A stretch of DNA of 60,107 nt from Samistivirus egole (IMGVR_UViG_2974779775_000001:1-60107), one strand, 5' to 3'; counted from the stretch's first letter, positions 1 through 60,107 are shown. The notes: generated by a model not told the origin, from the sequence alone. A program made the numbers and translations.

Positions 1-211
1 GTGGGGTATGTTCCGGGCGGGAACAAAAGGCATCTACCCTGCATATTAAGGCTAGCAGACACATGGGCCCACGAATCCAAGGCAAGTAGGGCTGTCAAGC
101 ACCGATAATTAGGCCCCAAAAGTGTCCCAAAGTGAGCAGAAACACGCTGATTTCAAGGGAAATGCTGCCATTTTGCCCGAAATCATGCCAAAAATCCCCA
201 ATTTTAACAGT

Positions 212-675
212 CATTCGTAAAGCAGCCCCAATCTAGCCCACATGCAGCCCCGAATCAGCCCATCTTCCTGGAAAATTAGGCAGTCATCGTAAATGGACCC
301 ACCATTCGAAGGCCAATGAGTCTGACAGACCTTAGATTCATAGATGAGGTGTCGATTCTCCCTATATACATGCCAGACTTGAGTCTGATGTGAGAAAAGC
401 CCGGCAATTTGAAGAAGCTTTCGTAAACGAACTAGATAGATACACACGCATTATAGGGAAGGGTAGGTAGTATATGTATATAGGGGACAAGGGTACTCAT
501 CACTACCGGCCTTGAATCTCAGCATGTCTTGTCTCTCATGTATATAGCAGAAAAGCCACCCCGAAGGGTGGCTATTTTTGTAAACTCAAATCCTTGCGAA
601 ATTGTGGAATCTTCCGGGATTCTGAGGCCCATTCGTAAAGGGAATCTCTGGGAAATTTGAGGCCCCATCGTAAAG
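212..675 (+). repeat. Five copies of TCGTAAA (mostly CA(T)TCGTAAAG) in the non-coding left end
   Basis: TCGTAAA at 215, 287, 421, 633 and 668. The last two sit in ~20-bp direct repeats GAGGCCC(A/C)(T/A)TCGTAAAGGG. Confidence 0.75.
554..573 (-). terminator. Intrinsic terminator, UUCG loop
   Basis: On the minus strand AGCCACCC-TTCG-GGGTGGCT followed by TTTCT; a T-run also follows on the plus strand. Confidence 0.7.
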
Positions 676-889
676 GGGAAAAAGTCGGACATAGGGGACA
701 AATGACTGATGATGTTCATAGTCATGATGTTAGTTAGACTAGCTAAGGTGTCCGGGTCCGACATTGAAAGGTCCCTGGGAGGCGGCCGACCTTCCGCTCA
801 TTACCCCTCGCCGAATGACTGATAGGGGTCCCAGGGACACACTTTGTACTACTCTTCTATGTTAGCAAGAGCGTGAGCCTATGTCAACA

Positions 890-1123
890 TCACTTGGTGT
901 AGTCAGGGAACAGGCGTTCCAACTCCCAGTCTTCCAAGAGATAGGCAGAGTGAGTGGGGGAGGGTACAGAGATACTGACAGCCCTGCCAAACTTCTTTGC
1001 CTGTTCGTTCCAGACCTTACCGATGAAAGAGTTGGGAGTGATTCCCTCCACCTTGAAGTAGAAGCTTCCCGAGAGAACCAGGTCACCCATGGACAGTTCG
1101 ATGCTTTCCTTTACCGGCTTCAT
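890..1123 (-). CDS. Hypothetical protein (start 1123 leaderless, or 1090)
   Basis: ORF with its own promoter; ATG at 1123 lies 6 nt from the -10. Confidence 0.7.
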   Translation of the reverse strand: MKPVKESIELSMGDLVLSGSFYFKVEGITPNSFIGKVWNEQAKKFGRAVSISVPSPTHSAYLLEDWELERLFPDYTK

Positions 1124-1129
1124 GTGTTG

Positions 1130-1158
1130 AGTCTACCAGTACAAGAGGGCTCTGTCTA
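1130..1158 (-). promoter_or_regulatory. Early sigma70/HrdB-type promoter
   Basis: TAGACA-N17-TAGACT. Confidence 0.8.
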
Positions 1159-1202
1159 CCCACCGGCCAATTTGTCGGACCCCGACCCCGAAGGGCCGAG
1201 CA

Positions 1203-1502
1203 TCAGAAGTCGGGTTCGTCCATCAGGCTGCTGAACTCCTCTTCCATTTCAGCAATGGCCTCAGCCATCCAGAGGGCTCGTTCCTTCCTGCGAATTTCAC
1301 GACGGTGCCAGCGTCCGTTGTCCAGCTCATCCATGTAGCGGTGGGCAAGGATACGGCTGTTACCCATGACTCCACTGTTACGAGTCACGTGACCACTCCA
1401 CCTCTTACGGTGAAGCCCGGAACGGGGAATCGGGATACCCTTGGCACTGTTAGCGTACTCCGTGGCGCGAACCACACTGTACCAGTCACCGACAGAACGC
1501 AT
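1203..1502 (-). CDS. Hypothetical protein
   Basis: 99-aa ORF, GGGAGG RBS, own promoter, stop followed by hairpin. Confidence 0.8.
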   Translation of the reverse strand: MRSVGDWYSVVRATEYANSAKGIPIPRSGLHRKRWSGHVTRNSGVMGNSRILAHRYMDELDNGRWHRREIRRKERALWMAEAIAEMEEEFSSLMDEPDF

Positions 1503-1528
1503 ATACTTCCTCCCTTTTGCTTAGCTTG

Positions 1529-1557
1529 AGTCTACCAGAGTACAAGGACACTGTCTA
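1529..1557 (-). promoter_or_regulatory. Early promoter
   Basis: TAGACA-N17-TAGACT. Confidence 0.8.
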
Positions 1558-1634
1558 GCTACCGGGCGTTTGTCCGGCCCCGCCAAAAATCCCCTAAACC
1601 CTTTCGGGCTAGGGGACTGGCGAACATTCCTGGA

Positions 1635-2648
1635 TTAGCTGGCCAGGGCCAGGACCGCCTTACGGATGCGGTTCTTCTCGACGTTGACGACCGGGTCAAA
1701 GCCACTTGCGGCGATGAACAGGTTATCGACGTTGCCACCACGCGGCATCCGGTACCAGTCGATACGCTCCGTCAGAGCGTTCAGAGCACCCGCCATCGTG
1801 CCAGACAGAGACTGCGTGGTCTTGGGACCGTCACCCGTGTCGGTGAAGATGCCCATGAGGATGTCACGCTTCGACTCCCACTTGACCATGCTGCCCTTGA
1901 CATCCTTTTCGGGCTTGGGGTACAGGTCCTGAATCAGAGCATCGAACTTGTCCTTCGTGCACTGCACCTCGAACAGAGAGTTCATCTCACGCTCGAACTC
2001 ATCCGCGTAGGCGAACGTGATGTTCAGAGCCTCACGCGCAGCAGCCATGCGACCCTCGATGGTCTGCGTGTGGCGCATCTTGAACTGTTGCTTCACACCG
2101 TTACGGAGTGCAAAGTTCAGCGTGTTCTGACACACGACACGAACCGGGGTAATGCTTGCCTGAACTGCGACAGACCCGTCATGCGACGTGTTGACCAGAA
2201 GATACAGCTTGGTCACGTCATCGTCACCGACCTTGATGTCACGCCCGATGCTCAGCGAACCGAACACCACACGACCATCCTTGATAGAACCGGCAGTCTC
2301 CCAGGTTCCACCACCCGCAAGGATGCCGTCACCGAAGCCGAACAGCTCTTCGTTCTGGACGACCTTGTACCGCTCGCCCACCGTGGCCAGAACGTCATTC
2401 CGGCCGGTGAAGGGGTTGGTACGGACGACCATGTGAGGCTCCGTCACGAAGTCATAGGTGTCGGACACCAGACCCATGATTTCCTTGATGGACTCCAGAC
2501 GCACATCCCAGCCCGAAAGGTGGGCGAGAGACAGCATCTCCGAAGTGGTCAGCTCCCCCTCGAATACGGTTCCGAGGTTGTGCCACGCGGGCTCACTGCG
2601 AGTGGCGAACGCGACCTGACCCTTGGAACCAATCTCAAGACCGTGCAT
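1635..2648 (-). CDS. DUF932 family (phage/plasmid TIGR03299-like) protein
   Basis: AWHNLG...Y.VVQN.E.F...WETAGSIKDGRVVF...NTSHDGS...TPVRVVCQNTL motifs. AGGAGG RBS supports the start at 2648. Confidence 0.85.
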   Translation of the reverse strand: MHGLEIGSKGQVAFATRSEPAWHNLGTVFEGELTTSEMLSLAHLSGWDVRLESIKEIMGLVSDTYDFVTEPHMVVRTNPFTGRNDVLATVGERYKVVQNEELFGFGDGILAGGGTWETAGSIKDGRVVFGSLSIGRDIKVGDDDVTKLYLLVNTSHDGSVAVQASITPVRVVCQNTLNFALRNGVKQQFKMRHTQTIEGRMAAAREALNITFAYADEFEREMNSLFEVQCTKDKFDALIQDLYPKPEKDVKGSMVKWESKRDILMGIFTDTGDGPKTTQSLSGTMAGALNALTERIDWYRMPRGGNVDNLFIAASGFDPVVNVEKNRIRKAVLALAS

Positions 2649-2706
2649 GTTGTGCCTCCTAGGCAGATTGGTGTTAGGGCCGGTTTCCCTGCCCTTCGAT
2701 GTCTCT

Positions 2707-2736
2707 AGTCTAGCAGTAGGCAAGGGGTGATGTCTA
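2707..2736 (-). promoter_or_regulatory. Early promoter
   Basis: TAGACA-N18-TAGACT-N6-ATCGAAGGG. Confidence 0.8.
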
Positions 2737-2840
2737 CCCATGCTGCCGGGCTCATGTCCACAATGTCCGATTTGCCCGTTGCCGGACCCGGACACACGAA
2801 GGCCCCTCCGAAGAGGGGCTGTGTGCGAGCCTTAGCAGAC

Positions 2841-3281
2841 TCAGTACGCGGCGTCCAGGCAGGAACGCTCCCAGTTGGCCAGGTACATGCCGTCCAGCTT
2901 GGACACATAGGCGTCCACGATGTCCTTCGAGTCCTTGAGACCCAGACCGGTCTTCTCACGGAGCTGCTTGATGCACTGAATCTTCTTGTTGGAACCGACC
3001 TCACGGACGATGTCCTTGACCAGCTCCGCACCCTGCGCCTTGACGCGCGCCTCGATGTCACGGAGACGGTTCAGCTCGTGGCTGGTGGGCTGCTCGGCGT
3101 CCTGCTTACCGGAACGGTAGCCAGCCTGGTAGCCCTCGGCGTAGGACTTGTCCTCACGGTTCTGGAGTTCCCCGGCGTAGATGGCCTCGAACATGTTGAC
3201 CAGCTCCATGGCCTTGTTGAGGCTCATGTGACCCTCGAAGTTGTGGAGGGAGGCGAGGAGCTGAGCGCGAAGGTCCGACAT
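2841..3281 (-). CDS. Protein with C-terminal ribosomal L7/L12 (bL12) CTD-like domain
   Basis: KKIQCIKQLREKTGLGLKDSKDIVD resembles the bL12 CTD KI.VIK.VR..TGLGLKEAK.LVE. Confidence 0.75.
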   Translation of the reverse strand: MSDLRAQLLASLHNFEGHMSLNKAMELVNMFEAIYAGELQNREDKSYAEGYQAGYRSGKQDAEQPTSHELNRLRDIEARVKAQGAELVKDIVREVGSNKKIQCIKQLREKTGLGLKDSKDIVDAYVSKLDGMYLANWERSCLDAAY

Positions 3282-3326
3282 GATGTTCTCCGTTTCTAGG
3301 GGCTCCTTGCCCCTTTCGATGTCTCT

Positions 3327-3356
3327 ATCTTAGCAGTACCAAGGGCCCTGTGTCTA
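3327..3356 (-). promoter_or_regulatory. Early promoter
   Basis: TAGACA-N18-TAAGAT-N6-ATCGAAAGGG. Confidence 0.8.
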
Positions 3357-3403
3357 CCGGTCGTTTTTGTCCGGGCCCGACAGGGCCCCGAAGGGCCCTT
3401 CTG

Positions 3404-3844
3404 TCAGAACCTCACACCGACACCGGAACCGTCCAGCGATTCCACGATGCTCTTTGCGGTACGCAGGTCCAGCGTCGGGAAGTGGGCGCGAAGGTGCTTG
3501 ATGCACGCAATCTTGCGCTCCAGGTTGTAGTAGCTGAATTCACTGTTCGCCCAGATGGACGCACGCGCGACCAACTTGGTGTGGTCGTTCTCAGCGGCAT
3601 AGGTGGTCAGACGCTCCCCGTGCGCCTTACCCTGTCCGTAGCCGTCGTTGAAGGCGGACTCCACACGCCCGTTCGCCTCCTTACGGGCCAGGTCCCAGGC
3701 GTTGTTCTCCACCTCGTTGACCCGCTCCAGGTGGGCACCGTAGATGAGGTTGGCCACCGTGAACGCCTTCTTCAAGCTCATCTTGACACCGTTGGCGTTG
3801 AAGATACGCATGATGCGGGCCTCGTCCAGGGTGAAGATGCTCAT
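3404..3844 (-). CDS. Paralog of 2841-3281; divergent bL12 CTD-like domain
   Basis: Same length (146 aa). Shares MSL.KA, EG/DGY..GK and RKIACIKHLRAHFPTLDLRTAKSIVESLDG. Confidence 0.7.
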   Translation of the reverse strand: MSIFTLDEARIMRIFNANGVKMSLKKAFTVANLIYGAHLERVNEVENNAWDLARKEANGRVESAFNDGYGQGKAHGERLTTYAAENDHTKLVARASIWANSEFSYYNLERKIACIKHLRAHFPTLDLRTAKSIVESLDGSGVGVRF

Positions 3845-3889
3845 GGTAGCCTCCAGTCTCAGGGAGCTTGTCTCCCTTTCGATGTCTTT

Positions 3890-3918
3890 AGTCTACAGGA
3901 CTAGTGAGGCAGATACAA
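3890..3918 (-). promoter_or_regulatory. Early promoter
   Basis: TTGTAT-N17-TAGACT-N6-ATCGAAAGGG. Confidence 0.75.
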
Positions 3919-3976
3919 CCCCTCTTCAAAGTGTCCGGGCCCGACACGGGCCCCGAAAGTCAAGGGCCCGGTAGGG

Positions 3977-4312
3977 TCAAGGGTTGGTGTGTCCCCTTTT
4001 CAGTAGTATCTGTTCGATGATGAATTTCGAATCCATCACGCGATTGAATTCATCATCTGAGCGGCTTTCCGTCCTGCCTGCCCATGCATTGAGAATGGAG
4101 ATGATGAACTGAAACATCACCGCCTGCACAGGCTCAGGATAGGTCGAAAGCAGATAGGCGAATGCATGAGGGTCGAATGACCGCTTATCCATTTCGTCAA
4201 TCAGCTTATTGGCCAGACGCTCATACGACGTAGGCCGTGGCGTTACGAGTCGCGCACCCTCATACATGTCAGGTGCGATGATGCTTGTTCGTTTGAAGGG
4301 ACTACGCGCCAC
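3977..4312 (-). CDS. Hypothetical protein (start GTG 4312 or ATG 4267)
   Basis: C-terminal part of the 225-aa ORF. The upstream part of that ORF overlaps two other genes. Confidence 0.65.
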   Translation of the reverse strand: MARSPFKRTSIIAPDMYEGARLVTPRPTSYERLANKLIDEMDKRSFDPHAFAYLLSTYPEPVQAVMFQFIISILNAWAGRTESRSDDEFNRVMDSKFIIEQILLKRGHTNP

Positions 4313-4466
4313 CCTCTCCCCCAAAGTCTTCCGTTGTACCGTATCCGTCTGAGACGCTGACAGACAGGCCCAGCACCTTTGCCATGAACTCTGCCGTAGC
4401 AGTAGCAAAGGGCCAGGCCGTGTCGTGAGCGTCATCATCGGGCGTGTCGATTTCGATGATGACCAT
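4302..4466 (-). CDS. Small acidic hypothetical protein (54 aa, MVIIEIDTPDDDAHD...)
   Basis: Translated by hand; AGGA RBS; fills the gap between the Lsr2-like gene and the next gene. Confidence 0.65.
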   Translation of the reverse strand: MVIIEIDTPDDDAHDTAWPFATATAEFMAKVLGLSVSVSDGYGTTEDFGGEGGA

Positions 4467-4475
4467 GACTCTATC

Positions 4476-4994
4476 CTATCGTGCGTGAACCTCGACGTCC
4501 ATACCGAGCACCACCGGGGAGCCACAGCCGCAGTGCGACAGGCTGTAACCGCACTTGCACACCTCACGCTCCGAGAGACGGATGCGCTTGCCACGGTAGT
4601 AAGCCGTGTACTCGGTACGGTTCGAACGGGTGGGCTCGGCGTGCGGACGGACATCCTTACCGGTCACCTTGACGTGCACACCGGGCGCAGCGGGCTTGAC
4701 CTCCGGGTTGTCTGCCTTGTAAGCGGCCAGCACCTCAGCCGACAGACGACCACGGGACGACACGGTGAGACCCTTGGAAGCGGCCCACGCACGCACCACC
4801 TTGGCATCGAACTGCCCGGCCTTGGGAGCGGCCTTGACGACCTTGCGAGGCGTGGCGTCGGTGTCAGCGAAGACCTTACCCGACTTCTCAGCCTCAGCGA
4901 TGGCCTCGTATGCGGCAGCGCTCATCCGGCCACGGGATTCCTTGGCCAGGCCCAGAGAGACAGCGTACGCGCGACGGGTCATGTTGACGTTCAT
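4476..4994 (-). CDS. Lsr2-like DNA-binding protein with two RGR AT-hook-type modules
   Basis: VRAWAASKGLTVSSRGRLSAEVLAAY matches the Lsr2 C-terminal domain. The N-terminal RRAYAVSLGLAKESRGRMSAAAYEA is a second, similar module. Confidence 0.8.
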   Translation of the reverse strand: MNVNMTRRAYAVSLGLAKESRGRMSAAAYEAIAEAEKSGKVFADTDATPRKVVKAAPKAGQFDAKVVRAWAASKGLTVSSRGRLSAEVLAAYKADNPEVKPAAPGVHVKVTGKDVRPHAEPTRSNRTEYTAYYRGKRIRLSEREVCKCGYSLSHCGCGSPVVLGMDVEVHAR

Positions 4995-5021
4995 GGGGTT
5001 TCCTTCCCTCGGTGTGCACTC

Positions 5022-5050
5022 AGTCTATCGGATTGAAGGCGGAGAGGCAA
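5022..5050 (-). promoter_or_regulatory. Early promoter
   Basis: TTGCCT-N17-TAGACT. Confidence 0.7.
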
Positions 5051-5091
5051 GCCCCGGTGCAGAGGTTGGTTTCCCTCCCCTTCATGTCTCT

Positions 5092-5121
5092 AGTATAGAG
5101 GACGTAACAGGGTCCTGTCTA
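5092..5121 (-). promoter_or_regulatory. Early promoter in tandem with 5022-5050 (no full gene between)
   Basis: TAGACA-N18-TATACT-N6-ATGAAGGGGAGGGAAACC. Confidence 0.75.
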
Positions 5122-5183
5122 CAGTCCTAAATGTCCGATTTGCCCGAAGTCCGGGCCCGACATGCCCCCGAAGGGGCAAGGGG

Positions 5184-5918
5184 CTAAGCCTTTCGGCGCT
5201 TAGAGACCTTGGACGCGAAACGGATATCTGCCTTACCGAAGATGCAAAGGCCACACGTTACGCACGCGCCACCCTTTTCGGTAATGAGAGGAATGCGCTT
5301 GGCATTCTCAGGGCAGATAGCCCCAGGCTTACCAGTTTCGGTAAGCATGAATTCCTTACCCTGTTCGTGAGTCTCAGAGAGATAGGCAAGGCGGACCGAA
5401 GGGAATTCCTTCTTTGTCGCCAGCGCCTTTTCCTCATTCTCACTGTCCACACTCAGATAAACAGAGAGGTTTTCGTGCCCTACGATGTGACGCACGTACT
5501 GGAATGACCTAGTGTAAATCCAGAATTGCACATCCTGGAAAACCTCAGCCATTCGAGCGATATTCTGTGCGTATTCCGCAGAGAAGATATCGCCGTCAGC
5601 GTGCCAGCGAAACAGCTTAGGCGCGTCACGCTTTTCACAGTCAGCCCTGAAACTCTCAATCATTACTGCGAGATTGAGAAACTGGTCCTCGTTAGGGTCA
5701 TTGAGAATGGCCCAGTTGTTGAGAACCAATTCACGATATGCAGGATACTGCCTTTCGAGCTTACCTGCATAGCATACGGTCTCACAGACCTTTGTCGCGC
5801 CGGGGCAGGAAAACGCCTTTCCACTCGGAATGGAGAATGCGTTTTTGATGACCGACTGTTCCCCTCGCTTGTTGGCAAGGTTGGCAGTCTTACGGTCATT
5901 CGTGCGCTTAAGCGGCAT
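5184..5918 (-). CDS. GP88-like / radical-SAM-like Fe-S protein
   Basis: SCPGATKVCETVCYA Cys cluster, FRWHADGD, WIYTRS and C-terminal C..C..C. GGAGG RBS at the 5918 start. Confidence 0.65.
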   Translation of the reverse strand: MPLKRTNDRKTANLANKRGEQSVIKNAFSIPSGKAFSCPGATKVCETVCYAGKLERQYPAYRELVLNNWAILNDPNEDQFLNLAVMIESFRADCEKRDAPKLFRWHADGDIFSAEYAQNIARMAEVFQDVQFWIYTRSFQYVRHIVGHENLSVYLSVDSENEEKALATKKEFPSVRLAYLSETHEQGKEFMLTETGKPGAICPENAKRIPLITEKGGACVTCGLCIFGKADIRFASKVSKRRKA

Positions 5919-6213
5919 TGCGTTCCTCCGAGCTGTAGGGCAATTCAGTGTTACGGACAATGGTACCGAGCGAAACAGCGTTGATTGTCTTGTGTCCAAG
6001 AATCCACGCCATTACGACACGGTGCTGACCATTGTAGACCGTGCCATTCTGAAAGTTGATAGGCATCTGAATTCCGTCACGCTCGCATGACTCAATGAAT
6101 TCATCGCTCATCTCAAAGAAAAGCTGAGTGAAAAGGTCCATCGTGGACTGACCTTCCTCGCGGTCTGCGAAGTCGGCACGGGCAACGATGGCTTCAACGC
6201 TCAGCTTCCTCAT
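5908..6213 (-). CDS. ParB/Sulfiredoxin-like domain protein (leaderless start)
   Basis: F.ESC..DGI..PI....VYNGQHRV motif; TATACT -10 lies 7 nt upstream of the ATG. Confidence 0.65.
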   Translation of the reverse strand: MRKLSVEAIVARADFADREEGQSTMDLFTQLFFEMSDEFIESCERDGIQMPINFQNGTVYNGQHRVVMAWILGHKTINAVSLGTIVRNTELPYSSEERNAA

Positions 6214-6220
6214 GTGTTCG

Positions 6221-6249
6221 AGTATAGCAAGACATGCGGACGTAAACAA
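6221..6249 (-). promoter_or_regulatory. Early promoter, leaderless transcript
   Basis: TTGTTT-N17-TATACT. Confidence 0.6.
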
Positions 6250-6378
6250 GCCCCTAGACGAATGTCTGAAATGTCCGTTGTCCGCCCCGGACATGACTGA
6301 GGGCCCCCGAAGGGGCCCGGTGTCAGAGAAAGATGATTGCGAGAAAGAACACAATCACCACGTACCAGAGAAAGGCGG

Positions 6379-6456
6379 TCAGACATTCTCGCAAACCTCC
6401 CGGTACCAAGAGTAGTGCGTGTACAGGTAGAAGTGAAGCCACTCAACGAAGTGCAT
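6379..6456 (-). CDS. 25-aa aromatic-rich peptide MHFVEWLHFYLYTHYSWYREVCENV
   Basis: AGGAG RBS 5 nt upstream; starts 2 nt after the stop of 6459-6782. Confidence 0.5.
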   Translation of the reverse strand: MHFVEWLHFYLYTHYSWYREVCENV

Positions 6457-6458
6457 GT

Positions 6459-6782
6459 TTACTCCTGACAGAGAGGCAGGCCCAAGTCGTCCTGCATGTC
6501 CAGAAAGTCCGAGTTGAAGATTTCAAGGTACGTGCCACCCTTGATTTCTTCGATACCGAGCATGTATGCCACGATGAGCCTGTGACATCCCTCGTGAATC
6601 ATGTTCTGCTCCTCATCATAGCAGATGGGAGAGACGATTCCAAGGGTCTGGCATGAGTCCATGAACTCATCCGACAGCTCAGACAGCTTGCGCAAGAGAA
6701 GTTGTTCACGAGTGAGACCAAGAGCCTCGGCGTCGTAGAACAGAGCGTTGTCGATGAGTGCCTTCACACTGTACATCTTCAT
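6459..6782 (-). CDS. ParB/Sulfiredoxin-like domain protein, paralog of 5908-6213
   Basis: SDEFMDSCQTLGIVSPI...IHEGCHRLIVAYMLG. Confidence 0.65.
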   Translation of the reverse strand: MKMYSVKALIDNALFYDAEALGLTREQLLLRKLSELSDEFMDSCQTLGIVSPICYDEEQNMIHEGCHRLIVAYMLGIEEIKGGTYLEIFNSDFLDMQDDLGLPLCQE

Positions 6783-6805
6783 TGCTTTCCCCTTTCGCTA
6801 GTACG

Positions 6806-6835
6806 AGTCTACTGCACTACCGGGCCCCATGTCAA
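6806..6835 (-). promoter_or_regulatory. Early promoter
   Basis: TTGACA-N18-TAGACT. Confidence 0.85.
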
Positions 6836-6908
6836 CACATCTGAAAAATGTCCGGGGCCGCCAAAAGGGGCCCCGAAGGGCCCCCAAGGGGTCAAGCCGT
6901 TGTTGTGA

Positions 6909-7181
6909 TTAGTCCTCGCTGGTGTCCTTCTGGCTCACCAGCTTCGCACGACCGAGCAGAGAGGCGTCAGCCTCCTTCCACTTACGGACCGGGCGACCGG
7001 TGCGCACGCGGGGGAAGCGGGCCAGGATGGCACGGGCGCGGGTCTCGTCGGCCTCCAGGATGTCGAACCGCTGGAAGGGAGCGACGTTGGACGTGGCACC
7101 GAACTCGATGTCCACCCCCTGGACAATCATGGCCACACGGAGGGCGAGAGCGTCACGGGCGGGAACGATACCGGCAATCAT
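6909..7181 (-). CDS. Hypothetical protein
   Basis: 90-aa ORF, GGAG RBS, GC3-rich codons, followed by a hairpin and a palindrome. Confidence 0.75.
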   Translation of the reverse strand: MIAGIVPARDALALRVAMIVQGVDIEFGATSNVAPFQRFDILEADETRARAILARFPRVRTGRPVRKWKEADASLLGRAKLVSQKDTSED

Positions 7182-7294
7182 GTGAACTCCACTGCTAGAA
7201 GTAAGCTGGGGTATGAAGTTGTCAGAGACTTTGGCAGGAAGGGAAAAACCTCACGTTGCGAGGCCCTGTGGCCTGTCCCCTTGTGCTTAGCTAG

Positions 7295-7324
7295 AGTCTA
7301 GCAGGCTGACCTACTCGCAGTCAA
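7295..7324 (-). promoter_or_regulatory. Early promoter (-35 inside the 3' end of the upstream gene)
   Basis: TTGACT-N18-TAGACT. Confidence 0.75.
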
Positions 7325-7493
7325 CCAGGTACTCGGGCTCGTCGTCCTCGGAGACGGTCCAGATGTCCGCCAGCCATCCGCTACGGATGACGCCAGCCGA
7401 CACGAACTTGTGCGGCTCAGCAGCCTCACGGACAGCGTCCGCGTGCTCCTCTTCGGAGATGATGCTGTAGCCCTCGGGAATCTCGAACGTCAT
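7311..7493 (-). CDS. Small acidic hypothetical protein
   Basis: 60 aa, GAGGAG RBS, own promoter. Confidence 0.8.
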   Translation of the reverse strand: MTFEIPEGYSIISEEEHADAVREAAEPHKFVSAGVIRSGWLADIWTVSEDDEPEYLVDCE

Positions 7494-7538
7494 GATTGCT
7501 CCTCTCTTGGGGAGGTTTCCCTCCCTTTCGATGTTCTA

Positions 7539-7567
7539 AGTCTACATGAGAGATGGGGCGGACGCAA
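7539..7567 (-). promoter_or_regulatory. Early promoter
   Basis: TTGCGT-N17-TAGACT-N6-ATCGAAAGGG. Confidence 0.75.
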
Positions 7568-7626
7568 CACCCAATATTCGTTAGGCTGCCTAAGTTGTCC
7601 GGGTCCGACCCCGAAGGGCCAGACTG

Positions 7627-7785
7627 TTAATCTCCCATGTCATCCAAGTGAGCATCGGGAGCGGGCTCGAACTCAAGGAAGGTGTCTTCGAAAAGCACCA
7701 TCCATGCGTAGCCCTCACGGTTGTCAGGATTGCACTTACCACGGTGCATGTCACCCGTGGCAGCACCACACTCAATGCAGGTCAC
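7627..7785 (-). CDS. Small Cys/His protein (52 aa, MTCIECGAATGDMHRGKC...)
   Basis: GTG start overlaps the upstream TGA; AAGGAGG RBS; not in the supplied ORF track. Confidence 0.7.
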   Translation of the reverse strand: MTCIECGAATGDMHRGKCNPDNREGYAWMVLFEDTFLEFEPAPDAHLDDMGD

Positions 7786-8000
7786 TCGGCCTCCTTGATG
7801 TCCATGGCAACCAGCATGTCAACCCTGCTGACAGTGAGGGCAATCTCTCGCCCGTCCTTGTCAGTGAAGTTGAAGGTACTTGCCTTGGCAGCGACCGCCT
7901 TGCGCCACGACTCGTTCGTCTCCTCCGCACTGTGCGAAGTCAGAGTGAACAGAACCGGCTTGTCACGGTGGGCCAGGTGAACAGCAACGCGAGTAGCCAT
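7782..8000 (-). CDS. Hypothetical protein
   Basis: 72 aa, GAGAGGA RBS, own promoter. Confidence 0.8.
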   Translation of the reverse strand: MATRVAVHLAHRDKPVLFTLTSHSAEETNESWRKAVAAKASTFNFTDKDGREIALTVSRVDMLVAMDIKEAE

Positions 8001-8045
8001 GATGCATCCTCTCTTCCGGGAGTTTTTCTCCCTTTCGATGCTCTA

Positions 8046-8074
8046 ACTCTACACCATCAGACAGACAGAATCAA
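8046..8074 (-). promoter_or_regulatory. Early promoter
   Basis: TTGATT-N17-TAGAGT-N6-ATCGAAAGGG. Confidence 0.75.
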
Positions 8075-8121
8075 GACTGTCGGGCCCCGACACGGGCCCC
8101 GAAGGGCCCGGCGGGAAGGTG

Positions 8122-8406
8122 TTACTTCTTGGCCTTGGCGCGCTTGTTGCTGTGGTTGCCGTTCATGAGGGCCGTGAAGTCCAGCATGATGTTCTGCTTG
8201 AAGTTGGTCGCTCCGTGGAACTTGCCGTCCTGGTCACGGATGACGATGCGGACCTCGGTGGAGTCGCTGCCCGGAGTGGTCTTCCAGGTCTCCAGACGGA
8301 TGCTGTAGGTGCTCTTGGAGCCCTTGACCTTGAAGCCCTCGGAGATGGTGACGCTGGAGACGATGTTGTGGTTGACGTCGGTCGCCTTGCGAAGGGTAAC
8401 AGCCAC
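8122..8406 (-). CDS. Basic hypothetical protein
   Basis: 94 aa, GTG start with AGGAG RBS. Confidence 0.8.
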   Translation of the reverse strand: MAVTLRKATDVNHNIVSSVTISEGFKVKGSKSTYSIRLETWKTTPGSDSTEVRIVIRDQDGKFHGATNFKQNIMLDFTALMNGNHSNKRAKAKK

Positions 8407-8458
8407 GGTGACTCCTAAGTCTCTGCTAGGGGTTTCTTTCCCCCTTGCTGATAGCTAA

Positions 8459-8487
8459 AGTCTACACGACTCAGCCGACAAGTACAA
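8459..8487 (-). promoter_or_regulatory. Early promoter
   Basis: TTGTAC-N17-TAGACT. Confidence 0.75.
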
Positions 8488-8548
8488 CCCATGAAATTAT
8501 GTCCGAAATGTCTGTCGGAGCCGGACAGGGGCCCGAAGGCCCCTCCCG

Positions 8549-8875
8549 TCAGTCTGCCAGGATGGCGGCCAGACGCTCACGCTGCGCACGGTCATGCGCA
8601 CCGGAACGGCTCGCGTACTCCTGGAACTCGGAGACGGTTTCGACGGAGAAGTGTCCGTTTTCGTCCAGCTTGGCCACACGAACGGTGTAGCGTCGGGCGT
8701 AGTCGTCGTTCCGCTCCGAAGAGACGAAGAACATGGACTGTCCGTCGATGGTGCTGTAGCACATGTCCGAAATGCGCGACTTCCACCACCGCATGGTAGA
8801 AGCGGAGAAGAAGTGGTTGCCCTGGTCCTTGGCGATGGCCTTGGCGTCCTCGATGCTGAACAGAACCTTACGCAT
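8549..8875 (-). CDS. Hypothetical phage protein (GNHFFS..TMRWW.SR family)
   Basis: 108 aa from MRKVLF; GAGGA RBS; own promoter. Confidence 0.8.
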   Translation of the reverse strand: MRKVLFSIEDAKAIAKDQGNHFFSASTMRWWKSRISDMCYSTIDGQSMFFVSSERNDDYARRYTVRVAKLDENGHFSVETVSEFQEYASRSGAHDRAQRERLAAILAD

Positions 8876-8904
8876 TTGGGGTTCCTCTCCCTCGGTGTAA
8901 GACG

Positions 8905-8933
8905 AGTCTATCAGAGACAAGGGACATGCACAA
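8905..8933 (-). promoter_or_regulatory. Early promoter
   Basis: TTGTGC-N17-TAGACT. Confidence 0.7.
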
Positions 8934-8990
8934 CACCTACCGGGCCTTTTTGAAAATGTCCGACCCCGACAGGGCCCGAAGGCCCCTCTG

Positions 8991-9305
8991 TCAGGATTCG
9001 ATGGACTTCTGACGCTCACGCGGGAGCGCAGCCACCTCCGTGATGATTTCGGTCAGACGCTCCTCATCGACCCACCCCTCAACGGAGTCATCCAACACGC
9101 CATTGTCGTCAGGCATGTTGCCCTCGGGGTCGAAGATTCCGCATTCGACTCCGTAGGTTCCGTACGCCTTGACGACCGACAGACGCCATCCGTTCTCGTA
9201 GTTGACGTAGAAGTGGATGCCCGTTCCGTTCTCACCGTGACGCGGACCGAAAGTGACCTTTGCACCCGGAGCAACGTCACGCGCGATGTTGGCAAGCTCA
9301 CTCAT
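8991..9305 (-). CDS. Hypothetical phage protein
   Basis: 104 aa from MSELAN; own promoter, followed by a hairpin. Confidence 0.8.
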   Translation of the reverse strand: MSELANIARDVAPGAKVTFGPRHGENGTGIHFYVNYENGWRLSVVKAYGTYGVECGIFDPEGNMPDDNGVLDDSVEGWVDEERLTEIITEVAALPRERQKSIES

Positions 9306-9336
9306 GGTCTTTCCCTTCGTCGTTTTCGTTAGCACT

Positions 9337-9365
9337 AGTCTAGCAGTCGGATTTTTGAGTCGCAA
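9337..9365 (-). promoter_or_regulatory. Early promoter
   Basis: TTGCGA-N17-TAGACT. Confidence 0.7.
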
Positions 9366-9446
9366 CCCCTCAGACCGATTTTTTAGTCTGTGGGCAAAAT
9401 GTCTGTTTTTTTAGTCGGGGGCGGACGCCCCGAAGGGCTAGCCGCC

Positions 9447-9758
9447 TTACTCCCAGGGCCGGTAGTCAGACCAGTCGGAACCCTCGTGATTCTGAATTTC
9501 GACGGTCACCGTGTCACCCAAACGGTGATTCACGCTGTACAGGGAACGGCTGGAGCCCTGGTAACGCCTCTGGGCCTTTGCCCACTTGACCAGCTTCTCA
9601 GCCTGCTTACGGGAACGGCAGGGCCATGCCTCGATGCACTCTCCGTAGTTGTACCACCATCCGCCCTCTTCCGAGCCACCACAGGCCCGGTCCACCAGAT
9701 GAATGTTCACCCAGTGCTTGTTCCGACGACGCTGACCCATACGCAGACCCTTGGCCAT
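9447..9758 (-). CDS. Hypothetical phage protein (R.CGG.EEGGWWY motif)
   Basis: 103 aa, AAGGAGG RBS. Confidence 0.8.
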   Translation of the reverse strand: MAKGLRMGQRRRNKHWVNIHLVDRACGGSEEGGWWYNYGECIEAWPCRSRKQAEKLVKWAKAQRRYQGSSRSLYSVNHRLGDTVTVEIQNHEGSDWSDYRPWE

Positions 9759-9782
9759 TTCCGCCTCCTTGTTGATGACCTA

Positions 9783-9811
9783 AGTCTAACAGAAGCCTAG
9801 GACAGATTCAA
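9783..9811 (-). promoter_or_regulatory. Early promoter
   Basis: TTGAAT-N17-TAGACT. Confidence 0.75.
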
Positions 9812-9866
9812 TATGCTTGCCAGGATGTACAGTGATTGTCGGACCCGGACAAAAAAATTCGCCTAC

Positions 9867-9927
9867 AAATTCACCCCTCTTTTCTAAGGGAATCTGGGAA
9901 GAAATCCTTGAAAAGAGGGGTGAATTT
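9867..9927. repeat. Perfect 18-bp inverted repeat with a 25-nt spacer in an AT-rich non-coding tract
   Basis: AAATTCACCCCTCTTTTC (9867-9884) / GAAAAGAGGGGTGAATTT (9910-9927). Confidence 0.85.
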
Positions 9928-10181
9928 TTTCTGCGAATGTTTTTCGAAGGTCAGATTGCGACTTTTTCGTCTTTTCCTGCCTCACAAAGGCAGTATTTCG
10001 AATGTGTCGCCTCGATTGCGACAAAGCCGCTTTCCTGATACCTCGAAAGAAGGTTGGCCAGAAGGGACGAGTTGAAAACCGGTGTTTTGGATTTCAGCCC
10101 GTCCCTTTCCAGCAAAAGGGACATACTGTGGAATCGAACCTGAGAAACAGCCTTTTTCCGCATTATGCCCCCCCCTACTGC

Positions 10182-10328
10182 CTAGGCCAGTTCGGACATG
10201 TGCGGGTAGGCGTCCCAGTCGAAGCCGTCCACACGGTCACCATCCTGCACATCGGACACAGGCACCGTGATGGTGGTGAAGACACCAGCGTCGCTGGCCT
10301 GCTCAAGAAGGGTACGGAGGTCAGTCAT
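10182..10328 (-). CDS. Small acidic hypothetical protein (48 aa, MTDLRTLLEQASDAG...)
   Basis: Translated by hand; purine-rich RBS and own promoter; not in the ORF track. Confidence 0.7.
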   Translation of the reverse strand: MTDLRTLLEQASDAGVFTTITVPVSDVQDGDRVDGFDWDAYPHMSELA

Positions 10329-10359
10329 GTTCTTCCTTCTTCCTCTTGGTGATAGCTCT

Positions 10360-10388
10360 AGTCTAGTCTACGTACATGGGGGATGCAA
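10360..10388 (-). promoter_or_regulatory. Early promoter
   Basis: TTGCAT-N17-TAGACT. Confidence 0.7.
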
Positions 10389-10448
10389 GCCCTAGATGTT
10401 CCGGGAATTTTCAGCGCCTATCGTACACGCGCGGGGGAAATGTGGGGT

Positions 10449-10575
10449 ATGTACTTAATGTACCTTAATAGGGCCTATGTACCATATGTCCGATATGTAC
10501 CATGCGTACCTGTATGTACCCATATAGCAGGATATATCCCCTATCCTCCCTATGTACCGAATGTCCGATATGCCC
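10449..10575 (+). repeat. Phased hexamer array ATGTAC/ATGTCC with ~9-10 bp periodicity
   Basis: Hexamers at 10449, 10458, 10477, 10486, 10495, (10504), 10514, 10552, 10561 and 10570. Confidence 0.75.
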
Positions 10576-10691
10576 GTTTGTCGGGGACGGACTGTTACAC
10601 ATCCGTTATCTAAGAAACCCTGTTTTGGTGGTTTGGCGGGCCCTGACTAGGGCATGATGTAGGCATAGCCACTACGGACCAGGGAGACACA

Positions 10692-11153
10692 GTGAACGCC
10701 ACCACCGCCACCCACACCAACACCCACACTGACGGCCGGACCTGCACCTACAGCACGGAAAAGGCCACAAACGCCCGTGTGCGTAGGCAGGTGCTCGCTA
10801 CGGTCCTGTACCTGGCTAGCCTTACGGGAGACAGTGACGGGGCCACATGGGCTAACTGTGTGGGGTGTGGGGAGCGTGCCCACGTGGGTGGTACGCCTAG
10901 GGCCATGGACACGTTCAACCTTGGCCACGTGCACAGTGATGCTGAGGGTGGCATGTGGTGCGTGTGCAACTTCCTTCCCCTGTGCAGGCAGTGCAACGTA
11001 GACATGGGCAAGGAACACATGATGGACCTTCTCACCCCGATGTATGACAATCGGGACATGTGGGACGGTAAGCTCCTCAAGGACACCGGGGCTGAGGTTG
11101 CACCCATGGACAACCGAGGACGTGCCCGCTGGAACGCCCCCACGGGCCGCTAA
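10692..11153 (+). CDS. HNH-family endonuclease-like protein
   Basis: CVGC...LGHV...NFLPLCRQCN zinc/HNH pattern; GGGAG RBS before the GTG. Confidence 0.7.
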   Translation: MNATTATHTNTHTDGRTCTYSTEKATNARVRRQVLATVLYLASLTGDSDGATWANCVGCGERAHVGGTPRAMDTFNLGHVHSDAEGGMWCVCNFLPLCRQCNVDMGKEHMMDLLTPMYDNRDMWDGKLLKDTGAEVAPMDNRGRARWNAPTGR

Positions 11154-11167
11154 GCGGCTTTGAGAGT

Positions 11168-11196
11168 AGCCCCTAGGACGTAGTGGCCTAGGGGCT
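11168..11196. terminator. Hairpin at the convergence of the early HNH gene and the leftward operon
   Basis: AGCCCCTAGG-N9-CCTAGGGGCT then CTTTC. Confidence 0.65.
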
Positions 11197-11391
11197 CTTT
11201 CATGCCCTCAGACGGGCCCTCAGCCCTTTTGAAAACGGCTTTCAACTAGGGTGGAACCTTCCCCGGAACCTTCCCGCAAGAGAATGTCAAGGGATATGGG
11301 CGCACTATCTGGATTGTTACAAAGGTATGCGAAGCATGTATCGTACAACATCAAAAATTACTAACATTTCGCACACCTTTTAATGTAACAA

Positions 11392-11628
11392 TTAGGTAAC
11401 GTCGGGGTCGGACTCTTCCTCATCCATTACGAATGATGGGGGAGGAGAGAACGTCTTTCCCGCAGAATGGGCGTCGAATACGGCTTTCGCTTCGTCAGGA
11501 TTTACAGCACGAGCAATGCACATCATTACGTCGTAGATACGAAACAACATGATTGTCTGTACTATCTCTGATGCATCCTCTGCGAATACATCTTGAGGCT
11601 CGTTGTCACTGTTCATCTTGTCTGTCAT
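11392..11628 (-). CDS. Hypothetical protein
   Basis: Acidic ORF overlapping the thyX stop; start 11628 or 11616. Confidence 0.7.
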   Translation of the reverse strand: MTDKMNSDNEPQDVFAEDASEIVQTIMLFRIYDVMMCIARAVNPDEAKAVFDAHSAGKTFSPPPSFVMDEEESDPDVT

Positions 11629-12391
11629 TCCCAAATGGTTTGAGAGCGACAGGGAATTCAGGAACAATGAGGTCACGAACGGCCTGCGCATACTGCTGAA
11701 TTTCGTACTGTGCCTTGTGCTCTAGTCTTTCATTGAGAAAATGCATTACTGCTGCAAGGCTGGTAGTCCAACGCCATCTTACATACATACCATATGCGGG
11801 GAGGAATAGTCTTGCTTGTTCCGGCGCGATTCCTGCTCGCATAGCAGTCTCGTATAGTTCCTGGCCTTCTTCGATGTAATCGGCCAGAGCACCTGTCCAA
11901 TAGTCACCGTATTCAGGCTGACATCCGACAACCTTCTGATTTGGCGTTTCTGCTGGAAGAGGCTCACCACTTCCTTGCTTGCTATTAGCGGGCTTTGAAC
12001 GCCATTCGTTCTCTGCTGGCATGTGGAATGTAGGGTCTTCTGTTACATACCTTCTTGATGATTCATTCCAGCCTATCTGGTCATCAAGGGCTGTACTGGC
12101 AACAGTGTACTTCCACCACTGCCGGGCCACAAATAGTGGCGCATATACTTCAAATGTCAGTGCAACATGACGAAAAGGAGAGTATTCCTTGTTTCTGACT
12201 AGGAAATTAATCAGTCTTTCATCCTTGTCAGAGAACTCGGCACTCTCCTTCGCGTAACTTACTCGTGCTGCATTGACGATTGAAAGGTCTGTACCCATGT
12301 GGTCTACGAGTCTTACGTATCCCTGGTCCAGTACATCAATCTTCGTCAACGTCCATCCATCCTTGTTCTTCAAAAGCGGTAACCCAGTCAC
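11606..12391 (-). CDS. thyX: FAD-dependent thymidylate synthase ThyX
   Basis: YVRLVDHMG.DLSIVNAARVSY, PF.H..LTFEVYAPLFVARQW, NESSRRY, PEQARLFLP, HFLNERL...AQYEI motifs. Confidence 0.92.
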   Translation of the reverse strand: MTGLPLLKNKDGWTLTKIDVLDQGYVRLVDHMGTDLSIVNAARVSYAKESAEFSDKDERLINFLVRNKEYSPFRHVALTFEVYAPLFVARQWWKYTVASTALDDQIGWNESSRRYVTEDPTFHMPAENEWRSKPANSKQGSGEPLPAETPNQKVVGCQPEYGDYWTGALADYIEEGQELYETAMRAGIAPEQARLFLPAYGMYVRWRWTTSLAAVMHFLNERLEHKAQYEIQQYAQAVRDLIVPEFPVALKPFGNDRQDEQ

Positions 12392-12578
12392 TCGCTGGCA
12401 AATCTGATGGCACGAATTCTACCTTGAAGGTGTGAATTATGCCTGTTTCTCGTTCTCGTACTGCAAAATGGTTACCCACAAAAGTGATATCGTGGGTGTC
12501 TTCCATGTGGTTCATGTTGTTGTAAATGTCTTCGAATAGGAAGAGGTCAAGAATCTCTTGTGCACGTTCTCTTGTCAC
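12336..12578 (-). CDS. Hypothetical protein
   Basis: 80-aa ORF in a tightly packed operon. Confidence 0.7.
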   Translation of the reverse strand: MTRERAQEILDLFLFEDIYNNMNHMEDTHDITFVGNHFAVRERETGIIHTFKVEFVPSDLPASDWVTAFEEQGWMDVDED

Positions 12579-12739
12579 TTTAGATTCTCAATCTCTCCAT
12601 CGAGCCGGGCAATTTCGCGCTTGTAGCGCTGCTCAAGAATTCTGTTTCCAGCACTCTTGGCCTTTTCCATTCCACGAGCTGCGTTCCTACGCTGCTCGTA
12701 CAGGCTATTGAGAGCCTTCTTAACGTCCTTGTCGGTCAT
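12575..12739 (-). CDS. Hypothetical coiled-coil protein (54 aa, MTDKDVKKALNS...)
   Basis: Translated by hand; TGA overlaps the next GTG. Confidence 0.65.
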   Translation of the reverse strand: MTDKDVKKALNSLYEQRRNAARGMEKAKSAGNRILEQRYKREIARLDGEIENLK

Positions 12740-12878
12740 TTGCTATCAGCCATTCCTGTAGGGCGTATATCTCGGTCGCTATCTGCTTACCGCGCGGAGT
12801 GCTTCTGTGCTTCAAGTATTCGACCTTGAGATTAGCAAGTCTCTTCTCTGCTTCGTCCTTGTTCTTGGGGCTGCTCAT
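12720..12878 (-). CDS. Hypothetical protein (52 aa, MSSPKNKDEAEKRL...)
   Basis: Translated by hand; start overlaps the upstream stop. Confidence 0.6.
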   Translation of the reverse strand: MSSPKNKDEAEKRLANLKVEYLKHRSTPRGKQIATEIYALQEWLIANDRQGR

Positions 12879-13195
12879 ATGTTATTCCTGTCAAGGATGC
12901 CGTGTACGTAGTCGGCATCTATATCGTCGTAGTTAGACAGCATTCTTAGTTCTGCTGTCGCTTCCTTGTACCGGCGATTTTCTGACAGATAGTTGTCAGC
13001 ATCATTAGCCCACCGGTAGGCATCTTTGCGAAGTGCTAGGAACTTCTCTCGGGGAATCTCTTCATCGGGCAGGATATCAAATTCAACCCATACTGAATAC
13101 TCCTCTTCTGTCATTCCTAGAAACTCGTGGAGTGACATTTCTGTGTCACTGTCATGCCACTTGTCCACGAGGTCTTCTAGTTGTCCTCTGTTCAT
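12875..13195 (-). CDS. Hypothetical protein
   Basis: 106 aa; LHEFLGMTEEEY..W motif typical of phage proteins. Confidence 0.75.
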   Translation of the reverse strand: MNRGQLEDLVDKWHDSDTEMSLHEFLGMTEEEYSVWVEFDILPDEEIPREKFLALRKDAYRWANDADNYLSENRRYKEATAELRMLSNYDDIDADYVHGILDRNNI

Positions 13196-13199
13196 GTCC

Positions 13200-14057
13200 T
13201 CAGTTTGTCACATGTCCTGGGACATTGTCAAGACGTGACACTGCCTTGTTCACTGTGTTCACCGGGACATCTGTCCCCTTGATGTCACAAATCTGCTTGT
13301 GCAATTCTTTTCTGTCCGTGACACCCTTGTCCCATAGCTCTCTAACCAGGGCGGACACTGACTTGTCCTTGTTTGTCACCGCTGTCTCTGTCACCTTTTT
13401 TGTCCCTGGGACATTGTCCGTGACAGGAATATCCGGTGACGTGACAGAAAATGTCTTGTCCTCTGTCTTTGCCACCTTGTCCTTTTTGTCACCTGTCTTG
13501 TCCTTTGTCCTCTTTCTGTCCAGAGGCTGTCCAGTGACATTTGTGACGGCTTCATTCAGACGGAAGAATACCACATCCTTGAAGCCACGGAAAGTCTTGC
13601 CTGGGAAGATAAGCCAGCTAATCTTACCAAACACTGGCATACGCTTAGGAACAAGACCCATTGAGCGCATCTCGCTTCGGTGAACAAAGCGCAGATAAAG
13701 CTCGAAAAGGATTCCGGCAATAACTGGTGGTGCTCCAAAAAGAACCATTCCAGGGATGCCATAGGATAGCAGGATGGCGTGCTCTACGTTGAGGTAGACA
13801 GACGCACCAACGAACAGATATGTTGCTAGTTTTGTTGCAAGGCCAGAATCTTCTGTTCTGGCATACTTTGAGGCAAGGTCAGCTACAAACAGAGCTGCGC
13901 CATCAAAAGCCGCGCTTACACCGATAGCAAGAATCTGGGGCACGCCATAGAACGTAATTGCGAGCGAATAGAGACTCCACCAAGATAGTGCGAGGCTTAC
14001 AACAAGCACAATCGCAAAGCCGAGCCAACCAACCTTGAATTTCTTAAGATATTTCAT
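13200..14057 (-). CDS. DUF2637-like membrane protein with a C-terminal putative HTH (Spd-like)
   Basis: Four N-terminal hydrophobic helices (LALSWWSL, AAFDGAAL, SVYLNVEHA), a low-complexity linker and a helical C-terminal domain. GAGGAG RBS at 14057. Confidence 0.7.
   Translation of the reverse strand: MKYLKKFKVGWLGFAIVLVVSLALSWWSLYSLAITFYGVPQILAIGVSAAFDGAALFVADLASKYARTEDSGLATKLATYLFVGASVYLNVEHAILLSYGIPGMVLFGAPPVIAGILFELYLRFVHRSEMRSMGLVPKRMPVFGKISWLIFPGKTFRGFKDVVFFRLNEAVTNVTGQPLDRKRTKDKTGDKKDKVAKTEDKTFSVTSPDIPVTDNVPGTKKVTETAVTNKDKSVSALVRELWDKGVTDRKELHKQICDIKGTDVPVNTVNKAVSRLDNVPGHVTN
13206..13540. repeat. Dense TGTC/GACA repeat field inside the 3' half of the DUF2637-like gene
   Basis: About 32 TGTC or GACA by hand count in ~335 bp, including TGTCCC-T-GGGACA (13401), TGTCC-TG-GGACA (13213) and GGGACA-TC-TGTCCC (13264). 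Confidence 0.85.
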
Positions 14058-14796
14058 TAGCCCTCTCCTCTGTGATAGGCTTGTCGTCCTTCCATCCGAC
14101 GATGATTGTATTTGGTCTATAATCAGTTTCGTGCAGATGCTTCTTTGAACTATTGCATGACTTACATAGAATTTGGAAGTTTCTGAAAGAGTGCTCTCCA
14201 CCCAAATAGAGGGGAACAATATGGTCTAGAGTTAGAATGCTGTCTGACGTGCATTCAGGATTGAGACAGACATTGCCGTAGAAATCCTTAACGATTGTCA
14301 TGTAGTCTCTAGGAAGAGGTTCAACCGTTCCTGCACGTTTTGCAGCGAAGTACCTTGCATTGTTTCCTCTGACAATATCCCTATTGTTCTCAACCCATCT
14401 ACGAGTGTTCTCTTTTCTTCTTTCAGGATTGCTTTGATGCCATCGTCTGTTCTTTTCTCTAGCGGCCTCTGGATTATTCTTATGCCATTCGTGGTTCTTT
14501 TGCTTAACCTTATCCGGATTAGCTAGTCTCCAACGGCGGGTGGCTTCCCTATTTGGCTCAGGATTGACTGCCCTCCTGGCTCTCGCTTGGGCATTCTTCT
14601 TTTCTCGGTTACGCTCGGTCCATTCGCGCTCATATTGTCTGAACTTATCTGGATTAGCTTCACGAGCCTTCTTGCGTTTAATCTTGGCGCATTCGAGGCA
14701 GTGCCCCTTCAATTTTATCGTGCCATCTGCCCTCTTTCCGTCCTTTCCAAATTCGGACAGCCCTTTAGACAGACCGCAGCTATTGCATGTCTTCAT
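14044..14796 (-). CDS. HNH homing endonuclease with N-terminal zinc finger and repeated W...NPE/NP helices
   Basis: CNSC...CLEC; C-terminal LTLDHIVPLYLGGEHSFRNFQILCKSCNSSK. Confidence 0.88.
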   Translation of the reverse strand: MKTCNSCGLSKGLSEFGKDGKRADGTIKLKGHCLECAKIKRKKAREANPDKFRQYEREWTERNREKKNAQARARRAVNPEPNREATRRWRLANPDKVKQKNHEWHKNNPEAAREKNRRWHQSNPERRKENTRRWVENNRDIVRGNNARYFAAKRAGTVEPLPRDYMTIVKDFYGNVCLNPECTSDSILTLDHIVPLYLGGEHSFRNFQILCKSCNSSKKHLHETDYRPNTIIVGWKDDKPITEERANEIS

Positions 14797-14924
14797 GTAG
14801 CTACAATAGCATAAAATTCATTATTGTGCCACCAACTCAGTGCCAGCGCGACAATGAGAACAACTCCGAATGATATTGAACCCCGCCAGTCAAGAATACG
14901 CTTGACGTTTGGCGTTTTCATCAT
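14793..14924 (-). CDS. 43-aa peptide resembling the N-terminus of the DUF2637-like protein (remnant 5' end)
   Basis: MMKTPNVKRILDWRGSISFGVVLIVALALSWW; AAGGAG RBS; TGA overlaps the HNH ATG. Confidence 0.6.
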   Translation of the reverse strand: MMKTPNVKRILDWRGSISFGVVLIVALALSWWHNNEFYAIVAT

Positions 14925-14942
14925 TCTCCTTTAGACAAAAGT

Positions 14943-14969
14943 GCAGGCGGCCCGGATTGGACCGCCTGC
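14943..14969 (-). terminator. Intrinsic terminator after dps
   Basis: GCAGGCGG...CCGCCTGC followed by ACTTTTG on the minus strand. Confidence 0.7.
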
Positions 14970-14976
14970 TATGAAA

Positions 14977-15378
14977 TTATTTTCCTGACTCACTGAACAT
15001 CCAGAGCCACTTATCGATACCTCGCTTAACCTCAATGAGGACATCCTGTGTTGCAAGGTCATCGGTAATGTTCAGTATACCATTCTGTAGAACGTGGGTC
15101 AATCCTCTTAGAGAACTCACCATGTTATCCACAACCTGCTGGTAACTTACTGATTCACCGGACATTTCGTATGCAACCTTTGGAGCAAGATACCAACCGT
15201 TTGCTCGTGCACGTTCAGCGATAGCGTCAGCATATTCGGTTATATCGGAGTGAAGCTCATCCAGCTTCTCATGTAGGTAAAAGAACTCCTTACCCCTGAG
15301 ATTCCAATGACTCTCCTTGACGACCAAGGAGAGAATCAAAAGCCATTCGAGAGCTTCCTCCATCTTTGCTTCTAGCAC
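14977..15378 (-). CDS. dps: Dps/ferritin-like protein
   Basis: HWNLRG.EF..LHEKLDE......D.IAER and D..TQD......DKWLWM ferroxidase pattern. Confidence 0.8.
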   Translation of the reverse strand: MLEAKMEEALEWLLILSLVVKESHWNLRGKEFFYLHEKLDELHSDITEYADAIAERARANGWYLAPKVAYEMSGESVSYQQVVDNMVSSLRGLTHVLQNGILNITDDLATQDVLIEVKRGIDKWLWMFSESGK

Positions 15379-15589
15379 TCTCCACCTCCTTAATCGCCGT
15401 TTTTACGTTGTGATGCATCTCTAGACCAGGAAGTATGTAAGTATCACATACCATGCACCATAGTCTGAGGTCGGTAGATGCACCAGGCTTTAGTCTGACT
15501 ATCAAATTGTTATGACAATCGGGACACTCTAGTGCCGGGGCCAAATTCTCTTTGACTAGTCGATTGTATTTATGAAAGTCCTGCCACAT
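15290..15589 (-). CDS. Zinc-ribbon protein
   Basis: CPDC...CMVC; its 3' end overlaps the dps start. Confidence 0.65.
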   Translation of the reverse strand: MWQDFHKYNRLVKENLAPALECPDCHNNLIVRLKPGASTDLRLWCMVCDTYILPGLEMHHNVKTAIKEVESARSKDGGSSRMAFDSLLGRQGESLESQG

Positions 15590-15601
15590 GCAATCAGTGT
15601 A

Positions 15602-15805
15602 TCACGCATCTCTCAAAGTGCGTAGTACGTTCTCTACGTCATGTGTAGCAGTCTCAATTGCATTACGAAGATTACTCACTTCGTTCTCATAAGCATTGTC
15701 AGCCTCAACGGCATCCTGCTTGATTTCACTGATAAGGGCAGTAACAAGATTTCTGTTCAAGCCAGCCGAATCGGTCAATAGAAGCAGCTCAATTTCCGCT
15801 CTCAT
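15602..15805 (-). CDS. Hypothetical protein
   Basis: 67 aa, coupled to the upstream gene. Confidence 0.7.
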   Translation of the reverse strand: MRAEIELLLLTDSAGLNRNLVTALISEIKQDAVEADNAYENEVSNLRNAIETATHDVENVLRTLRDA

Positions 15806-15966
15806 TTAACACCATCCACATGTGAATGTGACCTACAAACAATCACTGACTTCCCGAAATAGGTAACAGTGACGGCTGGCTTGTTCGGACAGTTCTTCAT
15901 GTAACACTTGCCCTTTGAATTGCGAGTGTTCTCGCCTTTCTTGTCTCTTCCAAGACTGTCAGGCAT
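15802..15966 (-). CDS. Small Cys/His protein
   Basis: C....C...........C..H; start MPDSL overlaps the cytidylyltransferase stop. Confidence 0.6.
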   Translation of the reverse strand: MPDSLGRDKKGENTRNSKGKCYMKNCPNKPAVTVTYFGKSVIVCRSHSHVDGVK

Positions 15967-16420
15967 CGCGTAGCTTCTCCTTGATTCTTGTGGTTGACAT
16001 TCCAGTACGTCTATCAATGTAAATGAGAATTAGGTCGTTCTCATCCAGCCATTCCTTGGTGAATTGCATCTGGCCATAATAATCTCTACCGGCCCAATCT
16101 GAACCAATGGCGACTACTTCAATCAGACCATCCATACCTGAATCATGCATAACTTTACAGGCATTGACAATGGATTTCTTTGAATCCTCTTCACCAATAT
16201 TAGGAACAACAAGGTCCACGTATCGACATGATTCCAGAACTAGCTTACGCTCTCTGAATGTCTGTACTGGTGGATTGTTCTTGAACCTGGCAATGAATTC
16301 GTCTGTATTCAGACTTACTACTACCTTACCATCTCCAGCAAGCCTCTTGCAAGAGCGGAGAAGTTCTACGTGTCCTTCGTGAAACAAATCAAATGTTCCA
16401 CCTGTGTAAATGTTAGGCAC
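15959..16420 (-). CDS. Cytidylyltransferase (TagD/RfaE-like)
   Basis: YTGGTFDLFHEGH (HXGH), RERKLVLESCRYVDLV, GSDW, RRTGMSTT. Confidence 0.88.
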   Translation of the reverse strand: MPNIYTGGTFDLFHEGHVELLRSCKRLAGDGKVVVSLNTDEFIARFKNNPPVQTFRERKLVLESCRYVDLVVPNIGEEDSKKSIVNACKVMHDSGMDGLIEVVAIGSDWAGRDYYGQMQFTKEWLDENDLILIYIDRRTGMSTTRIKEKLRDA

Positions 16421-17069
16421 GTAGATACTCCACGTCAGTGGGAAGCTGATACTTTACCCACATATTGAATGCAAGCTGGTCGTGGTCCCACATCTCACCG
16501 GAATTTGCTTCCTGATACGTCTTGTCATCAGCAGCCTTGCCAGCAAATGGATGCAGATGTTCCATGTTCACATGTTCAAGGTAGGTCAGCGTTCCCAGAC
16601 CCTCTCCCAGAGCCTTCCAGTAGTTGTCAGCAAATAGATGAATAAGGGTTGGGGCAACCATGTACCCAAGCTTTCTTACAATATCGCTGTCCATAAAGAC
16701 AGCCGTAGGAAGGCCCTGGCCCTGCCAACCATCATTTGCATAAGCCACCATATTTCGCTGGAACTGATTGGCAATCTCAACATCCCATCGATAGGTATGA
16801 GGAAGAACGTCATCTCCCATAAATCCGATGATGTCGCAATAGTCAACATACTCTTCGGCCATTGCGTTGAGCGTTCCCACCAGTCTTCGCCTTCTGCCAA
16901 TACGAAGAGGAAGTCCGCTATCGAGATATTCTTCCAGCTTTTCGTCATCTTCGTCTACACAGAATACAGCTTCTATATCTGCTGTAGTGTCAATTGCCTC
17001 ATTCAGTCGCTGGGCGTTTTCTGGACGACCTCTGGTAGGAATGAGGACAGTAATTCTTTTCTCTCTCAT
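16413..17069 (-). CDS. Glycosyltransferase family 2-like
   Basis: VLIPTRGRP, FCVDEDD, FMGDD, HLFADN. Confidence 0.8.
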   Translation of the reverse strand: MREKRITVLIPTRGRPENAQRLNEAIDTTADIEAVFCVDEDDEKLEEYLDSGLPLRIGRRRRLVGTLNAMAEEYVDYCDIIGFMGDDVLPHTYRWDVEIANQFQRNMVAYANDGWQGQGLPTAVFMDSDIVRKLGYMVAPTLIHLFADNYWKALGEGLGTLTYLEHVNMEHLHPFAGKAADDKTYQEANSGEMWDHDQLAFNMWVKYQLPTDVEYLRA

Positions 17070-17692
17070 GCGTAATCCGTCTCTTGTACAATGCTCTTTT
17101 CAAGACCTGTGATGTACACAAGGTCAGCCCACGTAGGCTTTGAGCAATATCCATTTAGCTCACCGGCCTTGGCGTACATATAAAGGGTGTCGTCGTACTG
17201 GCCAGTCAATCCATCTCTTTCGAGTAGAGCCTTTATCTTCTGGGCTCCATTCTCAGAATACATCATGGAGACACCACCATATCTCTGATAGACCTTAGTG
17301 AGACTTCTACTGACACCATCTCTGCGCTCATCGAACATCTTGTCAGAGTCTCTTGGAATAAAGAGTGAGAAGAAGTCCCAATCATCAGGCAATTCGGCTA
17401 CACGCTGTTCGAAATTGAGCTGAAAATCGTCATGTAGCAAAGCGTCATCCTCAAAGGTCACGATGGGTGCCTTTTCAATCGCATTCAGTACGCTGTACCA
17501 AATACCCAAATGGCCCAGACGTGCATCCCAATTGATTGCATATGGATGCTTTGCCTGAGCCTCACGAAGTTCGTCAATATCACGTCCGTCTACTGCCAAA
17601 ACGCGAACATGCTCCCAGCTTTCAAGCTTTGGGAGCATTTTCTGAATGTAGTGCAGACGAGAATAATCTATGCTGAATATTGTATATCTCAT
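17066..17692 (-). CDS. Glycosyltransferase family 25-like
   Basis: AVDGR, GHLG...S, VTFEDDA pattern. Start moved to MRYTIF to avoid the tRNA. Confidence 0.7.
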   Translation of the reverse strand: MRYTIFSIDYSRLHYIQKMLPKLESWEHVRVLAVDGRDIDELREAQAKHPYAINWDARLGHLGIWYSVLNAIEKAPIVTFEDDALLHDDFQLNFEQRVAELPDDWDFFSLFIPRDSDKMFDERRDGVSRSLTKVYQRYGGVSMMYSENGAQKIKALLERDGLTGQYDDTLYMYAKAGELNGYCSKPTWADLVYITGLEKSIVQETDYA

Positions 17693-17709
17693 ATCTCTAT
17701 TTCTGTGAG

Positions 17710-17780
17710 AGCCCCGCAAGAGAATCGAACTCTTAACTCTTCATTACGAAAGAAGTGCGTTACCATTACGCCAGCGGGGC
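17710..17780 (-). tRNA. tRNA-Thr(CGT)
   Basis: Cloverleaf: GCCCCGC/GCGGGGC acceptor, GCGT/ACGC D-stem, TT-CGT-AA anticodon loop, AAGAG-TTCGATT-CTCTT T-arm; CCA not encoded. Confidence 0.88.
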
Positions 17781-17790
17781 AGTGGTGAAA

Positions 17791-18264
17791 TCAGAGCTTC
17801 CACCAGGCTCGTCTACGACGACGACGGGACTTCTTTACCTTTATTACGCTTAGTATACACAAAGCGACAGCAACAGTCAACACCAAAGGACTGGCACCGA
17901 AGTAAAAGAGCACTATGGTAAATCCAAACAGCGCAATCCGTAGTTTCCATAGAGAACTAATCATGCTAGGTCTTCTAGGTGCTGGCCTTGTACTACCGGC
18001 GAATCTTGCACCCTTGCTTTGGTTGCATCTCAAGTGAGCGAGAGCCACATTACCCCAAACATGACCAGGAGAGTTCTCACGCCAACTAAGTGGAGTGATA
18101 TGGTCAAGCGACGCAGACCTTGGGTGAGGATATTTCAATCTCTTATTCACCCTTTTGTTGCAAAGATGGCATACCCATCCTGACTGCGCGTAGACCTGAG
18201 CCCTGGTAATACTGGGGTCATATGGAACACCGTACTCTATGCAACGGTCTTCATCTGTCTTCAT
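17791..18264 (-). CDS. HNH nuclease domain fused to a C-terminal transmembrane hairpin and Arg-rich tail
   Basis: CHLC...SLDHITPLS...GHVWGNVALAHLRCNQSKG, then two hydrophobic helices and RRRRRR. Confidence 0.8.
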   Translation of the reverse strand: MKTDEDRCIEYGVPYDPSITRAQVYAQSGWVCHLCNKRVNKRLKYPHPRSASLDHITPLSWRENSPGHVWGNVALAHLRCNQSKGARFAGSTRPAPRRPSMISSLWKLRIALFGFTIVLFYFGASPLVLTVAVALCILSVIKVKKSRRRRRRAWWKL

Positions 18265-18291
18265 AACAGAAGCATAGCATGATTGTCAAGC

Positions 18292-18846
18292 TCAGTACCA
18301 ATTGTTGTCTCGGAAATGAGCCCATGCATTACAAGGAGAGCCGTAGCGGTCCTCGATGTAGTCTACACCCCATTTCACCTGAGTGAAAGGGTTTGTCTTC
18401 CAATCCTTACCAGCTTTGGCCATCTTCGAGCCCGGTAGAGCTTGAGGAATTCCATAAGCACCTGATGAGGAATTTACTGCATTTTCATTCCATTTGCTCT
18501 CATGATGCCATAGATTGTTCAGACAAGAGAACTGCTTGGAACCGACCTGCTCCTTCGCAAATTCCTTTGGAGTAGGCTTTGGCGTTGGTGTACGCACAAC
18601 AAGCGAACTCAAGGAAGGTTTTGGAGTAGGTGAAGATGTCAGACTAGGCTGTGGTGCAGCCTTTGGAGCCTCACTCTTGCTTGGTGTTGCTGATGGCGAT
18701 GATGACGGACTTTGCTTTTCAGCTACCGGCTTTGGAACATCCAAAGGCAGATTGCCTGTTTCTGACAAAGCAGTTACAACTGTTGCTGTAGCTACTCCGA
18801 TACAGAGAGCAATGGCAGCTATATTGCCCCTCATATCTTGACCCAT
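18292..18846 (-). CDS. Membrane-anchored/secreted lytic transglycosylase (SLT-like)
   Basis: N-terminal signal/TM, Pro-Ser linker, CLNNLWHHESKWN...SGAYGIPQALPG...QVKWG..YI..RYG; GGAGG RBS. Confidence 0.82.
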   Translation of the reverse strand: MGQDMRGNIAAIALCIGVATATVVTALSETGNLPLDVPKPVAEKQSPSSSPSATPSKSEAPKAAPQPSLTSSPTPKPSLSSLVVRTPTPKPTPKEFAKEQVGSKQFSCLNNLWHHESKWNENAVNSSSGAYGIPQALPGSKMAKAGKDWKTNPFTQVKWGVDYIEDRYGSPCNAWAHFRDNNWY

Positions 18847-18875
18847 TGTTACCTCCAAGTTGAGTTGGTCCAATG

Positions 18876-18904
18876 AGTCTACAGATGTAACGGTTCTGTG
18901 TCAA
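18876..18904 (-). promoter_or_regulatory. Sigma70/HrdB-type promoter
   Basis: TTGACA-N17-TAGACT. Confidence 0.85.
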
Positions 18905-19071
18905 GACAGTACAGAGATGTACTTAACAATCTTCACAGAAGTTGCACCATCTGCTTCAAGCTCTGCCTTTTCAATGAGAGCTTCTGCATGAGAAATGATT
19001 TCATCTGTTTCTTTGAATTCTCCCTTAGTATTTCTATACTTTAGGAAATATCCTTTAACTTCTACAGACAT
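18901..19071 (-). CDS. Hypothetical protein (56 aa, MSVEVKGYFLKYRN...)
   Basis: Translated by hand; AT-rich; AAGGAAG upstream. Confidence 0.55.
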   Translation of the reverse strand: MSVEVKGYFLKYRNTKGEFKETDEIISHAEALIEKAELEADGATSVKIVKYISVLS

Positions 19072-19110
19072 TGTAATTATCTTCCTTGAGAGAGATTAGT
19101 AAGTATTTTC

Positions 19111-19250
19111 ATGAGGTTACGAAGTAACCTCATCTACTAACATCGTTAGATGTTAGTAGTTAATTTATATAGTCCCGCTATGAAATAGCGGGTCTTACAC
19201 ACCCCACCAGGTCGAAACTGGAAGCAGTGACCGCAGAGTGAGGTAAGACC
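19111..19250. repeat. Cluster of back-to-back inverted repeats
   Basis: ATGAGGTTAC-GAA-GTAACCTCAT (19111-33); CTACTAACATC-GTTA-GATGTTAGTAG (19134-59); CCCGCTAT-GAA-ATAGCGGG (19174-92); GGTCTTAC...GTAAGACC (19191-19250). Confidence 0.85.
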
Positions 19251-19290
19251 CTTGGAGAACCCTCAGACCGTTAGTCGGATTTTAGGCAAA

Positions 19291-19440
19291 TAAAAATGCC
19301 CCAGGAAGTTGCGACCCTTCCTGGGGCATTTAGACGTAAATGCACGATGTTGGTCGCAACAACATCCTGTTCTCCATTCAGGATAGCGCAACCAACATCG
19401 TGTGTCAAATCGAGTGTATTTGAGGCGTACCTCAACCACT
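19291..19440 (-). ncRNA. Putative ~150-nt structured sRNA or attenuator leader
   Basis: Flanked by a TTGACA/TACGAT promoter and a 15-bp terminator hairpin (19294-19331) with a U tract. Internal 12-bp stem 19343-54/19391-402 with an inner 6-bp stem. Confidence 0.55.
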
Positions 19441-19475
19441 GATATAATCGTAGCATAGCTCAAAGAGCATGTCAA
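19420..19475. promoter_or_regulatory. Overlapping divergent promoters with an inverted repeat on the rightward -35
   Basis: Plus: TTGAGG-N17-TATAAT (19420-48). Minus: TTGACA-N17-TACGAT (19475-47). TTGAG-GCGTAC-CTCAA palindrome at 19420-35. Confidence 0.75.
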
Positions 19476-19490
19476 CGACGAAGGGAAGCT

Positions 19491-20459
19491 ATGGATATCA
19501 GCTTTTCAACGATTCCGGGCAATTTGAACACGACCATTGGATATGGCGTGGCCGGATTCAACATGGTTCGCAGTCTACAGAAGCTAGGTCACAGAGTGCC
19601 CTTCGCTGACAAAAGCTGCCCCATTGAAATCTTCTTCTCCCAGCCAGATTACTGGGAATGGAGTAATCAGTTCAACTATCATATCGGTTATACTCCTTGG
19701 GAATCAACCCAACTGCCACCGGGCTGGCTTGAGAATATGAATCTTGCTGATGAGGTTTGGACGACATCAGAAATCATCAAGCGCTGGTACACAGCAGCCG
19801 GTGTGAAGAATGTCAAAGTTTACCCACATGGTATTGACCCAATCTGGACTCCGAAGAAGCGAAGCGTATATGAGAAGATGAAGTTTCTGCACATGGGAGA
19901 ACCAGCTCCTCGCAAGGGAGGACAAATGGCTGTTGACGCATTCCGTGCAGCATTTGGAGACAACCCTGATGTAGAGCTTACAGTAAAGGCTCACCGATTG
20001 AACAATGTGCGCCGGTACGAGAACGGAAGAATCATTGGTTCAATTGATGACTACAGCAATGTAAGACTTGTGACCCAAGAACTACCAGAAGACCATCTGG
20101 TCAGCTTTGTCAAGCAGCATCATGTCATGGTCTATCCAAGCTGGGGAGAGGGATTCGGTCTCATCCCATTCCAGGCCATCGCAACAGGAATGCCAACCAT
20201 TTGCACGGCTAAGTGGGCAGAATATAAGAACTATCTTGGACCACTTGGACTGGACTCAAAGCTTGCTGATTCACCTTGGCCCGGTACTCATCCAGGGAAG
20301 ATGCTTGAACCAAGCTTTGATGACCTTGTAGATAAGTACAGATATGCATACGACAACTTTGATGAACTGAGCAATGAATTCTACTTTCAGGCACCCTACT
20401 TGCACGCAGAGTACAACTGGGAAAAGCTCACCGAAGAAGCCTTCGCCCACTTGATTTAA
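19491..20459 (+). CDS. Glycosyltransferase family 4 (GT-B)
   Basis: TPWESTQLP, DEVWTTS, HG, RKG, YPSWGEGFGLIPFQAIATGMPTI. Confidence 0.88.
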   Translation: MDISFSTIPGNLNTTIGYGVAGFNMVRSLQKLGHRVPFADKSCPIEIFFSQPDYWEWSNQFNYHIGYTPWESTQLPPGWLENMNLADEVWTTSEIIKRWYTAAGVKNVKVYPHGIDPIWTPKKRSVYEKMKFLHMGEPAPRKGGQMAVDAFRAAFGDNPDVELTVKAHRLNNVRRYENGRIIGSIDDYSNVRLVTQELPEDHLVSFVKQHHVMVYPSWGEGFGLIPFQAIATGMPTICTAKWAEYKNYLGPLGLDSKLADSPWPGTHPGKMLEPSFDDLVDKYRYAYDNFDELSNEFYFQAPYLHAEYNWEKLTEEAFAHLI

Positions 20460-20537
20460 GTGGGCGTTTGCTGTAGCATAGAGGAACTACGCGATGATAG
20501 CCGTGCCTAACGAAGCACGGCCAGAAGGGATTTTACT

Positions 20538-22481
20538 TTGACTTTGGTCGATGATAAGGGCTTCCTTACAGACCCTTATAGAAACTTCATCCACACAAGC
20601 CGCTACGCAAGGTACCGTGATGACCTTGGACGACGTGAGACTTATGTGGAGACTGTTGACAGATACATGAATTACATGCGCAACAGTCTGATTAACAATC
20701 ACGGATATGGAGTTCCCGAAGAGGAATATGACCTCGTTCGGGACTTTATTCTTGAGCAGGCAGCAATGCCCTCCATGCGTGCCATGATGACTTCCGGACC
20801 AGCCCTGGACAGAGACAATGTCGCTGCCTATAACTGTTCCTACGTCACAATTGATGACCCACGAGCATTCGATGAAACCCTGTACATTCTGATGAATGGT
20901 ACAGGCGTTGGCTTCTCTGTTGAGGAAAAGTATGTTCGAAAGCTTCCAGTCATTGCAGAAGAGTTTGAAGCTACTGAGAGTGTAATCAAGGTAGCTGACA
21001 GCAAGGAAGGTTGGGCACGAGCATATCGTGAGCTACTTAGCCTTCTCTGGGGTGGTCGCGTTCCTCGTTGGGACACCTCTAAGGTACGTCCAGCGGGCGC
21101 GAGGCTAAAGACTTTTGGTGGTAGGGCATCTGGCCCTGGTCCACTAGAGCAGCTTTTCCAGTTCACGATTGACGTATTTGCTAAGGCTGCCGGTCGTCAG
21201 CTCACCTCACTTGAGGCGCATGACCTTGTTTGTAAGATTGCAGAAGTTGTAGTTGTTGGTGGAGTAAGGCGTTCAGCGCTTATTTCTCTTTCCGACCTCT
21301 CTGACCTCCGTATGGCTACAGCAAAGTCCGGTAGCTGGTGGGAGAGTCAGCCCCAGCGTTCTCTTGCAAACAACTCAGTCGCCTACACTTCAAAGCCTGA
21401 CATGACTGCCTTTATGGCTGAATGGAAGAACCTTTACGACTCCAAGTCTGGAGAGCGTGGAATCTTCAATAGACAGGCTGCAAAGACCCAGGCGGCTAAG
21501 AATGAAAGGCGAGATGGCAATTTCGACTTCGGAACTAATCCATGTAGCGAAATTATCCTTCGACCTAATCAGTTCTGTAATCTGACTGAGGTTGTTGTCC
21601 GACCAGACGACAACACGGAGAGTCTGATGCGTAAGGTAAAGGCCGCCACAATCCTTGGAACGTGGCAGTCAACCCTTACCAATTTCAAATACCTTCGTAA
21701 GGTTTGGAAGAAGAACACCGAGGAAGAAAGACTACTTGGCGTTTCTCTTACCGGCCAGTTTGGTAACAGACTGATGTCAGGCCAGGAAGGAATGAAGGAG
21801 CTAAAGGATGTCCTCGAAGCTCTGAGATTTCAGGCGATTGCTGCAAACGCCGAGACTGCTGATGCTATTGGCATTCCTCGTTCCACAGCAATCACTTGTG
21901 TCAAGCCTTCTGGAACTGTTTCACAGCTAGTAGGTGTTCCTTCGGGAATGCACACCGAGCATGACCACTTCTACATTCGAACAGTACGAGGAGACAACAA
22001 GGACCCTCTTACTCAGTTCCTCAAGGACAGTGGAGTTCCAAATGAGCCTGACGTAATGAAGCCTAATGACACCACAGTCTTTAGCTTCCCTAAGAAAGCA
22101 GCAGAAGGTGCACTTACTCGAAATGACCTTACGGCAATAGAGCACCTAGAGATTTGGCTAGCGTATCAGCGACACTGGTGCGAGCATAAGCCATCCATCA
22201 CTGTTTCTGTCAAGGAGCACGAATGGATGGAAGTAGGAGCTTGGGTTTACAAGCACTTCGATGAGGTGTCAGGAATTTCATTCCTTCCATTCTCTGAGCA
22301 CACCTACAAGCAGGCTCCATATCAGACCATTACCGAGGCAGAATACAAGGAATGGCTTGAGAAGATGCCTACAGAGATTCAGTGGGACCTTCTTCCTACA
22401 TATGAAGAGGGAGACAACACGACAGGTTCTCAGGAGCTTGCCTGCTCCGCAGGAGCGTGTGAAGTCGTAGACATTGGTTAA
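20538..22481 (+). CDS. nrdJ: Class II (adenosylcobalamin-dependent) ribonucleotide reductase
   Basis: MPSMRAM, YNCSY, LMNGTGVGFSVE, TNPCSEI, TCVKPSGTVSQL, C-terminal ELACSAGACE. Confidence 0.92.
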   Translation: MTLVDDKGFLTDPYRNFIHTSRYARYRDDLGRRETYVETVDRYMNYMRNSLINNHGYGVPEEEYDLVRDFILEQAAMPSMRAMMTSGPALDRDNVAAYNCSYVTIDDPRAFDETLYILMNGTGVGFSVEEKYVRKLPVIAEEFEATESVIKVADSKEGWARAYRELLSLLWGGRVPRWDTSKVRPAGARLKTFGGRASGPGPLEQLFQFTIDVFAKAAGRQLTSLEAHDLVCKIAEVVVVGGVRRSALISLSDLSDLRMATAKSGSWWESQPQRSLANNSVAYTSKPDMTAFMAEWKNLYDSKSGERGIFNRQAAKTQAAKNERRDGNFDFGTNPCSEIILRPNQFCNLTEVVVRPDDNTESLMRKVKAATILGTWQSTLTNFKYLRKVWKKNTEEERLLGVSLTGQFGNRLMSGQEGMKELKDVLEALRFQAIAANAETADAIGIPRSTAITCVKPSGTVSQLVGVPSGMHTEHDHFYIRTVRGDNKDPLTQFLKDSGVPNEPDVMKPNDTTVFSFPKKAAEGALTRNDLTAIEHLEIWLAYQRHWCEHKPSITVSVKEHEWMEVGAWVYKHFDEVSGISFLPFSEHTYKQAPYQTITEAEYKEWLEKMPTEIQWDLLPTYEEGDNTTGSQELACSAGACEVVDIG

Positions 22482-22485
22482 AAGA

Positions 22486-22514
22486 AGCCGGTACTTTCGA
22501 GTACCGGCTCTTTT
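22486..22514 (+). terminator. Intrinsic terminator
   Basis: AGCCGGTACT-TTCG-AGTACCGGCT-CTTTT. Confidence 0.85.
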
Positions 22515-22541
22515 GCTTCATAGCCAATACCTCTTTATACT
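22513..22541 (+). promoter_or_regulatory. Promoter for endolysin
   Basis: TTGCTT-N17-TATACT; the -35 overlaps the terminator U tract. Confidence 0.7.
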
Positions 22542-22567
22542 ATTAATCGAAGGAGGTGAATGCGAAA

Positions 22568-23992
22568 ATGGCAACACCAATGACAGCAACGCAGATTGTT
22601 GCTCAGCTCAAGAAGTGGGGAATCAAGTACAAGGAAGTAAAGTCTTGGAAGTCCCACAACAGAAATTCTGTTGGCGCATGGGGTGGAATGAACGGATTTA
22701 TCTGGCATCACACTGGCGCTGACGTAACTGCCGCTAAGGCCGGAGAGTACGCAGGAAATATTCTTTACAATGGCATTTCTGGACTACCTGGTCCTCTATG
22801 CCACTTTGGACTTGCTCCAGATGGAATGCTTTACCTGGTAGGATGGGGTCGTGCAAATCACGCTGGAGGTGGAGACCCTGCGGTTCTCAACCACGTAATC
22901 AATGAAGATTACTCTAAGCAGCTAAAGCCTACTCGTGGTAATTCAAACGGTACTGACGGAAACGCTCATTTTTATGGCGTAGAAATCATGTACTCTGGAA
23001 GCCGCAAGATGACTGATGCTCAGTACAAGACTGCGCTCAAGCTTTCAGCAGCCATTCTAGATTTCCATAAGTGGTCTGAGAAGTCCGTAATTGGACATGG
23101 TGAATGGTCTAATGACAAGTGGGACCCAGGCTATGCTTCCGGAAAGATTATGGACATGGTAAAGGTTCGTGCTGACATTAAGGCGACAAAGGCGGCCGGT
23201 CCAGGAGGAACAACTCCTGCCCCTAAGCCAACACCTACTCCAACACCTAAGCCAACTACTGGTACTTACACAGTAAAGAAGGGTGATACTCTATGGAGCA
23301 TTTCCCAGGCAACTAAGGTTTCTGTTGCAGACCTCAAGTCTTGGAATGGACTAAAGTCCGATGATATCTCTATCGGTCAGGTTCTCAAGACAAAGAAGCC
23401 TGCTACAACGACTCCAACAAAGCCGCCTACAGTTCCAACGATTCCTGTACCAGTGCCAGTAATCATTCCTAAGTCTCGTGAGGCAAAGGATGTTATTGTT
23501 GCACAGTCAGCCGTTGCTCTAAAGGCATGGCCTTTCATTAGCGATATTGAAAAGGCTAAGGGCCTTCCAACGGGACTGCTTCTTGCAGTCGGTTCTCGTG
23601 AGACAAACCTCACCAATGTAATTGGCGACGGTGGTCATGGATTCGGAGTATGGCAGCGTGACAACAGATATTGGCCAGTCGATGAATCATATCTAAATGA
23701 TGTGAAGAAGCAGGCCGAAGATGCTGCAACGCTTCTTGCTGCGAATTACAAGGTATTGAAGAGTTGGGATTACGCTGTAGCCGCATACAATGCAGGCGTG
23801 GATGGAGTTCAGAAGGCTCTAGCCGCTCTAAAGTCTGCTGATGCAGCAACTACAGGTGGAGATTACGCAGCCGATGTTCTAGGTAGACTAGCCTTTACTA
23901 AGGATGTGGCTCCAACAACCACTCCAACCCCAACGCTTGAACAGCGTGTGACAGAGCTGGAAAAGAAGGTCTCCGCACTTGAAAAGGAGTAA
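22568..23992 (+). CDS. Endolysin: Amidase_2 + LysM + lysozyme/transglycosylase-like C-terminal domain
   Basis: IWHHTG, RANHAG, GVE, GHGEW; YTVKKGDTLWSIS LysM; SRET...GFGVWQRD...AAYNAG; AAGGAGG RBS. Confidence 0.88.
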   Translation: MATPMTATQIVAQLKKWGIKYKEVKSWKSHNRNSVGAWGGMNGFIWHHTGADVTAAKAGEYAGNILYNGISGLPGPLCHFGLAPDGMLYLVGWGRANHAGGGDPAVLNHVINEDYSKQLKPTRGNSNGTDGNAHFYGVEIMYSGSRKMTDAQYKTALKLSAAILDFHKWSEKSVIGHGEWSNDKWDPGYASGKIMDMVKVRADIKATKAAGPGGTTPAPKPTPTPTPKPTTGTYTVKKGDTLWSISQATKVSVADLKSWNGLKSDDISIGQVLKTKKPATTTPTKPPTVPTIPVPVPVIIPKSREAKDVIVAQSAVALKAWPFISDIEKAKGLPTGLLLAVGSRETNLTNVIGDGGHGFGVWQRDNRYWPVDESYLNDVKKQAEDAATLLAANYKVLKSWDYAVAAYNAGVDGVQKALAALKSADAATTGGDYAADVLGRLAFTKDVAPTTTPTPTLEQRVTELEKKVSALEKE

Positions 23993-24090
23993 GTGATGTG
24001 TTATCCTATGATTACAGCCTACGGAAATGAGTCCGAGACTGTCTGGCGACATTCGTGCCGCTAGCTTAGGATGGATATATTACTGCCAGG

Positions 24091-24114
24091 GCCCCAACGT
24101 GAGTTGGGGCTTTT
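24091..24114 (+). terminator. Intrinsic terminator
   Basis: GCCCCAAC-GTGA-GTTGGGGC-TTTT. Confidence 0.85.
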
Positions 24115-24141
24115 GGCATTTGACTTCATAATTGATATACT
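24113..24141 (+). promoter_or_regulatory. Promoter giving a leaderless mRNA
   Basis: TTGGCA-N17-TATACT-N6-ATG(24148). Confidence 0.7.
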
Positions 24142-24147
24142 GTTCAC

Positions 24148-25884
24148 ATGTCCTATCAACTACAAGTCCTCACAGATGCTCCATTTTCCTATTGGAAGCT
24201 GGACGAAGCAGGCCCAGCATTCCCAGATTCAGCCGGTAGCATGAGAACCGCTGACCTAGTGGGAACAATCTCTCGTCACCCTGCCCTTGTGACAGGCTCA
24301 GGAAACGCTCTGCTATTGAACAATAGCAACCATCTGGATATGGACGACCCTGTTTTCAACAAAGGCTACGAGCTACGTCAGTTCACTCTAGAGGCATGGG
24401 TTAAGCCCATCAGCCTCACAGATGAAGTGTCAATCATGAGCCATTCTGGGACTTACGATGGACTCACCATCACACCTACCCACATCTATTTCAGAACAAA
24501 GTATCTTGCGGCCGGTAGTTGTGAGGTCTCATACGAATACTCAACTGGTAAGTCTTTCCATGTCGTAGGTGTTCACACCAACGCAAAGAACTCTCTCTAT
24601 GTAGATGGAGTTCTGGTGGCAGAAACAGACCTGACAGAAGACCAGCAGATTGACTCCTATTCATTCCTTACTTCTGACCTCATCGCTGGCCAGGGAAGTG
24701 GAACGATTGCCCTTGACGCTCCAGCTATTTACACGAACTCTCTGGGCTCAGAAGCAATCTCACGACACTATTCAAATGGAGTAGATGTCGATACGAGCGA
24801 AGCTATCGCAGGATTCAACGATGCAATCTTCTGGAACTTCACAGACGAAACCAGAAACATCGCAATCAAGAAGGTCTGGACAAGCGATGCTGATTGGGCA
24901 GACGCAGTTCTGACAGATGTAGCGGTTGTGGACAATACAATTACGCCAAGCTATTCACAGACAGAATCAGAAATTGTCGAAGATGGATTGATTGTCCCTG
25001 TTTACACAAACACCTCGCTACCAGGAGTCTGGCTGACTTCTCTACAATTCACCTCAATCCCAGAAGAAACTGTTTCTGATGCAAGAATCAATTGGAAGGG
25101 CGAGGGCTCTTACACAATTGAGTATTCTGTGGACGGAGGAACAACCTGGCTCACACCATCTGATTCTGGCTCAACCGTTCTCGACAACGAAAGCGTTGTT
25201 GATATCAGAGTCACATTTGCTGGTGGAATTGTTGATGACACCAGTTATGTTAGCTCAATCGAAGTGGTTGCCTATCTAGACAAATACTATCGAGGAAGTC
25301 GTTCTGACAGAACTGCATTGATGACCGGTACAGGAGTTGTCAGCGATTCGTATTACGAGCCAATTGAATACGCTGACATCAATGGCCTCAGAATCATCTC
25401 CGGAATGGTTGACATCTCCCTTGACGATTCTTATGAGGGTGAAGAAGAACCAGGAGACTTGAATGTCAATGGTTTCGATATGTGGGTCAAGGCGACTCCG
25501 GGAAACATCTTCAATGCTACTGGAATCAATGTAGAACGCTCAGGAGATACAATTGTCTTTTCTGGATTCAGTGCATTCACTGTGAATGGCCAGTCCGTCA
25601 CAAGTGGAGCTACTGTCTTTGGCTCAGATAGCTGGTATCACATTGCTGGAGTATTCTCAACACCGGGAAATTATGCAATGTCTGTCGGAAGCCCCGGCAC
25701 AGTGATTTCCCAATTGTCCATTATCTACGGAAGCCTAAGCCTCCTAGGACTACAACAGATGTATGCCGCTTATCTCGGTCTGCCAGGTCTTGTCGTAAAT
25801 GACACTTCAACCGTTGATATCGGTGAAGGAAGTCCTGCTACCAACTTGTACGCGCATGTCTGGGGAATTACACCAGCAGGATAA
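24148..25884 (+). CDS. LamG/concanavalin-like domain virion protein
   Basis: YWKLDE, FTLEAWVKP, FHVVGV, LYVDG motifs. Confidence 0.75.
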   Translation: MSYQLQVLTDAPFSYWKLDEAGPAFPDSAGSMRTADLVGTISRHPALVTGSGNALLLNNSNHLDMDDPVFNKGYELRQFTLEAWVKPISLTDEVSIMSHSGTYDGLTITPTHIYFRTKYLAAGSCEVSYEYSTGKSFHVVGVHTNAKNSLYVDGVLVAETDLTEDQQIDSYSFLTSDLIAGQGSGTIALDAPAIYTNSLGSEAISRHYSNGVDVDTSEAIAGFNDAIFWNFTDETRNIAIKKVWTSDADWADAVLTDVAVVDNTITPSYSQTESEIVEDGLIVPVYTNTSLPGVWLTSLQFTSIPEETVSDARINWKGEGSYTIEYSVDGGTTWLTPSDSGSTVLDNESVVDIRVTFAGGIVDDTSYVSSIEVVAYLDKYYRGSRSDRTALMTGTGVVSDSYYEPIEYADINGLRIISGMVDISLDDSYEGEEEPGDLNVNGFDMWVKATPGNIFNATGINVERSGDTIVFSGFSAFTVNGQSVTSGATVFGSDSWYHIAGVFSTPGNYAMSVGSPGTVISQLSIIYGSLSLLGLQQMYAAYLGLPGLVVNDTSTVDIGEGSPATNLYAHVWGITPAG

Positions 25885-25888
25885 CGAG

Positions 25889-25915
25889 AATGGCCCCATG
25901 TCGGGGCCATTTTTG
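25889..25915 (+). terminator. Intrinsic terminator
   Basis: AATGGCCCC-ATGTC-GGGGCCATT-TTT. Confidence 0.8.
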
Positions 25916-25941
25916 CTTAATAACGCCAATGTCCTTATGAT
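25913..25941 (+). promoter_or_regulatory. Promoter giving a leaderless mRNA
   Basis: TTGCTT-N17-TATGAT-N6-ATG(25948). Confidence 0.7.
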
Positions 25942-25947
25942 GTCAGT

Positions 25948-26283
25948 ATGAAAAAGACCAATATCCAGACAGTTGAAGAGGCCGCTTACGGAGTCTACGT
26001 TTGGGAAATGCCTAATGGACAGTGGGTTGGAGACGATGAAGGTAACTTCCTCTCCATTGCTGCCATGAAGGGTGACCTCAAGCGTCTGAATGAACTGACC
26101 GAAGCTGCCCGTCATTATGGAATTATGGTTGGTAAGCCACTGTTTCTTTCCGGACATCGAAAGGTCGATGATGAGGAATTTGAATACCAGAAGCAGCGTC
26201 AGGCTTTCGGACTGATTCCAGACGAGAATGACATTCCAGCTCTCGTAAGTGAGCAGATTTACAAGGAGCGCAATGACCAGTAA
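25948..26283 (+). CDS. Hypothetical protein preceding the portal
   Basis: 111-aa ORF overlapping the portal start. Confidence 0.8.
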   Translation: MKKTNIQTVEEAAYGVYVWEMPNGQWVGDDEGNFLSIAAMKGDLKRLNELTEAARHYGIMVGKPLFLSGHRKVDDEEFEYQKQRQAFGLIPDENDIPALVSEQIYKERNDQ

Positions 26284-27853
26284 TCGAGTTGTAGAAGCAG
26301 AGCCAGAGGACGAGAGAGTAATTGAAGTTTCTCTAGGCAACGAATACAGTCGTGACATCAGTCACGACCCTGACCCATTTCTAAAGTCAGCCGATGAGCT
26401 GAACAAGAATCTCGATGGTCTGTCTCGTTCCTTCAAGATTCGCACCACGAAGTCAATTCAGAAGTTCTACCGTGGTACGGATGGCGCTGCCTCAAAGAAG
26501 GAAGAAAGCCAGGAGGTCACGGGATACAATGCCTTCCAGGTAATGCTTCCTCCGTACAATCTCGACTACTTGGCAAAGCTTTATGAAGTAAGCCCTCCAC
26601 ACTATTCAGCAGTAAAGGCAAAGGTGTCCAACATCGTTGGTCTCGGCTTTGACCTTGTAGAAACATCAGCAGCAAAGCGCAAGCTAGATGAATTGGATGG
26701 TGAAGAAAAGACCAAGAAGGCTCGTAAGAAGATTGAACTTGAGAAGGAGCGCATCAAGGAATGGATTATTTCCTGCAACGAAGAGGATGACTTCCTAGAA
26801 ACGCTTATCAAGGTATGGACTGATTACGAGGTAACCGGAAATGGATATCTTGAAGTTGGCCGAAAGACCAATGGTGAGATTGGCTACATTGGACATGTTC
26901 CAAGTACCACCATGCGTATCAGACAGCGACGTGATGGATTCGTTCAAATCATTTCAAATAAGGCTGTCTTCTTCCGAAACTTCGGAGACAATGAGACAAC
27001 GGACCCGGTAGGAAATGACCCAAGACCAAATGAAGTCATCCACATTAAGAAGTACGCTCCAAGCAATGGGTATTACGGAATCCCTGACATCGTGGCAGCT
27101 AAGGCTGCTGTCGCAGGTAATGAGTTCGCCACCCGATTCAACTTGGACTATTTCGAGAACAAGGCTGTTCCTAGGTATGTCATTGTCATCAAGGGAGGAA
27201 AGCTCTCCCCAGCAGCAGAGCGACGAATCACCGAGTTCTTCCAGACTTCCCTAAAGGGTAAGAATCACAGGACTCTGTATGTTCCTCTACCACCTGATGA
27301 GCAAGACCGCAAGACCAGCTTTGAAATGAAGCCAGTTGAGGCCGGTACTCAGGACAGCTCATTCAACAATTACCGTAAGGGAAACCTGAATGACATCCTC
27401 ATGGCCCACCGAGTTCCTATCACAAAGGTTGGCCTTGCAGAGGGAGCAAGTCTAGCAGTTGCACGAGACGCAGACAAGACCTTCAAGGAACAGGTTTGCC
27501 GACCAGAACAGACTATTTTCGAAAACAAGCTCAACAAGATTATGAAGGAAATCAGCGATGTATTCCTCATTCATCTCAACGAGCTATCACTTACTGACGA
27601 AGACACTCAGAGCAAGATTGACGAAAGAGCAATTCGCAACCAGTGGACTACACCTAACGAGATTCGTGCTCGTCAGGGTAAGCCAGGTCTTCCAGGCGGT
27701 GACAAGATTGTCGAGCAAAAGCCACAGCAGCAAGCAGAGGCAAGAGCGCAGGCAGGACAAACAAGAACGCGAGACGCACAGCGTTCAGCCGCTTCACCTG
27801 ATAAGGATGGAGAGGCGCGTCAGCCAAAGGGTGAAGGTAGAGCAGTTCAGTGA
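26273..27853 (+). CDS. Portal protein
   Basis: TGNGYLEV.R, NEVIHIKKY...YYGIPD, YFEN.AVP, DILMAH.VP, TPNEIR pattern; AAGGAG RBS at 26273. Confidence 0.88.
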   Translation: MTSNRVVEAEPEDERVIEVSLGNEYSRDISHDPDPFLKSADELNKNLDGLSRSFKIRTTKSIQKFYRGTDGAASKKEESQEVTGYNAFQVMLPPYNLDYLAKLYEVSPPHYSAVKAKVSNIVGLGFDLVETSAAKRKLDELDGEEKTKKARKKIELEKERIKEWIISCNEEDDFLETLIKVWTDYEVTGNGYLEVGRKTNGEIGYIGHVPSTTMRIRQRRDGFVQIISNKAVFFRNFGDNETTDPVGNDPRPNEVIHIKKYAPSNGYYGIPDIVAAKAAVAGNEFATRFNLDYFENKAVPRYVIVIKGGKLSPAAERRITEFFQTSLKGKNHRTLYVPLPPDEQDRKTSFEMKPVEAGTQDSSFNNYRKGNLNDILMAHRVPITKVGLAEGASLAVARDADKTFKEQVCRPEQTIFENKLNKIMKEISDVFLIHLNELSLTDEDTQSKIDERAIRNQWTTPNEIRARQGKPGLPGGDKIVEQKPQQQAEARAQAGQTRTRDAQRSAASPDKDGEARQPKGEGRAVQ

Positions 27854-28314
27854 CGCACAAGATTTGGCATAAGACTGACGAAATGGCGAGAGGCTTGAGA
27901 AAGCCAATCAATACGGCTGCAATCTCCATCATGGGTGTTTATACATTCATATGGGGGTTGTGGCTGGCTCTGCCCTGGGCGACATTTGCTCGTAGTCCAA
28001 TCTACGGAATGATGTCCAATCTCGCGCCGGAACTGGTGTGGGGTCTAGCAGCCATGGCCATTGGAGCAATCATGCTCTATGGCGTGTGGTCCCAGGTGTA
28101 TAGAGCATTGCACAGAGGAGCCCTTGCAGGCTTCTACTACTGGTTTGTCATCAGTGGCTTCTACCTCATGGGAAGCTGGCAGTCAGTAGGATGGATAAAT
28201 GCCTTCATGGTTGCCATCTATTGCGCCTTTGTAGCCATCAACCTACGAGTCAATAGGAAGCTTGTTGACTCTAGTTTGCATGATAATAAAGAAGTGAATA
28301 AGATAAGACCATGA
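27850..28314 (+). CDS. Four-TM membrane protein
   Basis: Four hydrophobic segments; GTGA overlap with the portal stop. Confidence 0.7.
   Translation: MTHKIWHKTDEMARGLRKPINTAAISIMGVYTFIWGLWLALPWATFARSPIYGMMSNLAPELVWGLAAMAIGAIMLYGVWSQVYRALHRGALAGFYYWFVISGFYLMGSWQSVGWINAFMVAIYCAFVAINLRVNRKLVDSSLHDNKEVNKIRP
28276..28304 (+). promoter_or_regulatory. Promoter giving a leaderless mRNA
   Basis: TTGCAT-N17-TAAGAT-N6-ATG(28311). Confidence 0.7.
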
Positions 28315-29594
28315 AGATTGAGAAGGCATCCTGGCATGCCGATGAACACAACGTTCGTCTGACAATGCCAATTGCAAAGTATGATGTGGAGAAGCGTCAG
28401 GTAAGTGGATTTGCCACTCTTGACAACTTCGACTCTCATGGTGACATTGTTCTAGCAGAGGCTTCACAGAAGGCTTTTGCTCGTTTCCGTGGAAACATCC
28501 GTGAGATGCATCAGCCTATTGCAGTAGGAAAGCTGGTCGATTTCCGAGAGGAAGAGTTCTACGACTCTACGACTCAGAAGTTTTTCCGGGGCATCTATGC
28601 GACAGCGTATGTGTCAAAGGGTGCTCAGGACACATGGGAAAAGGTACTTGACGGTACTCTAAGTGGTTTTAGTATCGGCGGTAGCATCGTAGACTCTGAA
28701 ACTGAGTGGAATAAGGATGCCCAGACAAACGTACGATTCATCAAGGACTATGAGCTTATCGAACTCTCCCTTGTCGATAATCCAGCTAATCAGCTAGCCA
28801 ACATTTTCAGTATTGAGAAGATGGCAGATGGCGACAAGGTAATGAAGGGTATGGTCGTAGAAACCTCCGTAGAGAATGTCTTCTGGTGTCCAGCAGATGA
28901 AATCGCAAAGACTACAACCGAAGAAAGTGCAGGCTGCTCCGCTTGCGGAAAGTCAATGCAGAATATTGGTTGGTTCGAGACTGACAGCAACCGACAGGAA
29001 GCCGTCAAGAATCTCGTACAAGAATTTACAAAGTCTTCTGACAAGGACACTGACAAGGGAGGTGCAGAACAAATGGCAGATGAGCGTAAGGACGACGTTG
29101 CAGAGCAGGGTCGTGCAGAATCCGAGACTCCAGTAGAAGAATCAACAACTGAGAATGCTCCAGAGGTTGAGGCTGATGGAACTGTTGAGTCTGATGACAA
29201 GGAGACCGCAGCAGAAGTAGATGAGGGCGGCGCAGAGGAGCCAAACTTCGAGAAGATGCTTGAGCAGGTCCAGGAAACAATTAAGAAGGGCCTAGAGCAG
29301 ACTCGTGAAGCTACTGCTGAGGAAATCAAGACTATCGAAACCAAGGTTGATGAAATCAACAAGGCATTCGATTCCAAGTTTTCTGAGCTAGTCGAAAAGC
29401 ACGGCGAGCTTAGCGAAAAGTTTGAGAGCCTTTCCAAGCAGGCTGATGACGTTACAAAGCGTCTAGACAGCGTGGAAAAGGAAACGGCTATTAAGAAGTC
29501 CGGCGACGTTGGCACGTCAAAGGAAGAGACCATTAGCAAGGCTAAGGGCTCAAAGTGGGGCGGACACTTCCTCAGTGTATCCGACATCAAGTAA
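28311..29594 (+). CDS. Capsid maturation protease fused to an acidic/coiled-coil scaffold-like region
   Basis: REMH, GFSIGG, ELSLVDNPAN (HK97-type); position between portal and capsid. Confidence 0.85.
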   Translation: MKIEKASWHADEHNVRLTMPIAKYDVEKRQVSGFATLDNFDSHGDIVLAEASQKAFARFRGNIREMHQPIAVGKLVDFREEEFYDSTTQKFFRGIYATAYVSKGAQDTWEKVLDGTLSGFSIGGSIVDSETEWNKDAQTNVRFIKDYELIELSLVDNPANQLANIFSIEKMADGDKVMKGMVVETSVENVFWCPADEIAKTTTEESAGCSACGKSMQNIGWFETDSNRQEAVKNLVQEFTKSSDKDTDKGGAEQMADERKDDVAEQGRAESETPVEESTTENAPEVEADGTVESDDKETAAEVDEGGAEEPNFEKMLEQVQETIKKGLEQTREATAEEIKTIETKVDEINKAFDSKFSELVEKHGELSEKFESLSKQADDVTKRLDSVEKETAIKKSGDVGTSKEETISKAKGSKWGGHFLSVSDIK

Positions 29595-29625
29595 TCCAAG
29601 AAAAGGAAAGAGGTGAACAAACAAC

Positions 29626-30621
29626 ATGAGCGATGAGCTAATTGAAAAGGTCATTCGTACCACTGAGGTAGCATCTGGTGGCGGTGGTCTGCTAAACGCA
29701 GAACAGTCAAACCGTTTTATCGATTACATGTGGGAATCCACAGTTCTCGGTACCCAGGTTCGTACCATTCGTATGAGAGCCGATACAGTTGATATTGACA
29801 AGCTCGGAATTGGTGAGCGTCTAATGAGAGTTGCCACTGAGGCAGTTGACGACGGTGTAAACGCCGGAGCAACCTTCTCTAAGATTTCTCTTACCACCAA
29901 GAAGCTTCGTCTAGACTGGGAAATCTCAACAGAGTCCCTTGAAGACAACATCGAGGGTGAGGCCCTTGAGGACCACATTGCACGTCTAATGGCAACTCAG
30001 GCCGGTAACGACCTTGAGGACGTAGCCATTAACGGTAACACGGCCCTTACCACCGACCCTCTACTAAAGGCATTCGATGGATGGCGTAAGCGTGCACTCG
30101 CTGGAGGTCACGTAATTGACCACGGCGGTAACGGTGTAGACCGTAGCGTCTTTAACAAGGCTCTTAAGGCAATGCCACGTAAGTACATGCAGCGTCGTAA
30201 CGGCCTTAAGTTCTTCACAGGTTCCAATGTAATTCAGGACTACCTATTCAGCCTACAGAACACATCTGCTGACTATGTTACCCCAGAGGCTATGGCCGCT
30301 GCCGGTATCAACAGTGGAGTTCGTACTGAGGGTCCAGCCGGTTTCACAACTGGTAATGCATTCGGTGTACCTGTACAGGAGGTTCCTCTATTCGAGGAGA
30401 CTCTTGATGGAGACTACTCCGGAGCTGCTGGAGACCACGCGGATGTATGGCTAACATTCCCTAACAACATGCTATGGGGTGTAAAGCGAGAAATCCAGGT
30501 CTTCCGTGAGTTCAAGCCTAAGAAGGACACCACGGAGTACACCATGTACTGTCGTGTAGGTACTCAGATTGAGAATGCAGACGCATTCGTTGTCGTCAAG
30601 AACGTCAAGATTTCTGCCTAA
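29626..30621 (+). CDS. Major capsid protein
   Basis: GGLL.AEQSNRFID, L.TKKLRLDWEIS.E.LEDNIEG; HK97-fold context. Confidence 0.88.
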   Translation: MSDELIEKVIRTTEVASGGGGLLNAEQSNRFIDYMWESTVLGTQVRTIRMRADTVDIDKLGIGERLMRVATEAVDDGVNAGATFSKISLTTKKLRLDWEISTESLEDNIEGEALEDHIARLMATQAGNDLEDVAINGNTALTTDPLLKAFDGWRKRALAGGHVIDHGGNGVDRSVFNKALKAMPRKYMQRRNGLKFFTGSNVIQDYLFSLQNTSADYVTPEAMAAAGINSGVRTEGPAGFTTGNAFGVPVQEVPLFEETLDGDYSGAAGDHADVWLTFPNNMLWGVKREIQVFREFKPKKDTTEYTMYCRVGTQIENADAFVVVKNVKISA

Positions 30622-30646
30622 TCCTTACCAGGTACAATTTAATAGC

Positions 30647-30672
30647 GAAAGAGGGCTTCGGCCCTCTTTCTG
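30647..30672 (+). terminator. Intrinsic terminator
   Basis: GAAAGAGGGC-TTCG-GCCCTCTTTC. Confidence 0.8.
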
Positions 30673-30708
30673 CTTTTCTATGCTACAATCGTCATATGGA
30701 GGACATCA

Positions 30709-31110
30709 ATGAGTTTTGAAAAGATGAAGGTTGATGAGCTGCGTCAGATTGCTGACGATTTTGCAGTGGACATCGACCCAAAGGACAACAAGGCAGTTAT
30801 TCTCAGCAAGCTGGTTGAGAATGGCGTGACCTACGATTACTACCGAAAGCAGATTGGTGCGGAAGAAGAGAACCCGGCACCAATTGTTGCTCCAACCCCA
30901 ACTTTCGATAAGCCTGCGGAGCCTGACGAAGACGAGAAGGTTCTTCTTCGCATGACTCGTGACAACGGAACCTTTGAAGTAAGAGGTGTACGATTCACTA
31001 AGGCCAACCCTTACGCAATTGTGCGAGAGCGAGATGCTGATTACATCCTTGAGAAGTACGAAGGATTCAGAATTGCCTCTCCAAAGGAAGTTCGAGAGTT
31101 CTACGGCTAA
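30709..31110 (+). CDS. Head-associated protein with an N-terminal Rho-N/HeH-like helix pair
   Basis: EKMKVDELRQIA...KAVILSKL; GGAGG RBS. Confidence 0.65.
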   Translation: MSFEKMKVDELRQIADDFAVDIDPKDNKAVILSKLVENGVTYDYYRKQIGAEEENPAPIVAPTPTFDKPAEPDEDEKVLLRMTRDNGTFEVRGVRFTKANPYAIVRERDADYILEKYEGFRIASPKEVREFYG

Positions 31111-31133
31111 AAGAGACCCTTCGGGGTCTCTTT
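31110..31133 (+). terminator. Intrinsic terminator
   Basis: AAAGAGACCC-TTCG-GGGTCTCTTT. Confidence 0.8.
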
Positions 31134-31160
31134 GCTATTTAAGCTGAAACAATCTATAAT
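31132..31160 (+). promoter_or_regulatory. Promoter giving a leaderless mRNA
   Basis: TTGCTA-N17-TATAAT-N6-ATG(31167). Confidence 0.75.
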
Positions 31161-31166
31161 GCAGAC

Positions 31167-32039
31167 ATGGAAATCTACCGAGACACTACAAGCACTGTTA
31201 CTCTGGAACATCCAGTAACAGGAACCCTAACCGCTGATGTATTGCGCGGTGATACAGTGATTTCCGCTAACCAGCCTGTTACCTCAAATGGTAATGTCCA
31301 CACGACTACTCTTGACTGGAGTCTGACTGAATACGATGGCACATTGAAGGTCGTCTGGAAGAAGACGGGATTCGAACGCTCAACATATGTTGATGTAGTG
31401 ACTCCTATTGTTCCTCTTTCTCAGCTAGCAGTTCTTCTTGAGGACGTTGCGGAGCAAGACCGATATGATGCCGAAGCTGTTGTCAGACGAATCATCGAGG
31501 TATATACTGGACAGAGTTTTGGTAAGTTCAGGGGAGCGAAGGATGTGGCCGGTAACGACAGTAGCCGTCTAGCCCTTCCATCACCCCTCATCTCATTTAC
31601 AGATATGACCGACAGTGTACTGAGCTACAACCCTTCTTCATTCCGTATCACGGGCGAAGGATGGTTCCTTGGCCAGGCTCCAGGAGCATATTGGACCATT
31701 AAGGATGCACCTCCAGAGGAAGTCCTTGACCAATTCAGTGATGGAGTAATTTACGCGCCTGGCACTATCAAGAAGCGAGATTTCACCTATACCTCTGTCT
31801 ATACCATTACAGGCGACTGGGGATATGAGACGGTTCCTTTCCCTGTCGTTCAGGCAGCCAAGATGCTGATTTCTGACTATGCATGTCAGGACTCTTCCTA
31901 CCGAGACAAGTATCTCGAATCAATGAAGGCAGCAGACTGGAGAATCCAGTTCACTCAGGCAGCTTACGACGGCACCGGAAATCTAAAGGCAGACCAGCTC
32001 CTTGACCCATATAGGCTAACCAATATGGTGGTAATATGA
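31167..32039 (+). CDS. Head-to-tail adaptor
   Basis: Position; I..YTGQ.F, G.WG...VP..V.QAA..L pattern. Confidence 0.72.
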   Translation: MEIYRDTTSTVTLEHPVTGTLTADVLRGDTVISANQPVTSNGNVHTTTLDWSLTEYDGTLKVVWKKTGFERSTYVDVVTPIVPLSQLAVLLEDVAEQDRYDAEAVVRRIIEVYTGQSFGKFRGAKDVAGNDSSRLALPSPLISFTDMTDSVLSYNPSSFRITGEGWFLGQAPGAYWTIKDAPPEEVLDQFSDGVIYAPGTIKKRDFTYTSVYTITGDWGYETVPFPVVQAAKMLISDYACQDSSYRDKYLESMKAADWRIQFTQAAYDGTGNLKADQLLDPYRLTNMVVI

Positions 32040-32524
32040 CGTGCCTTCTTTCTTCTCGATTCAATATGCGAGCCACTGTGCTTCGTCAGTCTGGAACCAA
32101 TCCACAGGAAAATCCCGGTGGTCATTGGGAAACTCAGCAAGACCCAGAAACAGGAGATATCATCCGAGTATGGGTACCAGACGAAGACAGTGATACTCCA
32201 GGAGACCAGACACTAGTAATCAAGTGCATGGTTCGAGGGGTCACAAATGGTGGTATTCGTGTAGCAGGAACAACCCAGCGATACTCAGAAGTTTATGAGA
32301 ATATCGACTGGGCTACTTTGGTTTTCCCAAAGGGAGTCATCCTGTCAAAGCGTGACCGAATCACCAATGTCTCCAATGCAAAGGGAGACATCATCTGGAG
32401 AGAAGAAGAAATTCAAGGAGCACCAGCGACCGTATTCATGGTTATGGGTGTAACTCCAGTCGTTGACCCATTCGGAAATCACATTGAAAATACAGCTCTG
32501 ATTCAGAGGGCTCAGGTACAGTAA
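32036..32524 (+). CDS. Head-to-tail stopper
   Basis: Synteny; translationally coupled. Confidence 0.6.
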   Translation: MTCLLSSRFNMRATVLRQSGTNPQENPGGHWETQQDPETGDIIRVWVPDEDSDTPGDQTLVIKCMVRGVTNGGIRVAGTTQRYSEVYENIDWATLVFPKGVILSKRDRITNVSNAKGDIIWREEEIQGAPATVFMVMGVTPVVDPFGNHIENTALIQRAQVQ

Positions 32525-33324
32525 TGGCAGTGGCAAAGGGCAAGGCATTTCTTGCTGTCAATGCGGACACAATTGAAGTGTCTGCTCTCACGGGATTCAT
32601 CACTGGCTTGTCAGCTAAGGTTGGCAACGATGTGAATACAGGCCCGGTATTGAATTACGCTCACGACAAACTGTCTGAGCGCTTTGACGCATATATGTCT
32701 GTAATAGCCCCAGCCGCACCAGGCCAATTCCACCACGTCTATGACTGGGGAAGAATTGGTGTTCCGCAAGCTCAGCTTTGGAAGAATGTACTGAGAGGTC
32801 GGGGAAACGACCGGTACGCATCCTTTGAATTCAGAGCGTCTGTATTGCCAGTCCCTTTTCCAGAAGGGGACAAGAAGCCATTCAGACGAAAGCACAGATT
32901 TATCTATAAGGCCATGATTATGGAATACAACATGGCTGTGACCATTCGTCCTAAGCGAGCAAAGATTCTGGCATTCCCTGTGGAAGACCGAATCATTTTC
33001 ACAAAGGGGCCTGTGGTCGTACAGAATCCTGGTGGTGCTGCAACCACTGGAGCATTCACAGCAGCATGGACAAGTTGGTGGACAGGAGCCGGTGCAGAGC
33101 AGGTCTTCAATTCAGAAATTAGGAAGACCCTGGAAGGAGACCTGTCAGAAAAAGCAATGGCTAGATTCATCAGAAGGTTCAAGCCAGCACGCAAGAAGGC
33201 TGTGAAGCTCTCCATTGCAGACAACAATGCCGCATTCGCAAATGGAGCCAGGCTCGCAGAGGAGTTCCTTGCAGAAAGAAATAGAAAGAACGCGGCACGA
33301 AGGAGAGTAAATGACGAGCTATAA
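32524..33324 (+). CDS. Neck / tail-completion protein
   Basis: Synteny; HHVYDWG conserved-looking motif. Confidence 0.55.
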   Translation: MAVAKGKAFLAVNADTIEVSALTGFITGLSAKVGNDVNTGPVLNYAHDKLSERFDAYMSVIAPAAPGQFHHVYDWGRIGVPQAQLWKNVLRGRGNDRYASFEFRASVLPVPFPEGDKKPFRRKHRFIYKAMIMEYNMAVTIRPKRAKILAFPVEDRIIFTKGPVVVQNPGGAATTGAFTAAWTSWWTGAGAEQVFNSEIRKTLEGDLSEKAMARFIRRFKPARKKAVKLSIADNNAAFANGARLAEEFLAERNRKNAARRRVNDEL

Positions 33325-33868
33325 GCTAACAGGCTCACATGCAGTCAATGCCTTTACTCAGGCTAAGCTAGTAGAGGCTGGCTTTCTCAACATGGCTGAT
33401 TACAAAGTGCTGACACCAATCATTCCAGCGCAGCAGCAGCCAGAATTCACCAATCTCCCCAAGGGCATTCCGTTCATTGTTTACAACTATGCACAGGAAG
33501 GCACCTATCAAGACTGGTGGCTTGAGCACGAGCAGCTTGCATATGTGGTCTATACAGATGATGCAAATAAAATCAGAGACATCATTCACTATCTGACTCA
33601 GCTATATCGTAGATTCGATTGGTCTGCTGATGAGTTGAATGACTGGCTTCTTGGAAGTGATTGGAAAGATGGTGGCGCTGGTACTCCAAACCAAAGGGCC
33701 TTTGAGTTTAAGTACATCAGAGTAGTGAATTCAACTAGCATTGAGCCAGCTACCGAAGAAGGTGGAAGACATTCAGCAATGATTGTATTGCATGTGTGTT
33801 TCACCAGTGACCTTGATGGAGAACCTGAGCTAGGAACGAGACACAACAAGCTGGGAATGAGAGCCTAG
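33311..33868 (+). CDS. Tail terminator
   Basis: Synteny immediately before the major tail protein; PFIVY motif. Confidence 0.6.
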   Translation: MTSYKLTGSHAVNAFTQAKLVEAGFLNMADYKVLTPIIPAQQQPEFTNLPKGIPFIVYNYAQEGTYQDWWLEHEQLAYVVYTDDANKIRDIIHYLTQLYRRFDWSADELNDWLLGSDWKDGGAGTPNQRAFEFKYIRVVNSTSIEPATEEGGRHSAMIVLHVCFTSDLDGEPELGTRHNKLGMRA

Positions 33869-33869
33869 T

Positions 33870-33898
33870 TTGCTTCATAACCCCGCTGCCCTTAACAT
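33870..33898 (+). promoter_or_regulatory. Promoter for major tail protein
   Basis: TTGCTT-N17-TAACAT. Confidence 0.6.
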
Positions 33899-33959
33899 AA
33901 TCTTGAGGAAGTGCTCTAGCCAAGCAACACTTTTTCAAGAAAAGAGGTGAAAGAAAAAC

Positions 33960-34583
33960 ATGGCATATCAGGTTAAGAACATTATCATTGGTGCAGCAGC
34001 GGTTTACCTATCAGCGGAAGACTCCACTGAGTGGACAGCAGCGCCAACCCTTCCAAGTCCATCCGGTACAGCTAGCATGACGCCTGCCCTAGACGCAGAC
34101 GCATCCTGGAAGCACTCCGGATTTACTTCCGAAGGTGTCGAGGTTTCTTACGAGCCAGACTACGGTGAGGTAGAAGTTGACCAGCTTCTCGACTCCGCTA
34201 AGCTATTCAAGCAGTCTATGCGAGTAATGGTTAACACCACCTTCTCAGAGGCTACTCTTGAGAACCTTCTCATCGTTTGGGGACAGCAGAACACCACCCT
34301 GACTTCCGGTGCAAGTGATACCACTCTCGGAATTTCAGCAGGTGCTCTTGGTGACGAGCCAACCGAGCGTTCCGTAGCCTTTGTAGGCCCTGCACCACGT
34401 GCAGATGCCGGTACAAAGAGAGAGCGTGTATACCACGTACGACGTGCTCTATCAATTGAGTCTTCTTCTCATTCACTGAGGAGAAATGAGGCAACGGTAT
34501 TCCCAGTCTCATTCCGACTTCTTCCAGACCCAAGCTTCTCAGGTCAGGAGTACGGTGTGATTAAGGACAGGAACATCGCCTAA
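33960..34583 (+). CDS. Major tail protein
   Basis: NIIIGAA.VY, GFTSEGVEVSYEP, EATLENL, FPVSFRLLPD. Confidence 0.82.
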   Translation: MAYQVKNIIIGAAAVYLSAEDSTEWTAAPTLPSPSGTASMTPALDADASWKHSGFTSEGVEVSYEPDYGEVEVDQLLDSAKLFKQSMRVMVNTTFSEATLENLLIVWGQQNTTLTSGASDTTLGISAGALGDEPTERSVAFVGPAPRADAGTKRERVYHVRRALSIESSSHSLRRNEATVFPVSFRLLPDPSFSGQEYGVIKDRNIA

Positions 34584-34602
34584 TCCGATGACTTTCAGCG
34601 TT

Positions 34603-34623
34603 AGCCCCCGAAAGGGGGCTTTC
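34603..34623 (+). terminator. Intrinsic terminator
   Basis: AGCCCCC-GAAA-GGGGGCT-TTC. Confidence 0.8.
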
Positions 34624-34680
34624 GCATTTTGGATTATGAGAACCCATTGATATAATCAAGTTAAACACATAGGAGGAAAT

Positions 34681-35025
34681 GTGGCAACACAGGTTTACAC
34701 AGTCGAAGAGATTGTTCTACAGGATGGCACTGAGGTAACTCTCAAGCCACTGAACATTAAGAATCTCCGACGATTCATGAAGAAGTTCAAGGAAATTGAG
34801 AAGCTAAAGGAAGACGACGAGGTAGTTGACTTCCTGATTGAAGTTGGACAGCTATGTCTCTCATCTCTGTACAAGGAGTACGAGGACACAGAAAAGTTCG
34901 AAGACGCAGTTGACATGCCAACGGTTCACAAGATTATCGAAATCTGTGGAGGGGTTAAGTTGAATGACCCGGAACTGATGGCCGCAGCGGCGGCAGTGAT
35001 GGAGCAGCAAGCTGGGACGAGCTGA
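34681..35025 (+). CDS. Tail assembly chaperone (G)
   Basis: Position after the major tail protein; AGGAGG RBS. Confidence 0.8.
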   Translation: MATQVYTVEEIVLQDGTEVTLKPLNIKNLRRFMKKFKEIEKLKEDDEVVDFLIEVGQLCLSSLYKEYEDTEKFEDAVDMPTVHKIIEICGGVKLNDPELMAAAAAVMEQQAGTS

Positions 35026-35324
35026 ATCTAACCCAGCTTGAAGCAGAACTTTTCCTGCTAGGCATTTGGAAAAACTTCGAAGAGATTGAAGAAAATCTGA
35101 CATTGGCAGAACTGGAGAAGCTACTAGAAGTAAAGCGAGACCAGGACTGGCAGAATAAGAAATTCGCGGCAGCGTTGAAGGGTATCGACCTAGATGAACC
35201 ACAAGACAAGGAAGCTGCAACCTTCGATGACATCAAGCGCAGAGCAGAAGCCAAGAACAGGGGCGTATCAGCCGAGGAGCTGGAGTTTGCTGAGATTGGC
35301 ATTGGAATAGAAGGAGATGACTGA
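34968..35324 (+). CDS. Tail assembly chaperone extension (GT), reached by a probable -1 frameshift
   Basis: The -1 frame is open 34968-35324 (…SWDELNLTQLEAELFLLGIWKNFEEIEENL…) with no ATG/GTG before this region. Confidence 0.65.
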   Translation, partial: PGTDGRSGGSDGAASWDELNLTQLEAELFLLGIWKNFEEIEENLTLAELEKLLEVKRDQDWQNKKFAAALKGIDLDEPQDKEAATFDDIKRRAEAKNRGVSAEELEFAEIGIGIEGDD

Positions 35325-35326
35325 CA

Positions 35327-38300
35327 ATAGAGAACATTAATATCCGCTTTAGTGCTACTGCGGATTTCCGTGCGGCTCGAACTGAAATCGAAGCCATTAA
35401 CGCTCAGCTTGCAGCAATGCAGGCTAATTTGGCGCGCGGAATGACGCCAGCAGCCCTTGCAACGAATCAGGCGGCATTCAGGAATCAGGTTCGCAGTCTT
35501 GGTAGTATGACTACCGAGACAATGCGTGTTGCCTCCGCGTCTGAAATGTACACCAAGGCGCTTCTAAAGGAGGATGTTACTCTTCGTCAGGCTCTAAAGA
35601 ACCGAACCACATTCAACCAGGTTCTTCGTGAGCAGTACCAGTTGAGTAGAGCCGCTTCAATGCAGTGGAGCACAAACACTCGTGGCGGCTCTACCATGGA
35701 CCTCATCGTTCCTCGTGACGCTCCAGAGCGTCTAGGTAAATTCCGTCAAACACTTAGCGCTGTGCGTGCTGGAACTATTTCCACAAACGTAGCGCTAGGC
35801 GAGATGGCCATCAAGATGGGTCTCGTCAGTCAGGTTGCTGCCTCTGCTGGTGCCAACATGATTAAGTGGGGTAAGAACACTCAGTGGGCTGGTCGTCAGC
35901 TAATGGTTGGTTTGACCCTTCCAGTAGTTGCGGCCGGTGCTGCAATGGGTAAGCTTGCCTATGACGTAGAAGCTCAGATGACTCGTATCAATAAGGTATA
36001 CGACTTCTCAGCCACCAAGGACCAGAACGCAGCAAAGAATGCACAGGAAACTGCAACCCTCAGAGCTAACTCTATGAGGGCTGCTAAGACTGCCGCAGAA
36101 CAGTTTGGTGCATCAATGAAGGACACCCTTTCAGTTGAAGCAAACCTGGCAGCAACTGGTGAAAAGGGTAATGAGCTTATTGGTAAGACCACCGAGGTTA
36201 TGCGTCTTGCGACTCTTGGTGAAATGGATTACCAGAGAGCCCTAGAAACCACCATCACCTTGCAGTCAGTTTATGGAGACAACACTTCTAAGTTGGCCGA
36301 AGACTTCAACTACATGAACGCAGTAGAGAATGCAACTTCTCTATCCATCGAAGACTTCTCAAAGGCTCTGCCAAAGGTAGCTGCCCCAATGAAGACTCTT
36401 AATGGTACTTTGCAAGATGCTGGTACTCTATTGGTTGCAATGCGTGCTCGTGGTATCAATGCAGTTGAAGGTGCAAACGCAATCAAGGCGTCCTTCACCA
36501 GAGTATTGAAGCCTACTAAGCAGGCCAAGGACATGTTCCAGATTTTCACCCGACAGTCATTGACAGAGCTTACTGACAAGACTAATGGTGAAGTCATTCC
36601 TACGTTCCAGGCATTGCAGAAGGCGACGGCCGGTCTTACAGGAAAGCGTCGTCAGGCTCTATTTGCATCTCTATTCGGTACGCAGCAGACCACTCGTCTA
36701 CAGGCAATCGTTGAAGAGATGGGTAATCTAGAAGACGAAACAACTCAGGTTGGTAAGGCATATCAGATTGCCAAGCAGGATTCAAGCGTTTGGGCCGAGT
36801 CCGCTAGTCGAGAGATGGAGGCATTGCAGAACAGTGCTTCTGGTCGTCTAAAGATTGCCATTGAGTCTCTAAAGGTGCAGCTCGCAGAAGCAGGTAAGCC
36901 ATTCCTTGAGATTGCAGGATACATCGTACGAGGTGTAACTGCTATCGTCAAGGCATTCAACGACCTTCCAGGACCAATCAAGTCATTCGCTAGTATTGCA
37001 ATTATTGCCGGTGCTATTGCCGGTCCTGTCATCATGCTCGTAGGTCTGTTCGCCAACTTGGCAGGACAGGCAGTCAAGATGGGTGCAGGTCTTCTTGGAC
37101 TCGTATTCCGATTCCGTGCACTTCTACCAGAGCAGGTAGCATCACGTCTTGCCTCAATGCAGCAGACGGCAGCAATGCAGACTCAGCAGGGTCAGACTCA
37201 GGCCCTTATCGCAACGGTAAATGAACTTACCGCAGCCCTTGGACGAGCTACAGCAGCTCAGCAGGGGCTTACTCAGGCTTCCCGAACGGGCCAGGCAGCA
37301 ATGGGTGTAAGGCCAGGTGTAGTATCTGGCGCTCCTATTCCTGTCAATACTCCTACGCCAACTACTCCAGTCGTTGGTCCAATTACGCCTACCGCAGCAG
37401 GATACCGTGACTCAACCGGTCGTGCACTTACCACAGCAGAGGTAAGAAACTGGCAGGCAGCACAGGCGGCATCTGCAAGCATTAATCAGAACGCAGCAGC
37501 AACTCGTCGTAACTGGACTCAGATGGGTAGCAGTTTCCAGAACCTAGCACTCGGTGCAGGATTCATGGGAGCAATGGTTACCGATTCTGGAACGATGGCT
37601 AACAACATCTCTCAGATGCTTATCCCTCTAGCCCTATTCGGCCCAATGCTTATCGGTCCAATTGTCAAGTTCGCTGGAGCCATCAAGACCCTTGTCATGC
37701 CTGCCATCAGTGCGGTTGGTAGCGCTGCTACTTCTGCATTCGGAACTGTCGCTACAAGAGGCCGGGCAGCAATGGGTGCCGTTCGTAGCTCTATTGGCGG
37801 AGCAGTTGCAGCAATGGGTGGACTGAGCGCAGTCATGGGAACTGTCCTTGCTGTAGCTCTTGCAATTGGTGCAGCCTGGTACATCATTAATAAGAATGTA
37901 GCTGCCTCTCGTAAGGAGCAGGAGAACATTGAAAAGTCTTCTGAGGCATGGGCAAAGACTCTTGGATTCACCTACACTGAGCAGCAGAAGATTGTTGCGC
38001 AGGGAACTCACAACGTTTCTTCTCTGAATGACAAGATGAATGAATTCAAGAAGAACAACAAGGACGCCTACCAGGACATTCAGAAGTTCTATGATGCAGA
38101 TGAGGCAGAGAAGTGGGGCCGTGCAATTGAAGAGGGTGTAAAGGTTCGTCTTCATGGTGGTACCGTAAGTGCCGCTCAGGAAGCCGTAAAGACATCTCTT
38201 GCAATTATGGGTCAGCGTTACAGCAATGCCGAGTTCCAGTATAAGCTAAAGGCACAGATTGACTTTGACGACGTTTCTCAGGTTATCGAGAAGCGTCTAA

Positions 38301-41300
38301 AGGATGCTGCCACGGATATGCGTGACGCTACCAATTTGAAGTTTGACCAGTCTAAGTCTGAAAGCTTTGGACGATTCTTCGCCAACCCAGGAACCATTCA
38401 GCAGAAGGCCGGTGAGGCAATGAAGGCCAATGCTAAGGACCTTTGGGACATCTATGACAACACTCAGGAAGCAGAGAAGAAGAAGGTATTTGATAAGATT
38501 GCCGAGTCTGTAAACTCTGAGTCTGTCAAGCTATTTGAGACCTACAAGAAGAAGTATTCCAAGGAATTCAAGGAAATGGGAATCGAGACCTTTAAGGACT
38601 GGACTGACTATCTAAACAAGGACAGCAACATCGAATCTGGTGTAGCCGACATTTCTCTTGGACAGAAGCTTGGGCTTTCTGATGGAGAAATCCACAAGGT
38701 GCAGCGTGCAGGAGACGCCGTAAAGGGATTCTCCAAGGAATTTGCTGACATGCAGGGTATTCCGAAGGGTAAGGCTGGGGTTAACTTCAATGACCTCACA
38801 AAGGAACTTCCTGAGCTACAGAAGACCAAGCAGGAGCTATGGTCTGTAAAGCAGGCCGAAGACGGATACTACTCCTCACTTCGTGAAAGAAGTCGCGCAG
38901 GGGTAGAGACCTCTGATGCCGACAGACTTGCCACTCTGAACATCTACAGAAGAATGGCCGGTCTGGAAGACGCTACCTCTCTTGAGCAGATGTTCCAGAA
39001 GGAAATTGATAAGAGCACAGACTCTCTAACTGAGAACATGAATGCATGGGAAGCAAACTCCGATAACATCGGAGACTTCACTGACGCCTATAAGGGAGTT
39101 ATGTCCAATACTCGTGATGAGGCACTTGGACAGGCAGAAAATCTTCTTAACGACCAGATGCAGGGAGAAATCGACGGCATCAATGCACGTTCCGAGGCAC
39201 GCTCAAAGGCTCTGGATGCTGCTCAGGAAAGAGCAGATAAGAGATTTGATGAGCGACAGGACCGTACAGAAAAGCGTTTCGAGGCGAAGCAGGAAGCCCT
39301 TGACAACAAGTACGAGAAGAAGCAGAAGGCGTTCGACAAGAAGTGGGACAATATCATGGAGAACCATGATAAGAAGTGGGAAGGTCGAACTGATTCTATC
39401 AACAAGGCGTACGATGCCAAGGTAAAGAAGATTGAAGATGCTATCAAGGCTGAGGAACAGGCCGAGCAGAAGCGTCAGGAAATCTTCGAAAAGGAAAAGA
39501 CTCGTATCCAGCGCATGGCGTCTCTTGCCAATCAGAACATTGACTTCAACATGGCTATCAATTCAGGTAACCTTGATGAGGCTGCAAAGATTGGTAACAA
39601 CATCCAGGCGGATATGGATTCTTGGGCTACCGAGGATGCTTCCGCAGCTAGCCAGTCTGCATCTGACAAGAAGATTGAATCTCTCAACAATCAGAAGACA
39701 ACTGTTGAAGCCGAAAGAGACCGCCGTCTCAAGGTCATTCAGCAGATGGAAGAGGCTGAGAAGAAGCAGCTACAGGCGCGTAAGGAGCGTGAGCAGGAAG
39801 CTCTAAACGCTCAGCGCGATGCTGCCAACAAGGCTTTGCAGATTGCTCGTGAGACAGCACTCAAGAAGATTCAGATTGAGCGTGAAGCCTACAACAAGGG
39901 AATTCAGGCTCAGCGTGAGGCATTGCAGAAGGAGACCAATGACAAGATTAAGGCAACTCAGAGAAAGTATGAGGCTGCAAAGCGTGCCATTGAGCTTGAA
40001 CTTGCCACTCTAAAGGCATTCGTTCCACGAAACAAGAAGGAACTCGATGAGCAAATCAAGAAGATTGAGGCGGCTTACCAGAAGTACGGTGTAAATCTAA
40101 AGGGCAAGGGTAATGACTGGTCCAAGTACATCAAGGACAGTCTTAACAAGAACGTCAGCGCTGCTGCATCCGACCTCAAGAACAAGATTGCTTGGGATAA
40201 GATTGCAAAGAGCGTAGCCAGTGAAATTTCCGAAGGTGCATTCGGTCTTACAATTGGTCAGTTCTCTGATTGGGTTTCAACCGGTAAGCTTCCTAAGTCT
40301 GGTCTAAATGAGAAGTCTGGAAAGAACAAGTCTCTAGACGCTCACCACGAGGGTGGTCTTATTGGTGGAAAGTCCGGTGGTTCAGGTAGAACTGGATATG
40401 CTGGTGGTCGTGCTCATTCCGAGCTAGACATTCGTGCAAAGCGTGGCGAATACATGATGAAGGATAAGGCCGTAAAGAAGTACGGTGTTGACTTCATGGA
40501 GAACATCAATGCCGGAAAGCTAGGAACTGGTGGTATTGGTGGAGCCGAAGGAATGGGTCTACCAGGTCTCCTTGGTGCTGGAATGGCCGGTATGATGCAG
40601 GCCATGATTCAGAAGGGTATTCAGCAGGGTGCTGACTCCGCTCTGATGATGGGTATTGACGGAATGGGTATTCCAGGTGCAGCCGGTATGTACGGAAACG
40701 TCATGCTTAATGCTGAGCAGCTACAGAATGCAGCAACCATTATTGCGACCGGTAAGGGAATGGGAGCCAATCCTACAGACCTTATCGTTTCCATCATGAC
40801 TGCTATGCAGGAGTCCACTCTAAGGAATCTCAATTACGGTGACCGTGACTCTCTTGGTCTATTCCAGCAGCGTCCTTCACAGGGTTGGGGAACTCCTGAG
40901 CAGATTCGTACTCCTTCTTATGCGGCACGTAAGTTCTTCGAGCACTTGCTTGCAATGAAGGGTCGCGGAAAGCTACCTCTATGGGAGCAGGCTCAGAGGG
41001 TTCAGCGTTCTGGATTCCCAATGGCTTACGCAAAGTGGGAAGCAATGGCACGAGCAGTTGTGGCTGGAACTGGATTCAAGGCATTCGGAAGTGGCGCAAA
41101 GCGTCGTCCAGTAAATGGCCCGGTGTCCAGAGACTATGCTCACCACTCAAACCTACCACGAGCTACTGACTTTGGTGTAGGAGTAGGCACACCAGTCTAC
41201 GCAGCAATGAACGGTAATGTCACCACCTCTACGGACCTCCGTGGAAACGGCAATGGCGGATACCGCTCATACGGTCGCTACGTCGTAGTTCAGAATGGCT

Positions 41301-41734
41301 CTGAGAAGACTCTGTATGCTCACCTCAGCAGAAGAAGTGTAGGCGCTGGCTCCAGTGTTCGCGCAGGACAGCTACTTGGTTACTCCGGTAATACAGGTAA
41401 CTCCACCGGTCCTCACCTCCACTTTGAAACCTGGCGTGGTGGCCAGACAGTTCCTCCGGGTACTTTTGGAATTCCTGGTCTTGCAGTAGGTGGAAAGATT
41501 AAGTACGACAACACCATTGCAAACCTTCACAAGAATGAGGCAGTTCTTACAGCTCCACTCACGGCAAAGCTTGAGAGTGGAATTGACAAGATTGACTCAG
41601 GAGGCGGTAACACGTACAATTTCACTATCAACGCAGACGGTGGAATTAACACCGAAATTGATTTTGAAAAGGTTGTTACTCGTGCTCTCGATAAGATTGA
41701 GAGCAAGAAGGGAAGGAGCAGGGTGGTTAAGTAA
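35327..41734 (+). CDS. Tape measure protein with C-terminal transglycosylase-like and M23 peptidase domains (non-canonical start proposed; first ATG at 35417)
   Basis: >2100 aa, Ala-rich helical. AMQES.L...DSLGLFQQRP and YAHLS...GNTGNSTGPHLHFE motifs. Frame open from CTG-ACA-ATA at 35321-35329. Confidence 0.88.
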   Translation: MENINIRFSATADFRAARTEIEAINAQLAAMQANLARGMTPAALATNQAAFRNQVRSLGSMTTETMRVASASEMYTKALLKEDVTLRQALKNRTTFNQVLREQYQLSRAASMQWSTNTRGGSTMDLIVPRDAPERLGKFRQTLSAVRAGTISTNVALGEMAIKMGLVSQVAASAGANMIKWGKNTQWAGRQLMVGLTLPVVAAGAAMGKLAYDVEAQMTRINKVYDFSATKDQNAAKNAQETATLRANSMRAAKTAAEQFGASMKDTLSVEANLAATGEKGNELIGKTTEVMRLATLGEMDYQRALETTITLQSVYGDNTSKLAEDFNYMNAVENATSLSIEDFSKALPKVAAPMKTLNGTLQDAGTLLVAMRARGINAVEGANAIKASFTRVLKPTKQAKDMFQIFTRQSLTELTDKTNGEVIPTFQALQKATAGLTGKRRQALFASLFGTQQTTRLQAIVEEMGNLEDETTQVGKAYQIAKQDSSVWAESASREMEALQNSASGRLKIAIESLKVQLAEAGKPFLEIAGYIVRGVTAIVKAFNDLPGPIKSFASIAIIAGAIAGPVIMLVGLFANLAGQAVKMGAGLLGLVFRFRALLPEQVASRLASMQQTAAMQTQQGQTQALIATVNELTAALGRATAAQQGLTQASRTGQAAMGVRPGVVSGAPIPVNTPTPTTPVVGPITPTAAGYRDSTGRALTTAEVRNWQAAQAASASINQNAAATRRNWTQMGSSFQNLALGAGFMGAMVTDSGTMANNISQMLIPLALFGPMLIGPIVKFAGAIKTLVMPAISAVGSAATSAFGTVATRGRAAMGAVRSSIGGAVAAMGGLSAVMGTVLAVALAIGAAWYIINKNVAASRKEQENIEKSSEAWAKTLGFTYTEQQKIVAQGTHNVSSLNDKMNEFKKNNKDAYQDIQKFYDADEAEKWGRAIEEGVKVRLHGGTVSAAQEAVKTSLAIMGQRYSNAEFQYKLKAQIDFDDVSQVIEKRLKDAATDMRDATNLKFDQSKSESFGRFFANPGTIQQKAGEAMKANAKDLWDIYDNTQEAEKKKVFDKIAESVNSESVKLFETYKKKYSKEFKEMGIETFKDWTDYLNKDSNIESGVADISLGQKLGLSDGEIHKVQRAGDAVKGFSKEFADMQGIPKGKAGVNFNDLTKELPELQKTKQELWSVKQAEDGYYSSLRERSRAGVETSDADRLATLNIYRRMAGLEDATSLEQMFQKEIDKSTDSLTENMNAWEANSDNIGDFTDAYKGVMSNTRDEALGQAENLLNDQMQGEIDGINARSEARSKALDAAQERADKRFDERQDRTEKRFEAKQEALDNKYEKKQKAFDKKWDNIMENHDKKWEGRTDSINKAYDAKVKKIEDAIKAEEQAEQKRQEIFEKEKTRIQRMASLANQNIDFNMAINSGNLDEAAKIGNNIQADMDSWATEDASAASQSASDKKIESLNNQKTTVEAERDRRLKVIQQMEEAEKKQLQARKEREQEALNAQRDAANKALQIARETALKKIQIEREAYNKGIQAQREALQKETNDKIKATQRKYEAAKRAIELELATLKAFVPRNKKELDEQIKKIEAAYQKYGVNLKGKGNDWSKYIKDSLNKNVSAAASDLKNKIAWDKIAKSVASEISEGAFGLTIGQFSDWVSTGKLPKSGLNEKSGKNKSLDAHHEGGLIGGKSGGSGRTGYAGGRAHSELDIRAKRGEYMMKDKAVKKYGVDFMENINAGKLGTGGIGGAEGMGLPGLLGAGMAGMMQAMIQKGIQQGADSALMMGIDGMGIPGAAGMYGNVMLNAEQLQNAATIIATGKGMGANPTDLIVSIMTAMQESTLRNLNYGDRDSLGLFQQRPSQGWGTPEQIRTPSYAARKFFEHLLAMKGRGKLPLWEQAQRVQRSGFPMAYAKWEAMARAVVAGTGFKAFGSGAKRRPVNGPVSRDYAHHSNLPRATDFGVGVGTPVYAAMNGNVTTSTDLRGNGNGGYRSYGRYVVVQNGSEKTLYAHLSRRSVGAGSSVRAGQLLGYSGNTGNSTGPHLHFETWRGGQTVPPGTFGIPGLAVGGKIKYDNTIANLHKNEAVLTAPLTAKLESGIDKIDSGGGNTYNFTINADGGINTEIDFEKVVTRALDKIESKKGRSRVVK

Positions 41735-42135
41735 TGGCTATAACTTTTGCAAAGCCAAGACTTATGCGCTGGAATAACAATGCGATTACTGACCATAATC
41801 GTGGTGAACTCTCAATCGACGTTGAGCGAATTGAGAAGAAGCAGCGCATGGCCGATGGAACAATGAGAAAGTACATTGTCGCAGACAAGCGCACTTTCAG
41901 CGTCCAGTGGCAGAATCTACCGCATTCCTCCTCCTATACGGTAGACGGTTTCTGGGGTGCGCGTCAATTGAAGTCTTTCTATGACGCCACCCCAGGAGCC
42001 TTCACTTTGGAAGTGACGTATGGAGATGGAACAGTGGAAACATATCAGGTCATGTTTTCTGACTTCAACATGAGCCTGAGTAAGCGTGGGTCTTACGATT
42101 TCTACGAAGTCACAGTGTCAATGGAACAGGTATAA
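41734..42135 (+). CDS. Minor tail protein (distal tail-like)
   Basis: Follows the tape measure gene; ADG.MRKY.VA.KR.F.V.W pattern. Confidence 0.7.
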   Translation: MAITFAKPRLMRWNNNAITDHNRGELSIDVERIEKKQRMADGTMRKYIVADKRTFSVQWQNLPHSSSYTVDGFWGARQLKSFYDATPGAFTLEVTYGDGTVETYQVMFSDFNMSLSKRGSYDFYEVTVSMEQV

Positions 42136-45100
42136 TGCAGACGACTACATTTGAGGTAAATAAGCTATTGAAGGAGGGGCTTGCCGTAAAGGCAGTGCCC
42201 CAGCTTATTGCTGAGTGGAATATGAATCGCTATGCTGGCATTCAGACCGTAGACAACACCCCAGCAGAATATGATGAGGGTGACCCAGAATATTACCCAA
42301 TTGAGTCAATCGCATTTCCCCTGCGACCATCCAAGAGTGGTGTTGTCAAGGCACGCGCGAGCGTGGAGGGAATTGTCTCTGAGTACACAGACAGGCCCGG
42401 CAATAAGAGATACTATCTTGCAGGACTAGATGACCCATATAAGTATTGGAGCAGCCCAAAGGCTAGCTCCCTTGTCAGTGGACAGAATGGATTTACCACA
42501 ACAGTACGCCCATACATTGTCTACAAGACCGCTTCATGGGTCAACAAGATTTACCTGCTATTCGAAAACACAGCAGCGTTCCCTGTTGATTACGACATTG
42601 ACGTAACGACTGATGGAACAACCTGGACCACAGTTGGTGGAGACATTCAGCCACCAGCAGATGGAAAGGTTACTCTATATCGACAGGCCAATGGAACTTG
42701 GGGAACAACTGTTTACCGAGACAATCCAGTGAAGCTCAAGGGAATTCGAATCAAGGTCAATACAATCAGTGCTCTCGGTAAGTATCTTGAACTGATTGAA
42801 ATGTCCCTTCGCCTAGAGCAGGACTTGACAGCTACTCTCATTTCCAGCGATTCTTCATTCAGCATGGGAACAACGTCATTTGTAACTCCTCTCGGAGGGG
42901 CGTCTTCCAATACTGCTAGCATTCAGCTATCAAACATTGATGGACGCTACAACAATACAAATGACGAGTCTCTGTTCTATGGACTCATCGACAAAAATGT
43001 CAAGTTCACCTACAACATCGGATATGACACAACGCCGGTAGGTGGAAGTGGCATGGTCTATATCAGAGAATACACCATGTTTGCTGACTCATGGTCTGGA
43101 CAGGGTGAAGAGATTGCGACTGTTTCAATGAAGGATGCTTCCAAGTTCTTGCAGGAAATGAAGCCCCCAAAGATGTTCTTTGAGAACATGACGCTTGCTC
43201 GAATTGTCTGGCAACTATGTGACATCATGGGATTCAGTGACTATGCGTACGAAAAGATTGACGATGATAAGGCAACAATCGTTCCTTACTTCTGGACCGA
43301 TGGAGAGAAAACCATTTGGGAAATCTTCTCCAGCCTGGCAATCACTACGCAGAGCGCTATCTACTTTGATGAGTTTGGCATTCTGCAAATCCTCACAAGG
43401 GACAAGGCGTACAACCTTGGTAATCCAATCGCCTGGCAACTAGATGGCTTGAAGAATGGTACAAAGCAGCCTGACATTGTTGACCTTTCTCAGAAGTATG
43501 ACTACGAGGCAAACAACGTAACGGTTCGTTATTCAAAGGCCACGATGTCAGAAACTCAGCAGGGTCGAACTCCAGTAATGGATATTGTCTGGCAGCCAGA
43601 AGGAGATGTCGTTCTTAGAAGCAGCCAGCTCAGAGAAGCTATGAATTCCTCTCAGACATTCATCAGAATGACCGGTAGCGAAGCAGCTACCTGGCCTTAT
43701 TCTGGAATCATTGAGTGTGAGGGTGAGCTAATGCGCTATAACTCAAAGGGCTATTGGTACTACAACAAGTCTGGAGTCAGTACGTTCCGAGCCTTGAAGT
43801 CTGCTGATGAAAAGAAGCAGGTAGACGAGGAACTAAGCCATCCAGATTTGAAGTTCAAGAATGCATTCTCTGGTTGGTTCGGGATATCTGAAAGAGGACT
43901 TTGGAACACATATCCAGCGGCTCACACTGATGACGCAAATGGATATGGCGTAAGGGTAGCAAACTACAAGGGTGACTACAAGACCTGGCGTGGTGGATTT
44001 GTCCACAACAAGGACCAGTCAACCATCAGCTTGAAGGCCACCACGACGACCAATGTAAATACCTGTTACGTAGCCTCACGAGGTAGCGAGACTGATAAGA
44101 GCATTTGGTACGTAGGCACTCGCGTTCGTTTCAGGGACTCTGGATACAACCATGGCATGGCAGGCATTGCGTTCAATCTCGGCACCAAGGACAAGGGTTA
44201 TTTCCTTGAGCTTTGTCGAACAGACAGGCTTCCTGGTGGTCGAAAGTACCAGAACGAAGTAAACTTCTACATTCGTAGAAGCAATGGAAAGCTAGAGCGA
44301 TTCGGTCCTGACAAGGGCAAGGGAGTTGCAATGGCTATTTCCAAGAATGTCTGGTACGACATTGACATTGCAATCCGAATGGAGAACGGTGTCTATGGAG
44401 ACCCCGGTGCCTTTGTGGGTCACGTTATTCAGGTAAGCATCAACGGGCAGAACAAGATGACCTTTACCATTCCTGTTTCAAAGAAGGAGCCTCTGACGGG
44501 ACGCTTTGGTTGCTTCACTCGTGGAAGCACTCATGCTGACTTTGAGTACCTTTACGGAAATGGAACGACAGAGGATTTGCACATTGACACCACAGGATTC
44601 TTTGACCGAATTCGAGGCGGTATTGTAAGTAGCCAGGCATATACTGAATGGCTATACAAGTGGCATTACACCAGCCACATTGTCAAGAAAAAGAAGAAGT
44701 ACCTATGGGCTAGATATGCAAACAGATTCTTCGATGATTTCGGAGCCATCTGTCACGAAGTCAGGGAATTCGATGTGAAGTTTGATAAGGCACCTGCCGT
44801 TCACTCAAACATCTATTTCTCCAATGACACGCAAATTGTCTGTCCCGAATATCAGTCTGACCCATTCGGAGCTAAATTCATTCTGGCAAATGCTTATCGA
44901 AGCAATGCCATTGTGAACGGTGAGGATACTCTAACCTATGGTCCAGATAATTCAATTGAACAGAAGCTCATGATTTATGGACGAACCATCACCAAGGAAG
45001 ACGAAAAGACAATCGTCTCCACCAACGATGATGCAGTTCTGCGTCGTGGTCAGGTCGATACAGAAATCCAGCCAGAGTGGATTCAGACGGAAAGCGGTGC

Positions 45101-45329
45101 CCAGGCACTCGCAGATTGGGTCACTCATCACTGGGCAGATGGTTGCGATGAGGTGGAGGCTGAAATCTTTGGTAATCCATTGATTCAGCTTGGAGACATC
45201 GTTTCAGTCAACTACCCACAGAAGGATTTCGACCCGGTACATCATAGGTACTTCGTAGTTGAAATCGGTAGGGGCTACGATACCGGATACGACAATACGA
45301 AGCTCACGTTGCGCAGAGTCAAAGCTTAA
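42135..45329 (+). CDS. Minor tail protein (baseplate hub-like)
   Basis: 1064 aa; YFDE.G.LQ and GNP.IQLGDIV patterns. Confidence 0.75.
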   Translation: MQTTTFEVNKLLKEGLAVKAVPQLIAEWNMNRYAGIQTVDNTPAEYDEGDPEYYPIESIAFPLRPSKSGVVKARASVEGIVSEYTDRPGNKRYYLAGLDDPYKYWSSPKASSLVSGQNGFTTTVRPYIVYKTASWVNKIYLLFENTAAFPVDYDIDVTTDGTTWTTVGGDIQPPADGKVTLYRQANGTWGTTVYRDNPVKLKGIRIKVNTISALGKYLELIEMSLRLEQDLTATLISSDSSFSMGTTSFVTPLGGASSNTASIQLSNIDGRYNNTNDESLFYGLIDKNVKFTYNIGYDTTPVGGSGMVYIREYTMFADSWSGQGEEIATVSMKDASKFLQEMKPPKMFFENMTLARIVWQLCDIMGFSDYAYEKIDDDKATIVPYFWTDGEKTIWEIFSSLAITTQSAIYFDEFGILQILTRDKAYNLGNPIAWQLDGLKNGTKQPDIVDLSQKYDYEANNVTVRYSKATMSETQQGRTPVMDIVWQPEGDVVLRSSQLREAMNSSQTFIRMTGSEAATWPYSGIIECEGELMRYNSKGYWYYNKSGVSTFRALKSADEKKQVDEELSHPDLKFKNAFSGWFGISERGLWNTYPAAHTDDANGYGVRVANYKGDYKTWRGGFVHNKDQSTISLKATTTTNVNTCYVASRGSETDKSIWYVGTRVRFRDSGYNHGMAGIAFNLGTKDKGYFLELCRTDRLPGGRKYQNEVNFYIRRSNGKLERFGPDKGKGVAMAISKNVWYDIDIAIRMENGVYGDPGAFVGHVIQVSINGQNKMTFTIPVSKKEPLTGRFGCFTRGSTHADFEYLYGNGTTEDLHIDTTGFFDRIRGGIVSSQAYTEWLYKWHYTSHIVKKKKKYLWARYANRFFDDFGAICHEVREFDVKFDKAPAVHSNIYFSNDTQIVCPEYQSDPFGAKFILANAYRSNAIVNGEDTLTYGPDNSIEQKLMIYGRTITKEDEKTIVSTNDDAVLRRGQVDTEIQPEWIQTESGAQALADWVTHHWADGCDEVEAEIFGNPLIQLGDIVSVNYPQKDFDPVHHRYFVVEIGRGYDTGYDNTKLTLRRVKA

Positions 45330-45330
45330 T

Positions 45331-45359
45331 TTTGCCTTTGCGCAACTCTGGGATATAAT
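45331..45359 (+). promoter_or_regulatory. Promoter giving a leaderless mRNA
   Basis: TTTGCC-N17-TATAAT-N6-ATG(45366). Confidence 0.65.
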
Positions 45360-45365
45360 CAATCC

Positions 45366-45728
45366 ATGAGCATTAACAGCAATCAAATCATCAAGAAGCC
45401 TGATGTCGTCATCGACCCCAATTTCTTTCTACCACCTGGGGTCGTTGATGCTCGTTACCCAAACGAGATTGAAGTCACTACCGACGAAATCACCGATGTC
45501 ATCGACACAGATGACATTCTTGATGCTGACAGTGACACGAATCTGGACGAGCCAGAGGAGACGGGCGAAGACAACGACACCGTAATCCTCTACCCACCTG
45601 ACACGGCTATCGTGGTTAGCCAGACCATCCGATTTGATGGCTCTGGAAAGCAGGTCGTAGACGTAATTCTGGAAATTCCAGATGTACAGGATTCCATTCA
45701 GGTTGACGTAAGGATGACAAAGGCATGA
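45366..45728 (+). CDS. Minor tail protein (acidic)
   Basis: ORF in the tail module. Confidence 0.65.
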   Translation: MSINSNQIIKKPDVVIDPNFFLPPGVVDARYPNEIEVTTDEITDVIDTDDILDADSDTNLDEPEETGEDNDTVILYPPDTAIVVSQTIRFDGSGKQVVDVILEIPDVQDSIQVDVRMTKA

Positions 45729-46522
45729 TAACTACCCAAGGAAAGTCAGTAATCTTTAGATACCTAGCAGGAAACCTTCCTCGTATCGCAGAATCAATCG
45801 CGGTGGGAATTGGCAACTCAGCAGAGAATGTCAATGATACTGGCCTTGATTTCGAGACGGAAAGGATTCCTGTTACTTTGGTGTCCGCAGATATCCTGAA
45901 CGATAGGATTATCTTTAAGGGAACCATTCCACAGGAATATGTAGGAACCATCTACGAGGTGGCACTATGGTATGGAACCCCTCCACAAACGTCAGGAGGC
46001 AGCACAATTATTGTGAGCTTTGACTCTGACACAGAAGGATGGCTCCCTGCTACATGGAATACTTCCGTAGCTCGAATTGGAGTGGACGGTTTGCAGGTTG
46101 CTGGTGGAGCTAATTCAGTTCTGTCAGACATTGCATTGGATATGTCTGTATATTCAGACGCTGACTTCATGTCATTGGCTTACAATGCAGATGCAGCAAT
46201 TGGAAACGTCTCACTTCGATTCAGCACAGACGATACAAATTACTACGAATACACCTTTGCTGCTGCCACTGGATATGAAATCAAGACAATGGGCAAGACA
46301 GCATTCACGGCAACTGGAACGCCTGATTGGGGCAACATCACTTCAATTACAGTTTCAGCGACTGGTACAGGAAACGTAGTCTTTGATGGTATTAGAGCAG
46401 AAGACGCAGATACCCTCAGCACAGATTATGCACTTGTTGCCAGGTCAGTTCTCGGTACTCCAAAGGTAAAGACCTCAGATACCGAAATGGACATTGAGTA
46501 CGCATTGGAAATCACTATATGA
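45725..46522 (+). CDS. Minor tail protein
   Basis: MITTQGK..I.RYLAG; tail-fibre anchor-like; coupled to the next gene. Confidence 0.65.
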   Translation: MITTQGKSVIFRYLAGNLPRIAESIAVGIGNSAENVNDTGLDFETERIPVTLVSADILNDRIIFKGTIPQEYVGTIYEVALWYGTPPQTSGGSTIIVSFDSDTEGWLPATWNTSVARIGVDGLQVAGGANSVLSDIALDMSVYSDADFMSLAYNADAAIGNVSLRFSTDDTNYYEYTFAAATGYEIKTMGKTAFTATGTPDWGNITSITVSATGTGNVVFDGIRAEDADTLSTDYALVARSVLGTPKVKTSDTEMDIEYALEITI

Positions 46523-49500
46523 GAATTCTACTAAGAGACCTTACACCAGGAACAGACTACAACATTCAGCTTCGGTCAAACGATGGAACAAACGTTTCAG
46601 ACTGGAGCCGAATCTTTCCTCTTACGACAATTCAGGATACGCTGGCCCCAGCTCATCCCGTCAATCTGTCATGGGTAGTCAATCGAACCGCATTTTCCGC
46701 TAAATGGGATGCGGTTACTCAGAATGAGGACGCAAGCCCTCTTGAGGACTTCTCTCATTATGTAGTCAGTCTGACTGATGGTACGACCGTTGTCGAAGTA
46801 AAGACTGCAAATACGTTCTATGACCTAGCCTTCGAAACCAATAAGGCTTTCTTTGGCACGCCAAAGCCTACAGTCAGCATTACCGTATTTGCCGTTGACC
46901 TTACAGGCAATCGCTCTGTGGCCTCTACGACTCTATCAGCAACCAACCCGCCACCACCTGACCCAACTGGAGTAGCGGCGGCCGGTATTGTGGGTGGCGT
47001 CAGCATGAAGTGGGACGTTCAGGTAATTGATGACCTCGCAGCTTACGACGTATACATGAGCACCACCGGCTCTGGATTCACTCCAAGCAACTCTAACCGT
47101 ATTTACAGTGGTACAGGAAATGCTGTTGTATTCGACTCAAGCTCTCTGGGCATCGTTCACTACTTCAAGATTCGCTCTCGTGACGTATTCGATAGCATTT
47201 CAAACTACGTCACTGTTTCTGCGACTCCTATTTCCCCAACTGATGTAGACACGACAGCGCCCGGTGTTCCAACAGGTCTAGCTGTAACCATGGCTGTAGA
47301 CACTAATGATTCAGCCTTTGCGACAGCAGCTCTATCATGGACTGCCCCATCTGATACCGACCTTGCTGGATATGTTGTTCGATACAAGCAGAATGCAAGT
47401 AGCACCTACGACTACGTAAATGTCCCTGTAGGCACGACCTCAATTACTATTGGAGGTCTAGTTGTTGGTGTCCAGTACAATTTCTCTGTACAGTCATTCG
47501 ACCGAAGCACCAACAGAAGTGCATTCTCTGCTGCGGTAAACGGAACTGCTGTTAACACTGCTCCGTCAACTCCAGCGGCTCCAACTGCTGTGGCTGACGT
47601 AATGAGCATTCAGGTAAGTCACGCATTGCAGAAGGCAACCTCTGGCCGCCTTGAGTCTGACGTTAGTTACCTTGAGGTTCACCTAGGAACCACGTCTACA
47701 TTCACCGCAAGCGACTCTACGATGATTGGACAATTGCAGGTAGAGCCTGGCAGCACCTTCGTTTCCGAAGTTTTCAACACGCCCGCCCAGGACTCTTCTC
47801 TGGCACGTTGGGTACGAGTCATTGCTGTTGACCGAGGTGGATTGAAGTCTGCTGCTTCCGCAGTTGCTTCCGTCACTGTCGGTCTAATCAGCAACGCCTA
47901 CATTGCCAATGCGACCATTACGTCTGCCAAGATTAACAACCTGGACGCCAACAAGATTACGGCCGGTACGGGTATTATCAATGCCCTTCTCATCAAGTCT
48001 TCTTTGACTGTAGATACAGGCGGTACTGTAAAGAGCACCAACTATGCAGCAGGCTCAACCGGATATCAGCTATCCAACAATACTCTGGAAATCAACCAGG
48101 GTACTATTCGAGCTGCCGCATTGCTTCTACAGGATGCTCCAAACATCGTTCTGCCTCAGTACGCTGACTTTGAATTCCAGTCAAGCTGGTACACCGGAAA
48201 GCAGGTTACCTTCAACGACGGTGGAACGACGACTTGGGCAATTGCAACCGCTCCAGAAGTTACGCCAAAGTATGGAACTCAGTGTCTCAAGCACACCTGG
48301 ACTGGTGGAGGAACATTCTCACGAGTTTACCAGGGTCTAAGCTACACAGACTACAATGTCATTGTAGAGCCAAACACTGACTACATTGCCTCTGTATGGG
48401 TTTACAATCCATCAGGCTCCGGTGATAAGGTAGTCGGCTTTGGTGTAAAGACAGACCTTGCAACTTATCCACAGCCTGGCGGAACTCCAACTGTCGTCGC
48501 CAATGGAACATGGACCAGAATTCAGGGTACGTTCAACACTGGTACAAGCAGCACGCTTATGACCTACATGAGTCTATACAATGCTGGCTCTGTCTACTTC
48601 GATGGAATTCAGATTGAGCGAAAGCTTACCAGCGCAACAACGGCTTCACCATGGCGTGCTCCAAGCACGACTTCAATTGATGGTGGAATTATTCGTACTG
48701 GTGAAATCCGTTCAACGGCCTTGGCAAATGGTCTTTCAGGACAGCCAGCCTGGTCAATCAACTTGACTGGTGGGGCTCAGTTTGGCGATGCCACAGTTCG
48801 AGGACGAATTGTAGTTGGTGACCCTGCAAACCCAACTGCTGATGGTACGAACTCACGTATTCACTCTTCAAACTATTCAGCCGGTGTTAGCGGATGGATT
48901 ATCCGTAATGACGGATATGCAGAATTCCGTCAGCTAGCCGTTAACTCCATCAAGGTAACTGCACTGGACTCTCCAATGCAGAACAATACCTACGCAAAGC
49001 TATTTGACTACATGCAGGACGGAACGCTATGGCTGACATCTGGTGCTGTAGCTCAGAAGACTGACCCCGGTGCATACTCCGCTGAATCTCTATTTGAATT
49101 CACTGGACCCGGCCTGGTACTCAGAAATGCTGTCGGTGTTACCAAGGTTGCTTATGACCCAACAATTCTATACCGTATCTCAGCTCGTATCCGTGCGTAT
49201 GAAGTAGCGACGCTGAACGCAAACCCAAGCTTTGAAACAAACACGTCAGGGTGGTTTGCCTATGGCTCAAACAGCATTACCAGAGACACCACCAAGTTCT
49301 TTACAGGCACAGCATCAGTTCGTTGGGACCAGGTTGGTACATCCAACGGAGTCTATGGAATGGGAACGGTTGTCAACGTCAAGGCTGGTAGAACCTACAA
49401 TTTCGCAGCTCGTGTACTTCCAAATAGCACTGTCATTCGAGACAATCTCAAGATGAACATTGTTTGGAAGGATGCGGCCAATGCGACAATTTCTACCACC

Positions 49501-52500
49501 TTCAATGACATGGCCCCACCTGTTGATGAGAATGGTGTAGCAATTCCTATTGATGGAACGACATGGGTTCAGTTTGCTTCTCAGGGTGTGGCTCCAGTTG
49601 GCGCTGTCACCGCAAGTTTTGAGATTCAGGCCGGTATTTCTGGTAGCCCTGTAGCTGGTATTCAGGGATGGTTTGACGATATCTTCATTACGACTCCTCC
49701 ACGAGTCAAGGTGGGTCTATTTGGCTTCGACAATAGCAACAATGTAATCGACTGGGATTTTGTTGATGCTGCAACAACTCCTACCAAGATGCATGCAATG
49801 CCTACGGACTACAGTCAGCTTTCCACTTTGGCTGGTGCTCAGTACATGATGGTTTCTAATGACCAGGAAGTAGCAATTGCTTCTGGTACTGGTAGCACTA
49901 CTGCTGACTGGGTTACTGTAACTGGTTATGTTCGTGGTCGTGGTGGTACTGGAACAGATGGTCTATTCGGTTCTCAGGGACAGGCAAATGACCCTTATGC
50001 TCCAGCAGCATTGAACCAGTCTGTTCGTTACCTTGTACCTTATGTAGAATTCGATATTGCAACAGGCTCAAAGGCGCAGCTCGACCAGTTCTCCATCGAA
50101 GCATATGAGAATGGTGCTCCAGGAAAGATTGATACAACTGATATCAACGGAACAAAGGGTATTTCAATTGAGAACATTGAAGATGACTCTGAGTTCGACC
50201 ACGCTATCAGATTCTACACTGGTGCATCAGATGAAATGAAGCCCGGTATGATTGGTCACATTCTTGACGGTGACCTTAACAGTGCTGCTCATATTCGTAT
50301 GGCTCCACCAATGCTCAACAACGAGAGCACTTATGGTCGAGTTTACATGGGAATCTACGACAGAAACCCTAACTACATTTACGACTCATCATTCCAGAAG
50401 GGAATTGTCAACTGGACTGCAAACACTGCAACTCCTGGTTCAGCAGTTTCTTGGGATGAAACCGTAGGCCGTATTGAGCTTGGTTCCTTGAAGATTACTA
50501 CAACTGGTACTCCAGTTGCAGCAACAGAAATCTATGGAAAGTATGACATCTACACCGAGCAGCATCCAGACCTCATTGGAAGGAAGATTTCCGTATCAGG
50601 TTGGTTCAAGCCTGGAATGATTAAGCCTGTTCGTCTATATCTCAATTGTCACGACGAAACTGGCGCAATCATTATCAGTTACTACTTCCAGAAGACTCCA
50701 GTTAATACAACTGATTGGATTAAGCAAGCATGGACCATGCCAGTAGTTGTTCCTGACAATACGTACTACCTTCGTTACTTCTGGTGGTGGAACAATGCTG
50801 CGGCCGGTGAGACAATTTGGGTTGACGAATGTCAGCTTGAGACTGGTGGAGTTTCTAACTATAGAGATGCACAGGCGTCACTTATCAGCCTTACCTCTGA
50901 TACGGTTCGCTCAACAGGTTCAATCATCGTTTCAAGCTCTGACCTAGACCTTCCATTGAATATCTGGGGTGGAGGAAGTAGGCGTAGAGATGTTTCCACT
51001 TACCCATCATTCATTTCACAGACTGATGGTGGTAGTGGTGTATTTCGTGCAATTAACTACACTGATACCTACGGAAACCGTGCATCTACTCAGATGTCAA
51101 ACTACTCTGCGGATGGAATTGAAGAGGCGGCAGTAAGAATCTATGCTGGCCAGGATGATAGATATCCTGGACGAATTGCATTGACAAACCTTTCTGGAAG
51201 CTTTGCATTGTCAACATATGCTGATGATGGTGCCGACATGACTACAAGCACAAATGTTCGTGTTGGTGGCCACCTAGATGTACAGGGTAACCCACCTTGG
51301 GTCGCTCCTACATTGTCTAATGGTGTCAACTATTCATCTGCATACAATGTGGCTTACTTTAAGAGCAATGGAAATGTTTACCTTCGTGGTGTAATTCAGA
51401 CTTATTCCAAGGCGACGACCTTGTTCACCCTGCCTTCTGGATATCGCCCAGCACAGACGGTTTATCTCAATGCTATTCAGTGGAGCAGCACGACATCAAT
51501 TGGTGCTGTATTGCTCCAGGTAAATACTACTGGAACCGTGCAAGTAACATCTTCTGCAAGCACACTGGCCCAGCTATCCCTTGATGGCCTATGGTTTAGC
51601 GTTGCTCCAGAAGCGGTAGCACCTCCTGTTACTGGTGACACTACGCCCCCTGCTGCGCCTTCCGGCTTTAGCATTAATGCGTACAGCTCAGGTTCCTCAA
51701 CTGGCGTTTATCAATTGAAGTGGACCAATCCAAGCACCTCTGACACGGCTGGTGTCAAGGTTATCTGGAGAACTGACCGTTATCCAACAGTCACGATTCC
51801 TGCATCTGGTACAAGGACGCTTACAACTGATGGAAGCATTATCACAGTTACAGGAACTCCTTCTCAGGCTAAATCTTACAACCATTCTGGACTTCCGGTC
51901 AACAAGACCATTTACTACAGAATTGTTGCTTATGATAAGTCTGGAAATCACTCTGGATATCTATCAGCTTCAAGGTATCTTCTTGCAAGTCCATTTACGA
52001 TTTATGCTACAGATTCTGACGCATACCGTCTTGGATATGGAGGAATGTGGCGTAACGACGGTGACGCTCCTTATCAGGGTGACTGGACAGAGAATGACAA
52101 CCACAGAGGACTATTCTTCTATGGAGATGGAATTTACAACAAGCTGGCAACTGGTGGTGTTGTGAGAACTCCTACCAAGATGACAGTTTATGTCCAGAGA
52201 CAGAGTACGTCTCATGGTAATAACGCTGGAGTTGGATTGAATCTACGTGGGCACACATATGGTTCAAAGCCTTCTGGAGACCCGGTAGGTAAGATGACCA
52301 ATGAAGGTTCTGATGGAGATAGCATTGTAGCCCTTTCAAGAGGAGAGGCTGCAACAGTTACAATTCCATCAAGCTGGTATAACAACTTTGTAGATTCAAC
52401 ATCTGCAAACCGACTAAGAGGTGTAGGTTGTTATGGTAGCACGACAAGCGAGTACCTTGTCTTGTACGGAAAGAGTTCTGGCTCATCCCATGGAAAGATT

Positions 52501-52521
52501 ACGGTCTACCACAAGGGATGA
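46519..52521 (+). CDS. Large tail fibre/receptor-binding protein with FN3 repeats and carbohydrate-binding-like modules
   Basis: Repeated P..P..L...W...DL..Y FN3 units; NPSFE/SSFQ CBM-like modules; 2000 aa. Confidence 0.8.
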   Translation: MRILLRDLTPGTDYNIQLRSNDGTNVSDWSRIFPLTTIQDTLAPAHPVNLSWVVNRTAFSAKWDAVTQNEDASPLEDFSHYVVSLTDGTTVVEVKTANTFYDLAFETNKAFFGTPKPTVSITVFAVDLTGNRSVASTTLSATNPPPPDPTGVAAAGIVGGVSMKWDVQVIDDLAAYDVYMSTTGSGFTPSNSNRIYSGTGNAVVFDSSSLGIVHYFKIRSRDVFDSISNYVTVSATPISPTDVDTTAPGVPTGLAVTMAVDTNDSAFATAALSWTAPSDTDLAGYVVRYKQNASSTYDYVNVPVGTTSITIGGLVVGVQYNFSVQSFDRSTNRSAFSAAVNGTAVNTAPSTPAAPTAVADVMSIQVSHALQKATSGRLESDVSYLEVHLGTTSTFTASDSTMIGQLQVEPGSTFVSEVFNTPAQDSSLARWVRVIAVDRGGLKSAASAVASVTVGLISNAYIANATITSAKINNLDANKITAGTGIINALLIKSSLTVDTGGTVKSTNYAAGSTGYQLSNNTLEINQGTIRAAALLLQDAPNIVLPQYADFEFQSSWYTGKQVTFNDGGTTTWAIATAPEVTPKYGTQCLKHTWTGGGTFSRVYQGLSYTDYNVIVEPNTDYIASVWVYNPSGSGDKVVGFGVKTDLATYPQPGGTPTVVANGTWTRIQGTFNTGTSSTLMTYMSLYNAGSVYFDGIQIERKLTSATTASPWRAPSTTSIDGGIIRTGEIRSTALANGLSGQPAWSINLTGGAQFGDATVRGRIVVGDPANPTADGTNSRIHSSNYSAGVSGWIIRNDGYAEFRQLAVNSIKVTALDSPMQNNTYAKLFDYMQDGTLWLTSGAVAQKTDPGAYSAESLFEFTGPGLVLRNAVGVTKVAYDPTILYRISARIRAYEVATLNANPSFETNTSGWFAYGSNSITRDTTKFFTGTASVRWDQVGTSNGVYGMGTVVNVKAGRTYNFAARVLPNSTVIRDNLKMNIVWKDAANATISTTFNDMAPPVDENGVAIPIDGTTWVQFASQGVAPVGAVTASFEIQAGISGSPVAGIQGWFDDIFITTPPRVKVGLFGFDNSNNVIDWDFVDAATTPTKMHAMPTDYSQLSTLAGAQYMMVSNDQEVAIASGTGSTTADWVTVTGYVRGRGGTGTDGLFGSQGQANDPYAPAALNQSVRYLVPYVEFDIATGSKAQLDQFSIEAYENGAPGKIDTTDINGTKGISIENIEDDSEFDHAIRFYTGASDEMKPGMIGHILDGDLNSAAHIRMAPPMLNNESTYGRVYMGIYDRNPNYIYDSSFQKGIVNWTANTATPGSAVSWDETVGRIELGSLKITTTGTPVAATEIYGKYDIYTEQHPDLIGRKISVSGWFKPGMIKPVRLYLNCHDETGAIIISYYFQKTPVNTTDWIKQAWTMPVVVPDNTYYLRYFWWWNNAAAGETIWVDECQLETGGVSNYRDAQASLISLTSDTVRSTGSIIVSSSDLDLPLNIWGGGSRRRDVSTYPSFISQTDGGSGVFRAINYTDTYGNRASTQMSNYSADGIEEAAVRIYAGQDDRYPGRIALTNLSGSFALSTYADDGADMTTSTNVRVGGHLDVQGNPPWVAPTLSNGVNYSSAYNVAYFKSNGNVYLRGVIQTYSKATTLFTLPSGYRPAQTVYLNAIQWSSTTSIGAVLLQVNTTGTVQVTSSASTLAQLSLDGLWFSVAPEAVAPPVTGDTTPPAAPSGFSINAYSSGSSTGVYQLKWTNPSTSDTAGVKVIWRTDRYPTVTIPASGTRTLTTDGSIITVTGTPSQAKSYNHSGLPVNKTIYYRIVAYDKSGNHSGYLSASRYLLASPFTIYATDSDAYRLGYGGMWRNDGDAPYQGDWTENDNHRGLFFYGDGIYNKLATGGVVRTPTKMTVYVQRQSTSHGNNAGVGLNLRGHTYGSKPSGDPVGKMTNEGSDGDSIVALSRGEAATVTIPSSWYNNFVDSTSANRLRGVGCYGSTTSEYLVLYGKSSGSSHGKITVYHKG

Positions 52522-52529
52522 GTCCCAAC

Positions 52530-52559
52530 TTGACAGACCGACCTGGCATGAGCTAAGGT
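52530..52559 (+). promoter_or_regulatory. Sigma70-type promoter
   Basis: TTGACA-N18-TAAGGT. Confidence 0.65.
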
Positions 52560-52596
52560 GTAGTTACACTAGAAAAGAAAGAGAGAAATAGAATAA

Positions 52597-52800
52597 ATGA
52601 TGAGTAAAGATGGTCTTAAGTTCCTAGCAATTAAGGAAAGAATTGCACAGATTACTGCGGACTATGAAGAGAGAATCGCAGACCTTCGTGCGGACTACAC
52701 CTTGACTGTCGAAGAACTCCAGGGTCAAATCTCAACGCTCACCAACGAGATTAACGAACTCAAGGCGGACAAGAGTGCGGTGGCTGAGAAGAAGGACTAA
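52597..52800 (+). CDS. Small coiled-coil protein
   Basis: Heptad pattern; 67 aa. Confidence 0.7.
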   Translation: MMSKDGLKFLAIKERIAQITADYEERIADLRADYTLTVEELQGQISTLTNEINELKADKSAVAEKKD

Positions 52801-53218
52801 GAAGCTCGTTGCGCCAACAGTCCCAGTGGATTATCCCACTGGGACTTGCGTGCAGACGGAGAACGGTGTATTTTTCATCAAGGGCAAGTTCAGGTTTAGA
52901 ATCACATCAGACCGAATCTTGTCTAGCTGGCAGTACCCCTTTGTCATCCCCTCAACTGAGGCGGCTTGTGCAAAGTACAGGATAGGTGGTAAGCTCGGTT
53001 TCCGTCAAGGAACTTTGGTTGAGGATATGTCCAATGGTAAAATATATCTGATATCAGAGAACCTTAGACGACAGATTGTTTCGCCAGACTTCTTTGGTGT
53101 CATGCTATTTCCCCGAGACAAAGTAATTGAGGTGTCTCCGGAGGAGATTGCCCTACACAAGGAAGGAGAGAACATAACTTGGCAACTACCCCCTACAAGC
53201 CTACAAGCTGGTCAGTAG
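52775..53218 (+). CDS. Hypothetical protein
   Basis: 147 aa with two similar halves (G..V....NG..F.I). Confidence 0.7.
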   Translation: MRWLRRRTKKLVAPTVPVDYPTGTCVQTENGVFFIKGKFRFRITSDRILSSWQYPFVIPSTEAACAKYRIGGKLGFRQGTLVEDMSNGKIYLISENLRRQIVSPDFFGVMLFPRDKVIEVSPEEIALHKEGENITWQLPPTSLQAGQ

Positions 53219-53619
53219 GCGAGCAGATTACTCGTGAGAAGCTAAACCAGATGACTTCTAACGACCAGTACATTTTTGAGAATCAGCCAAATGCATTTTA
53301 CAATGCTCACGGAATCAAAAAGACTTCTGGTCTTAAGATTATGGCTGGTTACGTTTACATCCAGGGCGGAAAGGCCCGGCACTACGAGAAGGCTGTGTAC
53401 TTTGGTAACTTCTTCTCAGTAGGATGTAAGCCAGTAATCGTAACTGGTCAAGTCATTCAGAAGCAGTCACGAATTCACTGCATCATTCGAGGACTAACCG
53501 GAGAATACTGGCCTGACCACAGAGGCTTTACAGCCGTTGTTGACTCAGACGAGCTAAGCTCCAAGTCAAACTATTTCCACTACGGCGTGAATGTTCAGTT
53601 CATCGCTGTCGGATACTGA
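53179..53619 (+). CDS. Minor tail / fibre-associated protein
   Basis: W..GE.IT..KLNQM..ND N-terminus; TTG start with AAGGAG RBS. Confidence 0.6.
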   Translation: MATTPYKPTSWSVGEQITREKLNQMTSNDQYIFENQPNAFYNAHGIKKTSGLKIMAGYVYIQGGKARHYEKAVYFGNFFSVGCKPVIVTGQVIQKQSRIHCIIRGLTGEYWPDHRGFTAVVDSDELSSKSNYFHYGVNVQFIAVGY

Positions 53620-53897
53620 TGTACAGACCAATCCGCAATTGGCACAATCGAAAGAGAATTGTCTCAGACGATGGCTATGTGCTGGTCTTTGCTCCTGAAC
53701 ATCCAAAATCATTCAATGGAGGATGGTACTATGAGCATCGGATGGTCTTTGAGGCCCGACTAGGAAGACTGCTTGACTCAACGGAGACCGTTCATCACAT
53801 CGGATGCAAGACTGATAATACGAGGAAGAATCTGTTCCTCTGCTCCTGGGAGGAGCATGACAGACTCAACCGACAAGAAGCCTTGACACGAAGATGA
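53619..53897 (+). CDS. HNH endonuclease (HNH_3-like)
   Basis: GYV.V..P.HP...YYEHRMV.E..LGR.L...E.VHH....DN...NL.LC. Confidence 0.82.
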   Translation: MYRPIRNWHNRKRIVSDDGYVLVFAPEHPKSFNGGWYYEHRMVFEARLGRLLDSTETVHHIGCKTDNTRKNLFLCSWEEHDRLNRQEALTRR

Positions 53898-53912
53898 CGG
53901 CATGTTAGGCTT
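53883..53912 (+). promoter_or_regulatory. Sigma70-type promoter
   Basis: TTGACA-N18-TAGGCT. Confidence 0.7.
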
Positions 53913-53939
53913 GTCCGTACAACAACGAAAGGAACAAGC

Positions 53940-54695
53940 ATGTCCGACATGACATGGCTGTTTGTATCTGATGTCCACTTTCCGAATCACGACAGGCGCA
54001 TGCTTGACCTGTGGTTCGAAGTGATGAAGTATCTCAAGCCAGGTGCTATCGACCTGCTTGGAGACATTGACGATGCAGATGGAACGGGCCGGTGGGCAGA
54101 GGGAACTTCACGAGAAGGCTTCTCCCAGAATGACCCTGGCGTTACAGGTACACGAGACTTCCTTGCAGAGATTCATGGCAAGGCACCGAAGGCTGACAAG
54201 CACTTCTTCGATGGTAATCATGGTTGGCATCGACACGTGAAGTGGTTGGACAAGAACAACCCACAGTCCCTTGAGGATGGGGTGTATACTCCAGAGAGTA
54301 TCTACGGTGTGGCTGCCAATGGCTTTGTATGGCACAACTACCTGGAACGACCTACAGAGCGCTACGGAAAAATCTATGCACATCATGGCGTGAGTATTTC
54401 TCAGTATTCTGCTGAGTCTGTTCGCAACGATGTCAAGAAGTTCGAAGTCTCTCTGATTCGTGGCCATTCACATCGACAGGGGTATTACGCCCACACGGCC
54501 CCTCTTGAGGACCGTACAGTTCGTGGCTGGGAAATTGGCCACATGTGCGTTCCCACAGGACAGGATTACGACCTGTCTCCTGACTGGCAGGCTGGCTTCG
54601 CCTATGGCGTAGTTTCAGGTGATGAGGTCTTCATTGACCTTGTTCCAGTCATCAATTACCGATGCAACATCGGCACAAAGGTATTCACAGGATAA
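53940..54695 (+). CDS. Calcineurin-like metallophosphoesterase
   Basis: SDVH, GDIDD, GNH, HHG, GHSH motifs. Confidence 0.82.
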   Translation: MSDMTWLFVSDVHFPNHDRRMLDLWFEVMKYLKPGAIDLLGDIDDADGTGRWAEGTSREGFSQNDPGVTGTRDFLAEIHGKAPKADKHFFDGNHGWHRHVKWLDKNNPQSLEDGVYTPESIYGVAANGFVWHNYLERPTERYGKIYAHHGVSISQYSAESVRNDVKKFEVSLIRGHSHRQGYYAHTAPLEDRTVRGWEIGHMCVPTGQDYDLSPDWQAGFAYGVVSGDEVFIDLVPVINYRCNIGTKVFTG

Positions 54696-54748
54696 AGATA
54701 AAGCCTCCCATGCTATAATGAAAGAAAAAGCAAGGGAGGTTAAGTCTT

Positions 54749-55096
54749 TTGGGTAAGTACGCTAAGTTCGCTATGGCAGTCGTTGCCACAGTTCTAACTG
54801 CTGTGGTAGGATTCGCTGGCGGCGGCATTACCGATGTCGAATGGGTTAACGTAGCTATTGCTGGTGTTGGTGCTGCTTCTGTATTTGCTGCACCTAACGT
54901 TCCAGGCTCTCGTTACACGAAGTCCATTCTTGCGGTTCTTGCAGCAGTTCTAGCATTCCTTACTTCCGCCATCATTGGTGGAATCTCCCCTGTTGAATGG
55001 GGCCAGATTGGAATCCTAGCACTTGGTGCTCTTGGTATTTACGCTGTCCCTAACAAGGTTGGCGATTCAGTACAGGGAGTACGACTTGAACCATAA
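54749..55096 (+). CDS. Holin (internally duplicated 4-TM protein)
   Basis: Two repeats K....V.A.VL....G.I..VEW......G......PN; AGGGAGG RBS before the TTG. Confidence 0.65.
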   Translation: MGKYAKFAMAVVATVLTAVVGFAGGGITDVEWVNVAIAGVGAASVFAAPNVPGSRYTKSILAVLAAVLAFLTSAIIGGISPVEWGQIGILALGALGIYAVPNKVGDSVQGVRLEP

Positions 55097-55265
55097 TAAA
55101 TGTGGTGGACGAGTATTCATCGATAGAGTCTTTTCAGATAGGACTCATCTGGAACTGGCATGCATTGAATGTGGTGCCAGGTGGATGCTCGATAAAACCA
55201 AGAATAAGCTTGCCGCGTGGCTGTCTGCGAGAGAGAAGACTCATTCAGCACAGTTTGCTCGGTGA
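55086..55265 (+). CDS. Zinc-ribbon protein
   Basis: HNKCGG...CIECG; TTG start with GGGAG RBS. Confidence 0.65.
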   Translation: MNHNKCGGRVFIDRVFSDRTHLELACIECGARWMLDKTKNKLAAWLSAREKTHSAQFAR

Positions 55266-55283
55266 AGGACAGGATGCTATACT
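55255..55283 (+). promoter_or_regulatory. Promoter for the replication module
   Basis: TTGCTC-N17-TATACT with TGn extension. Confidence 0.65.
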
Positions 55284-55327
55284 CGACATAGCGCTCCCCT
55301 GCGTACGCAAGTGCGCAGGGGACATTA

Positions 55328-55858
55328 TTGTTTGGAGACCATGTGGGAAAAGAGAAAAGAACCGGTAAGAGAAATGCCGCTCGTTACTTCTTTCTCGATG
55401 GCGTTCCTCACAAGAAACTACAAATCAATCGTGGGGCAGACACTTTGCTCGCATGGAATTATATTGAACGCAAGCGCGTTGCGTACGTATGGTCTGTAGC
55501 AAAGAGAAACATGAAGCCTGCATTCCTGAGCAGAGACGTTATGAGAATGCTCAATCGTCACAGGAACAGTATTCATCTCTACATTCATGAACAGCAAATC
55601 AGAACTCCTTTCAAAACATATTCTCTCGATGGAGAATATAGGCCCGGTATGTTTCTGTGGTCAGAGAAGGATATTCTTGACCTTCATGAACTGCTTGTCA
55701 ATAGAGGATATGGACGTAAGCGCAAAGATGGACTACCCACTGCGTCACGACTTCCTTCTAGAGCAGAGCTACTTGCCATGATGCGGAACGATGTGGTTCT
55801 ATACACGAAGACCCGTGATGGTGAATTCACACCAGTGTGGCAAGAGAAAGATTGGTGA
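55328..55858 (+). CDS. Putative HTH DNA-binding protein
   Basis: Basic protein; SRDVMRMLNRHRNSI..YI resembles a MerR/excisionase-like HTH. The start may be the GTG at 55343. Confidence 0.55.
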   Translation: MFGDHVGKEKRTGKRNAARYFFLDGVPHKKLQINRGADTLLAWNYIERKRVAYVWSVAKRNMKPAFLSRDVMRMLNRHRNSIHLYIHEQQIRTPFKTYSLDGEYRPGMFLWSEKDILDLHELLVNRGYGRKRKDGLPTASRLPSRAELLAMMRNDVVLYTKTRDGEFTPVWQEKDW

Positions 55859-55861
55859 GAC

Positions 55862-56146
55862 ATGGCGCAGGCCAAGTACACTCCCTTCGGAGACAGGCTT
55901 AACCCATCTGTTGCAATTCTACAGGCGGCTAATGCTTTGGATGTCGCAGCTAAGTTTGCGGTTGAATCTAAGGATACTGACACCCTAGTTAGAGTAGCTA
56001 GGGAGTGGGTTGAAATCAGTGGCCGTCTCGTGTACGATGACGAAGAAGAGGACGACGCTCCCGAGGTAAGGGAAGAAGGTCGTCCGTTTGGTTTCTCAGT
56101 GACGAGCGATATTGGAGAGGAGGAAGCTGAGAGTGACAACGATTAA
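55862..56146 (+). CDS. Hypothetical protein
   Basis: 94 aa with an acidic tail. Confidence 0.7.
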   Translation: MAQAKYTPFGDRLNPSVAILQAANALDVAAKFAVESKDTDTLVRVAREWVEISGRLVYDDEEEDDAPEVREEGRPFGFSVTSDIGEEEAESDND

Positions 56147-56324
56147 GGGTAGCCTTACTTACACGCATAACCTTGGAAACTTTCAGAACATCAAGGTTGA
56201 TGTAGGTATTGAGGATACGGTTCGTGATGGCGAGACCGTTGACCAGGCTTTTGACCGAGTGTTTGCAAAGCTGGAAGACCAGCTTGGAACCCGTGTTGCG
56301 AAGGCGGTAGAAGAACTAGGATGA
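56133..56324 (+). CDS. Hypothetical protein (NLGNFQNIKVD motif)
   Basis: GTG start with GAGGAGG RBS. Confidence 0.7.
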   Translation: MTTIKGSLTYTHNLGNFQNIKVDVGIEDTVRDGETVDQAFDRVFAKLEDQLGTRVAKAVEELG

Positions 56325-56686
56325 CCAGGAAGCAGAAGAGTCCAAGGGCTAAGGCATTCGAGCTGATTGGCGTCTACAAAAAGCTCTATCGTGAGAAGTA
56401 CGGCAAGCTACCCCTAATGAACAGCAATGCTCTACAGTGGGGTTTCATGGCTGCTATTGATGACCTGGAGTATGGTAACGCAAGGAAAGCGCTCGAATAC
56501 TTCTTCACTTGTGAGTCTCCTGGTCATGACGTTCAGGTGTTCCTGAACAAGTATGATAAGCTTCACGAGAACAGGCTGAGGGTAGAAGAAGACGCCCGGA
56601 AGCGAGTAGTACGCCTACGTAAGACGGCAGCTCTAGTAGCTGCACTAGACAAGAAGAATGAGGAGGCAATAGATGGCGAGCACTGA
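56321..56686 (+). CDS. Hypothetical protein (possible helicase loader / initiator)
   Basis: Coupled directly upstream of the helicase. Confidence 0.6.
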   Translation: MTRKQKSPRAKAFELIGVYKKLYREKYGKLPLMNSNALQWGFMAAIDDLEYGNARKALEYFFTCESPGHDVQVFLNKYDKLHENRLRVEEDARKRVVRLRKTAALVAALDKKNEEAIDGEH

Positions 56687-57893
56687 GGCAAAGCTCATCA
56701 ATTCCGTTTGCCGTTCAAAGCAAGTGGGACCGCTACTCGCTGATAATGTCGATGACCTCTTTATCTCACACAAGGACATCTGGATTGGACTGCGCAAGTA
56801 TTACATGCAGTTCAAGGCAATTCCAGATGTCTCTGTGTTGCAGGAGCGTTACGCACTGCTTGAGGACATCGAAGCCAAGGGCGAACCAGAATTCTACCTG
56901 GACGAGCTAAAGGGCGAGTATCTAAGGAGTCGTATTGACTCCATCATGGGTAAGGCCGATGAGGCTCTATCCAGGGAGGCTCCAGCGCGAGTTCTCGCAA
57001 AGCTTACCGCAGAGCTTGGTAAGCTCAATAAGTTCACCAACAACGTACGTGACCTCAACCTTACTGACTACGAAGCTGCTGAATTGCACTTCCAAGCGGT
57101 ACGTGAGAGGTCAGCGGCTAACGGTTCTCCTGGCATTCCTACTGGAATTAAGGCAATCGATGCTGCGTATCCTACTGGTATGGCTCCTGGTCACCTCATC
57201 GTGGCTATCGGCTGGCCTGGTAAGGGTAAGACGTGGTTCACCTCCTATCTTGCATGCAAGGCTTGGGAACGTGGATTCAAGCCAATGATTGTTTCTCTTG
57301 AGATGTCTCCTGAGAACATGCGAGACCGAATCTATACTCTCATGGGTTCTGGCCTATTCTCTGCCACTGACTTTGCTCGTGGACAGATTGACATTGACAA
57401 CTTCCGTGCCTGGGGCCAGAAGAAATTGGTTGACAAGCCCGACTTTGTCATTGTCTCCAATGAGGGTGTAGGTGACGTAACTCCCAACACTGTTCAGGCT
57501 AAGATTGAGCAGCATCGTCCAGACATCGTAATCTGTGACTATCACCAGCTATTTACGAACAACAACCGAAGCAACTCTCCTGTAGAGCGAGCCATGGGTG
57601 TGTCTCGTGAATTCAAGCAGCTTGCAATCACGAATAACATTCCTCTGATTGACATCACTGCTGCAACGGCTGACGACACGAACAGCACGAAGACGGCTCC
57701 TATGCTGAACCAGGTTGCCTGGTCCAAGGCTATCGAGTATGATGCTGACATGGCCTTCGCGGTTCACCGTGACCCTGACAGTGGCCTCATGCAGGTTATT
57801 TGCAGGAAGAATCGTCATGGTTCAGACTTCGAGTTTGAGATTGACGCAGACCTCGATAAGGGTGTCTGGAAGGAATCTTACGGCGGCTTCTGA
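56673..57893 (+). CDS. DnaB-like replicative helicase
   Basis: GIPTGI..ID, GWPGKGKT Walker A, SLEM, ICDYHQL, KNRHG. Confidence 0.9.
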   Translation: MASTEAKLINSVCRSKQVGPLLADNVDDLFISHKDIWIGLRKYYMQFKAIPDVSVLQERYALLEDIEAKGEPEFYLDELKGEYLRSRIDSIMGKADEALSREAPARVLAKLTAELGKLNKFTNNVRDLNLTDYEAAELHFQAVRERSAANGSPGIPTGIKAIDAAYPTGMAPGHLIVAIGWPGKGKTWFTSYLACKAWERGFKPMIVSLEMSPENMRDRIYTLMGSGLFSATDFARGQIDIDNFRAWGQKKLVDKPDFVIVSNEGVGDVTPNTVQAKIEQHRPDIVICDYHQLFTNNNRSNSPVERAMGVSREFKQLAITNNIPLIDITAATADDTNSTKTAPMLNQVAWSKAIEYDADMAFAVHRDPDSGLMQVICRKNRHGSDFEFEIDADLDKGVWKESYGGF

Positions 57894-58189
57894 TGCACAG
57901 CAATGTTAAACGGTTTCAGGTGGACGGCATTATCGGAGATGATGCTGATTTTCCACGGCTGAGAGCACACTACGAACATTTGCTGGTTAAAGAAATGCGC
58001 AATGGCGGTTACATTCCAGTCCTTGACCTTGGTCCATATTTCTCAACCGAATATCAGAATAAACGATACAACTTTGTCGTGACGGCATACGGAATTTACG
58101 TTGGGAGGAGAAAGGCTTGGGAAATCCAAGGAATAACGAATGGTCAACTAGTGTCTATGACTACTCCGAAGAACAAATCGCAATCGTGA
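57893..58189 (+). CDS. Hypothetical protein
   Basis: 98 aa, coupled to the helicase. Confidence 0.7.
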   Translation: MHSNVKRFQVDGIIGDDADFPRLRAHYEHLLVKEMRNGGYIPVLDLGPYFSTEYQNKRYNFVVTAYGIYVGRRKAWEIQGITNGQLVSMTTPKNKSQS

Positions 58190-59181
58190 TTCAGGGAATC
58201 GGGGTCGATGTAGAGGGCGAAACAGGCAATGACTTCCTGTGCTATTGTCCATTCCACGGCAACACGGACACCCCAAGTTTCTCTGTTTCCAAGCGCAATG
58301 GTACGTATATTTGTTTCAATGCTGCCTGCGCCGAACAGGGAAACCTGATGGGTCTGGTTCAGCGACTTCGTAAGTGCAATATGATGGAAGCACTTCGATT
58401 CATTATGAAGCACAAGGATACTCGTCGTGTATCTCTTGCTGAAAAGAAGGAGAAGCGAGCGGCGAGGGCTGGGGACTTCAACATCTTCCCAGCAGAGCCT
58501 TTTAAGCGCATGTATGATGACTTCTGGCAGTATCCAGAAGCCGTTCGATACATGGTAGAAGAGAGAGGCTTCGAAGAGGAGACTCTTCATCACTTCGAGA
58601 TTGGTTATTCAGTCAAGAACGATATGGTGATTGTCCCTATGCATTCCCCAGATGGAAAGCATGTGGGCCTCATCGGTCGTTCAATCGAAGGCAAGAGATT
58701 CAAGAATTCACCTGGTCTTCCAGTGAGTCGTACTCTTTGGAACCTTAACAGGGCAAAGGCGGCCGGTGATACAGTGGTTATCACAGAAGCATCATTCGAT
58801 AGTATGAGAGTCCATCAGTCTGGTTATCCTTGTACAGTAGCCTTGCTGGGAGGACATCTAAGTCTCATCCACATCGACTTGCTTGAGCGTTATTTCAATA
58901 CGCTTATCATCATGACCGACTTTGATGACAAGACAAAGCACATTTCTCCAGTGTGCCGTAAGTGCTCTGGGCAATGTGTTGGGCACAATCCAGGACGAGA
59001 CCTCGGAAAGCTCATTGTAGAATCCTTCCCTAGGAAGCGAGTGCTTTGGGCATCCAACGGATACAAAGAGGTCTATCCTAACGAAGCCAAGGATGCTGGC
59101 GGAATGCATGACAAGGAAATCAAGAATTGCATTCAGAACGCTGTCTCCAACTTCGAGTACAAGAGGTGGGGCTTGTACTGA
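58117..59181 (+). CDS. DNA primase (CHC2 zinc finger + TOPRIM)
   Basis: CPFH..TDTPSF, CF...C, VITEASFD, MTDFDD, KDAG. Confidence 0.88.
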   Translation: MGNPRNNEWSTSVYDYSEEQIAIVIQGIGVDVEGETGNDFLCYCPFHGNTDTPSFSVSKRNGTYICFNAACAEQGNLMGLVQRLRKCNMMEALRFIMKHKDTRRVSLAEKKEKRAARAGDFNIFPAEPFKRMYDDFWQYPEAVRYMVEERGFEEETLHHFEIGYSVKNDMVIVPMHSPDGKHVGLIGRSIEGKRFKNSPGLPVSRTLWNLNRAKAAGDTVVITEASFDSMRVHQSGYPCTVALLGGHLSLIHIDLLERYFNTLIIMTDFDDKTKHISPVCRKCSGQCVGHNPGRDLGKLIVESFPRKRVLWASNGYKEVYPNEAKDAGGMHDKEIKNCIQNAVSNFEYKRWGLY

Positions 59182-59257
59182 CAAGCCCTTCTCTGCTACA
59201 ATAGAACTTAGTAGGCGCATAGCGACCTCGAATAACACTAGGAGAATATAAACTAAT

Positions 59258-60022
59258 ATGGGTACTCTTAAGGGTCTCGCAGCAATTCGCGCACATAACG
59301 AGAAGCAGGCACAGGCAGCCAAGGAGCGAGAAGCGCGTCTCAACTCCGCAAAGGTGGAATACCTTAGCCTGAATGATGGACAGAGTGTAAAGGTTCGTTT
59401 CCTCCAGGAAATGGACGCAGAAGCGAAGAACTACGACAAGGCTCGTGGCGTAGGTGTTGGTGTCGTTGAGCACAGCGTTTACGACAAGGCAAACCGTCGT
59501 ATGTACCGCACCGCCTGTCTGATGGACGACGAAGGTCGCTGCTACGGTTGTGAGCGTTACCGTGCAGGCGACAAAGACTATTCAACAAAGCGTAACTACT
59601 ACATCAACGTTCTTGTAGATGCAATGGACGGTGAGGCTCCAAAGACTATGGTTCTTTCCCGTAGCCTTGGCTCATCTTTCTTCGAGAAGCTTATTACGAT
59701 GCATGACCTTCTCGACAGCATCACTGAGCACAACTTCAAGGTAACTCGAACCGGTACCTCAAAGGACACCAAGTGGGACCTCCAGCTTCTTAAGGGAGAT
59801 GCACCACTGGACGACAGCGAGGCCGTAGTTCACGACATCGACAATGAGGCCAATGGCATCATCCGTCGATACCCTTACGAGGCAACCTCTGAGAAGGCTT
59901 CCCAGGAGCAGTATTTCGCTGGTGAAACTTACAAGCAGAAGGATGACGCTGCCGATTCTGGCAATGCATCTGGTGGTGCCTCCAAGGCTACTTCCGGCTA
60001 CAACATGGACGAGTCCTGGTAA
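59258..60022 (+). CDS. Single-stranded DNA-binding protein (gp32-like)
   Basis: L.DGQSVKVRF, C......C..C Zn site, YYINVL, acidic aromatic tail (MDESW). Confidence 0.72.
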   Translation: MGTLKGLAAIRAHNEKQAQAAKEREARLNSAKVEYLSLNDGQSVKVRFLQEMDAEAKNYDKARGVGVGVVEHSVYDKANRRMYRTACLMDDEGRCYGCERYRAGDKDYSTKRNYYINVLVDAMDGEAPKTMVLSRSLGSSFFEKLITMHDLLDSITEHNFKVTRTGTSKDTKWDLQLLKGDAPLDDSEAVVHDIDNEANGIIRRYPYEATSEKASQEQYFAGETYKQKDDAADSGNASGGASKATSGYNMDESW

Positions 60023-60030
60023 ACAAGATT

Positions 60031-60053
60031 GCCCCTCTTCGGAGGGGCTTCTT
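60031..60053 (+). terminator. Intrinsic terminator
   Basis: GCCCCTC-TTCG-GAGGGGC-TTCTT. Confidence 0.8.
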
Positions 60054-60080
60054 GCGTATCTGAGGCCGGTCTGATAGAGT
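60052..60080 (+). promoter_or_regulatory. Promoter for the next gene (outside the window)
   Basis: TTGCGT-N17-TAGAGT. Confidence 0.65.
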
Positions 60081-60107
60081 GGACCTACAACAACAAGGAA
60101 GGTAGCA

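What the first reader, a model, noticed from the sequence alone, without database searches (positions are those of the whole stretch)
19291..19440. Attenuator/riboswitch-like RNA with mutually exclusive folds controlling the leftward operon
From the TTGACA/TACGAT promoter the minus-strand RNA forms a 12-bp stem with an inner stem, then a 15-bp terminator. Two alternative pairings are visible. (i) GCAUUUA/UAAAUGC (19343-19326) sequesters the base of the terminator 5' arm. (ii) GUUGCGACC (19360-52) is exactly complementary to the terminator loop GGUCGCAAC (19316-08). Inference: a conditional terminator or a ~150-nt sRNA with a pseudoknot, gating a ~370-nt leader and downstream genes. Not recognised as any known family.
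Basis: partly seen in the sequence, partly recalled or inferred. Interest (0 to 1): 0.7.

Follow-up and report, generated by a model that had tools for sequence, protein, structure and literature searches.

The report
Terminator-loop capture RNA in Streptomyces phages
At the main divergent promoter region of a large Streptomyces phage, a short RNA ends in a transcription terminator whose loop base-pairs with a segment made about 45 bases earlier; 35 related phages keep this pairing in 17 different spellings, so it is a real, undescribed RNA element that probably sets how much transcription reads on into the leftward genes.

Summary
On the minus strand there is a near-consensus promoter (P1, 19475-19447). 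It is followed by a small hairpin, a 12-bp stem with an inner hairpin, and a 15-bp intrinsic terminator (19331-19294) with a U tract.

X (GUUGCGACC, 19360-19352) pairs with the terminator loop X' (GGUCGCAAC, 19316-19308). All 35 cluster-BE Streptomyces phage sequences examined keep 7-11 perfect pairs here, in 17 spellings, with no exception. No other terminator-like hairpin in this 135.6-kb genome has it.

Pairing (i) (GCAUUUA/UAAAUGC) is limited to close relatives and is not supported family-wide.

New findings:
- A second promoter (P2, 19408-19380) lies inside hairpin 2. Its key bases are the invariant columns of a hypervariable stretch, and X starts 7-13 nt after its predicted start.
- X' fills the whole loop and often includes the closing pairs, so the full X:X' helix and the full terminator cannot coexist.

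Best reading (about 45%): X captures the loop during transcription and tunes read-through into a structured leader and a 56-codon gene. Rivals are a mature pseudoknotted or self-recognising small RNA. A metabolite riboswitch is unlikely.

No Rfam family matches.

The parts
19447..19475 (-). Promoter P1: TTGACA, 17 nt, TACGAT. Predicted start near 19440.
   Evidence: Scores 10 of 12 against consensus. It is the only copy of this promoter in the window and is present in all relatives. Activity is inferred, not measured.
19420..19448 (+). Rightward promoter for the glycosyltransferase gene: TTGAGG, 17 nt, TGaTATAAT. Its -10 overlaps the -10 of P1 by 2 bp.
   Evidence: Found. It explains why the RNA's first ~45 nt (AUAUCAG...UCAA) contain most of the invariant columns.
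19420..19435 (-). Hairpin 1: UUGAGG-UACG-CCUCAA.
   Evidence: Present in the MFE fold. 93% of cells are paired and 3 of 6 pairs change on both sides.
19380..19408 (-). Internal promoter P2: TTGACA, 17 nt, TATCCT. Predicted start near 19373, inside the loop of the inner hairpin.
   Evidence: Found. In 22 divergent sequences the invariant columns of this hypervariable stretch are the -35 T, T, G and C, the -14 G, and the -12 T, -11 A and -7 T. All 28 unique sequences keep -35, 17-18 nt, TAnnnT, and 25 of them have the extended TG.
19343..19402 (-). Hairpin 2: outer stem 19402-19391 with 19354-19343, asymmetric internal loop, inner hairpin 19384-19364. Only RNA started at P1 contains all of it.
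   Evidence: Seen in folds. The architecture recurs in every clade with different sequence. On the MAFFT alignment the outer stem is 62% paired and the inner stem 70%. Two relatives (LukeCage, UViG_3300010218) have a replaced 5' arm.
19352..19360 (-). X: GUUGCGACC, on the 3' side of hairpin 2. It is the partner of the terminator loop.
   Evidence: Exact complement of 19316-19308. It sits 109-118 nt from the P1 -35 in all relatives, in 17 spellings.
19326..19343 (-). It overlaps the base of the terminator's 5' arm.
   Evidence: Present here and in close relatives. Not supported across the family. Other clades have an independent linker hairpin or none.
19288..19331 (-). Intrinsic terminator: 15-bp stem (8 G-C pairs), 8-nt loop, UUUUUAUUU.
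   Evidence: Found. 11 of 14 stem pairs change on both sides among relatives. G-U pairs in relatives such as Bmoc and Mildred21 show the structure is specific to this strand.
19308..19316 (-). X': GGUCGCAAC. It is the whole terminator loop plus the first base of the 3' arm.
   Evidence: In 22 relatives X' leaves 0-2 loop bases free on each side, and in 12 of them it includes closing-pair bases.
19072..19287 (-). Structured leader reached only by read-through. It holds a conserved block (about 19296-19162) followed by two perfect hairpins.
   Evidence: RNAalifold finds 31 pairs, 16 of them with compensatory changes and many G-U pairs. No sigma-70-like promoter lies between the terminator and 19072.
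18901..19071 (-). First gene downstream: 56 codons, function unknown (phrog_8915). The next promoter is at 18904, ahead of an SLT transglycosylase gene.

Best explanation
This is a self-contained RNA control module at the head of the leftward transcription unit of cluster-BE Streptomyces phages.

Two tandem host-type promoters feed it: P1, and P2 67 bp downstream. Both run into one intrinsic terminator.

A segment X, made 7-13 nt after the predicted P2 start (about 80 nt after the P1 start), is complementary to the entire apical loop X' of that terminator. X' leaves the polymerase before the terminator's 3' arm does. X can therefore capture the loop first, giving a 7-11 bp helix that encloses the terminator's 5' arm.

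X' is flanked directly by both stem arms. The full X:X' helix and the fully closed terminator hairpin therefore exclude each other sterically. The module has two states, and loop capture most likely delays or weakens hairpin closure. This would set the fraction of transcripts that read on into the structured ~220-nt leader and the 56-codon gene.

In the window's own clade, RNA started at P1 hides X in hairpin 2, while RNA started at P2 leaves X free. Here the choice of promoter would decide between termination and read-through.

Shown: the promoters' conservation, both helices (by covariation), their overlap, and the order of synthesis. Inferred: that loop capture lowers termination, and that P2 fires.
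For: 1. X:X' is conserved as 7-11 perfect pairs in all 35 relatives, in 17 spellings. Per-sequence shuffle p is 0.03 or lower.
2. On an unfitted MAFFT alignment the X:X' helix is 87% paired and 6 of 9 pairs change on both sides. The terminator stem shows 11 of 14 such pairs. 0 of 500 shuffles reach the observed covariation score, and slid controls give about 40% pairing.
3. The feature is unique among 41 terminator-like hairpins of the genome.
4. X' occupies the whole loop. It leaves 0-2 free bases per side and overlaps closing pairs in 12 of 22 relatives. By the established stereochemistry of H-type pseudoknots, a connecting loop of 0 nt cannot span an 8-9 bp helix.
5. In nascent RNA ending at X', the X:X' helix has probability 0.98 or higher in every P2-started RNA (ddG -5 to -16 kcal/mol). 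In the window clade, P1-started RNA sequesters X (P = 0.00, ddG +7).
6. The key bases of P2 are the invariant columns of a hypervariable stretch.
7. The leader after the terminator is a covarying minus-strand RNA structure, with no sigma-70-like promoter of its own. Read-through transcripts therefore probably exist and matter.
8. In six Peebs-type relatives, X' again sits in the loop of the first terminator-like hairpin, which is followed by UUGUUUU.
Against: - No transcript data exist. Start sites, 3' ends and termination efficiency are all predictions.
- At equilibrium the nested terminator state is 4-16 kcal/mol more stable than the X:X' state. Any effect must therefore be kinetic or steric, and its sign could be the opposite (assisting folding of the terminator).
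- A partial pseudoknot (lower terminator stem plus X:X') may still terminate.
- Sequestration of X in P1-started RNA is not general. The ddG ranges from -12 to +9 kcal/mol among relatives, and close relatives differ.
- In Peebs-type relatives a second strong terminator follows. Loop capture at the first one alone could not give read-through there.
- No signal or factor that would flip the switch has been identified.
Confidence: 0.45

Rival explanations
1. The functional product is the terminated small RNA itself: about 150 nt from P1 and about 80 nt from P2. X:X' serves the mature molecule in one of two ways.
(a) It acts as an address for pairing between molecules. The exposed terminator loop of finished RNA would pair with X of nascent leaders of the same phage and so feed back on termination, as in P4 CI RNA or IsrK.
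(b) It acts as a static pseudoknot that makes a compact, stable RNA with some other job.
For: - The module runs from promoter to terminator and is exchanged as a unit. The same upstream module is found with three different downstream blocks among relatives.
- X' is displayed in a hairpin loop, and X lies near the 5' end of P2-started RNA. These are the usual places for antisense recognition.
- In the Jay2Jay-type clade, X and X' differ at 0.30 per site while the flanking stems differ at 0.03-0.07: five spellings in nine phages. This is the pattern of a specificity determinant.
- Terminated leader RNAs that act on their own read-through transcripts are known (IsrK, and P4 CI as summarised in PMC4825925). 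Terminator loops can drive sRNA regulation (PMC11979758).
Against: - No second target site was found. The only other exact 9-mer in 135.6 kb is at the chance expectation of about 1.
- Hypervariability is not general. In the Peebs-type clade, X is less variable than its flanks, and in the window-type clade it is about equal to the terminator stem.
- Intramolecular pairing is kinetically favoured over pairing in trans.
- These phages are regarded as virulent, so classical immunity has no obvious place (own knowledge).
- X' often includes closing pairs. This argues against a static pseudoknot that coexists with the full hairpin.
Confidence: 0.3
2. It is one domain of a larger folded leader RNA of about 370 nt. 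In this RNA, hairpin loops dock onto distant segments as tertiary contacts. The 'terminator' would be mainly a structural hairpin, and the whole fold would control stability, processing or translation of the 56-codon gene's message.
For: - The downstream block is a covarying RNA structure.
- In Peebs-type relatives the loop of the second terminator is complementary to the core of that downstream block. The match is 10 nt in Peebs, Riptide and Daubenski (UAAGACCCUU with AAGGGUCUUA at +43/+44, shuffle p 0.002 or lower) and only 7 nt in Wofford and Stanimal (GGGTCTT, p about 0.08-0.09). Naboo has a different pair at the matching place (GGUGAAA with UUUCACC).
- Long-range loop docking therefore recurs in this leader.
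Against: - The upstream module and the downstream block assort independently among relatives (three block types). This does not fit one co-folding unit.
- X:X' lies wholly inside the upstream module.
- The hairpin has every mark of a real terminator, including a conserved U tract.
Confidence: 0.12
3. It is a metabolite- or ion-sensing riboswitch whose aptamer is hairpin 2 and whose expression platform is the terminator.
For: A two-state leader ahead of a terminator, with a pseudoknot-like contact, resembles the layout of preQ1, ZTP or fluoride riboswitches (own knowledge).
Against: - No Rfam match even at E up to 10.
- The invariant columns coincide with promoter elements, plus one stem base and one U-tract base.
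- Hairpin 2, X and the linker are hypervariable in sequence and length. There are no conserved unpaired nucleotides for a binding pocket.
Confidence: 0.03
4. X and X' act at the DNA level, as an inverted repeat bound by a dimeric phage protein, or as part of a replication origin or cruciform at the strand switch.
For: - The element lies at the divergence of the two main transcription units, among three promoters.
- Another reader proposed an origin for the adjacent AT-rich hairpin block (note e1-5438653).
Against: - The distance from X to the X' loop varies from 23 to 42 nt among relatives, which does not fit a fixed protein geometry.
- X' is always exactly at the apex of a hairpin.
- The surrounding helices contain G-U pairs that would be A-C mismatches on the other strand.
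- 17 different spellings would require 17 matching protein specificities.
Confidence: 0.05

Closest known systems
Satellite phage P4 immunity: CI RNA (seqB) pairing with seqA and seqC of the same leader (Sabbattini et al. 1995, PMC176756; summarised in PMC4825925)
   Same: An untranslated leader just after an early promoter carries short mutually complementary segments. Pairing decides whether transcription terminates prematurely. The regulator and its target lie on the same transcript.
   Different: - In P4 the regulator is cut out of the transcript and acts in trans in a lysogen, on two targets flanking it.
- Here there is one partner pair.
- X' is the loop of the terminator itself.
- No processing is known.
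- The phages are considered virulent.
- No Rfam hit to related families.
IsrK of the Gifsy-1 prophage (PMC4825925)
   Same: One promoter gives a short terminated RNA and a read-through mRNA. The short form pairs with the long form and changes its fold.
   Different: - IsrK controls translation of the downstream genes, not termination.
- It has no terminator-loop pairing.
- There is no sequence or Rfam similarity.
Transcriptional riboswitches with a pseudoknot that competes with the terminator (preQ1-I, ZTP, fluoride; own knowledge; ZTP folding pathway in bioRxiv 10.1101/521930)
   Same: A long-range helix that forms earlier in transcription competes with closure of an intrinsic terminator.
   Different: - In those, the competing strand overlaps the terminator's 5' arm and a ligand stabilises a conserved aptamer.
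- Here the captured part is the apical loop.
- There is no conserved core.
   Same: An internal or bulge loop and a hairpin loop of one small phage RNA are complementary. They covary among relatives that share little sequence.
   Different: - pRNA loops pair over 4 nt, between molecules, to build a ring on the packaging motor of small podoviruses.
- Here the pairing is 7-11 nt, at an early promoter of a 135-kb siphovirus.
- One partner is a terminator loop.
IncI-alpha / IncB plasmid repZ/repA leader pseudoknot (own knowledge; lead from scan note e1-490995)
   Same: A hairpin loop in a leader pairs with a distant segment of the same RNA, and this switches expression.
   Different: - There the distant segment adjoins the ribosome-binding site and activates translation, and an antisense RNA blocks the loop.
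- Here X lies about 280 nt upstream of the next start codon.
- No antisense promoter was seen.
'Kissing-loop terminator leader' noted earlier by this scan in AT-rich phages (e1-3291353, unchecked AI note)
   Same: The loop of a terminator hairpin pairs with an upstream element of a ~105-nt leader, with a dozen covarying 'address' types and no Rfam family.
   Different: - It is on other phages and other sequence.
- The upstream partner there is a hairpin loop. Here it is an internal-loop or 5' single-stranded segment, with an internal promoter.
- I did not examine that locus.

Membership tests
Any curated RNA family (Rfam 15) | Covariance-model score at or above the family's gathering threshold | tested here: not met
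   The only hit in the window and in 8 related loci is tRNA. At E up to 10, only sub-threshold terminator look-alikes appear: NsiR1 18.7 bits against a threshold of 39, and Spot 42 17.8 against 80.
Intrinsic (factor-independent) terminator | G+C-rich hairpin immediately followed by a U tract | tested here: met
   15-bp stem with 8 G-C pairs, then UUUUUAUUU. The stem covaries (11 of 14 pairs) and the U-tract columns are nearly invariant.
Intrinsic (factor-independent) terminator | Transcripts actually end there | not testable with these tools
   No transcript data are available.
Sigma-70 / HrdB-type promoter (P1, P2) | -35 TTGACA and -10 TAnnnT spaced 16-18 bp apart, conserved among relatives | tested here: met
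   P1 and P2 each score 10 of 12. P2's -35, -14 G, -12 T, -11 A and -7 T are invariant within a hypervariable stretch. Activity was not tested.
H-type RNA pseudoknot | Two helices with crossing strands, each supported independently | tested here: met
   X:X' crosses the terminator stem (and the outer stem of hairpin 2). X:X' and the terminator stem covary strongly; the outer stem has weaker support (62% of cells paired, 3 of 9 pairs changed on both sides).
H-type RNA pseudoknot | Both helices can form at once (connecting loops long enough) | tested here: not met
   X' leaves 0-2 free loop bases per side and overlaps closing pairs in 12 of 22 relatives. Full formation of both helices is sterically excluded; only partial versions could coexist. 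This is an inference from known pseudoknot geometry.
Metabolite riboswitch | Conserved unpaired nucleotides forming an aptamer core | tested here: not met
   The invariant columns coincide with promoter elements, plus one stem base and one U-tract base.
P4-type leader immunity RNA (CI / seqA-seqB-seqC) | Complementary segments within one leader transcript that control premature termination | tested here: inconclusive
   Complementarity beside a terminator is present and covaries. Control of termination was not tested.
P4-type leader immunity RNA (CI / seqA-seqB-seqC) | Two target copies flanking the regulator, and a processed stable RNA | tested here: not met
   Only one partner was found. The X-like GUUUCGACC at 19218-19210 does not covary with X' among relatives, and there is no further exact copy in the genome beyond chance. 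Processing is not testable here.
Translational attenuator (leader peptide) | A conserved short reading frame over the switch region | tested here: not met
   The window has GGAG-N6-AUG followed by 11 codons covering X (read). X differs in length by 1-2 nt among relatives, and several relatives lack the AUG or a Shine-Dalgarno sequence.

The most novel reading that the evidence does not exclude
X/X' is a phage-specific address. The terminated small RNA, displaying X' in its terminator loop, pairs in trans with X on nascent leaders carrying the same address. This would switch early leftward transcription of its own kind, and of co-infecting phages with the same address, but not of phages with a different one. 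It would be an RNA-only self/non-self discrimination or exclusion system in virulent actinophages, evolving by paired changes like the P4 and P1/P7 immunity RNAs.
Probability: 0.15. Interest if true: 0.85.

Novelty: new variant of a known kind. Interest (0 to 1): 0.6.

Why it matters
Leaders that choose between termination and read-through by alternative RNA folds are well known. A design in which the apical loop of the terminator is the captured element is not in Rfam, and I did not find it described in the papers I could search. Here that design sits behind tandem promoters that give the RNA different 5' ends, and it is kept in 17 spellings.

The element lies at the main divergent control region of a large family of Streptomyces phages: more than 80 sequenced genomes, some of them helpers of satellite phages. 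Almost nothing is known about how these phages time their genes.

If loop capture tunes termination, it is a compact, programmable part, because one changeable 8-9 bp address sets a terminator's strength. If it works in trans, it would be RNA-based self-recognition in a virulent phage.

Both readings can be tested directly with compensatory mutants.

Tried and rejected
- Rfam at gathering and at permissive thresholds, on the window and on 8 relatives, gave nothing but tRNA.
- A scan of viral contigs with the 14-mer TACGATTATATCAG was too unspecific. It returned 116 mostly unrelated stretches and was not used.
- Search for trans targets: the only other exact copy of the 9-mer in the 135.6-kb genome (84645) is at chance expectation. 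The X-like GUUUCGACC at 19218-19210 does not covary with X'.
- Pairing (i) as a conserved antiterminator was rejected family-wide. It is kept only as a clade-specific linker hairpin.
- Leader-peptide attenuation: the window has a plausible 11-codon frame over X, but the frame, start codon and Shine-Dalgarno sequence are not conserved.
- 'P1-started RNA always hides X' was rejected as a general rule. The ddG ranges from -12 to +9 kcal/mol. It holds for the window's clade.
- 'X/X' is always the fastest-evolving part' was rejected. It is true only in the Jay2Jay-type clade.
- An equilibrium antiterminator was rejected. The terminator state is 4-16 kcal/mol more stable.
- A protein-coding reading of the 61- and 70-codon frames over the element was rejected. 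Relatives differ by indels that are not multiples of three, and the frames start upstream of the promoter's -10.

Full report
**What the window is.** The region matches only Streptomyces phages of cluster BE (Stanwilliamsviridae, Boydwoodruffvirinae). 84-87 records match at 68-96% identity; the best are Braelyn and Evy. The window is the first 60 kb of a 135,653-bp virus record with direct terminal repeats.

The finding lies in a ~420-nt gap with no annotated gene. On one side is a rightward glycosyltransferase gene (19491-20459, GT4-type). On the other are leftward genes: a 56-codon gene of unknown function (19071-18901, phrog_8915), an SLT transglycosylase, an HNH nuclease and a tRNA. Relatives annotate the gap the same way.

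**Check of the observation.**
- P1: TTGACA-17-TACGAT, 19475-19447.
- A small hairpin, 19435-19420.
- A 12-bp stem (19402-19391 with 19354-19343) enclosing a 6-bp inner hairpin.
- A 15-bp terminator (19331-19294) followed by UUUUUAUUU.
- The two alternative pairings.

The 176-nt RNA folds far better than shuffles (-73.4 against -42.9 +/- 4.3 kcal/mol, z = -7.1). The 9-mer and its complement occur only here in the window. I listed 41 terminator-like hairpins in the whole genome. This is the only one whose loop is complementary (9 nt) to its own upstream 150 nt; all others reach 5 nt at most.

**Pairing (ii) is real.** I gathered the homologous gap from 34 related phage or viral-contig sequences. 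In each, I took the loop of the first terminator-like hairpin and searched the upstream RNA for its longest exact complement.
- All sequences have 7-11 perfect Watson-Crick pairs.
- The upstream partner X always starts 109-118 nt after the P1 -35.
- There are 17 different spellings. Examples are GUUGCGACC, GAUGCGACC, GCUGCGACC, GCCGCAAC, GCUGGGACC, CUCCACCU, GCUCGCCCC, GCUGGCCC, GUCGCACC, GCUGCACC, GUGGCACC, GCUAGGCCC, CGCUGCCAC, GCUCCACCC, CUGGCAG and CUGGCGG.
- Each spelling has the exact complement in the loop. Per-sequence shuffle p is 0.03 or lower, mostly 0.002 or lower.

On a plain MAFFT alignment of 22 distinct sequences, not fitted to any structure, this helix is 87% paired and 6 of its 9 pairs change on both sides. 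The terminator stem has 11 of 14 such pairs. 0 of 500 shuffles reach the observed covariation score, and sliding the partner by 1-3 columns drops pairing from 78% to 35-49%.

G-U pairs in the stems of relatives and in the downstream leader show that the constraint acts on the minus-strand RNA, not on duplex DNA.

**Pairing (i) is not general.** The GCAUUUA/UAAAUGC hairpin recurs in the window's near relatives, sometimes with changed letters. Across the family only 48% of cells pair, which is no better than slid controls. Other clades have an unrelated self-contained linker hairpin, or no linker structure at all. The MAFFT alignment of this linker is poor, so the test is weak. Direct reading of the sequences agrees with it.

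1. A second promoter, P2 (TTGACA 19408-19403, 17 nt, TATCCT 19385-19380), lies inside hairpin 2.
   - This stretch is otherwise hypervariable. Its invariant columns are exactly the bases that matter most in a sigma-70-type promoter: the -35 T, T, G and C, the -14 G, and the -12 T, -11 A and -7 T.
   - All 28 unique sequences keep the two hexamers 17-18 bp apart, and 25 have the extended TG.
   - The predicted start falls in the loop of the inner hairpin. RNA started at P2 would lack hairpin 1 and the 5' half of hairpin 2, and would carry X 7-13 nt from its 5' end.

2. A rightward promoter (TTGAGG-17-TGaTATAAT, 19420-19448) overlaps the -10 of P1 by 2 bp. This explains why the first 45 nt of the P1 RNA are nearly invariant. 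Three promoters therefore share about 100 bp.

3. The only invariant columns of the whole RNA outside promoter elements are one stem base and one U-tract base. There is no conserved unpaired core.

**Geometry.** X' is not merely inside the loop; it is the loop. In 22 relatives it leaves 0-2 free bases on either side, and in 12 it includes one or two closing-pair bases.

In pseudoknot terms, X:X' and the terminator stem are crossing helices with connecting loops of 0-1 nt. By the known stereochemistry of H-type pseudoknots, such loops cannot span an 8-9 bp helix. The full X:X' helix and the fully closed terminator therefore exclude each other. Only a shortened version of one can coexist with the other. 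This step is an inference, not a computation.

Selection keeps up to 11 perfect pairs, including closing-pair bases. This argues that the full helix exists in a state where the apex of the terminator is open, which means the element has two states.

**Order and energetics.**
- In nascent RNA ending at X', before the terminator's 3' arm exists, X:X' is the predicted fold of every P2-started RNA (probability 0.98 or higher; ddG -5 to -16 kcal/mol).
- For P1-started RNA the result depends on the clade. In the window, Evy, Braelyn, Bmoc and one metagenomic relative, hairpin 2 holds X (ddG +7 to +9). In Samisti12, Mildred21, Yaboi, Tomas and others, X:X' wins. Several are near balance.
- In full-length RNA the nested terminator state is 4-16 kcal/mol more stable than the nested X:X' state.

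X:X' therefore cannot be an equilibrium antiterminator. Its effect, if any, is kinetic or steric, during the short interval in which the hairpin must close.

**Does read-through matter?** The 220 nt after the terminator contain a conserved block (about 19296-19162). RNAalifold folds it with 31 pairs, 16 of them with compensatory changes and many G-U pairs. No sigma-70-like promoter lies between the terminator and the start codon at 19071. Unless an unrecognised promoter exists, this structured leader and the 56-codon gene are reached only through the terminator.

The gated unit is short, because a further consensus promoter lies at 18904.

The upstream module and the downstream block assort independently. 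At least three unrelated downstream blocks follow the same kind of module in different relatives. The module is therefore self-contained.

**A variant architecture.** Seven relatives (Peebs, Larnav, Riptide, Daubenski, Wofford, Stanimal and Naboo) keep X:X' (CUGGCAG or CUGGCGG). In them, X' sits in a weaker first hairpin followed by UUGUUUU, and a second strong terminator follows.

In Peebs, Riptide and Daubenski the loop of that second terminator is complementary over 10 nt to the core of the downstream block (UAAGACCCUU with AAGGGUCUUA, 43-44 nt after the terminator, shuffle p 0.002 or lower). In Wofford and Stanimal the exact match is only 7 nt (GGGTCTT, shuffle p about 0.08-0.09). Naboo has a different pair at the matching place (GGUGAAA with UUUCACC). 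Larnav's downstream pairing was not tested. Docking of terminator loops onto distant leader segments is thus a recurring theme in this region.

**Explanations.**

*Best reading (about 45%).* The module is a co-transcriptional switch. X captures the terminator loop as soon as the loop is made, and this interferes with closure of the hairpin. The result would set the read-through fraction. In the window's clade the 5' end of the RNA (P1 or P2) decides whether X is free.

*Main rival (about 30%).* The terminated RNA is the functional product, and X/X' is used between molecules or as part of its mature fold.
- For it: in the Jay2Jay-type clade, X and X' differ at 0.30 per site while the flanking stems differ at 0.03-0.07. 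This looks like a specificity determinant.
- Against it: the pattern is absent in the other two clades, and no second target exists in the genome.

*Third reading (about 12%).* The module is one domain of a larger folded leader.

*Unlikely.* A metabolite riboswitch (about 3%) and a DNA-level site (about 5%) are unlikely for the reasons above. In addition, the distance from X to the X' loop varies from 23 to 42 nt.

**Comparison with known systems.** No Rfam family matches. In principle the element works most like leader RNAs whose internal complementary segments decide premature termination. Examples are P4 CI RNA with seqA/seqC (Sabbattini 1995, as summarised in PMC4825925) and riboswitch platforms in which an early long-range helix competes with a terminator. 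It is not a member of either group:
- there is one partner pair, not two;
- no processing is known;
- there is no conserved core;
- the captured element is the apical loop, not an arm.

IsrK (PMC4825925) shows that a terminated leader RNA can act on its own read-through form. Terminator loops can drive sRNA regulation (PMC11979758). phi29 pRNA is the precedent for covarying complementary loops within one phage RNA (own knowledge).

An earlier unchecked note of this scan (e1-3291353) describes a leader in other AT-rich phages in which a 5' hairpin loop pairs with a terminator loop in a dozen covarying spellings. If that note holds, loop capture of terminators may be a wider phage design. I did not examine that locus.

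**Verdict.** The mechanism is inferred and its sign is unknown. It is a new variant of a known kind of control, worth a simple compensatory-mutant test.

Noticed in passing
window 19162-19296 (minus strand): The block after the terminator is a covarying RNA structure. It contains the nearly invariant GAGGGUUCUCCAAGGGUCUUACC and folds with 31 pairs, 16 of them compensatory, with many G-U pairs. It is followed by the invariant GGGACUAUAUAAAUUAAC, which occurs once in the genome. No Rfam match. Relatives carry at least three unrelated blocks in this slot.
   Followed up: partly
L004:2250-2330 (Peebs), also L022, L006, L016, L026, L030: Peebs-type relatives have a second strong terminator. In Peebs, Riptide and Daubenski its loop (UAAGACCCUU) is complementary over 10 nt to the core of the downstream block (AAGGGUCUUA, about 44 nt after the terminator). 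In Wofford and Stanimal the exact match is only 7 nt (shuffle p about 0.08-0.09). Naboo has a different pair (GGUGAAA with UUUCACC) at the matching place. This is a second case of a terminator loop docking on a distant leader segment.
   Followed up: partly
window 19420-19475: The leftward promoter P1 and the rightward glycosyltransferase promoter are back to back, and their -10 hexamers overlap by 2 bp (19447-19448). RNA polymerase can probably occupy only one at a time. P2, 67 bp downstream of P1, does not overlap them.
   Followed up: no
window 19326-19373 (minus strand): In the window, GGAG-N6-AUG opens an 11-codon frame (MLLRPTSCIYV) that covers X and stops at the UAA overlapping the base of the terminator. 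The frame is not conserved in relatives, so it is probably fortuitous.
   Followed up: partly
window 19111-19159 (minus strand): Two perfect 10-11 bp hairpins abut just upstream of the 56-codon gene's ribosome-binding site (CUACUAACAUC...GAUGUUAGUAG and AUGAGGUUAC...GUAACCUCAU). Relatives keep them with changed letters. Another first-reader note (e1-5438653) covers them.
   Followed up: no
L011 (LukeCage) and L014 (UViG_3300010218), about 2400-2440 minus strand: These two relatives have a replaced 5' arm of hairpin 2 that no longer pairs with the conserved 3' arm (AACAUCGUG). It forms its own small hairpin instead (CACG...CGUG). X:X' and P2 are intact. This looks like a recombination joint inside the module.
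   Followed up: no
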